Source: Heteronotia binoei
Lineage: Eukaryota
Reading direction: 5' to 3'
Length of the DNA stretch: 64,000 nt
Assembly: GCF_032191835.1 (NCBI RefSeq)
Contig: NC_083230.1
Location: 68,076,001 to 68,140,000, forward strand
Shown here: piece by piece, positions 1-64,000 of the stretch
Layout: the number at the start of each line of letters is the position of its first letter
How positions within the stretch are numbered: the stretch's first letter is position 1
The notes under the pieces: generated by a model
What the model was told of the DNA's origin: nothing
Seen by the model: only the letters and a program-made list of their open reading frames with translations
Databases searched by the model: none
Translations under genes and position numbers: made by a program

Positions 1-1527
1 TTCCTAATGTTTAGCCAAAAACTCTTTTGATTTAATTTCAACCCACTGGTTCTGTTCCAACCTTTTGGGGCAACAGTAAACAATTCTGCACCATCCTTTG
101 TATGACAGCCATTCAAGTACTTGAAGATGGTGATCATATCACCTTTTAGTCATCTCCTCTCCAGGCTAAAGATACCCAGTGTTATATGTGTACATATGTT
201 TTTATTGAATTATTGTATATATATATTATTTTTAATGTTTTTAATATTGAAGTGTTTTAATGATCACAAAATATTTTGAATAAATGAAACTCTAACCCTA
301 AGAAACAGTCCATTAATGTTTTTATAGAAATATTCATCCCTTTCCACCTGTCTCTGTCATTCAATTCATACCCCATTGTTTCCAGTGAGTAAAATGAACA
401 CTCATCTATCTTAATCTGTGTTGTCATTCAAGTAGAAACCGACACTTTGATGCTTCCTTTATCCATTGCAGAAGCAGTCATCTGCAGCAAAGCATATATC
501 TCTTGGGAGCTAGGCATTCCCATGCAAAAACAATGTCAATCAATTAGCTGGAAAGTAACTAGTGCAAGAGAAATGGGCTCCAGAGCAGAGGACCACCTGG
601 ACAATGAATGAAACAAACTCAAGTAGAAACAATGTATAGGATCCAAGCCAGCCTTTTTACTGTCAAGGTTACGAATTTCTATTGTTTGGGCACAGACTTT
701 TTCTGTTGCTGCTCTACTGCTTCCTGGATGTGGGGAAACAGGCACCTGGCCTGGTGACCTTCTGGTGGCTGTCAAAGAGGGCTCTTTAAAATAGCTTATA
801 GGTCATCATGAAGGCTGTAGGTGTGTGCTCTGGTTTATCTATCTTAATTGGGTGTTTAAATAAAGTGTTATAATGATTTGAATAGATAAGTTTTGTGTTT
901 TTCATTGTTACCTTCCTTGGACATAGGATTAGCAGCCACTAGTTGATCTCAAGAATCAAGACTACAGAGATCAGTTCCCCTGGAGAAACCAGCTGATCAC
1001 ATCCCTGCTGAGCTTCTTCCACTCCTAAACTCCACCTTCCCCAGGCTTTGCCCCAAATCTCCAAATCCAGAGTTGTCAACCATACTTGGGCCCTCACTAT
1101 ATCAGGAGAAAGGTGGGGTATATAAATTAAGTAAACCAATCAACAAATGTTCTGGCTCTAAAGCCTGCTTTCCATTGACATGATTCAGTAGTACAAGCAG
1201 ACAGGTTCTTTTCTATTGTGATTCCTTCAATCAGTGGTTCTGTCCCCAATATCACATTGACAGGTGTTTCACTAGCAGACATAGTGCAGCTGCCATAATT
1301 TTTAGGCTAAAGGTACTGATATTTTAAAAATGCATTGGGTTCTGATTAACTAAAAACTGGCCCAGTTTGTCAGTTCTCCTAATATCAACATGCTTATATG
1401 CTTCTGAGGTATTTTTAAAAGCTGCCTTTTTTTCCTTTTATGCCACCAAGTAGTGGTAAATGGAAACCAATAGATGAAGTTATTTAATTGAAAAAGGTTT
1501 TCACTGTTCTCTTAGGCTAAGACTTAC

Positions 1528-2413
1528 TGTTGATTCTGTTGTTATCAAGATGAAGATGCTCAAGGTGAATTCCAATAGCTGGGATTTTGGTGAGTTCATT
1601 GTTAGATAGCTGTAGGTCAAGAAGAGATGAAATATTAAAGATTTTAGCTGGTAGACCTTCATCAGTTAATTTATTGTTATTCAGCCGAAGGAAAAGCAGT
1701 TTGAGCATTGCATTAAAATAGTTCTCCGGTATTGCTTCAATAGAGTTATTATCCAAAAACAGCTGCATTACATTAGCTGGTAGGATTGGTGGCATTCTAG
1801 TGAGTGAGTTTTGAGCAATATTGAGTTGTATGAGATTGTGTAATCCTTGAAAGGTAACATCTGAAAGGGTACTGTCCAAAAGTTTGTTGTGATGCAGATC
1901 TAGCATAGTGAGATTTTCCAGATTGCTGAAGACTTCTCCTGGGATTGTGGTGATTTTGTTTCGTGCCAAACGTAGCTGCTCCAAACTTGCTGGCAATGGA
2001 GCTGGCACCTCTTCTAGCTCATTGTCTTCAAGAAATAAGTAAAGGAGACTCTTCAAGCTGGCAAATACACCCTTTTCAATTCCGTTGCTAGTGAGTTTGT
2101 TGTTGTTCAGATTTATCCATTTTAGTTGAGTGGCATTTGCAAAGGATTCCCCTTTAATTGTTTCAAAGAGGTTGTTTTGAAGATAAAGATACCAAATTCT
2201 TGCTGGGATGATGGGTATTTCTTTAAGTTCCCTACTATCACAGTATAAAGCACTTGGGAAGCCAGGTGGACAGAAACATGGTTGTGGACACTCAAAGCTG
2301 TAGAATGACCAATCATATAAGGAGGTCTGGTCATATATTGGTCTGATATTTCGAGTCCATACAATATTGGCCAGGAAGAGTACCAAAAGGCAGGAACAGA
2401 GTTTTACATTCAT
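1528..2413 (-). CDS. KERA: Keratocan, main coding exon (signal peptide, N-terminal Cys cluster, LRRs); final exon outside the window to the left
   Basis: Translation MNVKLCSCLL...CPQPCFCPPGFPSALYCDSRELKEIPIIPARIWYLYLQNN...LRLARNKI matches class II SLRP keratocan. Acceptor tttttcag|G (exon starts 2420), ATG at 2413, donor AACA|gtaagt at 1528/1527; 886 coding nt, phase 1. Lies next to lumican as in the known EPYC-KERA-LUM-DCN cluster. Confidence 0.95.
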
Positions 2414-3923
2414 AGTTTGCCTGAAAAAGAGAGGAATAGTGAATACTTTCTCCAGCATTCGTTTCTGAAAGGCATAAGGATTTCAATGAAACATCAATGA
2501 AATTTGACAAAAGCTGTCTTTATAATGGATTTAATAGTACCTGACATGGTATCACTGATTTTTTTTTTATTAAAAAAGAGTGATCATTGTTTAAAGGCAA
2601 TGGGATCTACCCCCAAATATATTTCTTACTGTGACTGTATCATATATTGTTTATTAGATAAGCCAAGTCTACTTTCAGTCCAAGAAAGCTAAAAATATAA
2701 TCAATGCTTTCTGTCACTTTTAAACTGGTCTTTGACCTTGCAATGTAAAATATTCCATATGCAAAATAATGTCACCTGAAACAGAGGAGGCATGCGTTAG
2801 AATAGGACTGACATGATTTCATATACTGACAGCTGTCCAGCTGTTTTGACTCTGCTTTAAAACTCACATGTTCTTTTTGTACTCCTAAATGAGAAGGGCA
2901 TCTGGATCAGATTTCCTAGGCCCAGATCTCATTGCACACAAAGGGAAAGATCAAATAATATTTTAACAGCTGTTTAATGGTCATATTCTTAGAATTCTGG
3001 GAAAATTAGTTTGAATAATCTATGTACTTTTTCAATAACCCCCTTGTGCCTTAAATTACTTGCTGTCTTAAAAAAAAATGTAAATTGCTTATAAAGCAAA
3101 TTCTGCCCAGACCTAAACTTTACTGCTTAACACATACTCAAGTTTCTTTGTCCAAAACCATTCTTAATTCTCACACTAAAATTTTCCACTGAGTGTATAA
3201 TTATTTTTAAAAATTCCTATAAATAATGGGTGACCATTACAATAAAAATATATCTCATTTCCTGATGTTTGCCTTAATTAATAAACTAATGAGTTGTTGC
3301 CTTGTTTCCTTTTGAGAAAAACATTTAGCCAGCAGCACAAATTGATAGAGATTGATTTTGCCCCTTAAAAGCATTAAAATTGATAGAGAATCACAGAGAC
3401 AGATCACTAATACAAAAGAAAACCTAATATCTGGTATTAACAAAATAGTATTTTAGTAGTTATAGTAGCTATTATTGTAGCTATTTCAGTAGTACAGTAG
3501 CTATTGCTGTGAAACATCTTGTGCCAAAATTTTGAAGTCCTTAGAAACTGCTGTTGGATAACAGTCCACAAAATTGCTGAATGTTTGAAATAATGAAAAA
3601 AAGAAAGGAATAAAAAACAAGTGTCGACAAAAAGATTATCATTGACTTAAACATTAGCTTTCTATTACATATGTACATTTTCAAAATTGTTATAATGAGT
3701 AATTAAAATGAGTTTACCTTGTTCAGGTTAAGTTCTGGTTTCTGGAGGCTGCTAGAAATAGTTTGAGTATAAAATATCTCCTTTCAACATTTTTTGCAGT
3801 CTGAATTTCTGGAAATTAGCATCATAGAACCTAAAATATATAGTAGTAGCCCTGAGACACACTACCAAAGACACCCAATATTCCATTGTTTCTAATTTGA
3901 CAATGCTACAGAATCAAGCTTAC

Positions 3924-4026
3924 CTCATCTTTCTTGGATTCTCTTCTGTTCTTTCTATTGGCCACTGTTGCTAGACTGTAAGAGGTTGAGTCAGGCAACA
4001 CGCCTGAATACAGCCTAATATATAAG
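3924..4026 (-). promoter_or_regulatory. KERA: Probable KERA non-coding first exon and core promoter
   Basis: On the minus strand a TATATA-like box (~4019-4024) is followed by ~90 nt ending in donor GAG|gtaagc (3924/3923). AP-1-like TGAGTCA at 3987-3993. An alternative donor AAG|gtaaac lies near 3719. Inferred from motifs only. Confidence 0.45.
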
Positions 4027-4870
4027 CATCAATGACTACAATTTTTAACCCCTAAAATAGCTAATGTACCTCAGCACCTATACACTAAAATGCAGGAAAT
4101 CCTGGATTTTGCATCAAGCAGCTACAGTCCTTAAGGTCGTTCCCAGAGATGGTAAACTCAGATTTTAGAAGAATGGATAGACTGAACTAGAGCAATCAGG
4201 TGTTATTAATGCATCTGTAATCAAATATTAATAAATTATGTCTGTACTATTTAAATTAAAGAAGACAGAATTAAAACTAGTGCCATCTGTTCCTGCGGAA
4301 ACCTTTTGTTTGACTCTGATAAAAAACAGATGTAGGAATGCTTTCAGAGATATGCTTCTTGATTAGGGAATGCAAGGCAGACTGCTTCTAATTTTTTAAA
4401 AAAGAAAATAATTTTTCTCTCTGCTAAAGTAGTTTTATACTGTTGTTCTTCTTATGATCCCAGAACTGATTTTTTGCTACCTGCTCAAAATGGTTTTAAT
4501 ATAATACAGCACAAACTTTCCTCTTCATTCCTGATCAGCGTTCTGTTATTCTCTGTCTAGTTTTACAACCTGGAGTAATGTGCATGTGTACTCCACATGT
4601 GATCCCTTGCAAAAAGAAAAAGAAAAGATTAAATCATATTCAAAAGAACTACTATTAAGTGTTGCCAGACTGGAAACACTAAGAGTATTTTGCTATTAAA
4701 ATCAGTCGATTGTTTTTGTTAGCAATATTTCAATTATCATATTAAAAAGAAATGTATTTGTTTATGAGATTTTGTATGCTGCCTTTCCCCCTTTTAAAAA
4801 CCCATCAAAGTCACTTAGAACAATAGTTAAAATCTATCAGTAGTTTAAAAGATATTAAATATACCAATTG

Positions 4871-5159
4871 AAGTCATCCCTCTGTGCAAGCACCAGTTGT
4901 TTCTGACTCTGGGGTGATGTTGCTTTCACAACATTTTCATGGCAGACTTTTTATGGGGTGGTTTCCCGTTGCCTTCCCCCATCATTTACACTTTACCCCC
5001 AGCAAGCAGGGTACTCATTTTACCAACCTCACAAGGATGGAAGGATGAGTCAACCATGAGCTGGCTACTTGAACCCAGCTTCTGCCAGGATTGAACTCAG
5101 GTCGTGAGCAGAGCTTGGACTGCAGTACTGCAGCTTACCACGCTGCACCATGGGGCTCC
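4871..5159 (-). mobile_element. Sauria-type SINE
   Basis: Reverse complement begins ggagccccatggtgcagcgtggtaagctgcagtactgcag and has the BovB-like 3' part (ggggaaggcaacgggaaaccacc); homologous to the copy at 34900-35189. Confidence 0.8.
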
Positions 5160-5302
5160 TTAAAAATTAAATAACACACCCCACACAAACGCATCAAAAC
5201 AGAATCATAATAGTTAGGTTGCCAGTTTACAGTGGTGGCACAGATAATATTTTTAACATTAAATGAAGGCTTCTTGACATACACCAGTTCAGCCCACATC
5301 TG

Positions 5303-6094
5303 CAATTGCAATAAAAAAGGCCGATGCCATGCTGGGAATTATTAGGAAGGGAATTGAAAACAAATCAGCCAGTATCATAATTCCCCGGGTGGCCCGTTCC
5401 CAGTGGGAGGTCTTGAAAAGGCAGCTCCAAGCTGGCTGTCACAGGTGACTGCCGGCTGCAGTGCCAAAGGCTGATCACACTCCAGATCATTAAGAGGACA
5501 GGTCTTTAACAACTGAGTATCAGTCCTTAACAGGGACAGCTTGCCCACTAGGCCAACTCCATGCTGGGAATTATTAGGAAGGGAACTGAAAACAAATCAG
5601 CCAGTATCATAATTCCCCTGTGTAAATCGATGGTGCTGTCTCATTTGGAGTACTGTGTGCAGTTCTGGTCACCACACCTCAAAAAGGATATTATAGCATT
5701 GGAGAAAGTCCAGAAAAGGGAAACTAGAATGATTAAAGGGCTGGAACACTTTCCCTATGAAGAAAGGTTGAAACGCTTGGGACTCTTTAGCTTGGAGAAA
5801 CGTCGACTGCGGGGTGACATGACAGAAGTTTACAAGGTTATGCATGGGATGGAGAAAGTAGAGAAAGAAGTCCTTTTCTCCCTTTCTCACAATACAAGAA
5901 CTCGTGAGCATTCAATGAAATTGCTGAGCAGTCAGGTTAAAACGGATAAAAGGAAGTACTTCTTCACCCAAAGGGTGATTAACGTGTGGAATTCACTGCC
6001 ACAGGAGGTGGTGGCGGCTATAAGCATAGCCAGCTTTAAGAGGGGATTGGATAAAAATATGGAGCAGAGGTCCATCAGTGGCTATTAGCCACAG

Positions 6095-6125
<31 letters not shown>

Positions 6126-6238
6126 ATAAACATACATACACACACACACACATACATATATTGGCCACTGTGTGACCAATGTTGTTGGACTGGATGGGCC
6201 ACTGGCCTGATCCAACATGGCTTCTCTTATGTTCTTAT
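5303..6238 (+). mobile_element. CR1 LINE, 5'-truncated 3' fragment (ORF2 C-terminus and 3'UTR)
   Basis: ORF 5561-6088 (HLEYCVQFWSPHLKKDIIALEKVQKR...LFSLEKRRLRGD) is the CR1 RT C-terminus; ends in ...ctgatccaacatggcttctcttatgttcttat like the other copies. Confidence 0.92.
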
Positions 6239-7582
6239 CTGCTTTGCTAGCCATGAACAGATCTCTCTCTGTCTCTCTCTCTTTTTTTTTGGAGGGGGGG
6301 TGTTTAGTTTGATAATTCATTGATCTCTTTGTGGATATTCAGTGGGTTGTTTCACTGGGATCGGCCCCTCCCAGCCAAGCCTGCACGCCAGTGTTTAGGC
6401 TGGGGGCCGTGATTGCCACCCGGAAGGAGGAGGTGGCTGGACAACGTCCCAGGCATCTGGGTCTTCATTCTGGGCGCGGCGTCGGGACTATATAAAGCCC
6501 CGGGCCCGCCCAGAACCATGCAGTTGCTTTTGGCTCTCTGCCCTCCCACCCGCCCTTTTTGGCAGTACAGGTTTTTACCGGTCGCCTTATTAGGGGCCAA
6601 GTAGGAATTTTTTCATCTTCACAGAATTGGCCCATGTGGAGTTGTTTTTTGCCTACCTTGTACTGTCTTGTAGCTTTAGAGAGTTTAGCATGAGTTTGTT
6701 TGGTCGCAGGCAGGAGGATGTATTGGCCACAGGGTTTTCAGGGGAGCACCTATGGCTCAGCACCAGGTGTGCGGGTGGTCTGTATGAACTGCAAATGGGC
6801 TGTACGGCTCAGTGCGGGGAATGCAGATCACGAAGAAGCCTCACCTGGGCGGATCTTTTCCATGGGGGATTGATGCTGGCCCAGGTGGAGGATGGCTTTG
6901 GGCCTGGCCGCTCAGCACCAGCCAGAATACATGGGCTTGTGCTAGGGTTCCCAACCCTCCCGCCCTAGCGAGGGACCCCAGGTTTTCCAGCCTCTTCCCC
7001 CGCTCCCCAAAGAAACGGAAGTGGGGGGAGAAACGGCGCGAAGGAGCGTGGCAAGCTGCCCCTTTTCTGCTTCACCATGGCTGCTCCTCCAAGATGGGCT
7101 CAGGCTGGGCCCATCTCGGAAGAGCAGCTGGGATGGGGCGGAAAGGGGGCGGTGGGGGGGCGGGCCGGGGGGGCGGGCCAGGAGCGTGGCGGGGGGTGGG
7201 GTGGGAGAGAGAGTGTGCCGCTCTAGGCTGTGCTGGGAAGTGCCTCCTCCTCTTCCTACTTGGTCTCCTGGGCAACCCAAGTCAGACGCCTTAGCTGCCC
7301 GCCCACCTTCTGGCGCGGCCTCCTGGGGTGGGAGGGGAGAAAAAGCGAGAGGGCCGCTCCAGGCCACGCGCGGAAGTGCCTCCCCTTCCTGCTCGGTCTC
7401 CGGGGCAATGCCAAGCAGAGGCCTTCGCTACCCGCTCGCTCGCCCGCCACCTGGCAGCTGCTGGCTTGGCCTCCTGGGGGGTGGGAGCGCGGCTCCCAGG
7501 GAGGGCGGGTGGGGGTGGCTCCTTGCCTGCCCCCCGGGTCCACTTGGGGTGGAGGGGAGCCGCTGGTGTGCGGGCTGCTGCC

Positions 7583-10500
7583 ATGGCTGGTCCTGCCGCC
7601 GCCACCATCCGGATCGGGGACCAGCTCATCTTGGAGGAAGACTATGGCTTTCCCCCCTCGCCTCCTTCACGCTCCCACACCCCCCCCGCCCCCCCCACCC
7701 GCGACAAGGTCATCAACCGAGAAGCTCTCTCACCCATGCCTCTGAGAACTATATTAAGAACTGTGCTTAAAACGGTCCCTATACTAGAAAACAGCACCTG
7801 CACTTTAAGAGCCGCCACGAAGCACCAAAGACGCCTAAAACCTGGACATTCGATTTTGAATACTTATACCAACCACCAGCACTTTAAGAACTAAACCCTA
7901 CCTCACCTCCAACTTTTATCCCCACTGCCCACGGACTATAGATCACCACTAGAATTATTATTAAGAATGAATTAGATTTAAATTGATTAGAAACTGGATT
8001 TATTAAATTGATTAGAAACTGGATTTATTATGTATTTATGTTTTTAAATGCATATAGAATTAATTAATTCAATTGATTATTTATTCACGTTAGCACTTTA
8101 GATTAGTTAGGAATTGGACTTTATTATAGTGCTAAGTAGGAATTATTATTTACTAATCAAATTGGAAGATTATGGTGAACTAGATAACTGGGAACAGAGG
8201 ACGAAGGTGGGCAGGAGATCTATGCTGTGTATCAATACCAACTAGTCAGTGGAATACTATCATTGGGAGAATAGGTCGGGATGTCCAGTCAGGGGATCCC
8301 AGTGCTCCTGGGGAGGGGAAGATATGACGGTGGGAATAGACGGAGATGTGAGAGAAGGAGGCTGAGACAAAACAGTGCTCGGCCCCCTTCTAGTCTACTT
8401 CCCATCCCGACGGTGACAAGTAGTGGGACCAAGAGAAATTGCCCGCGTCCGACACTGGTGTTATGCAACGCCAGGTCTATAAATAATAAGACCGAAACCA
8501 TTAGGGACTTCCTGCTTCGACAGGACGCAGACCTGGCTTGCGTGACCGAGACCTGGGTACAAGAGGGGGAGACGACGGCACTCTCCCAGATGACCCCCCC
8601 AGGTTACTCGGTCTTTCACCAGTCCCGGATTAGCGGGCGGGGGGGGCGGGGGGGCGGTACTCATACGGGAGGGTTACTCCTTCCGGGCTCTCCCGGCCCC
8701 AAAGATCGACGGTATTGAGTGTGTTGGCCTTGCGTGGGATGTCGGGGAGAGGTTGGCGATCCGCCTAACGCACCGGCCAGCGCCTTACCATCCCTGATGG
8801 AGGCGGTGTCCGGCTGGGCGCTGGAGTACCCAGGGCTTCTGGTCCTGGGCGACTTCAATGTCCATGCCGATGACGCGGCCTCTACTCAGGCGATGGACCT
8901 AGTGTCTTCCATGACGACACTGGGACTCTCCCAATTTGTTACGACTCCCACGCATCAGGCTGGGCACACATTAGATCTGATCTTTGCGACCGGGATTCAA
9001 GTGAACGAAATCGCAACGGAGACGATACCATGGTCGGATCACTTAGCCCTCAAGGCTCGTATGGAGACGCTACCACAACCCTGTAAGGGCGGAGAGCCTA
9101 TTTGGCTCGCCCGCGGAGCCTGATGGACCCGGAACGGTTCCAAATGGCTCTTCGGGATCCTTGGCCCCCTGGCGATTCCCTTGATGCCCTGGTTGATGCC
9201 TGGCAAGATCGGCTATCCGGGGCAATCAACGAGATCGCACCTTGACGTCCTCTGCGCCCTCGTTCAAGGCCGGCTCCTTGGTATACCTTGGAGCTACGCC
9301 GGTTGAAACAAGGACTCCGACGACTAGAGAGGCAGTGGCGGCGCACTCGTGACGAAGCGGCGAGAACATCCTATAGAACGTTGATGAGGTCTTATGAGGT
9401 GGCAGTCAAGGCCGCGAAGAAGAAGTACTTCGCGGCCAAGATTGCGTCTGCAAATTCGCGCCCAGCACAATTGTTTAAAATAATCGGGCAGTTAACCACA
9501 CTGCCCCAAGGCAGACCAAACGTTAGAGAATTGGAAATAGGCTGTGAGGCTTTTGCGAAATTTTTTGCAGACAAAATCACGTCGCTCCGCCAGGACCTGC
9601 CCATCACCTTGGATACAGTGTGTGAGCCCGAGGCCCCGTGTCTGTCTTCGGATTTAATCCTGGATCACTTCAGCCCGCTCAGCCTGGAGGAAGTTGACGG
9701 AATTCTCTCCTCTGCACGCCCTACAACTTGTGATTTGGACCCATGCCCCTCCTGGCTAATTAAATCCTGCCTGAGGGAGCTTGAATGTCCTTTACGGGAC
9801 ATCATAAATAGATCCCTCTCGGAGGGGCGCTTTCCATCATCTCTAAAAGAGGCTTTGGTCCGTCCCCTCTTGAAAAAAAGTACAGCGGATCCGGCCGAAT
9901 TGGCAAACTACCGACCGGTCTCTAATTTACCATTTTTAGGTAAAATTATAGAGAGGGCAGTGGCGTCACAGTTGCAGAGCTTTCTGGATGACGCTTCCAT
10001 CCTAGACCCTTGCCAGTCCGGCTTTCGTCCGGGTTACGGGACGGAGACAGTACTGGTCGCCCTGGTAGATGATCTCCAACGGCACCTGGATCGGGGCGGT
10101 GTGGCGGTGCTGATGTTGTTGGACCTGTCGGCTGCGTTCGACACGGTCGACCATCGGCTACTGACCCGCCGCCTCGCCGATGAGGGGGTCTGCCTTACAA
10201 TGGCTTGCCTCCTTCCTCGAGGATCGGGGACAAAGGGTGGCAATTGGGGGAGCTGTCCCAGAGGCGCACACTGGATTGTGGAGTGCCTCAGGGGGCAGTT
10301 CTCTCACCAATGCTATTTAATATCTACATGCGCCCCCTTGCCCAGATTGCCAGGAGACATGGACTTGGGTGCCATCAATATGCAGATAACACCCAACTCT
10401 ATCTGCTAATGGACGGCCGGCCTGACTGCGTCCCAGAGAATTTAGACCGGGCCCTGCAGGATTTGGCAACCTGGTTGAGGAAGAGCGGGCTGAAACTGAA

Positions 10501-11469
10501 TCCAGCGAAGACAGAAGTCCTTTGTCTGGGTCGGGGCGCTCGGGGAGGGGAAATACCTCTCCCGGTCTTTGACGGGGCGCCATTGAAAGTGGCGCACCAA
10601 GTTAAGAGCCTGGGAGTTTTACTGGAGCCTGCATTATCAATGGAGGCCCAGATTGCAGCCACTGCCAAGTCAGCCTTTTTCCATCTAAGGCGGGCAAAGC
10701 AGTTGGCTCCCTTCCTAGAGCGCCAAGATCTGGCAATGGTGCTTCATGCAACAGTCACCTCGAGACTGGATTACTGTAATGCCCTCTACATGGGGCTGCC
10801 TCTGTGCCGAACCCGGAAGCTGCAGCTGGTGCAGAACGCAGCGGCTAGACTGTTGCTGGGACTCCCTAAATGGGAGCACATACAGCCTGGGCTGCGCGAA
10901 CTGCACTGGCTGCCAGTTACATACCGGGTTCGTTACAAAGTGCTGGTCATTACCTTTAAAGCCCTATATGGTCGAGGACCTGTCTACCTTAGGGACCGTC
11001 TCTCCTCATATGAACCCCAGAGAGCACTGAGGTCAGCCGGGAAAAACCTGCTGACTATCCCCGGACCGAGAGAGGTGAAGCTGCAAAGCACCCGTAACCG
11101 GGCCTTCTCCTCTATAGCCCCGAGCCTATGGAACCAACTTCCAGAGGAAATGCGGGCCCTGCGGGACCTAGAACAGTTCCGCAGGGCCTGCAAGACCTTC
11201 CTCTTCAGACTGGCCTTCCCTGATGAAAATGGAAATTGCGAAGGAAACCGCCATCAGAAAAAGTAAACATAGCACTAGCACTTTTAAAAATTAACTAATT
11301 TAATTTTAAAGCTTAACCAGATTTTAACTAAATGCTGATAATGTTTAATGTAGTTTTATTTACTTGTATAATTTAACTCTGAACCATGTTGTTAGCCGCC
11401 CTGAGCCTGCTCCGGCGGGGAGGGCGGGATACAAATAAAATTTGTTGTTGTTGTTGTAGCAAGCAAGGT
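7583..11469 (+). pseudogene. CEP164: Captured fragment of the CEP164 first coding exon (7583-7646 + 11457-11467, then GT donor), interrupted by an L2 LINE
   Basis: gccATGG start encodes MAGPAAATIRIGDQLILEEDY, matching the CEP164 N-terminus as I recall it (human [28 protein letters not shown]). After the L2 tail the sequence resumes t-agc-aag-caa-g|gt (S-[E>K]-Q then donor). Confidence 0.75.
7647..11457 (+). mobile_element. L2-clade LINE, long young copy; APE-RT ORF2 broken by ~3 frameshifts
   Basis: Endonuclease motifs LCNARS, DLACVTETW, LVLGDFNVH, GHTLDLIF, SDH (8281-9123). RT motifs NYRPVSNLPFLGKIIE, QSGFRPGYGTET, LLDLSAAFDTVDH, GVPQGAVLSPMLFNIY, YADNTQ (9288-11266). 3' end gttagccgccctgag...gggcgggatacaaataaaa + (GTT)n. 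Confidence 0.95.
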
Positions 11470-11544
11470 ATCCCCTCCTCGCCCTGCCTGGGGGGTGGGG
11501 GTCACCCGAGGGGGGTCCAGGCCCTCCTCCTCCTCCTCCCGCTG

Positions 11545-12074
11545 TAAGGTTGCCAATCCCCAGGTGGGGGCAGGGGATCCCCTGGTTTGGAGGCCCTCCC
11601 CCCACTTCAGGGTTGTCAGAAACCGGGGGGAGGGGAGGGGAATGTCTGCTGGGAACTTTATTATTCCCTATGGAGATGTATTCCCATAGGAAATAATGGA
11701 GAATTGATCCATGGGTATCTGCGGCTCGGGGGGGGGGCTGTTTTTTGAGGTAGAGGCACCAAATGTTCAGTACAGCATCTAGTGCCTCTCCCCAAAATAC
11801 CCCCCAAGTTTCAAAACGATTGGACCAGGGGGTCCAATTCTATGAGCCCCAAAAGAAGGTGCCCCTATCCTTCATTACTTCCTATGGGAGGAAGGAATTG
11901 AAAAGGTGTGCTGTCCCTTTAAATGTGATGGCCAGAACTCCCTTTGGAGTTCATGATGCTTGTCACAGCCTTGATCTTGGCTCCGCCCCAAAGTCTCCTG
12001 GCTCCACCCCCAAAGTCTCCTGGCTCCACCCCCAAAGTCCCCAGATATTTCTTAAATTGGACTTGGCAACCCTA
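11545..12074. mobile_element. hAT MITE (family B) forming the right end of the composite unit
   Basis: TAAGGTTGCCAATCCCC...TTGGCAACCCTA; closely similar to 62471-63285. Its own left flank (tcccgctg) does not match its right flank (gcttgtgc). Confidence 0.88.
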
Positions 12075-12374
12075 GCTTGTGCTGGGGGCAGGGTGGCTCG
12101 CCCTCTCAGGACAAGGCAGGGTCAGGGGGTTGACCCCAGGGCTTGTCCTGCTAGGCCATACCCCTGCCAGTTATAAGTTTGCTCAAGTTTGTTCTAATAA
12201 AGCGGCCCGGTTTTTATACCCAAAATACTGTGTCAGCCTCTTCATTCCAACTGGGGGGGCAATACTCTTTACTAGTCATGTCCTACAGTTCAATTGGCTT
12301 TTTGTGCATGCACATTCTCACACAGCCTGATTCCCCGCTCCTCCGCGGCCGCCTGAGGCTGGAGGCCTGGGTGA

Positions 12375-12833
<459 letters not shown>

Positions 12834-12964
12834 TAGGAGATCAGTTCACCTGGAGAAAGTGGCTCTTCAGAAGTTGGGCACTATACTCCAATAAAGTCAA
12901 TGACAAAATAGTCCATGACACCCAGAACAGCCTCCTGAGATGGCATAAAATGAACTAGTGATTA

Positions 12965-13620
12965 TGCATCATTAAATCTTTTGTCCTCCCTAAATTTATT
13001 TTTCTTTTCCAGACCATTCAACTAGGGATCACATTTAAACACTTACAGACTTGGCAGAAAACATGGCTGGAATTTTATTCTGGTCTTCCAAAAAACACAG
13101 GGTTGGCTGCTGCACACTGCAAAGACACTCAAAATGGGGGGGGGGGGGTAGCTTTCCCAATATTCAGCAATATTACTTGGCTATTCAACTTTCAAACATT
13201 GTTAAAATGTTAGTAAATTATTCCACTTCTGATTGGATGCAATTGGAATACACTCAACCATTTGACATCCAAGAAGTAATATGGCAAACCCCAGCAAATT
13301 GCCCTAAACAACTTCTCAACAATCCTTTTTTAACTTTAATATTATCTTGCTGCCTCCCATATCTTTGGGGCTCTGGCAGATCTGAGGATTGTTCTGAATT
13401 CTGTTAGAGGTTGCTGTATAATAAAAGTGAGGTTTATGCAGAAGCATAGGTGAGAAATCTGGAAATATTGCATTCATGGGATTGTATTGTATATTGTATT
13501 CAATTTTTTGTTTTTAAATTCAACTTCAACAGTAACAAGTTCTTGAATGTAAGTTCCTGAAGTCATAATTTTAGATGTTTTCCAAAATTTGAAGGATGAG
13601 TTTTTGAAGCCAGGTAGAAA
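12965..13620 (+). mobile_element. Degraded L1/Tx1-type LINE ORF2 fragment
   Basis: Frames give LPKFIFLFQT and GG.FPNIQQYYLAIQL...W..LE, typical of the post-RT region of L1-clade ORF2. Confidence 0.6.
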
Positions 13621-14084
13621 CCATGTTTGGTTTAGAAAGGCTAAATATCAAATAGCGGGGAGTTGGAGGGGGCAAGCCGGAGGGTGCTAGCGGCGGCCAT
13701 GGCAGCAGCAGTGGCCGTGGTGGGGAGAAGGAAGACAAACTAGATGGTTTCCTGGCTGAGGTATCGGAGGGAGGGAGAGCCCAATTTGGCGCCCTCCACT
13801 CCAGGCCCCCTAGGCAACCGACTAGTTTACCTAGTGGGCAAGCCAGCCCTGGGTATAATCCATCTATTGGTGACACTGCATTTCAAACTTCCTGATGACA
13901 TCTCACAGTAGCTTCACATAGATATTAAATAGTATGTTGCACAATATCAAACCCTACAGAACCCCACAGGTCAGAGGCCATGGGGCACAGCAGGAATCCC
14001 ACAGCACCACCTTCTGAGACTTCCATCATAACACAGTGCCTCCCAGTCCCAATGTTGACAAGCAGCTCAGTAGGATATTATGGT

Positions 14085-14288
14085 CAGGGATTTTTTGGTA
14101 GAAAAAGCTCAGCAGGAACTCATTTGCATATTAGGCCACACCCCCTGGCATCACCATTGTCTCACACGAGGCTTTTTGTAGAAAAAGCCCAGCAGGAACT
14201 CATTTGCATATTAGGCCACACCCCCATCGATGCCAAGCCAGCCAGAACTGTGTTCCTGTGCATTCCTGCTAAAAAAAAAAAAGCCCTG
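14085..14288. mobile_element. hAT MITE with internal ~80-bp tandem duplication
   Basis: TIRs caggga(c)ttttt / aaaaagccctg; perfect TSD attatggt (14077-14084, 14289-14296). Confidence 0.88.
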
Positions 14289-14360
14289 ATTATGGTCAAT
14301 AGTATCAAGGGCCACTGAGAAATTCAGCAGAACTAGCAGATCACATTCTCTCTGTCTAGA

Positions 14361-14560
14361 TCTCAATAGATGTCATCAACCAAGGTGACCAAAGCAGTCT
14401 CTGTTCCAAATCCTGGCCTGAAGCCAGATTGAAATGGGTCCAGAAAATCAGTTTCTTCAAAGAGCCCATGGAGGTGAAAAGCAACCACCCTCTCAGGTAT
14501 CTTGCCCAAAAAATGAAGGTTGGAGAGTGACTGAAAGTTGTCCGACATGCTGTGTTCCTT
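14361..14560 (-). mobile_element. Old L2 RT fragment
   Basis: FLDPFQSGFRPGFGTETALVTLVDD in ORF 14363-14587. Confidence 0.8.
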
Positions 14561-16114
14561 CAGCTGTAGTTTGTTTAGAGAGCACAAAATGCACTTTTAT
14601 ACTGAATGAAAAAAGAGAGAAAGAAGAGATAGTATATTTTTAGTTCATGGGGACTATTCTCATATCATGTGTTTTCAAATTTTGTTGGGTGGGAGAGGCA
14701 TTATAAATTCACATGCTCCAGTTGTTGCCATTTTCCAGTAGCAGTAAATTTCACTGGCTGTGTTTGAGTTACAGCTCTTAAGTATAGCCAGCTCCACTGT
14801 GAGATTAAGTATTCTAATATTTTACACAAAAGGAAATTAGGCTTCACCAGGAATTGTCAAGCAATTCTTACATCTTGAATGGGGGTGAAGATAATGCAGG
14901 TGATGATAGAACTTCTCATGCAAGTACCCTTCATGACACTACCTTCTCCTCTCATCTTTCACCTTCTGTAGTATCCTGAGTATCTAATATTCAGATACTT
15001 TTTATGTTTTGGGGTTATTCATGCCAAAAAAGGTTCATGGAAATGAATTAGATTTTAGGATAAGGTTCTGATTTTCTTTTTTAAAAAGCACTCTAAACTG
15101 GTTCATCACGATCAAGTTCTGCCAGACTTCTCAATTCAAATCAAATGATTGGGATCTGACATCTTCATTGTCATATGCTACAAATCCTAACTCAACACTT
15201 GTGGTCATGAGGTGAGTTCTTCAGGCAAACTGTATATATCATTTATCCAAGATAATTATTACAGTCTGCTTCAGTAAAGCATTCAGCCTAAAAGGAATAT
15301 TAGCTTGGCTACTATAACCAAATTTCCAATATATCTCCCTCTTTTTTGTGCTGTTTGATTTACTATAGTGATTCCACAAAGGTTCCACAATTCTATGCCA
15401 GTGATTAAAAGTGATGTTTCTCTTGACTTCTCTGCATTTCTTTTGCATTTCAGTGCATTTTCATACACTGAGATTATTTTATGCATTTGTGATAACTTTT
15501 GTGGGCCCTTTGACTCCTACTCTTCAGCTTGCACAATGCCCTAGGAGGAGCCTTACAATTCAGAGGTCCACAGTTCCCACCTCACAGAAGCAACAGCAGA
15601 GGATGGGGCCTGCAATCAGCTCCCCCAAACAGACCTTGCTCAATGAGCAATAGACCAGACAAAAGACCCAAACAGAACTAGACAAAAACACCAATCTCCA
15701 GCAGGCTATGAAAACCCACTCACCTTCAAATTCTGTCATCTCACAGTAGTTTAGGGGTTTAAGGCTGTGGTCAGATGGGCAGTTTGACCCACACCCCAAA
15801 ACAATTTCCAATAAAATATCAATGTGTATTTTTAAAAAAAAGAAAGAAAAGAAGAACTGACCACATGATCTGTGGTTGATGTACATCACTAATCTGAATG
15901 ATCAACCATGGAAGAAGTGCATAGTGAGGCTGGATCAGGATGGAGCCTAAAAAAAAAAAATCTCCATCACAAATGCAATGGGTATTTAGCAGGAAGCCTA
16001 AACTGCACCAACCTTCCAGTCTGACCACAGCCTAAGAAAGGCAACCACCCCCTTCCCCCCCAAAAAACCACTCATCATTCCAGCAGCTCTCTCCCAGGTT
16101 CTTTCTCCCAGCCC

Positions 16115-16372
16115 AGAAGAAGATGATGATATTGGATTTAAACCCCACCCTACACTCTGAATCTCATAGTCTCAGAGTAGCTTACAATCTTCTTTACCTC
16201 CCCCTCCCCCCATGAGGTAGGTGGGCTGAGAGAGCTCTCACAGAAGCTGTCCTTTCAAGGACAGCTCTGCAATAGCTATGGCTGACCCAAGGCCATTCCA
16301 GCAGCTGCAAGTGGAGGAGTTGGGAATCAAACCTGGTTCTCCCAGATAAGATTCCATGCACTTAACCACTGC
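16115..16372 (-). mobile_element. tRNA-derived SINE with L2-like tail (Squam-type)
   Basis: Reverse complement has cagtggttaagtgc, B-box ggtttgattccc, cttgggtcagcc and gcccacctacctca; homologous to 43293-43572. Confidence 0.75.
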
Positions 16373-16699
16373 CTCAGTTTTGCCTAGAAGGAGCCTTACA
16401 ATTCAGAGACCCACAGCCTCCAGCACACAGAAATAAGTCCCAGACAAACAGACCTGGATTTCATGGATTTGTGAGCTATCTTGTTGACGATTTATTTTAA
16501 TCTTATAGATGTTCTATTTATTATATGTTGGAACCTGCTCTGAGCCCCACATTAGTGGGGAAGAACAGGATATAAATGGAATAAAATGCATAAATAAATA
16601 TAGGAAGGACTGCACATACGCCACAAGTGGGCTGGACTTTGAGTTGAAAGAAACTCAGCTGGTAATTTTACTTTAAAATGCTCAAGACTCTAGCTTTTT

Positions 16700-17560
16700 T
16701 GGCTGGGGAAGAAAGAGATGTGCCCATGGCCAGCTGAATGCATTTGATCACCTCAAGCTCCATCCTCTGACACTCCCACTTGGCTCTAAGGTAGTGTGCT
16801 GCAAAAGTGCTGTGGCATAAGGAGACAGGGGCATTTGGCAGCAAATCTGACTTGGGTATGCTTTGTGAAATTTCAGGTACTAAGGAGAACAAGGAAGATG
16901 GCCAGCAGGAGAACACTGCCCAGAGTAGTGACTCAGAGGACAAAGGAGTGAGCACAGTCACTGTGTTTCTGAGGCTCCAAATGCTGATTCAGCTGAAGAC
17001 AAAGAAGGTGCAGCAACCCCCTCGGTGAGCAGATGAGTTAGTTAAGGGAGAAACTCCTCTAATATGATGTCCCTGCTCCTCAGTGGAGAGGAGGAAGTGG
17101 ATTGAGATAGCCAAAGGAGCGGTCTTGCCATGCTTCACAAGCCCTGAACTGTTCAAGCAAGGGAGACAGGTGTCCAATGGAAAAGCTAAGGGCAGGGAAT
17201 CGCAGAGATGTTTTCACACTGTCCTCATTATGCATTGATGGCTGCCTCTATTGCAGCTAGGAAAGCCTCTTATTGGCTGGCATGGGGGCACCCAGCCAGA
17301 ACCCCTGCTGGGCAACGGACTCGCTTCCTTTCCCAGCAAACCAGGAGAGCTCCTGAGCTGGGGAAGTATGATCAGGAATCCTATTGCCCACGGGGCTCCA
17401 CATTGGAGAATGTTGAATGAAAGGATTCTGGGGTGGGGAAAGACCCTTATCAGGCTCTGGAGAACAACCAGTCAGAGCAGGGCCCCTTCTGCTTTTGTGT
17501 TTACCAAGGCTCTCACCTCCCACTTCCATCACTTTAAAAACCTGCTTCCATATTCACTTG
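16700..17560 (+). mobile_element. Possible highly degraded DIRS-type gag fragment
   Basis: Segment ALMAASIAARKASYW loosely resembles the DIRS1 gag helix; many stops, weak support. Confidence 0.25.
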
Positions 17561-18250
17561 CACACTCACCTCACTCTCCCATTGGATTTTTTAATTCCTT
17601 CCACAGCCTTTCCCCAACATTCTGCTGTCACTCCTCTGTATCTCTGTAGTTTCCAATAGTGGTTTTTCAGAGCTGGCAGGCTAATTCATCTGTTCTTATT
17701 GGTCAGTTTCACACTATGCATGTCTTTTGAGATATGAGATCAGGAAAGTAAATTAGCTTGGTTAGTTAAGATGCTGGCCTATTTTGTATTTAGAAAAAAA
17801 GTTTCCTTTTAAATTGACTCTGACCACAAATATTTCAAATGTGAGAATAATGCTGTGGAACCTAGGTTGTGACAGCAGCAGCCTTTAAAAAAACAACTGG
17901 TCCATCGTCTTCCCCTTTTGTAATTTCTAAATGACAATGGGGGGGGGGGTGTTTCAGGCTGCAAAGCACTGACATGTCCACCTCCTCCCTCTCCAGCCAA
18001 GTAGTCAGCATTGACTCTCACTAAATTTTTAAAGCAGTGCCTGGCAGTGGCTTTTTCCCCTCCAGCAAACTCCTTGACTACTGATAAAAGGCAGGGGGGG
18101 GGGGGGGACACTAATAGCGACCTTCAGCTGGAAGAATCTCTTATTTCAAAAGGCATGCCCAGTGTGAAACTAACCAATCAGGAGAAACCAATTCAGGAGA
18201 AACCAATTCCAGAACACTACCCAGGTTTTCTCATTGGTATGTAGAATATA

Positions 18251-18523
18251 TAAGCATAGACAGCTTCAAGAGGGGATTGGATAAAAATATGGAGCAGAGG
18301 TCCATCAATGGCTATTAGCCTCAGTATATTATTGGAACTGTCTGGGGCAGTGATGCTCTGTATTCTTGGAGCTTGGGGGGGGGCAAAGTGGATGGACTTC
18401 TAGACCCACTTGTGAACCTTCTGATGGCACTTGGGCTTTTTTTTTTTTACCACTGTCTGACACAAAGTGTTGGACTGGATGGGCCATTGGCCTGATCCAA
18501 CACGGCTTCTCTTATGTTCTTAT
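18251..18523 (+). mobile_element. CR1 3' end (long 3'UTR variant)
   Basis: agcttcaagaggggattggataaaaatatggagcagagg ... ctgatccaacacggcttctcttatgttcttat. Confidence 0.88.
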
Positions 18524-18989
18524 ATACACCACAATTCTCAATACAAATTGAAGAGAAAGAGAGAAAGATGTAGAATGCAGGCACAGCATATGAAGTAAAC
18601 CCCAACCAGCTTGACTTCAGTGAAAATCAGAAATAAACTGTGTATGCAGAATGGGCCCAGGTCTGATGGAGCTCAATGAACCAATGGCCTGGCTGAACAG
18701 AAGGCAGTTTCATTTGTCTACAGCAGCGGTCTCCAATATTGTACCCCTGGACACCTTTCCTGGTGCCTGCCCAATGTTTTAGAAAAAGGGTGGGGCAAGG
18801 TGAGATTTTTGCCCAGCAGGGCTTCTGATTAGCCATTAGATATCTAATAGGGTGTGCAGAAGCCAACTTTCTGCATTTTTTTTTGTTCTTGTTAGAAGCT
18901 CCTACCATAGCACAAGAATCTCCACTGTGTGACCAGAAGTGTACACAAGAAATATTTTAAAGCAATAAGCTCATTTTTAAAGGCATCCT

Positions 18990-20152
18990 GTTAAACAGAA
19001 CTTCAGCATGAAATGCTAAAGAACGAGAGAGGCTGTGGGCTATGCCATGCAGGACCACCCAAGATGGACAGGCCACAGTGGAGAACCCAGACAAAATGTG
19101 ATCCACTGGAGAAGGAAATGGCAAACTACTCCAGTATCCTTGCCAAGAAAACCCCATGGACAGCAACAAAAGGCTAAAGGATATGGCGCTGGAAGATGAG
19201 CCCCTCAGGTCAGAAGGTGCCAAATATGTTACTGGGGAAGAGCGCAGGGCAAGTCCAAATAACCACAGAAAGAGTGAAGCGGCTGGGCCAAAGCTGAAAG
19301 GAGACTCAGCTGTAGATATGTCTGATGGTGAAAGGAAACTCTGATGCTGCAAAGAACAATACTGCATTGGAACATGGAATGTAAGATCTATGAATCAAGG
19401 TAAGCTGGATGTAGTCAAACAAGAGATGGCAAGACTGAACATTGATATCTTAGGAATCAGTGAACTAAAATGGACAGGAATGGGTGAATTTAACTCAGTG
19501 GATCACAACATCTATTATTGTGCGCAAGAGTCCCGTAGAAGAAATGGTGTGGCCTTTATAGTAAACAAGAGAGTGAGGAAGGCAGTAATAGGATACAATC
19601 TCAAAAATGAAATAATGATCTCAGTCCGTATCCAAGGCAAACCATTCAATATCACAGTAATCCAAATCTATGTCCCAACCACTGATGCAGAAGAAGCTGA
19701 AGTGGACCAGTTCTGTGAGGATCTACAACACCTTCTAGAATTAACACTAAAAAAAGATGTCCTCCTCATCATAGGGGACTGGAATGCCAAAGTAGGAAGT
19801 CAAAAGGTAACTGAAACAACTGACAAGTTTGGCCTTGGAGAACAAAATGAAGCCAGGCAAAAGCTAATAGAGTTTTGTCAAGAGAACAAACTGGTCATAG
19901 CGAACACCCTCTTCCAACAACCTAAAAGGTGACTCTACACAGACATCACCTGATGGGCAACACAGAAATCAAATTGATTATATACTCTGCAGTCAAAGAT
20001 GGAGAAGCTCCTTACAATCAGCAAAAACAAGACCTGGAGCTGACTGCGGCTCAGATCATGAGCTACTCATTGCAAAATTCAGGCTTAAACTGAAGAAAAT
20101 TGGGGAAGCCATTGGGCCATTCAGGTTTGACCTTGATCACATCCCTTATGAA
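18990..20152 (+). mobile_element. BovB/RTE LINE 5' part (5'UTR and endonuclease), lacking RT and 3' end
   Basis: atccactggagaaggaaatggcaaactactccagtatccttgcc; ORF MNQGKLDVVKQEMARLNIDILGISELKWTGMGEFNS...IIGDWNAKVGSQ...IANTLFQQPKR is the BovB endonuclease. Confidence 0.92.
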
Positions 20153-21235
20153 TTCCACATGTTAATCACCCTTTGGGTGAAGAAGTACTTCCTTCTATCC
20201 GTTTTAACCTGACTGCTCAGCAATTTCATTGAATGCCCACGAGTTCTTGTATTGTGAGAAAGGGAGAAAAGGACTTCTTTCTCTACTTTCTCCATCCCAT
20301 GCATAATCTTGTAAACCTCTATCATGTCACCCCGCAGTCGACGTTTCTCCAAGCTAAAGAGCCCCAAGCGTTTTAACCTTTCTTCATAGGGAAAGTGTTC
20401 CAAACTTTTAATCATTCTAGTTGCTCTTTTTTGGACTTTTTGCAATGCTATTATATTCTTTCTGAGGTGTGATTTCCCTATCTCAGCCATTTTGCTATCC
20501 TCCTTCAGTAATCCTTTGACCCCTTGGTCATCCAAGGGCCCTACTGCCTCCCTGGCTGCTTCTAATATGTTTGAAGAAATTTTGATTGTTGGTCTTTATG
20601 TTTTTTGCAATATGCTCCTCATAGTCCCTTTTTGCCTGCCTGATCACAGTCTTGCATTTGATTTGCCACAGCCTGTGTTCCCTTTTATTAATCTCACTTC
20701 GACTAGCTTTCCACCGCTTAAAAGAGTCCTTCTTACTTTTTACAGCTTCCATTACTTTGTTTGTTAACCATGCAGACCTTCTCTTATACCTGTTTGTGCC
20801 TTTCCTAACTTGTGGTATATATTTTATCTGAGCTTCTAGGATTGTAGTTTTAAATAGCCTCCAAGCTTCCCAAAGGGTTTTGACTGCATTTACCTTTCCT
20901 TTCAGTTTCCTCTTCACATGCCTCCTCATCTCAGAGAATTTACCCCTTTTAAAGTTAAACGTGGTTGTGCTGGTCTTTTGGGGCAACTTCCTATTTATAC
21001 AAATGGTGAAATCAATAACGTTATGGTCACTGCTCCCAAGCGGTGCGATCACTTTTACATCTCTCACCAAGTCTTGGGCATTATTTAGGACCAAATCCAG
21101 GATCGCCCCACCCCTGGTAGGTTCTGTGACCATCTGCTCCATAGCACAGTCATTGAGAGCATCTAGAAACTCAATCTCTTTCTCTCGACCTGAACACATA
21201 TTGACCCAATCAATCTGCGGGTAGTTAAAATCACC
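20149..21235 (-). mobile_element. CR1 LINE fragment with internal deletion of the RT core
   Basis: ORF 21199-20528 is the endonuclease end and tether (LDLVLNN, PLGSSDHNVI); it joins near 20472 directly to the ORF2 C-terminus (HLRKNIIALQKVQKR). Confidence 0.88.
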
Positions 21236-21264
21236 TACTGCCTAGCAGGCCTTCTCAATAATGG

Positions 21265-21576
21265 CTCCCCAATGGTGGAATCAATTACCAGCGGAGGTTC
21301 GAGCCCTGCGGGACTATAATCAGTTCCACAGGGCCTGTAAAACTGTCCTTTTTCAAATGGCCTACAAGATTGAATCCTGAAGTGACACCTAGCCATCTGA
21401 TATATACTGTCTTGTATATAGCACCTTAACTGTTGTGGTTTTAATTAAATTTTTTAAATGTATTTTATTGTATAATGTATTTATTGTAATCATGGCATTT
21501 TCCATGTCTGTAAGCCGCCCTGAGCCTGCCTCGGCGGGGAGGGCGGGATATAAATAAAAAATTATTATTATTATTA
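21265..21576 (+). mobile_element. L2 3' fragment
   Basis: ggaatcaattaccagcggaggttcgagccctgcgggac ... gtaagccgccctgagcctgcctcggcggggagggcgggatataaat + (ATT)n. Confidence 0.85.
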
Positions 21577-22187
21577 CGCCTCAGGCACCAGAACCCCACG
21601 TGCCAGGCCTGATTAATACTGATTAATGCAAAATTAATGTTTTATGCAGAGATTGTCTCCAAATGCTTTTCCAAATGCTCTTGAGGTATCCACCCTACAC
21701 AGTATTACAGATTGTTCCATTAACTGGGCTGCTTTCTGGAGTCAGCCATTTCACATAGCTTTGTCAGGCACCAAAACAAATATTGAATATCACCATCTGC
21801 CAAATAATATACATCAAATCATACAATTTAAAAAGAACTGCAGCCATCTATTGGCTATCCCACAGCTTAGGGTGACCCATTGGGCATTGACTGAAGCCTG
21901 GGCCTTTTCCATCATGCCTCCCTGAAGAGATGAGGGGGAACTCCTTAGTAGGCTTGCCAGCTCCCAGATCCAGGCAGGGAATCCCCTGGTTTTGTAGGCT
22001 TCTCCCCACTCCTAAAACCTCCAAAAGAAAATGTAGAGTACTAGTAAAGGGCCCAAAGTTAAAAACAACAGTTAAAGACAGGAGTACATGTGTTTATCAC
22101 AAAAAAACATATAAAAAGCCTTGTAGGAGCCCAAATGAAGCCACATTAAATTATCAAAGTGACAAATGCACAAAAAGGAACTATGTA

Positions 22188-22231
22188 TGACCTGACATGT
22201 TTCAGCCTGCAGAGGCCTTTTTCAGAGGTCA
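22188..22231 (-). ncRNA. Degenerate minimal type I hammerhead ribozyme motif, likely in a Penelope-like element remnant (~22020-22330)
   Basis: Minus-strand RNA UGACCU-CUGAAAAA-GGCCU-CUGC-AGGCU-GAAAC-AU-GUC-AGGUCA: stem I, core, stem II, GAAA, palindromic stem III, GUC site. Core deviates from CUGANGA. Confidence 0.6.
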
Positions 22232-22579
22232 ACTAGTACAAGTTACAACATACAACACAGTCCTTGTTACTCTTGTACATACTGATACATACTGATGTTA
22301 CGCTGGCCCTAATAAGGGATTTTTATTTGTACTCTTAGGACCTAAGCTGGAAGGTATATATTGGCAATATTACTATTTTCAGTATATGTAATTGCTGCTG
22401 ACATAAGGCCAGATACATTTGTATGTGCTCCATCCATTTATGGGACTTTTATAAGAGTAATTGCTTCTGCGTGCTCTGATCCTTATATAAATTCATCAGA
22501 ATTTGATGTGAGTCATATGGCAGTAATCTTTTAAGGAAAAATGTTTAAAAACTTTTAAAACTACAAAATACAGAAAAAC

Positions 22580-23478
22580 ATTTATTGAATGGTGTTTTAA
22601 CCTTACAATAAATCAGCAAAACATAAAATAACTTTTTTTCTGTTTTCATCTGCATTTTTAAACATTGTTTTGAAATGTAAATGTCTTTTGACAATAATCT
22701 GGACTCCATATTTTTATTTGCTATGTTTTATTTTCTACAATCATATTAAATATAGCATGCACATTTTGAATAACAATAACAGTGTACATGATTTACATGA
22801 TTCACTGTAAAGTAACATTTTTGTTTTTTTCAAGAAAAAACCATATTTATTTAACAAACATACAAGGCATTAACAAAATAGAAAATTTCTGCAATCCTTC
22901 ACATGAATCATATTTAATAAGTGCTTTAAAATACAAATTTTATCGATTTATATAGCTATAATGGATTATGATTTTCCTGTGTAATATAATTACAATGAAA
23001 TACAAATTAAAGTTATTAAACAACGCAGAACATTGATATGAAACTGTGGGAATAATGTACATGAATGGTCCAGCCCTAACATACTTAATACTCCATCTAG
23101 GTAAGAATATGCCTGACATTGGCAAACCTGAGTAGGACTGCACACCTACAAGGAACATAGGATGTGTTTATTGTGTATATCCCAGTGCTTAAAAATACTT
23201 TAAAAACTCAGGCTATATTATATTGTCTTACCTAAAACAGTCTAAGAAATAAGCATGAAAACAGTATTGTCCACATTCTATGGGACTTTCTAGCTTTGTG
23301 AAATGACTTATAGAATACATATAAATACTCGCTATTTAAAAGGAGGTCAAAGTCATGCTAATTATTAACAAACACAATAGACATATTATGCAAGGTGACT
23401 CATTCTAGTTTTAAAGTGTAACTGTGGTGTAAAAGTGGAAAGTAGGAATGGCCTTTGTATGAAGTAAGGTGTAGCAAC
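22580..23478 (-). other. LUM: LUM 3'UTR with candidate poly(A) signals
   Basis: AT-rich sequence after the stop; AATAAA on the minus strand at 22846-22851, 22713-22718 and 22581-22586. Confidence 0.55.
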
Positions 23479-23633
23479 TCACTCTAGGGAGATATCAGCA
23501 GCCATACGAAGACAGTTATACATTTCTTGAGGAAGATCAGATCTTGTGAGATTATTTGCATCCAAACGGAGATGTCTGACCCGGGAATAACTGAGAGCTC
23601 CAACAACCTTACAAAAGCTGCTCACTGGAAATT
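23479..23633 (-). CDS. LUM: Lumican last coding exon (missed by the ORF track)
   Basis: Acceptor ttgcag|AA; reads (K)FPVSSFCKVVGALSYSRVRHLRLDANNLTRSDLPQEMYNCLRMAADISLE*. Its 155 nt complete the phase-1 exon 2 (901+155=1056 nt, 351 aa). Confidence 0.95.
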
Positions 23634-23970
23634 CTGCAATAAACATAGACACATAGTTAATAAACTAGACACATAGTTAATAAACATGCCTATACTTATC
23701 TTAATACAGTAATGTGTACAAATATCATTAATGGCTGTTGCTAGAAATTATCAGATCTGCTTCAGAAGAATTCAAAAGGTTCACATTGACTGGGATCCAA
23801 ACTCCCCAGTTCACACAACAATTGTAAGAATACTCATTGTATACCCCAACCTATGTGTGTTCTGGAGACTGTGAGAGCAGTCCCTCTGCTTCTATAGACT
23901 CTGTCCATGTAGGCTCTGTGCAAGCATGTGTAAAGTGCCATCAGGTCTCAGCTGAAAACCCATCGGATTT

Positions 23971-24697
23971 TAAGAATGTAAGAACATAAGAGAAGCCATG
24001 TTGGATCAGGCCAATGGCCCATTCAGTCCAACACTCTGTATCACACAATGGTCAATACACACACACACACACACGCTGTGGCTAATAGCCACTGATGGAC
24101 CTCTGCTCCATATTTTTATCCAATTCCCTCTTGAAGCTGGCTATGCTTATAGGCGCCACCACCTCCTGTGGCACTGAATTCCACATGTTAATCATCTTTT
24201 GGGTGGAGAAGTACTTCCTTTTATCTGTTATAACCAGTCTCCTCAGCAATTTCATTAAATGCCCACGAATTCTTGTATTGTGAGAAAGGGAGAAAAGGAC
24301 TTCTTTCTCTACTTTCTCCATCCCATGCATACTCTTGTAAACCTCTATCATGTCACCCCGCAGTCAGCATTTCTCCAAGCTAAAGAGCCCCAAGCGTTTT
24401 AACCTTTCTTCATAGGGAAAGTGTTCCAAACCTTTAATCATTCTAGTTGCCCTTTTTTGGACTTTTTCCAATGCTATTATATCCTTTTTGAGGTGCAGTG
24501 ACCAGAATTGCACACGGTACTCCAAATGAGACCGCACCATCGATTTATACAGGGGCATTATGATACTGGCTGATTTGTTTTCAATTACCTTCCTAATAAT
24601 TTGCAGCATGGTGTTGGCCTTTTTTATTGCAATCACACACTGTCTTGCCATTTTCAGTGAGTTATCTACCATGACCCCAAGATCTCTCTCTTGGTCA
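23971..24697 (-). mobile_element. CR1 3' fragment, (GT)n short-3'UTR variant, in LUM intron 2
   Basis: ORFs 24672-24364 and 24351-24082 are CR1 ORF2 C-terminus; tail cttatgttcttacattctta. Confidence 0.92.
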
Positions 24698-24839
24698 GAG
24701 AGGCAAGTGATGCTTCAAGGCAAGTAATGTTCTGAGGTGGTTTACCACTGCCCAATGCTGGATTCGGAGGGGCAGAGGGGGCGGTAGTCCGGGGTGCCAG
24801 TGGGGGCATGCCAAATTGGGTGCCTCCCAGGGCAGAGAA

Positions 24840-26130
24840 AAGCAGAGAGATGGCAAAAGCAGCCCCGTGGCTACCCCCAATTTAAAGACCTTGCTGGCTG
24901 GTGGAATCTTTAAATGGGAGGAAGGTGCCTTTGTCACCTTCTCGCAAGTTGGGGAGGCAGCAAGGCAGCCCTGCAACTTCCTTCCCCATATAAACACCCT
25001 GCTGGGGTGTTTAAATGGGGAGGGAGAGGCAGATTGCCTGTCTTTGCTGTTGTCCTGAAGGCAGCCCCACGGCTTCCCTCCCCATTTAAACATCCTGCAG
25101 GATGTTTAAAAGGGGGAGGCAGATTGCCTGCCTTTGCCATCTCCTTGCAAGGTGGAGAGGCAGCAAAGGCAGCCCCATGGCTTCCCTTCTGATTTAAACA
25201 CCCCACTGGGGTATTTCAATTAAATTTAATTAAATGCTACCAGGGTATTTAAATGGGGAGGGGGAGACAGATCACCTGCCTCCCATTTTTTGAGGTTTTA
25301 CTATGTTGCTACTTTGTTTTTATTTTGTAATCCTAACTTTATTCTGTATGGATTTTGTACTCTTTTAATCTGTAACCTGGCCGACCCTCTATTTTATATT
25401 TTTATATATGCCAAAGAAGGTTGTCATATATGTGTAAATTTAATTAAATACCACCGGGGTATTTAAATGAGGATTTAATTAAATTTTATTAATTTAAATT
25501 TAATGAAATACCTCTGGGGTCTTTAAATGGGGAGGGAGAAGCAGATCCCCTGCCTTTGCCATCTCCCCACAAGGCAGGGAGGCAGGAAAGGCAGCCCCAC
25601 AGCTTCCCTTCCCATTTAAAAATCCTGCAGGATGTTTAAATGGGGGGGGGAGGCAGATTGCCTGCCTTTGCTGTCTCCCCACAAGACAGGGAGGTGGGAA
25701 AGGCAGCCCTGCGGCTTCCCTCCCCGTTTAAACACCCTGCTAGCGTGTTTAAATGGGGAGGGAGAGGCATATCGCCTACCTTTGCCATCTCCCCACAAGG
25801 CGGGGAGGCGGGAAAGGCAGCCCCAGGGCTTCCTTCCCTATTTAAATACCCTGCAGGGTTTTTAAATGGGGGGGGGGGCAGATTTTCTGCCTTTGCCATT
25901 TCCCTGCAAGGAGGAGAGGTGGCAAAGGCAGCCTCATGGCTTCCCTCCTGATTTAAACACCAGCCAGGGTATTTTAATTAAATTTAATTAAATACTGCCA
26001 GGGTATTTAAATGTGTATGGGTATTAAATACTATTGGGGTGTTTAAATGGGAAAGGGAGGGCAGATCGCCTGTCTTTCCCATCTCACCGCAAGGCAGGGA
26101 GGCGGGAAAGGCAGCCCCATGGCTTTTCTC
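24840..26130. repeat. Diverged ~110-bp minisatellite array (8-10 units) with AT-rich palindromic spacers
   Basis: Recurring ggcagattgcctgcctttgccatctccccacaaggc...aaaggcagcccc...cccatttaaacaccctgc near 25029, 25118, 25265, 25540, 25651, 25765, 25877, 26060. Confidence 0.85.
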
Positions 26131-26474
26131 CATACAACTACCCATCTAAACTAAATTTCCATTTGAATACCTCACTAGTAGCCCATTGAGGCCTGAAAGA
26201 TATTCATAATTTTGGCTGGAGCAAATGTATATTCCTTATACCCTAACTGAGAGATTTGAATAATATATATTTAAGATGAAGGACTCATACAAATTTTTAG
26301 GTATTCTGAACTAATTTTCAAAAGCTTCCCTTGATATGCCTACAGATCATTTGCTTGAACTGGTTCTTCTAGCATTATCTCAAATTTTGCATTAAACTAA
26401 ATCCACTGCAAACTCAAGTATGTGCCCTACACTAAGCTGCAGTAAATTCAGTTTAATGCAAAATTTTCTGTAGT

Positions 26475-27165
26475 GCCATGGCTCAGTGGTAGAGCAGCAG
26501 CTCTCCACAGTCTCAGACAACTCAATGCAGACTGGCAGCAGCCATACAGAGTCTCAGGCAGAAAAGGTCTCTTATATCACCTACTACCTGATCCCGTTAA
26601 CTGGATGTCCCAGGTTCAATCTCTGGAATCTCCAGTTAAGAGGATCAGGTAGTAGGTGATGTGAGGCCGCTAGCAGACAGCTGGCTCAGGGCAGAATCAA
26701 GCTGATCTGGAAGTGAGCTGGCAAGAAAAGAAGCACTCAGGAGTGTCCTGATAGTCTGCAGAAGAAGGATGGGCCACAGGTGCTCTAGGGAGCATCTGGA
26801 GTGCTACAGTCTGTGGCTCTCTGGGCACTTTCCAGCCATCTAGACAGCCAGGGAGGTGCCTTGGAGGCACCCCAGTGAAAAGGCACCACTTTCAAAGTGG
26901 TGCCTTTTCAATCCGGCCCCCAGTAAGTTGGGGATGGCTCGGGGGCAGGGTGGGGTGGGGGCGGCAGGCAGATGTGCATGTGTAGACTCAGTTTTTAGAT
27001 CTGCTTGTCTGCCATCTCCAGGGTGGCTTTTACCGCCCATCTGTAAGCAGCCTGAGAGACCTTTTCTGCTTGAGACCCTGCAGAGCTGTTGTCAGTCTGA
27101 GTAGACAATAATGACTTCGGTGGATTGATAGTCTGATTTGGTATAGGGCAGCTTCATGTGTTCAT
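26475..27165 (+). mobile_element. Rearranged tRNA-derived SINE with fold-back inversion and internal insertion
   Basis: A-box ggctcagtggtagagc at ~26480, B-box ggttcaatc at ~26613, tail cagcttcatgtgttcat at ~27165; same family as 48457-48670. Confidence 0.65.
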
Positions 27166-28193
27166 CTAATTCTTTGCAAGGCAGAGGACAGAAGGCAGAA
27201 CAAAAAAAGGTAGATGAATGAGAGAGAAAAGATGGAGATGCTGGGGGATGGAAGGAGGGAAAGCTAAAGATTAGAGGGAAGCAGATACGGATTGTTGGGG
27301 CAAGAGAGGGAGGGAGGGAGGAAGAGAGAGAAGGAAGCAGGGAAAGCGGAGAGTCTATGAAGACTGGCTGGGGAGAGGAAATAGAGTGGGGATGGTGAAC
27401 AGGTGTGCCCCTGTGAGTCCTTGCAGGCCTTCCACTTGTTCAAAACTAATCCAGTAATATATCATTGTCCTAGAATGGGAATAATATGTATATATTATGT
27501 TGGAAGATGATGGAAACACTAATATGAGAATTTGGCTCCCACCCAGCCAAGTGGCCGCTAAGGCTGGGAGCCATCCATTGCCTCCCCGGAAGGATAAGAG
27601 GCAGTGGACTCTTCCTGGCTGGGCGGGGGTGAGGTTCGCCTTATAAGGCCGAACCTGCCCCCGGTGGCACAGTTTTGAAGCCGCGTTTGGTGGAGCCGAT
27701 CAGCGCACGGTGGCTAAGTGCTCTGGCGGCTTTTGGTGCGGTCCTTGGCAGCTGGGAAGTGTTCTCTCGCAACCTATGAGGGTGACATCTTCTGCAGTGT
27801 GGAGCGTGCGGCGGTTAGCAGCTGGGAGCCTCGGCGTCAGGTGAAGTGGGCGTCATTGTGCAGACATATCTTCGTGCTGCGGAGTCGGTGGTGGCTTTTG
27901 GCGGGATGAAGGCGGCTGGCTGAAGAAGAGCACCGGGGCAGCTAAAAGGGTCTTTGAGGGTCCCCCCACATCTTTCTGTTAGAAGGGGCCATCAGCGTGT
28001 TGTGGATGGCCTCCAGGGGGGTGGCTGTTTTGGGTGTCAGTGGCAAAGGCCATTCAGGGGTCGGTTTCGGCTTGCTGAGTCCCGTTGAGATAGGGAGCTT
28101 GGCCAGCTTCGCTATTGGGCTAGGCCTTGGGGAGTCCTTGGTTGAGTGGTGTGGGGTTGTTTGGAGTCCTCCAGAGAGCCTTTTTAAGAGAGC

Positions 28194-29679
28194 ATGGGGC
28201 CTAAAAAAGGGCAAGGCCCATCCAAGGGGAAACAGCTGGCCAAAAGGCCTCTTAAAAGGCCGGCTCCTGCCCAGCCCCCGGCTGATGAGGGGGATGAGGT
28301 GGTGACGCGGCAGGCCATCCTGGATCACCTGGCCATTTTGGAGGAGGCAAGAGGGTTGGCAGGCCCGTCACAACGATTTGCTGGGCTTAAGGGTTCTGGT
28401 AGGGCTGCCACCATTTCTTTTCAGAGAGAGGTGCTCGCACGGCTTTCTGCCTTACAGGGTGCCGACAAAGGCGTGAATAGTCTAAGTGATGCAGTGCCGA
28501 ATGATGAGGAACAGCGGGAGGAGCCTGAAGTGGTTGCAGTGGTGCCTAACAATGTGGAAGGTAAGACACCGGCTCGGCAACAAGGGGTGATGTGGCCATG
28601 GGGTCCCAAATGTTGCCTCAGTTTCTGGGCCGGCTGTTGTGTCCCCTGCGTCTGGGTCGCCCCATTGTGGCGGGGGTCCACTCATAAGTCAGCAAGGGGC
28701 CTCTGGGGCGATGCCTCATCAGTTGGGTAGCCCGCTTCCATTCCAGGTCTGGCAGCCTTGGAGCTCGGCCACAGCGGTAGGAGGTCAGGTTGGTAGCACG
28801 GGGACAGCGGGGTTTTCGGCGGCAGGAGGCATGTTGCCTTGGAGTCAGCAGCAAGCGGCTTCTTCGCCTCCAGCCTGGTCTTCGCAACAGTGGGGTGGTT
28901 GGGGATTTCCATCCCATCCCCCAGTCCCTTATAGTATGGTGGCATTTCATGCTCTACCTTTTGGTGATTCTGCCATGCTGCTAGGCAATCACCTTAAGGT
29001 GGCAACCAAGGAGAAGATCTTAAAAGGTGAATACGTGGACGTGTTCAGCCTGTTATATAGAGAGCTGGAAAAGAAATCCAAGGATGAGCTAGACGAAAAG
29101 GATAAGGAGAAGTTGAAGCGGCAGAAGGTAGATAGGTCTTGGTCGAATTGGCTGCTGGGATTTCTTATATATGCGGGGGTCATTGCCAGGGCCCAGCCTT
29201 GGAGGGCAGCCCCGCTATTCCAGTATTGCGATATAATTTACCACGCGTATAACGTTTTTCGGGTGGGGCGTGGCTGCAGTACGATGAAGAATTCCATATG
29301 CGAGCGGTGGTTAATCCTGGTCTCCCATGGGACCAGATCAATCAGCAGCTCTGGTTGCAGTTTATGGCACCCGCGAAGCCAAATACTGGGGATAGATCCG
29401 ACAGTGGTCATCTTGTACAGAAGACTGCTCATTCTGCTGGCACCCACACAGTTGTGGGGCAGTCGGTTCAGCCACGGCTGCTTTGCTGGGAGTTCACCTC
29501 CCAAGGCACATGTGCCAGAAAGGCTTGCAGGTACAAACATGAGTGTCTGCTGTGTGGAGGGCTGCATGCTTTCATGGCCTGCAATAGGTCCAAACCAAAA
29601 AGAACCAACAGACGGCCGGGGCGGGGCAAGTCACCCTCCTGGAAAAGGGGCCCAGCCCCATACAGCTGAGGGTTCTTAA
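28194..29679 (+). pseudogene. YR-retrotransposon gag-like ORF1 (frameshifted)
   Basis: KEKILKGEYVDVFSLL, W.NWLLGFLIYAGVI, W..YDEEF and a C-terminal Cys/His finger CWEFTSQGTC...CRYKHECLLCGGLH. Confidence 0.85.
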
Positions 29680-29686
29680 GGAGTTA

Positions 29687-31295
29687 TTGCAGTATTATCC
29701 TTGTGCCGAGGAGAGAAGGTATCTGTGGGAAGGGTTTTCCCTGGGGTTCAGAATTCCTTACCATGGTCCCCGGACCCCGTTTTCTTGTTCTAATTTACGG
29801 TCTGTTCGTGGTTTAGAGCACATAGTTAGGGCTAAAATTAAGGAGTATGCGGAGGGGCGAGTGTTGGGCCCTTTTGCGGTTCCTCCGGTGCCCAATTTGC
29901 AGGTTTCCCCCTTGGGTGTGGTACCTAAGAAAGCTGCTGGTGAGTTTTGTTTAATTCACCATTTGTCTTACCCGAGGGGGCGGTCTGTGAATGACACCAT
30001 TCCCCCGGAATTATGTTCAGTTAAATACACATCTTTTGACAGGGCGGTGCGGATTGTGCGTCATTGTTGTGTGCCGAGCTGGCGAAATGTGACATTAAGT
30101 TGGCTTTTCGCCTTCTCCCCGTGCACCCAGACGATTTTGAACTGTTAGGCTTTATGTTCGAAGGCAGTTTTTATTTAGATAGAGCGCTGCCAATGGGGTG
30201 TTCTTTATCTTGCACTGCGTTAGAGCGTTTTAGTACTTTTTTAGAATGGGCGCTTCGGTTTAGGACAGGGGTGCGTGATACGGCGCATTACCTGGATGAC
30301 TTTATTTTTTGTGGGCCCTGTGGATTCTGGGCAATGCTCTTGGTTGTTGATGGAGGAGCTAGGTGTTCCCTTAGCTAGGGAAAAGACCGAGGGCCCAGTT
30401 ACAGTTCTGACCCTTTTGGGTATCGAGCTTGATACTGTGCATCAGCTATCAAGACTGCCGTGCAACAAGTTGGGCTGTGCTAGTTAAGCGTAAGGTCACC
30501 CTTTTAGAGTTGCAGCAACTGGTGGGCCACCTGAACTTTGCCTGCAAGGTGGTGGCCCCCGGTCATGCATTTCTTAGGCAGTTTTGTGATGGCATGGTTG
30601 CCTTGCATGCACCGCATCATTATACCCGGGTTACAGAGGGGATGCACAGTGACCTGGAGGTCTGGGAGTCGTTTTTGAGGTATTTCAACAGCTTCTCTTT
30701 CTGGCGGGAAGTCATGCAGTTGAATACGGACCTTCAGATTGTCTCGGATGCTGCCGGTTCTACTGGCTTTGGTGTGTACTTTCGGGGGCATTGGTGCACC
30801 GATTGTTGGCCGAGTGAGTGGTTGGACTCTGAATTATGTCATAACTTGACTTTTTTGGAATTTGTTCCCATTGTGGTCGCTATTTTTCTATGGGGACATT
30901 CTCTGGCCAACCACACGGTTCACTTCTGGTGTGACAACATGGCAGTTGTCCATGTTGTCAACCACCTGACCTCCTGGTCCAAGCCAGTTATGAGGATGGT
31001 TCGGGCATTTACTTTGCGTTGCCTTAAGTTAAACGTTTTGTTTTTGGCAAAGCATGTTCTAGGCATTTATAATGGAGTGGTGGATGCCCTGTCTTGCCAA
31101 CAGATGGTGCAATTTCGTCTGCTAGCTCCAGCGGCCGACCCGTTACCCGCTCACATCCCCGTGGAGTTGTGGCAGATTGGAGGGATGAAGTTAGCTGGAC
31201 AATCCACCTCGCCATATCACCTAGCACGAAAAGGTCATATGACCTGGCAGCTAGTCAGTTTACTGTTTTTCAGGAAGGGGCGGGGCTACCTGTGA
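29687..31295 (+). pseudogene. Reverse transcriptase / RNase H (frameshifted)
   Basis: SPLGVVPKK, LIHHLSYP, AKCDIKLAFRLLPV, LPMGCSLS, HYLDDF; RNase H DAAGSTGFG, LEFVPI, WCDNMAVV, DALS. Confidence 0.92.
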
Positions 31296-32052
31296 CATGG
31301 CCGGCACCAGTCGAGCATCTGCTGCAGTTTTGTGTTTGGCAGAATGAGAGAGGTTTCTCGGTGAAATCCATCAAAGGATAGCTGGCTGCCTTGTCCTTCC
31401 TAAGTAAAGCCCGGGGGTATCAGGAGGTGACTAAGGATTTTCGTATGCTAAAGATGTTAGAGGGATGGTCTCAGGAGGTGGGGCAACGGGTTGATCGTAG
31501 GCAGCCAATTCCCCAGCAATCCTACAAGGTTTGTATGCCACTTGGGCTTTGGTTTGTGCCATAGCCTTCGATGAGGCACTTTTTCATGCAGCCGCCTTGA
31601 TGGCTTTTTTGGGGGCCTTGCGGGTGTCCGAGTTGGTGGTACTTTCCCGTAAGGATATTTCTGTTAGGGCTCTCCAGGTTGGGGATGTTAAATTTGTTGA
31701 TGGTCAGTTGGTGCTATGTGTCCGACGGTCTAAGACGGATCAGATGCAGCAGGGTTGCACGGTCACTTTTGGACCTTGCTTGGAGAGGGATCTGTGTCCG
31801 GTTGCTGCCCTCGTGCATTATGTGGACTTGCGAGGGTCAGCAGATGGCCCTTTGTTTCGCCATCATGATAGCACCTCTTTGACCAAATATCAATTTTGGA
31901 CGGTTACTAGCGTCAAATTTGGCACCCATTCTTTCAGGATCGGAGCCGCGTCCACAGCCGCAGCTTTGGGTTACGGGGGTGAGGCCATTCATCGTGTGGG
32001 ACGATGGAGATCTGGGGCTTATCAGGCCTACATTTGGCCTTTGGGGTCGTAA
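31094..32052 (+). pseudogene. Tyrosine recombinase (frameshifted)
   Basis: ALRVSELV, RSKTDQ, LCPV, THSFRIGAA, GRWRSGAYQAY: the R-K-HxxR-W-Y catalytic set. Confidence 0.92.
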
Positions 32053-32151
32053 GAAGGTCTTCCTGTGGCAACCTTGCCCTCGGCGCTGTTCAGTGTTCTG
32101 TTTTGTTTTAAAAAAGAGAGAGAGAGAATTCTAATGGTTGTTCTGTTTTAG

Positions 32152-32751
32152 GTGCTGTGGCTGGCGCTGAAAGGAGGCGGATCCTCATATGTGGCCACAG
32201 TATCGTTTTCTGGGTGGCACATCAGGTTCGACGGACTGCAGTCGGCTCACAGTTGGACCTGAGTGAGCGGGCCGTGATTGAGTGGCGGGGTCGCTGGGGC
32301 ATGAGGTGGTCAGGGCTTCTTTCGCTTCTCTTTAAGGAAAGAAGGGCCCGCCACTGCATATGTTGGTGATCCACCTGGGGGAGAATGATTTGATCCTAGT
32401 AAAGGGTAAGGCCCTTTCACTTCAGGCCCGGGATGACATCTCTTTGATCAAGAGAAGGTGGCCGGGCGTCCTTATCCTGTGGTCGGCCATGCTGCCGCGC
32501 AGAAATGGCGGGCTGCATGGGATCCAGCAGGTTTGGAGAGAGCCCGGAGGAAGGCCAATAGGGCCTTGCAACTTGCCCTTGAGGGAGGGCTTGGAGTCTA
32601 TGTGCCGCATCCATCCACTAAGGCTGGTTTTCAGGATTTGTACAGGGCAGATGGGGTCCATCTTTCATTAAAGGGGAATGAGGCCTTTTTGGCCGATATA
32701 TGGCAAGGTCTAGAACATGTTCTAGGCGTTGGTGTTGGTACAGTTGCCTAA
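32152..32751 (+). pseudogene. SGNH/GDSL hydrolase ORF (two frameshifts)
   Basis: Block I ILICGHS, block III VIHLGENDL, block V DGVHLS, spread over ORFs 32157, 32360 and 32458; preceded by branch point and acceptor ctaat...ttctgttttag. Confidence 0.85.
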
Positions 32752-34899
32752 GCTGAGGCTTGGCTCTGTTTGTGGCCGTTTTCTGTTGGGAACATGTTTT
32801 GTAGGGGATTGGTGAGCTCCTGTGGCACTGCACCATTGCGCTGAGTGGCCTCCTGGGGCACAAGGTTGGCTCCAGGGAGCTTAGGGATCCCGTCACACGG
32901 AGAGTTGTCCACATCCCAGGCTGTATGGCTTGGGTGAGGGTGGAACTCAGGTGAAGGGGATCTTGTGGTCTGGCCGGCCGGATCTAAGCCGTTTGGTTGG
33001 CTCACACCCGGGGCTTTGGGGCTCGCCCTGTTTTCAGGTTAAGGAGGTGGTCTGGTATTGACCCCTGGCTTTTCCTGTCCCCATCGTTTGGCCCTTGCCG
33101 TTAAGTTAATAAAATGGCCCTTTAATCCATATCTTTGTCTGTCTTGTTATTCCAACTGGGGAGGCAATACACATTTTTCTTTCCTGCTTTTTGAAGTTTA
33201 GAACATCCCTAATGATTGTTGATATATTAGATCTCCCTATTATAGGATAATGGCAATCACCTATTAAAGTGGCATTGCTAAGCCAATGTTGGATGTGTAT
33301 ACATGAAAGCATTCACAACATAAAATGTGGTTACAGTTTATCTCTATTTTTATATGTCAACTACTCACTATGGAAACTGGTCAAGTTCCTAAATTTGGTT
33401 AATGTGCTCTGGGTAACACCTAAGCTGTCACTGCACAAAATGAGCATGTCAGTAACTGGAACTAGGAAAACTAATTGGCTGAAGGTTGTCCCTGGCTTTG
33501 ATGCATTTGCTTTATGGTCTGGCCAAACAAAATATTACTATCAAACTGGTGCTCATGCCATACATTAATAGCAGTATAGCATTTTATAGATTTGCGTCAT
33601 TCTGTTTGTCCAATAAATAAATATAATAAAAAAATAAAATAGATAAAGCTGAGTCTCCTTCCCCTTGTCTATTGGAGAACAGCTATGTTATTGTGCAGGT
33701 TCAGGTCCCCACTCTGTAATGAGGCTTGTTTTGGCTAGTCACTCTCTCTCTCTCAATCTAACCTACCTCACAGGTTTGTTGTGAGAATAGAACAGGGAAG
33801 GAAATATATGCTGCCTTAAGATCCTTGGAAGAAATGTACTCAACATAGTGATACAATAGATATGAATATATGGCAAGTAGGCAAACTGTCATTCCTGGTG
33901 CATTATTTCTCTGCTGCCTTTCTGGGTCCAGGAATTCTACATATTTTACTTCTGTTCTGTTGCTTACTTGTTACTGGGACCTATACCTCTTTCTGTAACT
34001 CATTCTGTGTGACCATTGACTTGGCACTTGTAGTTGTCTTCACCTATCCTTTGATTTTAGTAATCATCATCTCAGTCGAATACTTTCTAGAAAGCCCATG
34101 GATGTAGCAGGCTAATGTTCTCCTTGAAACATTTTCTTCTGCTGGAATAAGCTTCAGGGACAGAACTGGTCCTAACATTATTTCTTTATAAGTAAAACAT
34201 GATTCCACCCCCATCCCACTTTCTTCATGGCTGGAATGGGACTGAATGATTTAACAATATCATTTAAAGTATTTTCCTGGTATCTCCATTGGGTTGTGAT
34301 AGGCAGATAGTTTTTATAACTTTTTTTATAAAACAATAATAAAGTGTACTAAACAGACAGATGAAAGGAATACAAATCAATTTATCTCTAGCCTACAATT
34401 AGAATCTACAAAGAGTTGTGAAGGCTTTAGTAATATGTTAGCTAGGTTGTCAGACTTCTGAAAAGTAGAAATAGAGATAAGGAACAACTGTAAAACAACC
34501 TCTATGCAATGTAACCAACTATATTGACATCAATTTATATCACAAAGAATTCATTCATAGGTTTCATTGAAGGATTCTAATAGGGTGCAACTCTTAGTTC
34601 AGTTATAGTCCAATAAAGGTGCAATGAAAAGAAGAGTTCACCAATGCTTAAAATGTTCTGGGCCTGCAATTAGTCCATTCTTGATGTGTAAATTTCCAGT
34701 ATAGACTTTTCCAATTATTTCAACTCCATTGAACCTGGAAGACGCGGGTTCAAATATGCCATGAAACTCACTGGGTGACCTTCTCCCTTCTCAGCCTAAA
34801 CAATCTCAAAATATTGTTGTGAGGATAAAATGGAGATCAGGTGAATAGTGTAAACCACATAGGGTTGCCTTTGGGGAGAGAAGTGGGATATAAATATCT

Positions 34900-35189
34900 G
34901 CCCCGTGGCGCAAAGTGGTAAACTGCAGTACTATACTCCAAGCTCTGCTCACAGCCTGAGTTCAATCCTGGCAGAAGCTGAGTTCAAGTAGCCGGCTCAG
35001 TTGACTCAGTTTTCTATCCTTCTGAGGTCAGTAAAATGAGTACCCAGTTTGGTGGGGGTAAAGTGTAGATGACTGGGGAAGACAATGGCAAACCACCCTG
35101 TAGAAGTCTGCCATGAAATCATCATGATGTGACATCACCCATGGGTCAGTAACAATGCTGTGCTTGCACAGGGGACTACCTTTACCTTT
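34900..35189 (+). mobile_element. Sauria-type SINE
   Basis: gccccgtggcgcaaagtggtaaactgcagtac ... ggggaagacaatggcaaaccacc ... acctttaccttt. Confidence 0.8.
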
Positions 35190-35829
35190 TAAAAATAATT
35201 ATTAATGACAAGGGAGCAACAGTGCATCCCCTGTTCACTGAGAGTGGTCATCAAGGCATTAAAAAAGAGAGAGTGTAAAGGAGTGGGTACACTAGGCATA
35301 AGAGCTGTATTTGATCAGATGAAACATGGATAACAGTGAGGTGTCAAAAATCTCCATCATCCTCCCTCACCAGCCTATTGAATGATGGCAGAGAATGGGG
35401 GCCTGGACTGGCTGGTCTCCCCCTACAGGAGGCGACCTGGCCTCATTTTTTAACATTATCTAAAATATTATAGAACAGGACAAGTTGAGCATACCACTTT
35501 GTATGTCAGATGCATGTGTGTTTGCACTTCACTAAAATATTTCACAATTTCAAACCAGGTGCTTTATGTTTCTGAACTAAACCGATTAAAGACAGGAAAG
35601 GAGACTGAGGTTTGTTATTTACAAGGCTGTTGTGGGGCTTCACTATATCTCCTCATCTATATGAGGAGATCAGCATCCTGAAAAAAATGTTGTGAGTTGT
35701 TATTTCCTGCAGTATTGTTAAGCAGTCAAGAAGATAATTCTGTAGACTGAACAACAGGTTATTTCCTAGGTTGTTATGGTAATTTTATCATCTCTCCCTT
35801 TTCCTCAAAATATGGCAAATATTACTCAC

Positions 35830-36730
35830 TGTTAATCTGATTGACTTGGAGGTAGTAATTTTCAAGGTGTTCATTAACTGTTGGAATGCTCTTCAGTTGA
35901 TTGTAGGAGAGATCCAGCTCAACAAGGGTGGAAATATTGAAAGCATTGCCTGGTATTCCAGAATCTGTCAACTTATTGTGAGAGAGACGTAAAAACTGCA
36001 GTGTTTTAAAACCTTGGAAATATTCATCAGGAATGTTGGTAATCTCATTGTTGTCAAAATATAGCATCAGTATATTAGGGGGTAGTCCCAGAGGCAATTT
36101 AGAAAGTTTATTGTAACTGAGATCAAGATACAAAAGTGAATCCAAGCCTTTAAAAACCCCAGAAAGTGAATCTTCTGTCAGTTGGTTGTGCTGTAGGTGA
36201 ACAACAGTTAGATTCACTAATCCTTCTAATGTATTGGGGTTGATTTTTGAAATCTTGTTGTGAGTGAGTTGTAGGTCATCCATGGTATTGGGAAGTGGCC
36301 CAACAACCTCAGTTAAGTTGTTGTAGTTAATATGCAGTTTTTTCAAATTCTTTAATTTGGCGAACACTTTACCTTTAATTTTTGAATTTTCCAAATGGTT
36401 ATTATCTAGGATTAGCCACTCCAGGTCTGTTACATTATTAAAAGCATTATCTTCGATTCCTTCAATCATATTATTTCGCACATATAGGTATTTAATTCCA
36501 GAAGGAATGATTGGAAGACTTTTCAGTTTAAGGTTATCACAATACATGGCTGATGGATAAGTTACAGGGCAATTACATTCTGGTGCACAGAGTGCTGTTG
36601 ATGGCCCATACATGGGATGAGCATAACCATAATCTGGGTCTGGAGGATAATATCCAGCATGATCATAATCATATTGACAGAAGATGCCAGTGATCAAGAA
36701 AAGGAAGAAAGGAAGAGAATTCAGATGCAT
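35830..36730 (-). CDS. LUM: Lumican main coding exon
   Basis: MHLNSLPFFLFL...CAPECNCPVTYPSAMYCDNLKLKSLPIIPSGIKYLYVRNN...FKTLQFLRLSHN. Acceptor ccttcaacag|A (exon starts 36750), donor AACA|gtgagt at 35830/35829. Confidence 0.97.
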
Positions 36731-38003
36731 CTTTGCAGTGAGTGTTCTTTCTGTTGAAGGAAATTAAACAAATACGATTAGATGATTGGGCAACACTCAG
36801 AAGTACATCTGAAGGGTTATTATTTCACATTAAATTTAAAAATCTCAGTTCATAACAACATATCACTATGCTTAAACTTGTAAGCTATTATGACACAGGT
36901 ATCCATCAGGTAGCAATACTTCCATCAATGACTCTTTAGTAATTCATGCAATTAACAGTTGACTGAGACATGACAATGACCACTGAGTATTGATAAACAC
37001 AGTTTGATAACAGCTTAGCATGAATAGATATACCATAAAGTTATAATAAATATTTCCAAATTGGAGTATGGTACATGAATCAAGAATCAAAGGATAGTGG
37101 ACTATTACCAAATAATAGACTGTTGGTATTGGAATGAAGACACTTTGGTTCAGGTAAGACTCATTGGGTTACTTTTGGACAGCCATTATTATTTAGTTTA
37201 ATATACTCATCCATGTGAGAATAAAGTGGTGAGGATAAAGTGGTATTTCTCTACTTTAGTTTATCCTTACAAGGACAATTATACTACCCTGAGCTCTTTA
37301 GTAAAAGGGTGGAATACAATATTCATATACTATTGGTTTCAAGAAGTTTTTCACACATCATATTTCCTTTAGAGATACTAGAAGGTTGCCAAGCCTATAG
37401 CTCTGAGCTTGGAAATATGACCTCTTGTAATTTGTAATGCACATCTTCAATATGAAGCTCTTGATTCTTCTCTAACATGCAGATTATGGACATTTTCCTG
37501 CAATTTTAAGAGAAAACAGAGGGGGGTGTTTGTGCATGCTCACACAACACACCTCTGTTGGAGCTAATACCTGCATTTCTCTTTCCCTGTTTCTTAGACA
37601 GGGAGAAAAAACAGTTCACCACTTGGCCAAAAACCAAGCACCAGCTGGGTCATATGCAGAAGAGGTAGTATTACTGCTTTTCTCTCTTCCTCCTCCCTCA
37701 GTGGGCATGTGTCTGACCAATCTGCAGGTCAAACTGAAAGGCCAACAGCATCAGCAACAAAAACATCCTCCTCAAGTACTTCCATAGAGTCTGAGGAATC
37801 TGAGCTGCCATGATGGGAACAAGGCAAAGGAGGTGACATGGTGCTGTGAAGATGGTTGACTTTCTGTGTGGGGAAAATCAACCCTCTTCACAGTAAGGAA
37901 TGAGTGAATGGGCAAGCATGTAGTGGGGAGGGGGGGGTAAACAGAATGGCAAGAAAAAGGTGTGCTGGCACTGGCAGAACATTGAGGAGAATGGTGGGTG
38001 GGT

Positions 38004-38102
38004 AGGCTGAGTAGAAATGTGGCAGGTCAGCAAAATAGCAAGGGGGTGGGCAGGCTGAGTAGAAATATGGCAGGTCAGCAAAATAGCAAGGGGGTGGGCA
38101 GG
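38004..38102. repeat. 48-bp tandem duplication in a purine-rich tract of LUM intron 1
   Basis: aggctgagtagaaat(g/a)tggcaggtcagcaaaatagcaagggggtgggc twice (38004, 38052). Confidence 0.85.
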
Positions 38103-40348
38103 TAGAGTGACAATGAAGGTGTATATTGGAGGGCAGAATGGCAAGGAGTGGATGGGCAGGCAGAGCAATAAAGAGGAATTGGGGAAGAAAGGCAAGGGGG
38201 ATTGGCTGAGCAATGAAGGGGGATGGGTAAGCAGAATGAGTGAGTAGGCGGAGCAGTGAGGAGAGGGATAGATGAGCAAATTGAGCAACAAGTATAGTGG
38301 TGGATGCTGGGGAGGTCAGACTGAGGTAAGACAGCATCGTGGGAAGGCAAAGGGGATGTAGGGACCATTGTTGAACTTAAGGGTGGGGGAGAAGGTATAA
38401 TATGTGGAAGAAAAAAGATGGGGGGGAGATGGCAGTGAAAGGAAAGTGCAAAGTAAGGTGAATGGGGGTGTCAGTAGCCAGACAATGCAGCAGGAACCAG
38501 TGGAGAAATTTCCCTGTGAGTTTCTCATGGTCCCCACTTGTGCTTGTACTAATTTCATGATACCACCAGGGCAGTACCTAATCTGAAATGTTCTGATCTT
38601 TCTATCACATAAGAAATTATAAAATATCATACCAAATCCTTTAAAATACAGACATACCTTAAGTTAGATGAAGCTTTTTGTTTAATATGTCTCCATGTGC
38701 ACCTTTTGAAGAAGAGAGGAACATGATGTATAGAGATGGCTGCATGTTATAATTATTCTGGTCATTGAGCCATAAGTACTTTTGTTAAGTCTTGGCATAC
38801 ATTTGTGAAATATAGTTATTTTTTCCATGCAGATTTGCAAGCTAAAGACCATTTGATGCCTTGCAAGTGTTGAGAGGAGAGAGCTGTGGGAAATTTTGGA
38901 TGAGAACTAACTTTATTAGGTGCAGTTGAGCTTGTATTGAAGACAATGGAAAAGTGCCCATTTTTAGTAGAGAGTTGAACTGCATCCTAAATATGCTTGT
39001 ATGAGAACATACTGAATCAACTGCCAAAAAATAATTTTGAGCTGCAGCTGTTGTAGATTATCATTAATTGAGTGGAGTTAATGTATAGGCTGCCTTGACG
39101 TGCTAACCAATCAAAGTTATAAACATTTGCTGTTTCTTTAAAACAATGTAAAACCACAATTCAGGCCTGTCATTTGGACTGACACATCTTGGCCTTGTCA
39201 TCTGTGCTCATCTCAATGTTCAGGCATTCCAGTTACCACTGCTTTGAAAAAGTAGACTGGTAGATGACTATAATAAGTATTATCGCATTTTCTTTAGGGA
39301 ACTTGTTAAAATATTGGCATTTGAATATTTAGAAATGCCTGCATGCAATATTTTTAATGAAATATCAAACAACAGCGGTAAATATTACAAATTATATAAA
39401 AAAGACACAAGGACGCAGATATTAATATCTGCCTGCATTTTATGTAAAACTTCCATATAAAAGCTGTAATGTTATTATCATTGCCAATTATATGGTTACA
39501 AGTTATATATTCTGCGTATTGAGAACAGCATAATAAGAAATTCTATGTAATTCCTTTCCTATTGAAACTATACATGGTATACATACGATGAAACCATGCA
39601 CGTGTGCTTGTATCAGTCTAGTATTTAGTTAGATCTTTAGTTAACTGCATGGTATTTAAAAGCACCATACAGAAATGTCATTAAAAGTTGCATTGAAATT
39701 GCAGCACAATCATAAGCACAATTACACCCTTCTAAATACATTGACTTGAATAGATTTAGAAGGATGTAACTTTGCTTACAATTGTGCTCTTAATGGCAGC
39801 AAGAAAACTTCACTAATAGAAATCAAGCAAACTTTTTAAATCTGTTTTGAAATATTCAATATGAAGACATCAATGAACTTGCAAAGGTCAGTTTGTTACC
39901 CTTTAAAATAGCACATAAATTTGTAGCATCTTTAAGTAATGCATTTGGATCTTGCCATTAATATTATTCAAAATGTAAGTATTTAGTAAGTTTATTTTGA
40001 AATGCACATTGAGTTCTGAAATCATTGGAATGTTTAACATCATCTGTTAACAAATATATTCTTCTAATCTATTGGATAATTATATAATATCTGTACTTTT
40101 GGTGTTTTCTCTCCTGCCCCAAGCCTTGGCCATTTGTACAGAATAACAGTTCTCCTAGAAGTCTACATCCTCTGCAAAAGAAGTGCAGCAATAACCCACA
40201 AAACATGTGGAGCATTATAAAACATAGTGCAAAGGCAACCACACAAAAGCAACTGCTTGTGTTTAGTCTGTAAATTGGCAAAGTTCTCCTGGCATGTTCT
40301 CATTAGTGCTTCATTCATCAGTTTGATCATTAGCATTAAAGCACTTAC

Positions 40349-40470
40349 CTTTCTGACTTGAAGTTGCTTTCTTTAATTCCCACAGCAGATTCAGTAAGGG
40401 ACTGGATCGACCAATATATGCTATAAACAATGTCAGGAGGTAATCTGCTGCCAGATCCTCTGTGATACAA
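40349..40470 (-). other. LUM: LUM non-coding exon 1 (5'UTR)
   Basis: Minus strand gtatcacagaggatctggcagcag...agcatatattggtcgat...gaattaaagaaagc resembles the mammalian LUM 5'UTR as I recall it; ends in donor AAG|gtaagt (40349/40348). Confidence 0.75.
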
Positions 40471-42547
40471 GAGCTTGGGGAAGAAAAAATTCCTAGTCAC
40501 GCTGTTCTCTATGTCATCATGGGATTCTGGTGGTGGGGCATGTAAAACGGCTGCTGTCTAATCAAGTGCAGGTGGACAGTGGTAAAGGACAACCCGTCTA
40601 CTCTCCCTGTGGAACAGGAGAGAGATAACCCCTTTAAGCAACTTGGGAAAGTTCAGGCTGCCTATCATAGCACAGAATCTTGCTGTGGAAAAAAACAATT
40701 TAAATAATATACAAATTGCAAACAGATATTACATTTCCCCCAGCTGATTTTAGAGTCCTCAGCAAGATCTGACAAATAGCGCTCCAACCTCAGTGTAGCC
40801 ACAATTCTTAAACCAAAGGAGTCATTCTTTTCCCTCTTGTTTTTCTTTCTACTAAGTTATGTACGTAATAGACTAATGAAAGCCCCTGCAGTGGAAAATA
40901 GCCCCAGTGATAAAATCAAACCAGGATTTTCTTTTGCCACATTGCATTTTGAAAACATTCTCCTACACAGTCAAAGGGAGACATACAAGGTTTGAATGTT
41001 TTTTTTTAAAAAAAGTTATATCTGCATAATAGAAAACAATTATACATATAAACTTAAAGATAAGAAACAGAAAGTTGGCAGTTTCTGTAACAGTACATGA
41101 ACATGTGGCCCTGTTAGGACTTAAATCTTCAGAATCTGGAACCAATCAACTGTGTGTTGTCTGTTTTGTATTTCATGGATACTGTTCAAGAATGCATCCT
41201 AAAGCTTGGATGACAGTTGTTGAAATAAGGCACTGCCAAAATAATGCCATAAAAATAATAAGAAAATTTACTGGCCAGCTATAAGTATTATTTCTGTTTC
41301 TAATATCTTCATGAAACTCCCATTAAAGTATTCTATTTGTTAAGAGATATATTGCTCCTTTTAAAAACTTTACTCTTTACACTTAAGTGGTTTAAGGAGG
41401 TGAGAGGGACAAAAGAGAGAGGTATGAATTTTTCAGGACAGTCTTAAAAAAACAACTTGCAATACTGTGCCACATAGACAACCAATGTACGTAGGTAGCC
41501 GTGTTGGAGCAGGGAAAAATTCCGAAGTAATATCTTTTTATCATAAAATAGTGAGCACAAGGACTCTTCATTAGAGTCATAGGAAATGTAGCCTATATGG
41601 GGGTTTGTCATCATTGGGATGTCTCCTTCAAGGAGTCCCCCACCACATTTATGCCGTTCCCCTTCCTGCTCCCAGCAGTGTTGTAGCAGGAAATTGTCTC
41701 CTTATCTAGGGGGTGGTCCCAGAGCAGCCCCATCCCCTTAACCTTCCAGCAGCACCCCTTTACTGGCAGAGCTCTATCAAGTACAGGACAGCATATGAGG
41801 TGTGAAAACCCAGGAGAGATAAAGCAACTGATTTATTAAATAAAACATGACAATAGCCAAACACATGGAGAAAATAGTAATTTTTCAGAAGGTCTAACAC
41901 AGGATGGCTGATTACAGACCGGCACTTTGGGCTGACACAGAGACACCTCTGAAGTCGGCCCAGAAAATCTGTTCAGACGACATCTGTCAGCCATCTTCCT
42001 CCCGTCCTCACCCCATCTTCCAGGCGCCCGAGACCAGCTCAAAAAGCTACCACTTCCAAAGTGGTAGCAATTTTTGAGCTAGCCATCAGTCACCTCACTG
42101 CCACCTGGACGGGGAAGGGCGCAAGTGAGGCGACTTGGCAGTGTGGAACTGCCAAGCCGCCCCAAGCTATTCCCAGGTTTTTTTTAAAAAAGAAACCATT
42201 CAGAGTGCTGGAGCACTTGTGCACATTAGCGCTTGCCCCCCGAGGGGAGAAAAAAAGGAATTTGGCTTCTGGGTCGCCTTCCCATGTGGAGGCGCCCAGC
42301 TGCCTCATGGACGGGATGCGGGCGGCATGTAGGTGAGCATGTGGAGGCTCTGGGACGACTCTTTTTGAGCCATCCCAATTCAGGACACCTCTAAATCACC
42401 CCAGAATGCCCATCTGTTCTCACCTGATATATACCCAAAAAGCAGGACAAAACTGACACACAAAGGAGCCTGCAGAAAAACAATTAAGCCTCTCTAATAT
42501 GGCTACCTCACTGTTTCCATTCTGTACTCCAGGTAGAGTTCCCACAG

Positions 42548-42890
42548 CTTGATTTCTATGCCTGGAAATGTTTTAGAACAAATCAACAGTCAGTCAGTCC
42601 TTAAGCCTTTAGAAAGGACAGCTGTGATTACTAAGTGCCAGCATGAGTTTCTCAAGAACAAGACTAACCTTATCTTTAAAAAAAGAAGAAGAAAGCTTAT
42701 TACCTTGCTGGATTGGGGGGATGCTGTAGACATAGTTTATCTTGATTTCAGTAAGGCTTTTGATGGGGTTCCACATAATGTTCTTCCTGTTAGGTAGATC
42801 TCTTACTGGTTGACAGATGGCACCCAAAGAATGCTTGTTAATGGTTCTTCATCCTCTTGGAGAGGAGTGACAAGTGGGTGTTTCAAAGAT
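42548..42890 (+). mobile_element. Old CR1 RT fragment
   Basis: LDWGDAVDIVYLDFSKAFDGVPH and QRMLVNGSSSSWRGVTSG. Confidence 0.82.
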
Positions 42891-42904
42891 CTGTCCTGGG
42901 ACCC

Positions 42905-43262
42905 GGGCTTTCTCTGTAGTGGCTCCACACCTATGGAACCAGCTTCTGGAAGAAATGCGGGCCCTGCGGGATTTCGAACAGTTCCGCAGGGCCTGCAAGA
43001 CCATCCTTTTTAGGATGGCCTACACCGATTAAAGAGAGAGAGAGAGACTGCTAAGAAAAAAATTATCATCTGTTGTAATAGCACCAGGATGTCAATTTTA
43101 TTAATTTTAATTTTAGAATTTTAATTAAATTGTTAAATTAGTTATTGTTTCGAATATCATTGTATAATTTAATGTATTGATTTAATGTTGTTAGCCGCCC
43201 TGAGCCTGCTTCGGCGGGGAGGGCGGGATACAAATAAAATGATGATGATGATGATGATGATG
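42905..43262 (+). mobile_element. L2 3' fragment with (GAT)n tail
   Basis: cacctatggaaccagcttctggaagaaatgcgggccctgcggg ... gttagccgccctgagcctgcttcggcggggagggcgggatacaaat. Confidence 0.85.
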
Positions 43263-43292
43263 TTTTGTTCAGCATTGTTCAGCATTTGCTAG

Positions 43293-43572
43293 AGCCAGTT
43301 TGGTGTAGTGGTCAAGTGTGCAGACTCTTCTGTGGGAGAACCAGGTTTGATTTCCCACTTCTTCACATGCACCTGCTGATGTCACCTTGAGTCAGTCACA
43401 AGTTCTCGCAGAGCTGTTTCTCTCAAGAGCAGTTTCTGTCAGAGCTCTCTCAGCTCCACCTACCTCACAGGGTGTCTGTTGTGGTGAGGGAAAGAGAAAT
43501 GAGAATGAAAGATGCTCTGAGATTCCTTTGGGTAGGGAAGGGCAGGATATAAATCCAATCTCTTCTCTTCTT
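43293..43572 (+). mobile_element. tRNA-derived SINE with L2-like tail (Squam-type)
   Basis: gagccagtttggtgtagtggtcaag, ggtttgatttccc, ctacctcacagggtgtctgttgtgg, ggatataaatcc + (CTT)n. Confidence 0.8.
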
Positions 43573-43691
43573 CTTCCCATATTGTTTTTATACTTAACAT
43601 ACAGCCCTGTCATGAATTTAGGTTCCTGTATTGCTGATTTCTCTTTCCTAAGTCCAAGGTAAATTAATGAAGTGGCCTACAGGTCTTGGAG

Positions 43692-44026
43692 CAGGGCCGG
43701 CCCTTTAACTAGGCAAACCAGGCGGCTGCCTGGGGCATAGCCCTGGCAAGGGCACCGGTGCGGGCCTGGGAGGATGCTGGAATGGCCCACCCTTGCCTCC
43801 GTGGTGAGGGAAATACCGGCAGAAGCGGCTCAAGGAAGCTGCATGCCTGCGCTGCAGAGCGTGCCACAGGGCTGCCTGTCACTCTGCTGGTTGCATCAGA
43901 AATATGGGTGGAGCTAGGGCAGCCTCACAGCGTGCTCCGTGGTGAAAGCGCATGGCTGCTCCCCGCCGCTTTTGGAGGGGGCGGGGCACCTTGCCTAGGG
44001 CACTGTTCTGCCTTAAGCCACCGTTG
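43692..44026. mobile_element. Degenerate hAT MITE
   Basis: Left end cagggccggccc; near-TSD tcttggag / ccttggag; right TIR poorly conserved. Confidence 0.5.
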
Positions 44027-44569
44027 CCTTGGAGTAGCTTCTCTCCCACTCAAAGGCCTGGGGATGTGCTGTAATTTACCCTCTGGGCCTACATTTCCCA
44101 GAAACTCTCCAAGCTGGGGTCAATCATTGCAGAGGAGAGAGGGTCTTGCAGAGGAGAGAAAATGATATAAGGTCTCACTCAAGGAGGGGTGTTGCTCTCT
44201 TTCAGGACAAATAGAAAAGAGGTTGCTATCAGTTGCAGATGATCCCTCATCCAAGGAAAGTAAGTCTGTACCAGAAGGGCCATGTCCTGAAGTTTAGGTT
44301 GCTAGTGTCTGGCAACTGTTGGGAGGGTTATGTGAGGCAGCATCTCAGAAGAAAAATTAAAAAAAAAATAAAGCCTTTTCTACTTATAAGAAGTGCTGAC
44401 CAAAGAGATCCTGGTGATTACTAGAGGTACGTAGAAATAACCAGGGGTCGTTTTGTAGAAAAATAGGTGGTAGAGCTCATCCAGAGATTGTTATGCACCT
44501 ACTATTCAATGGAGACTGGCTTTTTTCTGACTACACCAGTTTTGGCAACAGTGTCTTGCCTGTTCTGCA

Positions 44570-45030
44570 GTAACCTAGCTACGGTAATCCACATAATGGT
44601 CACCTCCAGATTAGACTACTGTAACTCACTCTATGTAGGGCTACCCTTGAGACTGACCTGGAAAATTCAGCTGGTACAGAATGCAGCTGTGTAGGTCCTT
44701 ACATGGATCTCACATATGGCACAAATTCAACCTGCACTGTGAGATCTGAACTGGCTTTCAAAGGAGTACTGGATCAGGTTCAAGGTAATGGAACTTATCT
44801 TTAAGGCCCATATGTCAGGGACCCATATATCTTCAAGACCTCCTCTCCTCTCCTGGTACACCCCCCCCCCCCCAAGAGCATTACACTCATTTGATAAGAA
44901 CCTTCTGGTGGTCCCTGGCCCAAGAGATATCCAGCTGTTCTCAGCCAGCCCTGAAAATGCCCTGGCCCCAACATGGTGGAACTCTCTGTCAAATGACATC
45001 TGTGCCTTAAAGGATATAATGCAGTTCCAC
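44570..45030 (+). mobile_element. Old L2 RT C-terminal fragment
   Basis: MVTSRLDYCNSLYVGLPL...IQLVQNAA; ccaacatggtggaactctctg. Confidence 0.8.
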
Positions 45031-46676
45031 AGTATTGTAAAATAAGTTCAGTCAGCTTTTATGTAAGCAGTAAGGTTTTGTTCGAGAAGAAATAGTCACA
45101 AACACAGGCAACACAACAAAATATATACACTTTGGCTGCGTACAACACACACCCCTTGAGTTGGCAGCAATCCCTCCTATTGGTCTCTCCAGGATCCTTC
45201 ATTTGCATTTACTGTAATAAATGCCTCACATCCTGATTAGCTGGTTCTAAGAGAACAGCCAATTGGAATGTAGGTATTAGGATCCTGGAGAGTAATGGAA
45301 GCATGCTTCAAGCTCAAGCCAAACAGTAATACAAACCAGATACATAACACCCAGGGCATGTAAGGCGGAGATGTTCCACCAAGCATTTGACTGAAGACAG
45401 TGATCGCTCTATCAAGCTGGCTCTCCTGTCTCTCCCCGACCTCTCTTTCTTGGTGGTTGCATTCTCTGGGCAGTTTATTGCCATTTATTGATATTGGTGT
45501 TTTAAGCTGTAAGTTAAACTATGTTATTGGAAATTGTGAACTTGTAAATGGCTTTGATGTACACTGCCCTGAGCCCTATTTATAGGGGACGGTGGTTTAA
45601 AAATGTAAATAAATAAATAATAAACTACTGGGAAGTTCATGGAAAGTTAATGCTGGTTAACTTCCTATGAACTTCAGTTTGTGCACCAAGAATCAGTCAA
45701 AATTAATCACGAACTTTCATTCCTGTGCCCATTCCTGAACATCACAATCAACAATTTTCATAACTACCCATCCCAGCCTCATCTGGAACACACAGGTTCC
45801 TATTAGTCTGTGAACAACATACAAATTTAGTAGTCCTTATATTCACAATACATGAGATTAACGTTAGAATACTGCATGAGGTAATAGGCCAATAAAAGAA
45901 ATGAATAGTATTACTTACTACAGGGATCCCCTGTGGTTATTTTCAAAACTTTGAGAATGGGTTTGTCTTGTTTTTGTGATGTTATAGATAGCAGGTAGGC
46001 CTGAGTCAGCTCATGCAAATAAATACAGAGGTTATACAAAACAATCTGACATAAATGGTCCTGGTAATGGAACCATGGCCTCATGTCTACCCATGGCTGG
46101 GAAATAGTGACAGCTTATATGATTTGGATATGAATTTGAAATCTTGTGGTCTGAGGCTGGAACTTAACTGGTAAACCACACTGGACCTCTTCCCTGATTG
46201 TCCTTGTTAAGCCTCCCACAGATATTTAAAAATAAAAATAATGGACTTAATGTAGTATTCATCTGTGTGTGGAGAGCATCCTGTTGCCAGGGTCCCATGG
46301 TTGCTCCCAGGACCCCGAGAATAGAGAAGGCATAAAGCTTGGTCAGCTCCAATGGTGGAATGCATGACTGGCTGTCCTAGGCTTCTCCTCTAGCTGTGAG
46401 GTACCAGCAGACTTAGATTCACCACAAGACTTTGCAGGATGCTGGACAAGGTCCAACTGTGAGTGTCTGCAGACTCCAGGCCACTGATGCAGCTGGAGGC
46501 ACTCAGTCCCATAAAGTTCAGCTCTTGGAAGTTGTGGGATCAACAACTTTGCTAGTACTGTAGTGGGAACAGAGCAGTTTCTTTCCAAGCCTGTCTGATT
46601 CCTCCTGTATAGAATATAGGTGTCAAAAAATATGCTTCAGGAAATAGAGCATAGCAGCATAAGGGGGAGAGAAATA

Positions 46677-46910
46677 TCATAGAATCATAGAGTTGGAAGG
46701 GATAATCTAGTCCAACCCCCTGCACAAATGCAAGAACACAGATACCCCCCCCCCCCCGCACATACATCTCCAGTGACCCCTGCTCCATGTCCAGAAGATG
46801 GCAAAAACCTCCATGATTCTTTGTGAAATTGGCCTGGAGAAAAATTGCTGACTGACTCCAAAGTGTCAATCAGCATTTCCCTGGGCTTGTATGAAAGGAC
46901 CACAAGCACT
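46677..46910 (-). mobile_element. CR1-family 3' end (ctatgatt-type tail)
   Basis: tcatagaatcatagagttggaaggg...ctagtccaacccc. Confidence 0.6.
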
Positions 46911-48456
46911 TGTGAGCATGAGCCCCCTCCTCCATGTTTAAATGGACTGTGTTCACCCTGACCCTGGTTCCAGACTCCCTGGACCCTCTTTTGTCACCAT
47001 TTATGGACTGAGTTTACTTTGCCCTAGTTTCAGAGATACAGGACTCTTATTGTTATGAACTCTCAGTATGGCCTTATATTGTGTGAACATAGGAAAATTA
47101 CTTCTATGAACATTCAGTGATAAACAGAACACATTGGGTATAAGAGTTAACCCAATATAGACATTCATAACAAATACCTACGCCTACTGTCTATAGACAA
47201 TGGATTCTGTTTGATCTTAAGCATTTGGCATTTGTGCCAGCTTCCATATGGACATTTTACTCTGTGTGGGGCCAAACAGCAAGTACCCCACTTAGCTAAG
47301 AGGCCTCCCTGCCTGTTCCTGCCATTGCTGTAACTGTGCATTCCTCCTGCATAGAAGGATTCTACATCAGGCTTCCCTGAAGCTGCCAAGCCATACAGAA
47401 CATCACTGAACTCCTGTCCAAGGAAGACAGCCTCTAATAGCAGCCCCAACCAGAAGCCATGATGAAAGGGATCCTGAATCCATCTTGTTCCTGTACAGCC
47501 ATGAAGGTACAACAACAGCAGCACATACTCAGGGTGGGTCAATGTAGATGCAAACAAAGTAGCCAGCAGTTGGACAAAAGAGCTTGCTACAATGCCCGCA
47601 CATAACAGAGGTTTGTTCCTGTCAGCCATTGAGAAGATGACTGGACACGAAGAAAGAGCCCAAGGAAGCAACTGTTGCTAAGGTCTTAATTCCATCATGA
47701 AGACCATCCCCATTCTGTTAGCTATGGTGTTACAGTAGGTTATAATGTGGCTCTAAATTGACCAGTTCCTTTCTTTGTTTAAGGCAGTTTACCATCAGAG
47801 GATGGTGGAAGATAGATGGTAGTTTACCATCAGAGGAAGACAGGAGGGCATGGCGTGACTTTGTCCATGGGGTCGCAAAGAGTCAGATTCAACTGTGTGA
47901 CAGAACAACAACACCTTAGGCAACCCCATCAAGTCCCACTAATCCTATGGAGCCTCTGGGAGCCTCCCCCTGTCCGCCCCCTTTGGTGACATAAGGAGTC
48001 ACATGTACTGGCATCATGCAGTGTCACAGGTCATCTGACCTACTGGTCACACACCACATGACCTCATCATCTGAGGGCACACATTTGGTAATATAAGGCC
48101 AGCACATAGCCAGTTCAGTGTGTCTTGTCTTACCCTACCACAGACTTGCACACCCCAAACTCTGTTTGGGCCACTCTCCACCTTCATACCTTCTGCTTCA
48201 AGGATCCATGGACCAAGTAGTATCACCCTCCCCCATGCAATAATTCCTAAAAAAACCTCTATTCTTCACCACTTATTCCCTAGTCTCTATTTATGAATGT
48301 TTGATTGCATATCTTTAAGTAAACATTTTAAAATACATTTAGTCTGGAGTCTCCTTTCTGAAATTGCACTTCTGTAAATTGGTAAAAGATCTCTCCTATG
48401 CTCTACCAGGGTCTTCCTCTTGCTAATTCCCCCATCTAAGAGGATATCCCCATCAA

Positions 48457-48670
48457 GGGATGGTGGCTCAGTGGTAGAGCATCTGCTTGGGAAGCAGAAG
48501 GTCCCAGGTTCAATTCCTGGCATCTCCAAAAAAGGGTCCATACAAATAGGTGTGAAAAAACTCAGCTTGAGACCAAGGAGAGCCACTGCCAGTCTGAGAA
48601 GACAATACTGACATTGATGGACCAAAGGTCTGATTCAGTATAAAGCAGCTTCATATGTTCATATGTTCAT
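48457..48670 (+). mobile_element. tRNA-derived SINE
   Basis: A-box tggctcagtggtagagc, B-box ggttcaattcc, then non-tRNA body and tail cagcttcatatgttcatatgttc. Confidence 0.8.
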
Positions 48671-49530
48671 GTTCAATTTTGCTAACAAACTAAGCACTGA
48701 TTCAACCCTTCCTGCCCTCCTTCTCATGATCTGCCTAATTCACAGAATCAGCATTGCTGATTAGCTGTGCCAGCTCTCAGAAATTAGCTGCTTTCACTCT
48801 CAAAAATTCTGTATTTTCCATGTGAAAGGGAAGAACTGTATTAACCCTGGTTGCAGTGCTTTTTAAACAATGTAAAATAGTAATGTGAGAAAACTGTTCT
48901 TAATTTACTTCATGAACTATAGCACATTCATTTTAGACCTTTTTCCATGCTTGATCTCATATTATATTATCACTGCTAGTTATGCTCCAGTACATGAAGA
49001 TTTAACTCACATATTGCTTGTTTGGAGAGCTGATGGTACACTAAGCTCACTAGCTGCATCCAAACATGTATGGTTGTGTCCATTTGTAAGATTTGACTGT
49101 TTTTCTTGGCTGTTCCCACGTCACCACTGCCCTTAATTGTTTACATTTGATTATTGTTTCAAGGGAATATTTTTGAGTCGAGACTTGCTACTAAGTTGAT
49201 TCTGTGTGTCTTCAGTGTCTTCCTGCCCACAAATTTAGCTAATCTTGTGATCAAACTTGCAATCACATTCAAGCAGCACTGCTTGAATGGGAACACAAAA
49301 TAGGCAAATTAAAATTGGAGATGAATTACAAGCAATTCTGAATTTACAGATAGGTCATTTTAATGACATGACACATCTCTTATTTGGTAACTGGTGTTAT
49401 TTGTTGTTTTAAAATATTCAGTTTAAAAATAAAGCATGGAATGACCTTGTAAACTCGAGAAGCTATTGTTCAGACACAAAGCTGCCCAACATGGTACTTA
49501 CATTTTACGAAAAACCATAAAAACCATAAA

Positions 49531-49797
49531 ACGCCACAGGAGGTGGTGGCGGCTACAAGTATAGACAGCTTCAAGAGGGGATTGGATAAGCATATGGAGC
49601 AGAGGTCCATCAGTGGCTATTAGCCACAGCGTATTGTTGGAACTCTCTGTCTGGGGCAGTGATGCTCTGTATTTTTGGTGCTTGGGGGGGACCACAGTGG
49701 GAGGGCTTCTAGTGTCCTGACCCCACTGGTGGACCTCCTGATGGCACTTGTTTTTTTTTTTGGCCACTGAGTGACACAAAGTGTTGGACTGGATGGA
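49531..49797 (+). mobile_element. CR1 3' end (long 3'UTR variant)
   Basis: gccacaggaggtggtggcggctacaagtatagacagcttcaagagggg ... gtgttggactggatgg. Confidence 0.85.
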
Positions 49798-50015
49798 TAT
49801 CAAGAATCATAGCTGTTATTTTTTAAACACCCAGCTGCTAACATGTCAAAACAGATATCCAGGCCCAGGGAGTACATGCCACACCCTTTGAGGCTTGCTA
49901 GAAGGAAGGGAAAATAACTAAAATAACTTTGGAATATTTGAAACAATATACTTGTAGGTTCTTGTGGTCAAGTGCATTACCTGGTCCCAGGTCTACAGAA
50001 TAAGTTTCAGTTTAT

Positions 50016-51392
50016 TTCAATGTATATCCCGCCCTTCCCACCGAAGCGGCTCAGGGTGGCTTACAACACATAAGAACTAACATAGGTTTTGGATTTAAAA
50101 TACAGCAAATTACACCGTTAAAACAGTAAAATGGTAAAACAAGCGATCTATCAGAATACTACACTGCAATCTTCTATAGAGTTTCCAATGCCAGTTAGTT
50201 ATAGGCCAGCCAGAAAAGGGCTGTCTTACAGGCCCTGTGGAACTGGCCAAGGTCCCGCAGGGCCCTCACCTCCTCCGGCAGCTGGTTCCACCAGCAAGGG
50301 GCCATTACCGAGAAGGCCCTGTCCCTGGTGGATTTCAGATGGGCCTCTTTTGGCCCGGAGATATCAAGCAGATTTTGAGAGCCCAATCTCAGCACTCCTT
50401 GGGGAACATGTGGGGAGAGACGGTCCCTAAGGTAGGCAGGTCCTAGGCCATATAGAGCTTTAAAGGTAATAACCAGCACCTTGTACCGGACTCGGTATAT
50501 TATTGGCAGCCAATGCAGATCCCGAAGCCCTGGCCGAATGTGCTCCCATCTTGGAAGCCCTAATAACAGCCGGGCAGCAGCATTCTGCACTAACTGCAAC
50601 TTCCGGGTTCGGCACAGGGGCAGCCCCATGTAGAGGGCATTACAGTAATCCAACCTTGAGGTGACCGTTGCATGAATCACCATTGCTAGATCGTCATGCT
50701 CCAGGAAAGGAGCCAACTGCCTCGCCCACCTAAGATGGAAGAATGCAGACTTAGCAGTGGCTGCTACTTGAGCCTCCATTGTTAGGGAAGGCTCCAATAG
50801 TACCCCCAAACTCTTGACCTTGTGTGCCACTGTCAGCGACACACCATCAAAAACTGGCAGGGGGATTTCCCTTCCCGGGCCATGACGGCCCAAGCAAAGG
50901 ACCTCTGTCTTTGCCGGATTTAGCCTCAGTCCACTCAGCTTTAGCCACCTAGCCATGGCCTGTAGTGCCCGGTCCAAATTTTCTGGGACACAGGTAGGCC
51001 AACTGTCCATAGTAGATGACAACCCAACCCATACCTCCGGGCAATCTGGGCAAGGGGGCGCATATAGATGTTAAATAACATCGGGGAGAGCACCGCCCCT
51101 CGAGGCACTCCACAGTCAAGCATGTGTCTCCAGGACAGTTCACCCCCAATCGCCACCCTTTGTCCCCAACCTGCAAGGAAGGAGGAAAGCCATCGTAAGG
51201 CCAACCCCTGAATCCCTGCGTCGGCGAGGCGGCAGGTCAGTAACCGATGGTCAACCGTATCGAACGCTGCCAATTGGTCCAACAGCATCAGCACCGCCAA
51301 GCCGCCTCAATCCAGATGCCATTGAAGGTCATCTACCAGGGCAACCAGCACCGTCTCTGTCCCGTGGCCCGGGCAAAAGCCGGACTGATGAG
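50016..51392 (-). mobile_element. L2 LINE, 5'-truncated
   Basis: ORFs 51300-50941 and 51022-50195 are L2 RT (AAFDTVDH, GVPRGAVLSPMLFNIY, TSRLDYCNALYMGLP); same family as 7647-11457. Confidence 0.92.
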
Positions 51393-52564
51393 AATCAAGG
51401 AGACAAAACTATAGAAAATATATACAATTTATTTACAGAAAAAAGGGGGGAAAGGAACATAAAAAGGAATATAAAAACAAACTAAAATTAACACAGTATG
51501 TAGAGAGGAACACAGAAACAAAACCTATGGCAATTAGCCAATCTTTCTCTACACTGGACTGTGCAAACTACTTTGGCTAGTTACCTAAGCCTACTTGATG
51601 CACTAATAGTCAGGCCCACAACAACGACAGACGTCTTGATGTCCCATCTTCCTTGTTTTTATCATCAGTGTTGTTCATATCCTGATCATCCTGGATATGG
51701 TTGTAATGTTGGTGGGCACCTAGCCTGAATATATTGTGAATGACTAATTGGCTACCCTGTCACTGACATGATCTAATTAAAGAGCTATCATCTAGCTCTG
51801 GATTGAGATGCTGAAGTCTCAAAGCTGGATCAAAAGAATCTACCTGTCAACTTGGTCTGAATCTACAGGTGTGACAAATTACCTCTAGATTTAATTAGGT
51901 AATTGTCTATTATCTCAGCTATGCATTAGTGCAAATCCTGGTAACATTTACAAACAAAGACACTGAATGACATAAACACTTACATACATTACAAATTACA
52001 AGCCAGTTTCTTGACAATGGGCTACTAGCCTGATCCAACATGACTTCTCTTATGTTCTGAAGATGAGCCAATCAGGAGCTTTTGCTGTGTATAACTGAGG
52101 ATGTGTGATCCAGTTAAGTTCATCTGGCAATTATGTTTGCATACCTAAATCATTGTACAATCCGATGAGTGTACTTCAGTATCCTCTGTGACATTGCAGG
52201 TCAGATGTTGTTCCACTAGCAATTTTAAAAGTATTGTAACATTATAACTTGCTTTATAACTTATCTATAAAGCAACCAATTGCTTTATAACTTATCTATT
52301 TAGAAAATTTGTACTCTGCCTTTCTCCCCACCAGGGCAACAAAATGGCTGTTAAAACAATCAATATAGATATGCATCATAAAAATAACACTAAAACTAAA
52401 ACATTTGTAAAAGCATAAGTAGTAATTAAAACATAACTTCCTTTGTTGCTGGTGTAATGCAGAATTTGTTGTTGCTGTTGCTGCTGCTGTTGAACTGGAA
52501 GCCCTGCATTGCCTTCCATGAAGATAGTTTCAGAGTGTAGTTGTGTTGGTCTGCAGTAGTTTTA

Positions 52565-52730
52565 AGTCCAGTAGCACCCTGGAGACCAACAGCAGTTTCA
52601 GAGCATAATTTTCTGACAGTCAAAGCTTCATGTTTGACAAAAGGAGACTCCAGGTCCAATGAAGGAAGCTTTGACTTTTGGAGGCTTATACCCTGAAACT
52701 TTTGTTGGCCTCTGGAGTGCTGCTGGACAA
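52565..52730. mobile_element. Short palindromic Penelope-derived-type element
   Basis: Inverted arms gtccagtagcacc..agaccaaca..tttcaga..agtcaaagcttc / gaagctttgact..ctgaaac..tgttggcct..gtgctgctggac. Confidence 0.55.
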
Positions 52731-52740
52731 ACATATAACA

Positions 52741-53565
52741 CAGGGGTGTCAAACATGCAGCCCAGGGGCTGAATCAGGCCCCCAGAGGGCTCCTATCAGG
52801 CCTTCCTATCAAAGCCTCTATTTTCTCCACTGGCTGAGACTCTTCCCTTGGAGAGTATTGTATAGTGGGTTCTATGCATCAATGAGTCGAGGTATGAGTG
52901 GTAACAAGCTCTTTATTAGGTACAGCATAGTATATGGCTGTTTTATCAAGACTGCCGGTAGGCCAAGGGGGCAAACTTATATACATCTCTGGGTTCCTGC
53001 GCAAACACGTTATTGGGTCATTCAAACAAGTGGAGGCTTGTGACTGATCCTGGGTGGCAGGGATTTGGATCCTGCAGCCTATTGTTCCCAAGTCCCCAAG
53101 CTCTGTCCATATGGTTCCATTGAGCCAGGCAGGAACACCCAAAGTCTTCACTTGAGTCCCCATACATAACAGGGAGGAAGGGAGGGAAGGCTGGTTTATT
53201 TTGCCAGGCTCTCTCAATTGCCCAGCAGAACTAGTAAGCCAAGACTTTTTTCTTTCTATTGGCTGAGGCTCCTCCCCATCCTGGTCCCCTGGGGAAGGAA
53301 AGAAAGAGCCAGAGCTTCCTTTGCCCAGTTATCTGGATCCCATGGGAGAAATACAAAGAAGCACCTTTAAGACCAATGAGTGCTAATATTTTAAGCATGT
53401 TTTAAGCTTTTTTTTTAAAAAAAATATTTAATTGTGTTTGTCTGTGTCCTTTATAAAGTTTATATCTCTGCTACCTAATCTTAAGTAGATACACACATGG
53501 CCCACCCAACAAGATCTCATTTATGTCAGATCTGGCCCTCATAACAAATGAGTTTGACACCCCTG
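52741..53565. mobile_element. hAT MITE hosting a solo LTR
   Basis: TIRs caggggtgtcaaac / gtttgacacccctg; near-TSD atataaca / atctaaca. Confidence 0.88.
52859..53171 (-). mobile_element. Solo LTR
   Basis: Minus strand starts TGTTATG and ends TATACA, with TATATAA then AATAAA inside; TSD not clear. Confidence 0.55.
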
Positions 53566-54844
53566 ATCTAACAGTTAAAATGCAGTAAGTGTTTCAGAAA
53601 TACTGGTGAGGACCCACTGAAATAAATGGGATGTCTGTTGAAAGTGGTAAACCACTGCTTTTAGCTTTTACTAAGAGATAGTACATATGCATGATATTAA
53701 AAACCAACATTGTATAGACACAGGCATTTCAATTTTTTTGTAACCCTGTTATTTTTAAAGCTTTATATTAACTCTGATTCATAGAAAATGAATTTAGTGT
53801 AAGACATTCATTATTTTTATTTGATAGCTCCAAATCTGTAATTTTGCATGTACTTGCATTACAAATGGAAAGTATTAGCACATAATATCAGCATTACAAA
53901 ATTTGTGGTAATCTCATGCTTGTTTTTTATTCCTAAAAAGGAAGTGGTAGTTTGAGAGATTTACAGAGTGGTAGTCCTGGTACAACCTATTAACAGACCA
54001 CAAGAGGATTTATCTGATCCCTGGATCATTATTAAGGTAGTTCAAAAGAATTACTCATTGCATTGCGCTCCTTCTTGAAAATGTCCAGGGTTCATTAGCA
54101 TGCTCCCATTTTTCATAGCTTTTTAACATCTAGTTTCACAGTGATTGTAAAAAGAGGCTTTCTTGTTTGCTACTTTTTGAGAAAAACAAGGGCATGGAAA
54201 ACAAAAAAGAAAATGATTTTTGTAGAATATACTTTCAATATGACCAAGGTGGAAGAAATTCAGGAGGTGATTCAGCACACCCCACCCTCCCTAAAATATG
54301 CAGAACATGCAGAAAGGAACCTGGTGAGTGAGGGGTACAGGCAAGAAGAAAGAGAGGTTGAGATGAGGTGAATGATGGTCTAATAAAAACTGTACTTCTG
54401 GGATGTGCAGTTCAACATATGACCAAAGAATGGCTCAAGTTAAAAAACATTTTCAGTGTTCATATATTTTTTTTACAAAATTCTGAGATTTGGGAGGACA
54501 GATTTCCTGGGTACCAAAGCGGCTGAGAATTTCTACATCAGTGTATGTGTATTTATACATATACTGTATCAAAGTTCAGGGACAGGATCCAGCCAAAAGA
54601 CTTCCTACTGAACAAAATTGTCCCAGTCAGTGGTTTAATGGGCAGCATTACCTAGTTTCTACTAGTTGCTGCCCTGTCTCATTGATTAGGTGGCCAACTC
54701 CAGGTTACAAAATTCCTAGATATGTGTGCATAAAGGCTGGGGAGGGGAGGAATCTCAGTAGAGTATAATGCCATAAAATCTTTTACTGTCAAAGATGGGA
54801 GGTGCTTTCCCACTCAAACTGCTGATTTCGGGAGGGCTGTTGAA

Positions 54845-56712
54845 TGATCTGAGTCAGGTTGAGATGATGAGAGAGCAGGTCCTACAACTGATGGATAAAT
54901 TAAAAACTGACAAATCACTAGACTCAAATGGCATTCACCCAGAGCTCTGAAAGAACTCAAGTGTGAACTTGTGGACCTTTTGACAAAAATATCCAATCTA
55001 TTTTATTAAAATCTGCCCCCCCCCCATTCCCAAGCTAATGTAACCCTTATCTTTTAAAATGGTTGAGAGGTGATCTGGGAAATTACAATCTAACATTGAT
55101 ACCAGGTAAGTTGGTGGGATCCTTTATTAAACATAGAATTAGTAAGCACATTGATGAACGAAAGTTATTGAGGAAAATCAGGATGGATTCTGTAAGGGAA
55201 GATCTTGTCTCACTAAACTGTTACAGTTCTTTGAGGAGGTAAACAAGCATATGGACAAGGGTGACCCAATATATGTTGTTACCTAGACTACAGAAAGCTT
55301 TTAATACAATTCCTCATCAAAGGCTCCTAAGTAAACTCAGTAGTCATGGGATAAGAAGACAAGTCTTTTTGTGGATTAAAACTGATTAATTAACAGGAAA
55401 CAGTGAGTAAAAATTGGCAATTTTCACAGTGGAAGGGAGTAGGCAGTGAGGTACTGTGGGGCTTGGTATTAAGTTCAGTGCTTTTTTATCTTGTTCGTTA
55501 ATGATTTGAAGTTGGGAGTAAGCAATGAATTGGCTAAATTTGCAGATTACACTAAATTGTTCAGGGTAGTGAGAACCAGGGAGGATTATGAGGTGCTCAA
55601 GAGGGATCTGTCAATGCTAGGTGAGTGAGCATCAATGTGGCAAATGAGGTTCAGCATGGGCAAGTGCAAAGTAATGCACACTGGAGCAAAAAATCTGAAG
55701 AGGAGGGGGCGATTGAATTTATACACTGCCCTTCACTCAGAGTCTCAGAGCAATTTACAATCTCCTTTCCCTTCCCCTCCTCACAACAGACACCCTGTGA
55801 GGTAGGTGGGGCTGAGAGAGCTCTTTTGAGAATGGGTCTTTTGAGAACTGTGGCTGACCCAAGGTCACTCAGCAGGTGTCCAAACTGGCAGAGACTGACC
55901 AGGAGAGAGATCATGGAGTTGTGGTAGATAACTCACTGAGAATGTCAACTCAGTATGAGAAGGAATTTTTTAAAAAGGCAAATGCTATGCTGGGGATTAT
56001 TAGGAAGGAAATTGAAAACAAATCAACCAGTATCATAATGCCCCAGTACACGTCTTGTCATCGCACCTCAAAAAAGATATATAGCATTGAGAAAAGGGCA
56101 GAAGAGCTAAAAATATTAAGGGGATGGAACACTTGCCCTATGAAGAAAGGTTAAAGAGTTTAGGGCTCTTTAGCTTGGAGAAACAACAACTGAGGGGTGA
56201 CATGGAATACAGATGCTAGGGAAAGAAGTCCTTTTCTTCTATTCTCACAATATAAGAACTCATAGGCACCCAATAAAATTAATGAGCCTTTGGTTTAGAA
56301 CAGATAAAACTAAGTAGTTCTTTACCCTAAGAGTATTTAACATGGTAGCTACATGCATAGACAGCTTCAAGAGCGGATTAGATAAACATATGGAACAGAG
56401 ATCCACCAGTGGCTATCAACCACAAGCTGCCCTGAGCCCATTTTTGGAGTAGGGCATGGTATAAATTAAATAAATAAAATTAAATGAAGAAGATGATGAT
56501 ATGAAATGAAATGAAATGAAGGTTTAGATGGAACACTATGTCCGGGGCAGTGATGCTCTGTCTTCTTGATGCTTGGGGGCAACAGTGGGAAGACTTCTGG
56601 AGTCTGGCCCCACTGTTGGAACACCTGATGGCACCTAGTTTTTGGCCACTGTGTGACACGGAGTGTTGGACTGAATGGGCCATTGGTCTGATCCAACATG
56701 GCTTCTCTTACA
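54845..56712 (+). mobile_element. Older CR1 (RT to 3'UTR), interrupted by a SINE (~55695-55880, minus) and an L2 tail (~56425-56525)
   Basis: Degenerate DKLKTDKS..GIHP.LKELK, QKAFNTIPH, NAMLGIIRKEIENKS; CR1 3'UTR ends ggcttctctta at ~56710. Confidence 0.85.
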
Positions 56713-57098
56713 TTCTCCAGGGGAACTGATCTCTGTTTGGAGATGAGTTGTAAGTATGGGCCATCTGCAGTTATATCACAAAACTAGCAACCCATACCCA
56801 CTGACTTTGGGAAGACTTTTTGATTATATATAAACATGGATCTTGGTTGCCTGAACTACTCTGTTACCTGAAACTGCATACATACTAGGTATGAAAAAGA
56901 AAGGTATCATTTGTATCCGCTGACAAGCAGGTAAAGTAGATAGCTGAGCCCAACCCCAATGACTCTTCTCTCAAAGGCCAAAACAACCCTGAAAAGGGGT
57001 CTCCCCTCCGCTTTTTACTGGCAAATACCAAGCCTGTTGTGGCTACCAAGCAACAGTGACTGAGGGCAACCATTTCTTTAAACTACAGGTGCTCCTAT

Positions 57099-57426
57099 CA
57101 GGCCCGTAGCCCCAGCATTGAACTTGCTGAGCATGCTGGAAAGCCGGCGTATGAATCGCTGGCCTCGGAGCAGCTTTTCCCACCAGTCACATGACCACTG
57201 GGGCAGGGGGGACATCTTGAAAGAGCCCCTGAAGCCCACTCTTCCCTGTTTCACCGTGTTGCTGAGTTGGGATGGAGGTGCTGAGGGGGAGGTGCTGTGT
57301 GAGTGGGGTGGGGCCACCAGAGTGGCACAGAGATCAGGGCCAGAGTGGGGGCTGCCAGAGGGGGGCCCTCCATCCAAAATTTTTCCCGTGGGCCCCCCCA
57401 TCTGGCATTTCCTGGCTACAGGCCTG
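57099..57426. mobile_element. hAT MITE
   Basis: TIRs caggcccgtagcc / ggctacaggcctg; perfect TSD gctcctat (57091-57098, 57427-57434). Confidence 0.9.
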
Positions 57427-57897
57427 GCTCCTATCCTATATAGGACACACACATTTCAGCATTTTCTGCAAACTTGGGGCATTTTTCAGGTTCATAGGAA
57501 GGTGTGTCTCTTCTGCTCATGGGCCTGTCTCCAAATTTGTATCCCCAGATTTGGGTGAGTTGGCTACTGGAAAACAGATGATAACTCTGCTTAATACCGT
57601 GCTATTAATTGCTTCTAGAACTGAGGTGGTTTGAGTCCCATCTATTTGAAATTTGGGATGTAAGTACTTGGATAGAAATAGATGATAACTCTGCTTTAAG
57701 ATTGTACTATTAATTGTCTCTAGAACTGAGATGCTTTCTATCTATCTGAAGTCTGGGATGAGTGAGTGTTGCAGTTCCTGAGTACTTCATCCCACCCAGA
57801 TGAGGCAGGGGAAGTCACACCTGTATGTACGGTATTTCACACTTAAACTAGGGATCTACTAATATGCATTTATTTATTTATTTTTGTATGCTGTAAG

Positions 57898-58064
57898 CAG
57901 GGGCTGTTTTGTAGAAAAATAGGTGGTGGAGCTCATCCAGGGATTGTTATACAGTTGCACCTACTATTCAATGGACAAGGTAGGTAGGTGTAGAGGAGGA
58001 GGGGGAACCCTCAGAAAGGCTCAGGAGCTGCGCTCCTGTGAGCTTCTACTGAATTCAAGGCCTG
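57898..58064. mobile_element. hAT MITE
   Basis: cagggg...aaggcctg with perfect TSD gctgtaag; related truncated copy near 44442-44520. Confidence 0.85.
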
Positions 58065-59408
58065 GCTGTAAGCATTTCCATTTTGTTCATTTTGTTGCTA
58101 GTGTTTTCCACTTATATGGTTTGCACTATTTATATGTTATAAGCCATTTATATGCAATTCATTCAAGAATAATTTTAAAATGCATTAAATTTCACAGGAA
58201 CAAGAAAATAGGATGAAATAAAGACTCACAGGCCTATCATGCACGAGTGTTTTCTGTGCTTTTACTGTGCACATCTGATAGGTTTTCTTTGTTGTTCTGC
58301 ATTTATGTCCCTCCCTTCAATGCTCAGTTCACTTTCTGGTTACTGTTTTCTCCAGGTTTTTGTGCCAATTTCCCCTTGTTTCACTTCCAAGATGAAGGTA
58401 ATTCAGAAGTGTACAGATTCCATTGAATTCCCCCCCCCCCCCATCCTTTTGCTACTCCTCACAGGTCACTCCCCACTCACATTGAGGTCATTCCACCTAC
58501 TTTGCACCATCCACCGACCTCCCCCTTTCATTGGTGTACAAATTCCATTTTCCCCTCATTTCATGATTTGCTAGGAGAATGTTAGCACAGAGGTTGAAGT
58601 TTGTGAGGTGTTGGTTTCCTTTGCCATCCTTTGGAAGCTTATTGTTATTTTCCTTTTTCAGTTTTATTGTTTTTATCCCATTGTCTCTTATAGTATATAC
58701 AAATAGATAAATTATATTTTAATTTTTTTTGACAAGTGTCATGAGTGTAGTGATATTGCTAGTGTTGGATTGCTGAATAAATAAATTAAAATGATGGAAA
58801 AAAAGGTTAAAAGAAGCTGCACAAGGCTTAGTTCTCTGCTGGTATTGATTACTTCTTTTTTTCCTCCTTCTTATTATCTTGAAAGGGAAATTGGAGAGGA
58901 GGCAATGAGCAGTGTCCCCAGTGCAAAAAAAAAGGGGGGGGGGAATTTCGGTGCTGCATACAAACAAAATTGGGAGTGGGGGGGATGATGGGTCCAATGT
59001 TTACAGGACAGTAAGAGCAATACAAACTAGTGTGAGTTGAAAGAAGCCACAATTTTATTGTTCCTTTTCAGCAGATACCAGAAAGATTGGAAAAGCAAGA
59101 CATAAGGCATAACCATTCATTTTGATAGCTTCCTCTGCTCAAATGCATGTCTCCAGGTAATACTCATCAGCCTGATTTGCTGGGAGAATGTTAGGACAAA
59201 GGTTGAAGCAAGTTAGGTACTGGTTTCCTTTGCCATCCTTTGGGAGCTTAATGTTATTCTCCTTTCCAGTTTTATTGCTTTTTATCACATTGCCTCTTAT
59301 AGCATTCCCCTAAAGGGCATTTCTATTTTCCTCTTAAAAGACTGAAATTTGGTTTAACATTAAAACTCCAAGGTACTAGGTAGTCAGTGGTTTGCCTGGC
59401 TCTGCTAC

Positions 59409-60569
59409 TAGGGATGGGCATGAACCAGCTCATGAACTAAAGTTCATCATGGGTGCGTTCAGACGTACCATTAGTGGCGACACAGCTCCGTCTCGCTGAT
59501 GGATTAAATGTGTTCATTCAGACATCCACATCTGGCAATCGAGCGTCATCCAGGGTCATCCCAGCTTGCTGCGCCTCAATGCCGCATTAATTTGACAGCG
59601 CAGAAAGTCTGGCCCTTTTTCAAAACAGCTTTTTCCTGTTTGGACAGCTCACGCGCGATACTGCCCCTTGGAATGTTTACTGCCCCTCCCACTTTTTTTT
59701 TTTTTTAAAGCCCCAGCAGACATGCGCATTGCCAGATCATCCAGGAATCTGAGGTGACGCTTCTGCTTCTCCAATCAACACAGGATCGGGGGGGGGGGGG
59801 GGACATTCAGAACAGGGGAAAAAATCTTTTTTTTTTTCAATGTGGAGGATTTCCAGATATCATTGTCACTGCCAATGTCCAGGAAAGTAATTCCTGGCAG
59901 TTCCTTGGTTTGAATCGGCAACATTAATTCCAGAAACTTTCCCCCCTCCCCCCCGCCTCTGAAGCAATGTTTGATTTCCCACCTCCAAACAGTTGGGCGC
60001 ATGTTCAATGGACCCCCCCCCCCCCCCCCAGAAATCACCATCTGATCACACATGCTCCAAGAAAAGAGTGTGATAGTATTGGATGTCTGATCGCTCAACA
60101 ACAGAATGAGTCGCATTCTTGGATGCTCGTCTGAATGGCCCTGCATCGAATCAATATTCAGTGGTTCAAATTTGAGCGCTACACACCCGCTTTTAATGGT
60201 ACGTCTGACTGCACCCCTTGAATTTTGAATTGGTTCATGGTTTACAAAGTGATGCTCATGAATTGAAGAGCTGCCATGAACTTCCATTAATTTTAAGGCA
60301 GTTCATGGTGGTTTGTGAAGAGTAGAAAGTAAGGGTTTAAATTATTTTGAGCTCTTTAAACAGCTGCTTTCTGTTCCCCTCTGATCAGCTGTTTGGTTTA
60401 AATGGCTCAGAACCATTTAAGCCCCTGCTTTCTGCTCCTCACCAAAAGAAGCGGGGAACAGAAATCAGGAGTCATTAACTGATACAAACCAGTTAGTTAG
60501 TGAAGCAATGTATCAGTTTGTAGTTCAACCATGATTTGAACTGCAAATATGCAGTTTGTGCCCATCCTG
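59409..60569. mobile_element. hAT-like MITE (tagggatgggca...tgcccatcc) containing a nested TIR element
   Basis: Matching termini; internal sequence interrupted at 59451-60216. Confidence 0.6.
59451..60216. mobile_element. PIF/Harbinger-like non-autonomous element
   Basis: 23-bp TIRs gggtgcgttcagacgtaccatta / taatggtacgtctgactgcaccc (2 mismatches); 3-bp flanks cat / ctt. Confidence 0.7.
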
Positions 60570-62470
60570 CTCCACTACTAAACAGTCAGGATGTCTAATA
60601 GACCATCTTGCAATCATACTCAGTTACAGCCATAGGGAGGAGCCAGGAAGGAAGAGAGTATGCAAAGATGCCTGAGCCAATGCCCTCCTCAACACCATCC
60701 AGAGGGAGAGAGCTCAAACAGGGTGGGAAGGGGAAGGAGTATGGGGAAGATAAACAGATGGGTGTCAGCGATGGATGAGGACAAGGCTGGCAACAAATGG
60801 GCCAGGGGAAGGTGAATACAAGGCAGAACTCTGAGGATGGCAAGTGAGGAGATGATCTCTCTGGAAGCTCTAAGGCTGGCTGACTGGCAGTCTGTGAGAC
60901 CACTGAGGGAAGCCTGGGAAGAGGAGGGTTTGGGTAACAATAACCCCCTTCCTTCCAAAAAGAACAACTCTGAGGCCTGAGGAGGGTGGAGGGAAGGAGG
61001 AAAAGGTGAGTGGCACTTCCATTGCCACATGCTCAAGATTAATCTTTTCAGAAACCACATTTCTCCAAATCTCAACCATAACTGCTTTGTACCTGGGAAA
61101 TAATATCTAGATTTCTTGCAGAGGTTTCTTTTTCACATGAACCAATGTGATATCAATAGAATGTTGCCAGCTGAATGGTAAGATTTGTACATATTCCTCA
61201 CTTGCCTGCTCTCTTGGGTATACACCAGGTTTCCAATTCCCAGTTTCATCCTCTTGCCAGCCTCATGGATTGAACTGCTTCCAGAGGATGATGATATACT
61301 CACAAATCCATCTGAGGTTTGAGTGCCATGGTTGGTACCACAAATGAGACAGTATAGCTATGTATTAACAATACAGTCAAATTAGCAAGTTATGCTCCTA
61401 GCAAGTTATACTTCTTCTTATGGTGTCTCCTGTTAGAACTGCCTGTACAACAACAGCTTTCTTTAATAGGACTAGTCCTCTGGAACAACCTACTAGAATG
61501 GTTATGGGGGGGGGGATGGGGGAAGGGAAATGGCATGGATTGTGATGCTCTAGAAATGTCACCCAATTCCTTTGGTAATTTCTATAGAGATTGGGGTGTT
61601 CCTAGAACACCTCTCAGAAGTAACATCACATTCACTGACTCTCCACCCAGAAATGACATTGCATCCTTCATACTGCTCTAGGAATACATTTCCTCAAAAT
61701 TCTACCTTCACCAGTTTGCATCCAAAATGGTTATTCTACTGGCTGCAGTTGGTCTAGGTGTTCAATTCAGTTATTTTTCAGAAGGCATTTGGAGGAAGAA
61801 TTTAGGGATTTTTTTTTTAATTTGTGGGTTATTTTTATTTGTTAAATGGATTTATATGCTGTATATTGTGCAAATTGATTAGCAGCCGTCAGAACAGGAA
61901 ATAAGGCATCCTATAGATATCTAAAATAAATATATAACCCATCAGAGGGAACTTTCCTTGGTAAATAGACCAAAGGCACATCAGGAACTAATGACTGGTG
62001 TTCGTAGAAGTGGCAGTTGAAATGCTGTTGCTCGTTGGCCCTTCTGCCATCTGATGCCTTTTCAGATTTGAATAGTGACTTTGGCTATCATACAACCAAC
62101 TTTGATATCTCTCAGGGAAAGTCAGCAGAGCCCACAGTGCTGCTGCTGGGTTAACTAGAAGTGTATTGGCCAGGCCTGGCATATATGTATGTATGATAGC
62201 CAGTGAAATGCTAGATCATTAAGAGGACAGGACTGTATACAAAATGTTCCAAGCAGTGGGCCAGGCAGAAAGGACTTAACAGGAAAGTCAACTTGAGCAA
62301 GCATGGCATTAATCTGAGAGGTCCAGGTTCAGATCTCCACTCTGCCATGGAAATGGAACCTGAACCAATCATACTCTTCAGCTACCCTCTTCAGCTGTCC
62401 TAGACTATTTCACAGAGTTGTGGATACAGAATATAGGGTTATAGGATATAGGATATATAGCTGTGGATAT

Positions 62471-63285
62471 TAGGGTTGCCAATCCCCAGGTGGGGGCAGG
62501 GGATTCCCCGGTTTAGAGACCCTCCTCCTGCTTCAGGGTTGTCAGAAAGCAGGGGGAGGGGAGGGAAATGTCTGTTGGGAACTCTATTATTCCCTATGGA
62601 GATTTATTCCCATAGAAAAACATGGGGCGTTTTCGCACTGACCTTAATCAGCAGCGACGCCCCTCTTCACCGCACAGGATCGGCGCGGATTTCGCACTAA
62701 TTGCTGCGGAGCACCCGGAAGAGCCGGAAAGTCCCACGGCTTTTGCGGCACAAACGGAAACCGCCAAAAACCAGTTTCCATTTGCGCTGCAAAAGCCGCA
62801 GGACTTTCCGGCTCTTCTGGGTGCTCCGCGGCAATTAGTGCGAAATCCGCGCCGATCCTGCGCGGTGAAGAGGGGCGTCGCTGCTGATTAAGGTCAGTGC
62901 AAAAACGCCCATGGAGAATTGATCTGCGGGTATCTTGGGCTCTGGGGGTCTGTTTTTTGGGGTAGAGGCACCAAATTTTCAGTATAGCATCTAGTGTCTC
63001 TCCCCAAAATACCCCCTACATTTCAAAAAGATTGAACCAGGGGGTCCAATTTTATGAGCCCAAAAAGAAGGTGCCCCTATCCTTCATTTTTTCCTATGGA
63101 AGGAATTGAAAAGGTGTGCCGTCCCTTTAAATGTGATGGCCAGAACTCCCTTTGGAGTTCAATTATGCTTGTCACAGCCTTGATCTTGGCTCCACCCCTA
63201 ATGTCTCCTGGCTCCACACCCAAAGTCTCCAGGCTCCACCCCCAAAGTCCCCAGATATTTTTTTTAATTGGACTTGTCAACTCTA
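62471..63285. mobile_element. hAT MITE family B, intact with TSD, hosting a palindromic insert
   Basis: tagggttgcc...tgtcaactcta; perfect TSD gtggatat (62463-62470, 63286-63293). Confidence 0.9.
62625..62910. mobile_element. Palindromic PIF/Harbinger-like MITE (286 bp)
   Basis: Near-perfect inverted arms of >110 bp starting gggcgtttt; 3-bp TSD atg; empty site visible in the 11545 copy (aaataatggagaa). Confidence 0.82.
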
Positions 63286-63299
63286 GTGGATATCTGATA

Positions 63300-63590
63300 T
63301 AGGGTTGCCAGGTCTCCTGCTATGGTGGGAGACCTCTTGCTGCAACCCTTTTTATCTACCATTGTTCTGAGGGGTGGTGGGAGAAGGGTTTTTTTTTTTT
63401 TTAAATGATGGTGTTGCATACAGTGTGACATCACTTCTGGGGAAAACCTAGTAGTTTTCTGGCTGGAAATGACATGGCATTGCATGACATCATCCCCCCC
63501 ACCCCCCAGTTTCTTCCTGCCACTGGAAGGGGGATGGGGAGTGCCAGCTGAAGTTCCTTCACCAGAAATGAGCAACAGGCAACACCGTCT
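63300..63590. mobile_element. hAT MITE remnant
   Basis: tagggttgccaggtctcc start, tgacatcacttc internal motif; right end degenerate. Confidence 0.55.
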
Positions 63591-64000
63591 ATGAATGTGC
63601 AATCTGTACTTGTGTATGCTTTGTCCCTGTGATTACGAACTCTGCTTTTTCAGGGTTTATGATTATATGCCGAGAACCTAGACTCTGTGTCAACATTAGG
63701 GTGAATACATGTAGGAGTAAGATAGACCAGCAAGTAAGATCCCAATGTACATTTAATGTATGTGGTTCACTAGGTTACTAGTGAAAAAGGCCTTCATACC
63801 CCATACTAAACCAGCTACACGCTTCTGAATTCACTGAAGCCAATTCTATTTAGGCAGTAAAAGCCCGCCTAGGCCAGCTGTACTTCAAGTCAGCAAAATA
63901 TTTTCTAAATCCACTTTCATATTGTATAAGGGGCAGATGTTTAGGACCTAAGCTGCTGCCAAGTTACTGTGCTATTCAATATATTTTACTTTATGCCCAG

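What the first reader, a model, noticed from the sequence alone, without database searches (positions are those of the whole stretch)
6943..12074. Pack-type hAT composite transposon that moved a genomic piece of CEP164 to the KERA upstream region
Seen: the unit starts TAGGGTTCCCAA, ends TTGGCAACCCTA and is flanked by identical gcttgtgc 8-mers. The two ends come from different MITE families. The right-end MITE (11545-12074) lacks its own TSD, unlike the intact sister copy at 62471-63285, so the last transposition used the outer ends and carried the DNA between them. Inside are ~550 bp of CpG-rich DNA, a Kozak ATG encoding MAGPAAATIRIGDQLILEEDY and, after the L2, agc-aag-caa-g|gtatcc. Knowledge (from memory): this is the CEP164 N-terminus, whose exon ends SEQ-E|gt. 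Inference: keeping the donor and ~75 bp of GC-rich intron means capture at the DNA level, not retroposition. Without the L2 the unit is ~1.3 kb. Pack elements are well known in plants but rarely documented in amniotes.
Basis: partly seen in the sequence, partly recalled or inferred. Interest (0 to 1): 0.88.

Follow-up and report, generated by a model that had tools for sequence, protein, structure and literature searches.

The report
hAT composite carrying a CEP164 exon piece
A cut-and-paste (hAT-type) transposon without its own enzyme gene carried a dead copy of the start of the centriole gene CEP164 into the DNA upstream of the keratocan gene of a gecko. It is a clean reptile example of a known but rarely documented way of moving gene pieces.

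Summary
A 5,132-bp unit (6943-12074) has hAT-like termini and a perfect 8-bp target duplication, gcttgtgc, that occurs nowhere else in the window. Its right part is a complete 530-bp MITE without a duplication of its own. Its left ~114 bp is a related 5'-type end.

Between the ends lie 526 bp of GC-rich DNA and an ATG (7583) opening 21 codons. Among 177,635 solved-structure sequences these codons hit only the CEP164 N-terminus (E 0.013). After a later LINE insertion come the exon end, a GT donor and 77 bp that read like intron.

A related gecko's contig lacks the whole block 6356-12264, so the unit is nested in a lineage-specific insertion. New here: a second such end, 250 bp away in pre-insertion coordinates, abuts a fragment of the first coding exon of TMEM245.

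The reading as a Pack-type or composite hAT element is largely supported. Comparison with the native CEP164 locus, copy counts and a base-exact empty site could not be run. The "promoter" label is untested.

This scan had already flagged CEP164-bearing units on four other pieces of this genome, and CHCHD3 and CCDC50 analogues. Pack-TIR elements are known in animals, so this is a new member of a known kind.

The parts
6935..6942 (.). Left copy of the 8-bp target-site duplication, gcttgtgc
   Evidence: Only two copies of this 8-mer exist in the window, at the two outer termini.
6943..7056 (+). A-type 5' end module; terminal inverted repeat TAGGGTTCCCAA at 6943-6954
   Evidence: 87-89% identical to a second copy at 12697-12801 on the minus strand, up to a shared TGGCAAGC, after which the two diverge. 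61% identical (z about 6) to B-family 5' ends.
7057..7582 (+). GC-rich, CpG-rich non-coding cargo upstream of the ATG; holds a diverged tandem duplication (7193-7302 / 7325-7435) with GGAAGTG cores
   Evidence: GC 0.71, CpG o/e 0.52. Internal repeat at 76%. Unique in the window. Its origin from CEP164 upstream DNA is inferred, not tested.
7583..7646 (+). 5' part of a CEP164-like first coding exon: ATG in a good Kozak context, 21 codons, plus 1 base
   Evidence: phmmer against 177,635 PDB sequences gave only CEP164 chains (7nwj/7o06/7o0s, 7o3b), E 0.013, aligned to the protein's N-terminus.
7647..11457 (+). Later LINE insertion that splits the captured exon; about 17 bases of exon appear lost
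   Evidence: Exo_endo_phos and RVT_1 domains in ORFs 8281-8718, 9288-10409 and 10205-11266. Conserved 3' end to about 11440, then a (TTG)n tail. The family is abundant in related animals.
11458..11467 (+). End of the captured exon (agc aag caa g = S K Q + 1 base)
   Evidence: Read directly. The match to the CEP164 exon end ...SEQ-E|gt rests on memory of the human sequence.
11468..11544 (+). Intron-like GC-rich DNA starting with a GT donor
   Evidence: Read directly. In frame it runs to a stop. That it does not resemble the residues following the exon in CEP164 rests on memory of the human sequence.
11545..12074 (+). Complete B-family hAT MITE that supplies the 3' terminus (TIRs at 11545-11556 and 12063-12074)
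   Evidence: 89% identical over its full length to 62471-63285. No duplication of its own. In related animals, hundreds of contigs end at 11548 and at 12074 with unlike flanks (table 7).
12075..12082 (.). Right copy of the target-site duplication, gcttgtgc
6356..6934 (.). Context: left part of the LTR-like element in which the unit is nested (TATA-like box near 6490)
   Evidence: In contig L001 of a related gecko, the sequences matching 6301-6355 and 12265-12332 lie 4 bases apart.
12083..12264 (.). Context: right part of the same LTR-like element (AATAAA near 12198)
12333..12696 (+). Neighbouring unit, cargo: fragment of the first coding exon of TMEM245, with an internal deletion and a 3' truncation
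   Evidence: phmmer against 1.84 billion representatives, E 1.6e-14. Hits are named TMEM245 or carry the AI-2E_transport domain. Local tblastn placed 12462-12683 at E 1e-19 to 2e-21. Homology with L001 breaks exactly at 12332/12333.
12697..12801 (-). Neighbouring unit, second A-type 5' end (terminus at 12801)
   Evidence: No partner terminus or duplication was found.

Best explanation
6943-12074 is one insertion of a non-autonomous, hAT-type composite ('Pack-hAT') element.

Shown: a transposase supplied in trans would have cut at an A-type 5' end (6943) and at the 3' end of a complete B-family MITE (12074), skipping that MITE's own 5' end. The whole piece was pasted into an LTR-like element about 4.5 kb upstream of the main keratocan exon, duplicating gcttgtgc.

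The cargo is a DNA-level copy of the 5' region of CEP164. It comprises GC-rich upstream DNA, the first coding exon, its GT donor and 77 bp of intron-like DNA. A LINE later landed in the captured exon with a loss of about 17 bases, so the copy cannot encode the protein start.

Inferred: the unit is a member of a multicopy family, so its donor was probably another copy and not the native gene. The first capture arose in one of two ways. Either two MITEs flanking the CEP164 5' region were mobilised together (macrotransposition), or CEP164 DNA was copied into an element during repair of an excision gap. I rate the two routes about equally likely.
For: - The perfect 8-bp duplication is unique in the window.
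- The termini are 11/12 complementary.
- The B MITE is complete but lacks its own duplication, while its sister copy has one.
- The A end is homologous to B 5' ends only, so the unit has one 5'-type and one 3'-type outer end.
- B-family copies end at 11548 and 12074 with varied flanks in related animals.
- The 21 codons hit only CEP164 in the PDB.
- The only protein domains in the unit are those of the LINE.
- The block is absent from a related gecko's contig.
- A second A-type end carries a TMEM245 exon fragment.
- Unchecked notes of this scan report the same kind of unit elsewhere in the genome.
Against: - The CEP164 match is short (17 aligned residues, E 0.013).
- The non-coding cargo was never compared with a native CEP164 locus.
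- No other copy of the unit was seen by me. Multicopy status rests on unchecked notes.
- No transposase source was identified.
- The related-species contig lacks the host LTR-like element too, so a single gcttgtgc 'empty site' was not observed.
- A second A end, inverted, at 12801 has a flank that matches 5 of 8 (p about 0.03).
Confidence: 0.8

Rival explanations
1. Two independent insertions (an A-type element and a B MITE) happen to bracket a pre-existing duplicated CEP164 fragment. The identical 8-mers are chance.
For: The region is dense in transposons. Several hAT-like ends lie within 6 kb.
Against: An 8/8 match at fixed positions has p about 1.5e-5. Neither element has a duplication of its own. 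A related gecko lacks the whole block and shows no intermediate state.
Confidence: 0.03
2. The mobile unit was larger: 6943-12801, bounded by the two inverted A-type ends. The inner gcttgtgc would then be coincidental.
For: The arms are 89% complementary over 90 nt. The flanks gcttgtgc and gctggaga agree at 5 of 8 positions, p about 0.03.
Against: Ancestral sequence shared with the related gecko (12265-12332) lies between the two units, so they sit at separate insertion sites. Both arms are 5'-type ends. The 8/8 match would remain unexplained.
Confidence: 0.03
3. The CEP164 piece is a processed retrocopy or a remnant of a segmental duplication that merely lies between transposons.
For: The exon is short. 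A LINE sits inside it.
Against: The sequence after ...SKQ starts with GT and runs to a stop; from memory it does not read like the next CEP164 residues. More than 500 bp of GC-rich non-coding DNA precedes the ATG. Termini and duplication bound the piece exactly.
Confidence: 0.05
4. This is the animal's real CEP164 first coding exon.
For: Good Kozak ATG and a conserved N-terminal peptide.
Against: It lies between keratocan and a lumican-like gene. It is split by a LINE with loss of bases. It is bounded by transposon ends with a duplication. It is absent at this locus in a related gecko.
Confidence: 0.01

Closest known systems
Pack-TIR / Pack-hAT elements of animals (Tan et al. 2021, Nat Commun 12:4280, PMC8277862)
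   Same: Non-autonomous element with terminal inverted repeats and a target duplication, whose interior derives from a host gene. In that survey hAT was the commonest superfamily (208 of 370). Multicopy cases with distinct duplications exist in a frog and in the alligator.
   Different: - That paper's text names no lizard or other squamate.
- Only 4 multicopy cases were found there, whereas scan notes suggest several copies of this unit.
- Here the right end is a whole MITE and the left end comes from a related subfamily.
- The parental locus was not verified here.
Ac/Ds macrotransposons and alternative transposition in maize (e.g. PMC9910405, PMC4270019; listed, titles and abstracts only)
   Different: In maize this is shown genetically. 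Here it is inferred from one structure. The A module may not be a complete element, and the source arrangement at CEP164 was not seen.
Cargo-laden hobo/hAT elements of Anolis carolinensis (Novick et al., Genome Biol Evol 3:1, PMC3014272)
   Same: Squamate hAT elements, autonomous and not, gain extraneous 'filler' DNA at a high rate and amplify it.
   Different: The filler described there is mostly other transposons. In a term search of that paper (I did not read it in full) 'exon' and 'host gene' do not occur.
Pack-MULEs of rice (knowledge from memory)
   Same: Amplified elements carrying gene fragments, with a bias to GC-rich 5' ends of genes.
   Different: Different superfamily (Mutator, 9-bp duplication), in plants. 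The 5' bias in this gecko rests on a handful of cases.

Membership tests
hAT superfamily, non-autonomous element | 8-bp target-site duplication | tested here: met
   gcttgtgc on both sides of the unit, gtggatat on both sides of the sister MITE.
hAT superfamily, non-autonomous element | Short terminal inverted repeats of the YAGRG... type | tested here: met
   TAGGGTTCCCAA and TAGGGTTGCCAA (reverse complement), 11/12. That this motif type is typical of hAT is from memory.
hAT superfamily, non-autonomous element | Mobilised by a hAT transposase with matching ends | not testable with these tools
   No transposase ORF lies in the window near the unit. The genome could not be searched.
Pack-TIR (gene-fragment-carrying TIR element) | Interior derived from a host gene, no transposase | tested here: met
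   The CEP164 N-terminus is the only PDB match, E 0.013. The only domains found are LINE endonuclease and reverse transcriptase. The match is short.
Pack-TIR (gene-fragment-carrying TIR element) | A parental copy exists elsewhere, with similarity ending at the cargo borders | not testable with these tools
   No run holding this locus was listed. The reads laid gave no depth over 6699-7096. Protein searches with cargo ORFs found nothing.
Pack-TIR (gene-fragment-carrying TIR element) | Transposition of the loaded element (copies with different duplications) | not tested
   Only unchecked notes of this scan report other CEP164-bearing units, one of 1,339 bp, close to the 1,321 bp of this unit without the LINE.
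Macrotransposon / composite of two elements | Two complete elements in direct orientation flank the cargo | tested here: inconclusive
   The B MITE is complete. The A part is a 114-bp module ending in TGGCAAGC, which resembles a 3' end only weakly. Two A copies diverge at the same point into different host DNA.

The most novel reading that the evidence does not exclude
This gecko lineage had a hAT system that repeatedly picked up GC-rich 5' pieces of host genes: CEP164 and TMEM245 here, CHCHD3 and CCDC50 in other notes. It amplified at least one of them to dozens or more copies. That would be an animal counterpart of rice Pack-MULEs, scattering CpG-rich start-of-gene modules that could seed new first exons or promoters.
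Probability: 0.35. Interest if true: 0.72.

Novelty: new member of a known kind. Interest (0 to 1): 0.5.

Why it matters
Movement of gene pieces by cut-and-paste transposons is well documented in plants but sparse in amniotes. The one broad animal survey found only four multicopy cases. This window gives a structurally clean gecko example. It also holds, a few hundred bases away, a second unit with the same kind of end and a different gene's first coding exon. If genome-wide counts confirm many copies and a bias to gene starts, the genome would be a good system for two questions: how such capture happens, and whether the scattered CpG-rich pieces act as promoters or alternative first exons.

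Tried and rejected
- My first PDB queries were one base out of frame and gave nothing relevant. The in-frame query is.
- The look-up of sequencing runs on 6400-7700 listed no run.
- Runs found through the lumican-like exon were laid on 6500-12450. They covered only repeats (LINE, B MITE, parts of the LTR-like element). Depth was zero over 6699-7096 and no joint spanned the LINE. So they gave no parental locus, no L2-less copy and no empty site.
- The search for homologous proteins with ORFs spanning the cargo found nothing.
- PDB chain sequences cannot be fetched, so the exon end ...SEQ-E was not checked by a tool.
- A by-sequence look-up of the scan's findings was blank and means nothing.
- No partner terminus or duplication was found for the TMEM245/A2 unit. 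The only hit was a 1-mismatch 8-mer at 12358, which is chance level.
- The 118 bases of L001 beyond the break have no significant match right of 12802, so that unit's right border is not confirmed by the relative.
- Rfam found nothing in 5500-13500. The bacterial promoter scan is irrelevant here.
- The LINE clade ('L2') was not determined.
Full report
**1. What is there**

The termini are TAGGGTTCCCAA (6943-6954) and TTGGCAACCCTA (12063-12074), 11 of 12 complementary. The 8-mer gcttgtgc directly flanks both termini and occurs nowhere else in the 64 kb. I tested every pairing of hAT-like plus and minus termini. Only two pairs have 8/8 flanks: 6943/12074, and the sister MITE 62471/63285 with gtggatat. 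The chance of an 8/8 match at fixed positions is about 1.5e-5.

**2. The ends**

The right 530 bp (11545-12074) is a complete MITE of a family I call B.
- It aligns end to end at 89% with 62471-63285. That copy also holds a nested fold-back insert of about 285 bp.
- Its own 5' terminus, TAAGGTTGCCAA at 11545, has no matching flank (2 of 8).
- In Logan contigs of four runs from related animals, hundreds of contigs stop matching at 11548 and at 12074 and continue into unlike sequence (table 7). These are therefore real family termini in a high-copy family.

The left module (A) is 114 bp, 6943-7056.
- A second copy lies inverted at 12697-12801. It is 87-89% identical, with one 9-bp indel.
- Both copies end in TGGCAAGC and then diverge completely.
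- A is 61% identical (z about 6 against shuffles) to the 5' ends of B copies. It shows no significant similarity to their 3' ends.

The unit therefore has one 5'-type and one 3'-type outer end, as a hAT transposase would need. That last requirement is established knowledge for Ac-like elements, from memory. The two families are related subfamilies, not unrelated ones.

**3. The cargo**

- 7057-7582 is unique in the window. GC is 0.71 and CpG observed/expected is 0.52.
- It contains a diverged tandem duplication of about 110 bp with GGAAGTG cores.
- An ATG at 7583 in a good Kozak context opens 21 codons.
- phmmer of these 21 residues against 177,635 distinct PDB sequences returned two sequences only. 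Both are CEP164 (7nwj/7o06/7o0s and the TTBK2-CEP164 fusion 7o3b). They align at the protein's N-terminus (AGRPLRIGDQLVLEEDY), E 0.013.
- The position of the disease change Q11P in that peptide agrees with the literature (bioRxiv 10.1101/2022.03.21.485080).
- At 7647 a LINE begins, with endonuclease and reverse-transcriptase domains. Its conserved 3' end runs to about 11440 and a TTG repeat follows to 11457.
- After the LINE come agc aag caa g | gtatcc... and 77 bp of GC-rich DNA that runs in frame to a stop.
- From memory, human CEP164 continues ...EEDY-DETYIP-SEQ-E at an exon end. On that reading about 17 bases were lost when the LINE inserted, and 11468-11544 is the start of the intron.
- The unit holds no transposase. 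Without the LINE it is 1,321 bp.

A caution on the word "promoter". The mouse gene has a non-coding exon 1 before the ATG exon. The 526 bp upstream may therefore be intron, promoter or both. This was not testable here.

**4. Where it sits**

- The ORF at 1517-2458 (minus strand) is keratocan. The best named hits are gecko keratocans at 90-91%, and a Logan ORF hits at 94%.
- 35822-36730 (minus strand) is a second small leucine-rich proteoglycan. It reads like lumican from memory.
- The unit lies about 4.5 kb upstream of the main keratocan exon, on the opposite strand.

The 4.2-kb contig carrying the 94% ORF (L001) matches the window at 85% over 3.9 kb.
- In that contig the sequences matching 6301-6355 and 12265-12332 lie 4 bases apart.
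- The relative therefore lacks the whole block 6356-12264.
- That block is a roughly 770-bp LTR-like element (TATA-like box near 6490, AATAAA near 12198) with the composite nested inside it.
- This fits a lineage-specific insertion and shows no intermediate state with one terminus only.
- Because the host element is also missing, the single gcttgtgc site itself was not seen.

**5. A second unit**

Homology with L001 breaks again exactly at 12332/12333. From there to the second A end lies GC-rich DNA (GC 0.76, CpG o/e 0.69).
- Its plus-strand ORF hits 16 proteins in a library of 1.84 billion, best E 1.6e-14 at 65% identity.
- The hits are named TMEM245 or carry its AI-2E_transport domain.
- Local tblastn places TMEM245 residues about 51-126 at 12462-12683 (E 1e-19 to 2e-21). 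A weak N-terminal piece lies in another frame, implying an internal deletion of about 48 codons.
- Homology stops about 25 codons before the natural end of that exon, 13 bases from the A module.
- No partner terminus or duplication was found.

Two A-type ends, at separate insertion sites about 250 bp apart once the composite is removed, each abut a different host gene's first coding exon.

**6. How it most likely works**

Shown:
- The unit has proper outer ends and a perfect duplication.
- It has an inner complete MITE that was skipped.
- It has a host-gene interior.
- It was later hit by a LINE.

Inferred:
- A trans-acting hAT transposase cut at 6943 and 12074 and moved the piece as DNA.
- The copy is dead as a coding unit.
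- Its origin is open between two routes. One is co-mobilisation of two MITEs that flanked the CEP164 5' region, as with maize Ac/Ds macrotransposons (papers listed). The other is copying of host DNA into an element during repair, as proposed for many animal Pack-TIRs (PMC8277862).
- The complete B MITE favours the first route. Two things favour the second: the A/cargo junction lies at the same A position in two units, and in one of them it falls in mid-exon.

**7. What earlier notes of this scan add (unchecked)**

Four other notes report CEP164 first-exon pieces on other parts of this genome. One describes a 1,339-bp hAT composite in a KRAB-ZNF intron. Follow-ups describe analogous units with CHCHD3 and CCDC50. 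If these notes are right, this is a multicopy family and the donor here was another copy. One note calls the species Bynoe's gecko. I could confirm only that it is a gecko.

**8. Comparison with what is known**

- Tan et al. found 370 Pack-TIRs in 100 animal genomes, most of them hAT. Only four were multicopy: three in a frog and one in the alligator.
- Novick et al. described Anolis hAT elements loaded with filler DNA.
- This is therefore a new member of a known kind. It has a tidy structure and an informative neighbour, but it is not a new mechanism.

**9. Limits**

- The native CEP164 locus, other copies, the transposase source, expression and a base-exact empty site were all out of reach of the tools.
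- The reads tool returned only repeat coverage.

Noticed in passing
window 12333-12801: A second A-type hAT end (12697-12801, minus strand) directly abuts a decayed fragment of the first coding exon of TMEM245 (12462-12683, plus a weak N-terminal piece at 12389-12445). No partner end or target duplication is recognisable. The left border coincides with a break of homology to a related gecko's contig.
   Followed up: yes
window 6356-6934 and 12083-12264; L001 187-190: An LTR-like element of about 770 bp (TATA-like box near 6490, AATAAA near 12198) hosts the composite. It is absent from the related gecko contig L001. Its class and duplication were not resolved.
   Followed up: partly
window 62626-62910: A fold-back (long inverted-repeat) insert of about 285 bp is nested in the sister B MITE, flanked by catgg on both sides.
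   Followed up: no
window 63300-63349 and 12802-12860, 56710-56800: A tiny hAT-like element starts with TAGGGTTGCCAG just after the sister MITE. Related 'tctcctgctat...acaactgatctc' sequence lies right of the second A end and at about 56.7 kb, so several hAT MITE families share the terminal motif.
   Followed up: no
window 7193-7302 and 7325-7435: A diverged (76%) tandem duplication inside the CEP164-side cargo. Each copy has a GGAAGTG (ETS-like) core. Another note of this scan says such repeats can belong to a hAT family itself. Not resolved here.
   Followed up: no
window 1517-2458 (-) and 35822-36730 (-): Main coding exons of keratocan (confirmed by named gecko hits at 90-94%) and of a lumican-like proteoglycan (Pfam LRR domains; the name is from memory). 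They have the same orientation, about 33 kb apart.
   Followed up: partly
window 50203-51387, 42903-43240, 21276-21559: Further fragments of the same LINE group as the one in the captured exon (72-91% identical), and a CR1/SINE-like cluster at 5800-6240 with copies at 20.1, 24.0, 49.5 and 56.2 kb.
   Followed up: no

Follow-up and report, generated by a model that had tools for sequence, protein, structure and literature searches.

Introduction

The closest described relatives of the element considered here are the hydrolase-bearing Ngaro elements DIRS-53_XT and DIRS-54_XT of Xenopus, which share with it split direct repeats and the order gag, reverse transcriptase/RNase H (RT/RH), tyrosine recombinase (YR) and then an SGNH ORF, the last described as 'with no proven function' (PMC9210276); 'splic' and 'intron' occur nowhere in that report. 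Programmed frameshifting has been suggested for YR (Poulter and Butler 2015, as quoted in PMC13003380). Further parallels can be drawn with the env mRNAs of retroviruses and errantiviruses (gypsy), in which a 3' ORF is reached by excising the central gag/pol region (PMC4276936); with plant Ty1/Copia elements, in which conserved intra-element splicing sets the protein output by yielding a GAG subgenomic RNA (PMC5580714); and with ORF1p of the non-LTR element ZfL2-1, where a single ORF encodes a basic N-terminal motif, a helical segment, a poorly conserved linker and an SGNH esterase that is active and binds liposomes (PMC3905857). In the lizard element, by contrast with the Xenopus descriptions, SGNH and YR are probably exons that splicing attaches to the N-terminal part of Gag. 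No description of such a splice was found in the Ngaro/DIRS literature on hydrolases and splicing (titles, abstract openings and passages; the 2004 article of Goodwin with Poulter, that of Poulter with Butler from 2015, Repbase entries and supplements were outside this scope).

Results

The window, by which we mean the whole 64,000-nt stretch of the Heteronotia binoei genome analysed, carries what its ORFs and repeats indicate to be a decayed Ngaro-type YR retrotransposon (Table 1). The element is common in this genome, and internal deletions are common among its copies. Its ORFs follow the order gag, RT/RH and YR (RVT_1 above the cutoff; Phage_integrase, E 1.6e-4, below it), the YR sequence contains the motif HSFRIGAA, and the SGNH ORF lies 3' of YR, as in the hydrolase-bearing Ngaro subgroup. 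The split direct repeats (A1...B1-A2-B2) are complete within the fetched span in 10/39 close copies; of these repeats the window copy has only A1 and B1. Its gag, RT/RH and YR are each frameshifted or stopped, Pfam searches of its broken frames gave nothing beyond a weak RVT_1 match, and because its SGNH ORF is in three pieces (32154-32342, 32345-32503 and 32506-32724) and the other ORFs are broken, the full fusion cannot be produced from this copy. The counts from related copies given below reflect about five lineages, through shared ancestry.

Table 1. Features of the Ngaro-type element and its predicted splice signals (window coordinates)
Feature	Position	Strand	Remarks
A1 terminal repeat	27529..27690	+	Matches A1 and A2 of full-length copies
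gag ORF	28194..29679	+	Runs through the donor; ~500 aa in intact relatives; frameshifted in window copy
Coding exon 1 (Gag N-terminus)	28194..28560	+	122 codons + 1 nt; open in window copy
5' splice site (shared donor)	28558..28566	+	Phase 1
3.6-kb intron of Gag-N/SGNH message	28561..32151	+	Spans rest of gag, RT/RH and YR
RT/RNase H ORF	29458..31295	+	Broken; in relative L143, RVT_1 at E 3e-10
Second 3' splice site (CAG)	31085..31103	+	Phase 1 relative to YR; lies within RNase H codons
YR exon	31104..32052	+	Broken in window copy; Phage_integrase E 1.6e-4 in L143
Variable non-coding spacer	32053..32130	+	Poly-A/AG run between YR and SGNH acceptor
SGNH acceptor (branch point, pyrimidine tract, AG)	32131..32151	+	Phase 1
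SGNH esterase exon	32152..32751	+	~199 codons; two frameshifts in window copy
B1 repeat	32773..33168	+	AATAAA at 33108; A2-B2 absent from window copy

The first-pass annotation had placed a phase-1 donor in gag at 28560/28561 and a phase-1 acceptor before the SGNH ORF at 32151/32152, and both hold by position, by frame and copy by copy in the close and the young families. The donor (GAAG/GTAAGA) lies 367 nt after the gag ATG (28194), that is, after 122 codons and one base, and ranks first among the 400 GT sites of the element according to an approximate scoring matrix. Its GT is present in 24/25 close copies (GTAAG in 23/25), and a homologous GTAAG or GTAGG donor occurs in 36 of 38 young copies, being the top-scoring GT in 30/38. 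The Gag N-terminus upstream has a basic start, two predicted helices (residues 35-54 and 76-94 in the model of the natural fusion P0001) and an acidic linker. Exon 1 matches RefSeq fusions with E 3e-16 and 5e-12 (BLASTP); a word-indexed search using only exon 1 against longer proteins gave 0 matches among 1377 candidates and missed the known fusions too. When Gag-N residues 30-95 were submitted in two copies to complex prediction, the median score was 0.01.

At the SGNH acceptor, which ranks second among 392 AG sites by a crude ad hoc score, base 32152 is the second codon base of the SGNH frame. The AG is kept in 38/39 close and 39/39 young diverged copies, and YTRAY in 35/39 and 36/39, respectively; phase 1 is maintained in 35/38 young diverged copies and in only 16/24 close copies, the remainder carrying indels. 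The commonest-letter share is 0.90-0.99 in the splice signal versus 0.52 in the spacer (acceptor-anchored, unaligned).

The proposal that a Gag N-terminus of about 122 aa is spliced in frame to the hydrolase is supported by a two-exon RefSeq model and by exact intron-less GT-AG copies, the evidence for spliced RNA coming from gene models and from copies in genomic DNA. Gag-N–SGNH models are present in RefSeq for six lizard genera (Eublepharis, Anolis, Elgaria, Hemicordylus, Heteronotia and Pogona); in one of them, P0045, aa 1-126 and aa 127-277 match locus L177 of the Heteronotia genome at 100%, as two exons around a 3522-nt GT-AG intron. In sister families, four genomic copies (L176, L220, L276 and L277) lack exactly the homologous intron, to the base; at the position of the join, GT is found in 25/28 relatives of L176 and 9/9 relatives of L276, and relatives have AG at the exact join. 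For the window's own lineage, one pattern search for intron-less copies gave four matches, none an element, and a second gave no intron-less copy among the 100 of 156 matches listed (judged by eye), two fetched candidates proving to be mutated acceptors. L130, with a 447-aa open frame upstream of SGNH, was ruled out as an intron-less copy, being an internal deletion; so were L131-L137, whose long upstream frames reflect spacers open by chance. We nevertheless consider it very probable that the window's lineage used the 28560 to 32152 junction while active.

The C-terminal part of the fusion is predicted to adopt an SGNH esterase fold. The model of P0001 (mean pLDDT 56.8) matched GDSL esterases and PAF-AH in Foldseek (E 2e-4 to 4e-4) and aligned with 4s1p (VIA-align Z 11.6, rmsd 3.5, 165 aligned); no ZfL2-1 or Oskar structure was among the fold matches listed, and a PDB sequence search gave no meaningful match. 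In open young copies the catalytic blocks GHS (38/38), GxxGxRW (38/38), GxND (37/38) and Dx[VI]H (38/38) are preserved. The GHS and DGVH motifs reported earlier as retained are indeed present in the window copy, though in different frames.

The earlier reading of a single splice was correct for SGNH and incomplete for the element, because the same donor also serves an acceptor before YR (31103/31104), with CAG in 74/76 loci and a YTRAY branch in only 13/76. In L339 and L340, which are intron-less Gag-N/YR genomic copies, YR begins at this second acceptor and is joined at a donor-homologous position (placed by 67-70% alignments); no close unspliced parent of either was retrieved. The five matches to the YR-join pattern comprised two Gag-N/YR joins, two unspliced copies with altered acceptors and one join to unrelated sequence. 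RefSeq models of the toad Bufo show both fusions, the YR join being carried by P0221 and P0227; the Bufo first exon gave no match to lizard Gag. The two-splice model competes with the published frameshift model for YR. Production of YR by programmed frameshifting or from its own Met, with a real SGNH splice and a minor YR acceptor, fits the overlap of YR with the RH end, the weak branch signal, the in-frame Met found 21 codons downstream of the acceptor in 28/34 long YR frames, and the fact that the CAG doubles as a Gln codon (427/586 other Gln codons are CAG). We nonetheless judge it rather unlikely, given that the Met is missing from 6/34 of these frames, that the two genomic joins lie at the donor-homologous position and that the Bufo models have the same join; YR is probably made mainly through the second splice.

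Much less likely is that splicing is real but cryptic, or for RNA control only, with a functionless fusion protein. Intron-less copies demonstrate splicing, not translation, and gene predictors link any in-frame exons; against this, exon 1 measures 367, 400 and 424 nt in three young subfamilies, varying by multiples of 3 with phase 1 maintained in each, and SGNH and its catalytic set appear, from sequence comparison, to be under purifying selection (median dN/dS 0.10; 39/78 pairs with finite dS > 0.1). Moreover, a non-autonomous, SGNH-bearing young subfamily (L267-L274) has lost RT and YR and kept gag and both splice sites.

We regard as very improbable that the splice-like motifs are incidental and SGNH is translated either alone (from an ATG of its own, from a non-AUG codon or after re-initiation) or as a read-through or frameshift product of YR. 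Many copies do have an SGNH frame that stays open across the pyrimidine tract, the contig proteins P0008 and P0012 begin with Met near the acceptor, and 6/39 young copies have some in-frame upstream ATG; these ATGs are scattered at unrelated positions, however, none 5' of the catalytic serine is conserved, and the view that SGNH has no good ATG was thus upheld. The first Met downstream of the acceptor comes after the catalytic Ser, and in the window copy the branch motif contains an ATG in another frame, which is terminated by the acceptor TAG. In 27/39 copies the SGNH frame has a stop no more than 25 codons upstream of the acceptor. Nor is SGNH continuous with YR, continuity being what the first-pass annotation had named as speaking against splicing: the spacer from YR stop to acceptor is 77-134 nt long, with all three phases represented. 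The branch motif varies among CTAAT, CTGAC and CTAAC, as expected of a signal, and exact intron-less copies exist. Least credible of all is that these copies arose by ordinary DNA deletion and that the RefSeq fusions are prediction artefacts, for although internal deletions are common and break-finding patterns select for breaks at the exon start, the four SGNH copies were recovered by searching with protein or DNA rather than with patterns, their joins coincide with GT and AG and share no more than 1-2 bases, their tree needs four origins (at least three forced, as independent events), and no deletion listed among close copies ends at a splice site.

Discussion

We conclude that, with high probability, one phase-1 gag donor and two phase-1 acceptors, before YR and before SGNH, serve this Ngaro family. 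One transcript would then yield Gag when unspliced, and Gag-N–YR and Gag-N–SGNH when spliced, which is likely because intron-less copies in sister families show both joins. The spliced RNAs retain the terminal repeats, which explains why they are occasionally reverse-transcribed and integrated in trans. We lean slightly towards the view that the common 122-aa Gag piece, with its basic start and two amphipathic helices, would carry the two enzymes into the ribonucleoprotein particle of Gag; that the esterase acts there on lipids or membranes, a role suggested for LINE ORF1p esterases, is a more tentative idea, rather less likely than not.

The env analogy drawn in the first-pass annotation is apt for the RNA only. 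As in env mRNAs, a subgenomic splice skips the central genes, on the evidence of DNA copies and gene models rather than RNA reads; unlike them, two acceptors share the donor and the spliced RNA has been copied back into the genome. The protein differs in retaining 122-141 aa of Gag and in having an SGNH fold instead of a fusion glycoprotein: judged from sequence and model, it opens with Gag's basic N-terminus, closes with a soluble SGNH fold and has no signal peptide, fusion segment or transmembrane segment, so that the product is best described as a predicted Gag-tagged cytoplasmic esterase. Ty1/Copia splicing leads to a Gag-only RNA, whereas here enzymes are appended to a Gag piece. The order of basic motif, helical segment, linker and esterase known from ZfL2-1 is found in the lizard fusion (alignments and P0001 model), the N-termini being likened by layout; the fusion does not belong to the esterase-type LINE ORF1p class (ORF1 of a non-LTR element), since it resides in a YR element with split direct repeats and reaches this layout through splicing.

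We offer as a speculation of low probability that one donor and several acceptors put the Gag N-terminus on every downstream enzyme of hydrolase-bearing Ngaro elements, that the Gag-tagged esterase is a particle-borne, non-glycoprotein membrane-remodelling factor that takes over some of what env does (the passage of particles across membranes or from one germ-line cell to another), and that host genes have captured this portable phase-1 exon, one case being an ESCRT-machinery isoform, TSG101–SGNH, present throughout squamates, for which a search on TSG101/SGNH in squamates found no literature.

One-donor splicing would explain the expression of both start-poor ORFs, SGNH and YR, and it defines the proteins to study (a Gag-N–esterase of ~320-345 aa and Gag-N–YR) together with precise junctions that can be sought in RNA. 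The strong phase-1 acceptor may provide a route for host capture of the esterase exon. Finally, the element and LINE ORF1p converge on a basic-helix-esterase layout, and the proposed role of lipids in retrotransposition therefore becomes testable in a second element class.

Element anatomy and state

The interval 27529-33168 of the window is a Ngaro-type tyrosine recombinase (YR) retrotransposon, the ends of which match the split direct repeats A1 and B1 of its relatives. The full A1...B1-A2-B2 layout is present in 10 of 39 relatives within the span fetched, and the window copy, like many relatives, has the A1...B1 form without A2-B2. Since gag, RT/RH, YR and the SGNH esterase exon are each split over two or more frames, the window copy is dead. 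Homologues point to a gecko-like lizard as the host. The interval has a positive GC skew (0.15-0.27). Elsewhere in the window, a leucine-rich-repeat exon of 313 codons, whose start is signal-like and which we take to resemble lumican, lies at 35822-36763 (-), and 24082-24714 (-) and 24962-26170 hold RT fragments, presumably CR1-like, followed by ~114-nt repeats in direct and inverted orientation.

Coding parts and proposed splice sites of the window element
Feature	Position	Reading frame	Basis
gag	28194-29676	two or more frames	tblastn with intact relative
RT/RH	29458-31190	two or more frames	tblastn with intact relative
YR	31079-32043	two or more frames	tblastn with intact relative
SGNH	32154-32724	two or more frames	tblastn with intact relative
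Donor in gag	28560/28561	phase 1
SGNH acceptor	32151/32152	phase 1

Splice sites and their conservation

The first-pass annotation had proposed that SGNH is expressed by env-like splicing from a phase-1 donor in gag to a phase-1 acceptor, and both phases were borne out: the donor lies 367 nt past the gag ATG, and the base after the acceptor is codon position 2 of the SGNH frame. The donor ranks first of 400 GT sites (by an approximate matrix) and the acceptor second of 392 AG sites (by a crude ad hoc score). Conservation of both sites was confirmed in close copies (39 non-self matches from 40 scored of 2047 candidates), with the acceptor AG kept in 38/39, a YTRAY branch motif in 35/39, a tract that is 95 % pyrimidine and an unconserved spacer 5' of the acceptor; among the 25/39 copies in which the donor could be mapped, 24 have GT and 23 GTAAG, position +6 alternating between A and T. 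Phase was conserved in part: of the 24 copies whose ATG could be mapped, 16 have phase 1 and the others carry indels. The YR stop lies 77-134 nt 5' of the SGNH acceptor in all three phases (37/39 copies measured), ruling out conserved read-through or frameshifting as a route into SGNH. The gag frame continues across the donor in L033, L038, L041 and L056; the intron is therefore alternative.

Diverged young families were sampled at 40 loci, chosen among 150 scored of 11,528 candidates so that frame lengths varied; the resulting counts represent about five lineages and not independent samples. In each of the 39 loci with the motif found, the acceptor AG lies 41 nt 5' of the glycine of GHS, with CTAAT, CTGAC, CTAAC and others as branch variants. 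An in-frame stop occurs within 25 codons 5' of the acceptor in 27/39. In line with the first-pass reading that SGNH has no good ATG, it lacks a conserved one of its own: an in-frame upstream ATG is present in only 6/39, at unrelated positions, and the first Met 3' of the acceptor comes after the catalytic Ser. A gag start is present in 38 loci; at the donor-homologous position 36 of these have GTAAG or GTAGG, 35 are in phase 1, and in 30 the site is top-ranked among the 175-267 GT sites of its locus. Exon 1 measures 367, 400 and 424 nt, respectively, in three subfamilies. Seven of the 38 donors were chosen as best in range because their frame is broken. Purifying selection acts on SGNH (median dN/dS 0.10 over the 39 usable pairs of 78), and its catalytic set is retained, as first read from the window.

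Annotated fusions and intron-less copies

A natural open SGNH frame as query returned 12 proteins, four of which start with the full Gag N-terminus (Gag-N), and window exon 1 matched the two fusion proteins tested (E 3e-16 and 5e-12). With a profile as query, the top 150 of 2425 (30 read, 10 named) included further Gag-N–SGNH fusions, belonging to Anolis, Elgaria, Hemicordylus, Heteronotia and Pogona. The RefSeq model P0045 matches the locus L177 at 100 %, residues 1-126 lying in gag and 127-277 in SGNH, with a 3522-nt GT-AG intron between them in the gene model. In the structure predicted for the natural fusion P0001 (mean pLDDT 56.8), there are helices at 35-54 and 76-94, the linker is disordered and the enzyme part takes up the SGNH fold; the best-kept exon-1 residues fall in the two helices.

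Protein and DNA searches of the genome (G000) yielded four copies with exon 1 directly next to SGNH: L176, L220, L276 and L277. At the join base of L176, GT continues in 25/28 relatives, with AG at the opposite end; at that of L276, 9/9 relatives have GTAAGC and CAG; and L277 fits L291 in the same manner. Placed on a tree built from 26 exon-2 rows, these copies require four origins, at least three of them forced by strong branches; pattern searches found no intron-less copy of the window's own lineage among the matches listed. L176, L220 and L276 carry A1...B1-A2-B2 ends, as expected of copies generated by the pathway that the element itself uses. For DIRS-1, the RT is reported to act in trans (PMC7192593).

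L267-L274 (e.g. G000:C5:118767800-118772530; 8/9 loci fetched) form a young non-autonomous Ngaro subfamily, the 99 %-identical parent type of L276, with an open gag frame of 427-516 codons, an open SGNH and an intron of 1318-1329 nt. That these loci lack RT, RH and YR yet keep gag, both splice sites and SGNH suggests that the retained parts help in cis.

A probable second acceptor before YR

The N-terminus of a Bufo model as query returned 13 proteins; among the eight read, a common first exon precedes SGNH in some, and P0221 and P0227 continue from it into a complete YR. This exon gave no match to lizard Gag. The Bufo RefSeq models P0220 and P0224 are three-part (first exon, short YR-exon piece, SGNH), which implies that the YR exon holds a further donor near its start. 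The window site homologous to the Bufo YR join is a CAG immediately before 31104, within RNase H codons and in phase 1 to the YR frame. This CAG, which doubles as a Gln codon, is present in 74/76 loci with the motif found (of 93 loci), with a YTRAY branch in only 13/76; a Met lies 21 codons downstream in 28 of 34 long YR frames. A splice from the gag donor to this site competes with the suggestion of Poulter and Butler (2015), as quoted in PMC13003380, that YR is made by programmed frameshift. A pattern search for Gag-N/YR joins gave five matches versus 15 for the reversed control; in two of the five (L339 and L340) the Gag exon-1 end is joined to the YR acceptor base, at a position that lines up with the L177-lineage donor, and L339 runs on through YR, SGNH and B1-A2-B2 without the rest of gag and RT. 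The 3' half of an element at L341:3842 opens precisely on the YR acceptor. The sequence to which it is joined is unrelated and may be a foreign exon that splicing attached ahead of retroposition.

Host proteins with Ngaro-type SGNH

In RefSeq 'TSG101 isoform X1/X2' models (P0144, P0201-P0214), a Ngaro-type SGNH exon (L330, G000:C21:152569810-152570397, -) follows the UEV and Pro-rich part. Clustering at 90 % identity puts them in a single group of 18 (15 listed) from ten squamate genera. This exon, whose acceptor is tandem and in phase 1, has 36-38 % identity to Ngaro SGNH and Leu in place of the catalytic His (9/9 checked), and looks to have been domesticated long ago; a literature search on it gave no match. 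L331 and L332 (G000:C21:191992013-191992677, -), a contiguous 85-87 % match to TSG101 residues 1-220 with a stop, are a probable processed pseudogene. Further host proteins with such a domain (P0034, P0185, P0027, P0028, P0031, P0135, P0125) are isoforms of DUSP12 and SPRYD4, gecko proteins bearing 4-6 SGNH domains, and fish proteins in which SGNH is C-terminal.

Precedents and proposed mechanism

The hydrolase ORF of Ngaro elements is known, and is called functionally unproven (PMC9210276, PMC6681497); spliced env RNA (PMC4276936) and Copia GAG splicing (PMC5580714) are precedents for the RNA strategy. Passages from PMC4021074, PMC9341512 and PMC8547959 held nothing on a Ngaro splice, and no description of a Ngaro gag-to-SGNH/YR splice was found in the literature searched, which did not extend to older papers under subscription, to Repbase notes or to supplements.

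Spliced Gag-N–enzyme expression is well supported at the level of DNA and gene models. We suggest that unspliced RNA would be the source of Gag and the template, that splicing would yield Gag-N–YR and Gag-N–SGNH, and that the Gag-N helices may bring both enzymes into Gag particles. The predicted Gag-N–SGNH layout parallels that of ZfL2-1 ORF1p, the esterase of which is active and binds liposomes (PMC3905857), and by this analogy a lipid role of the fusion is plausible.
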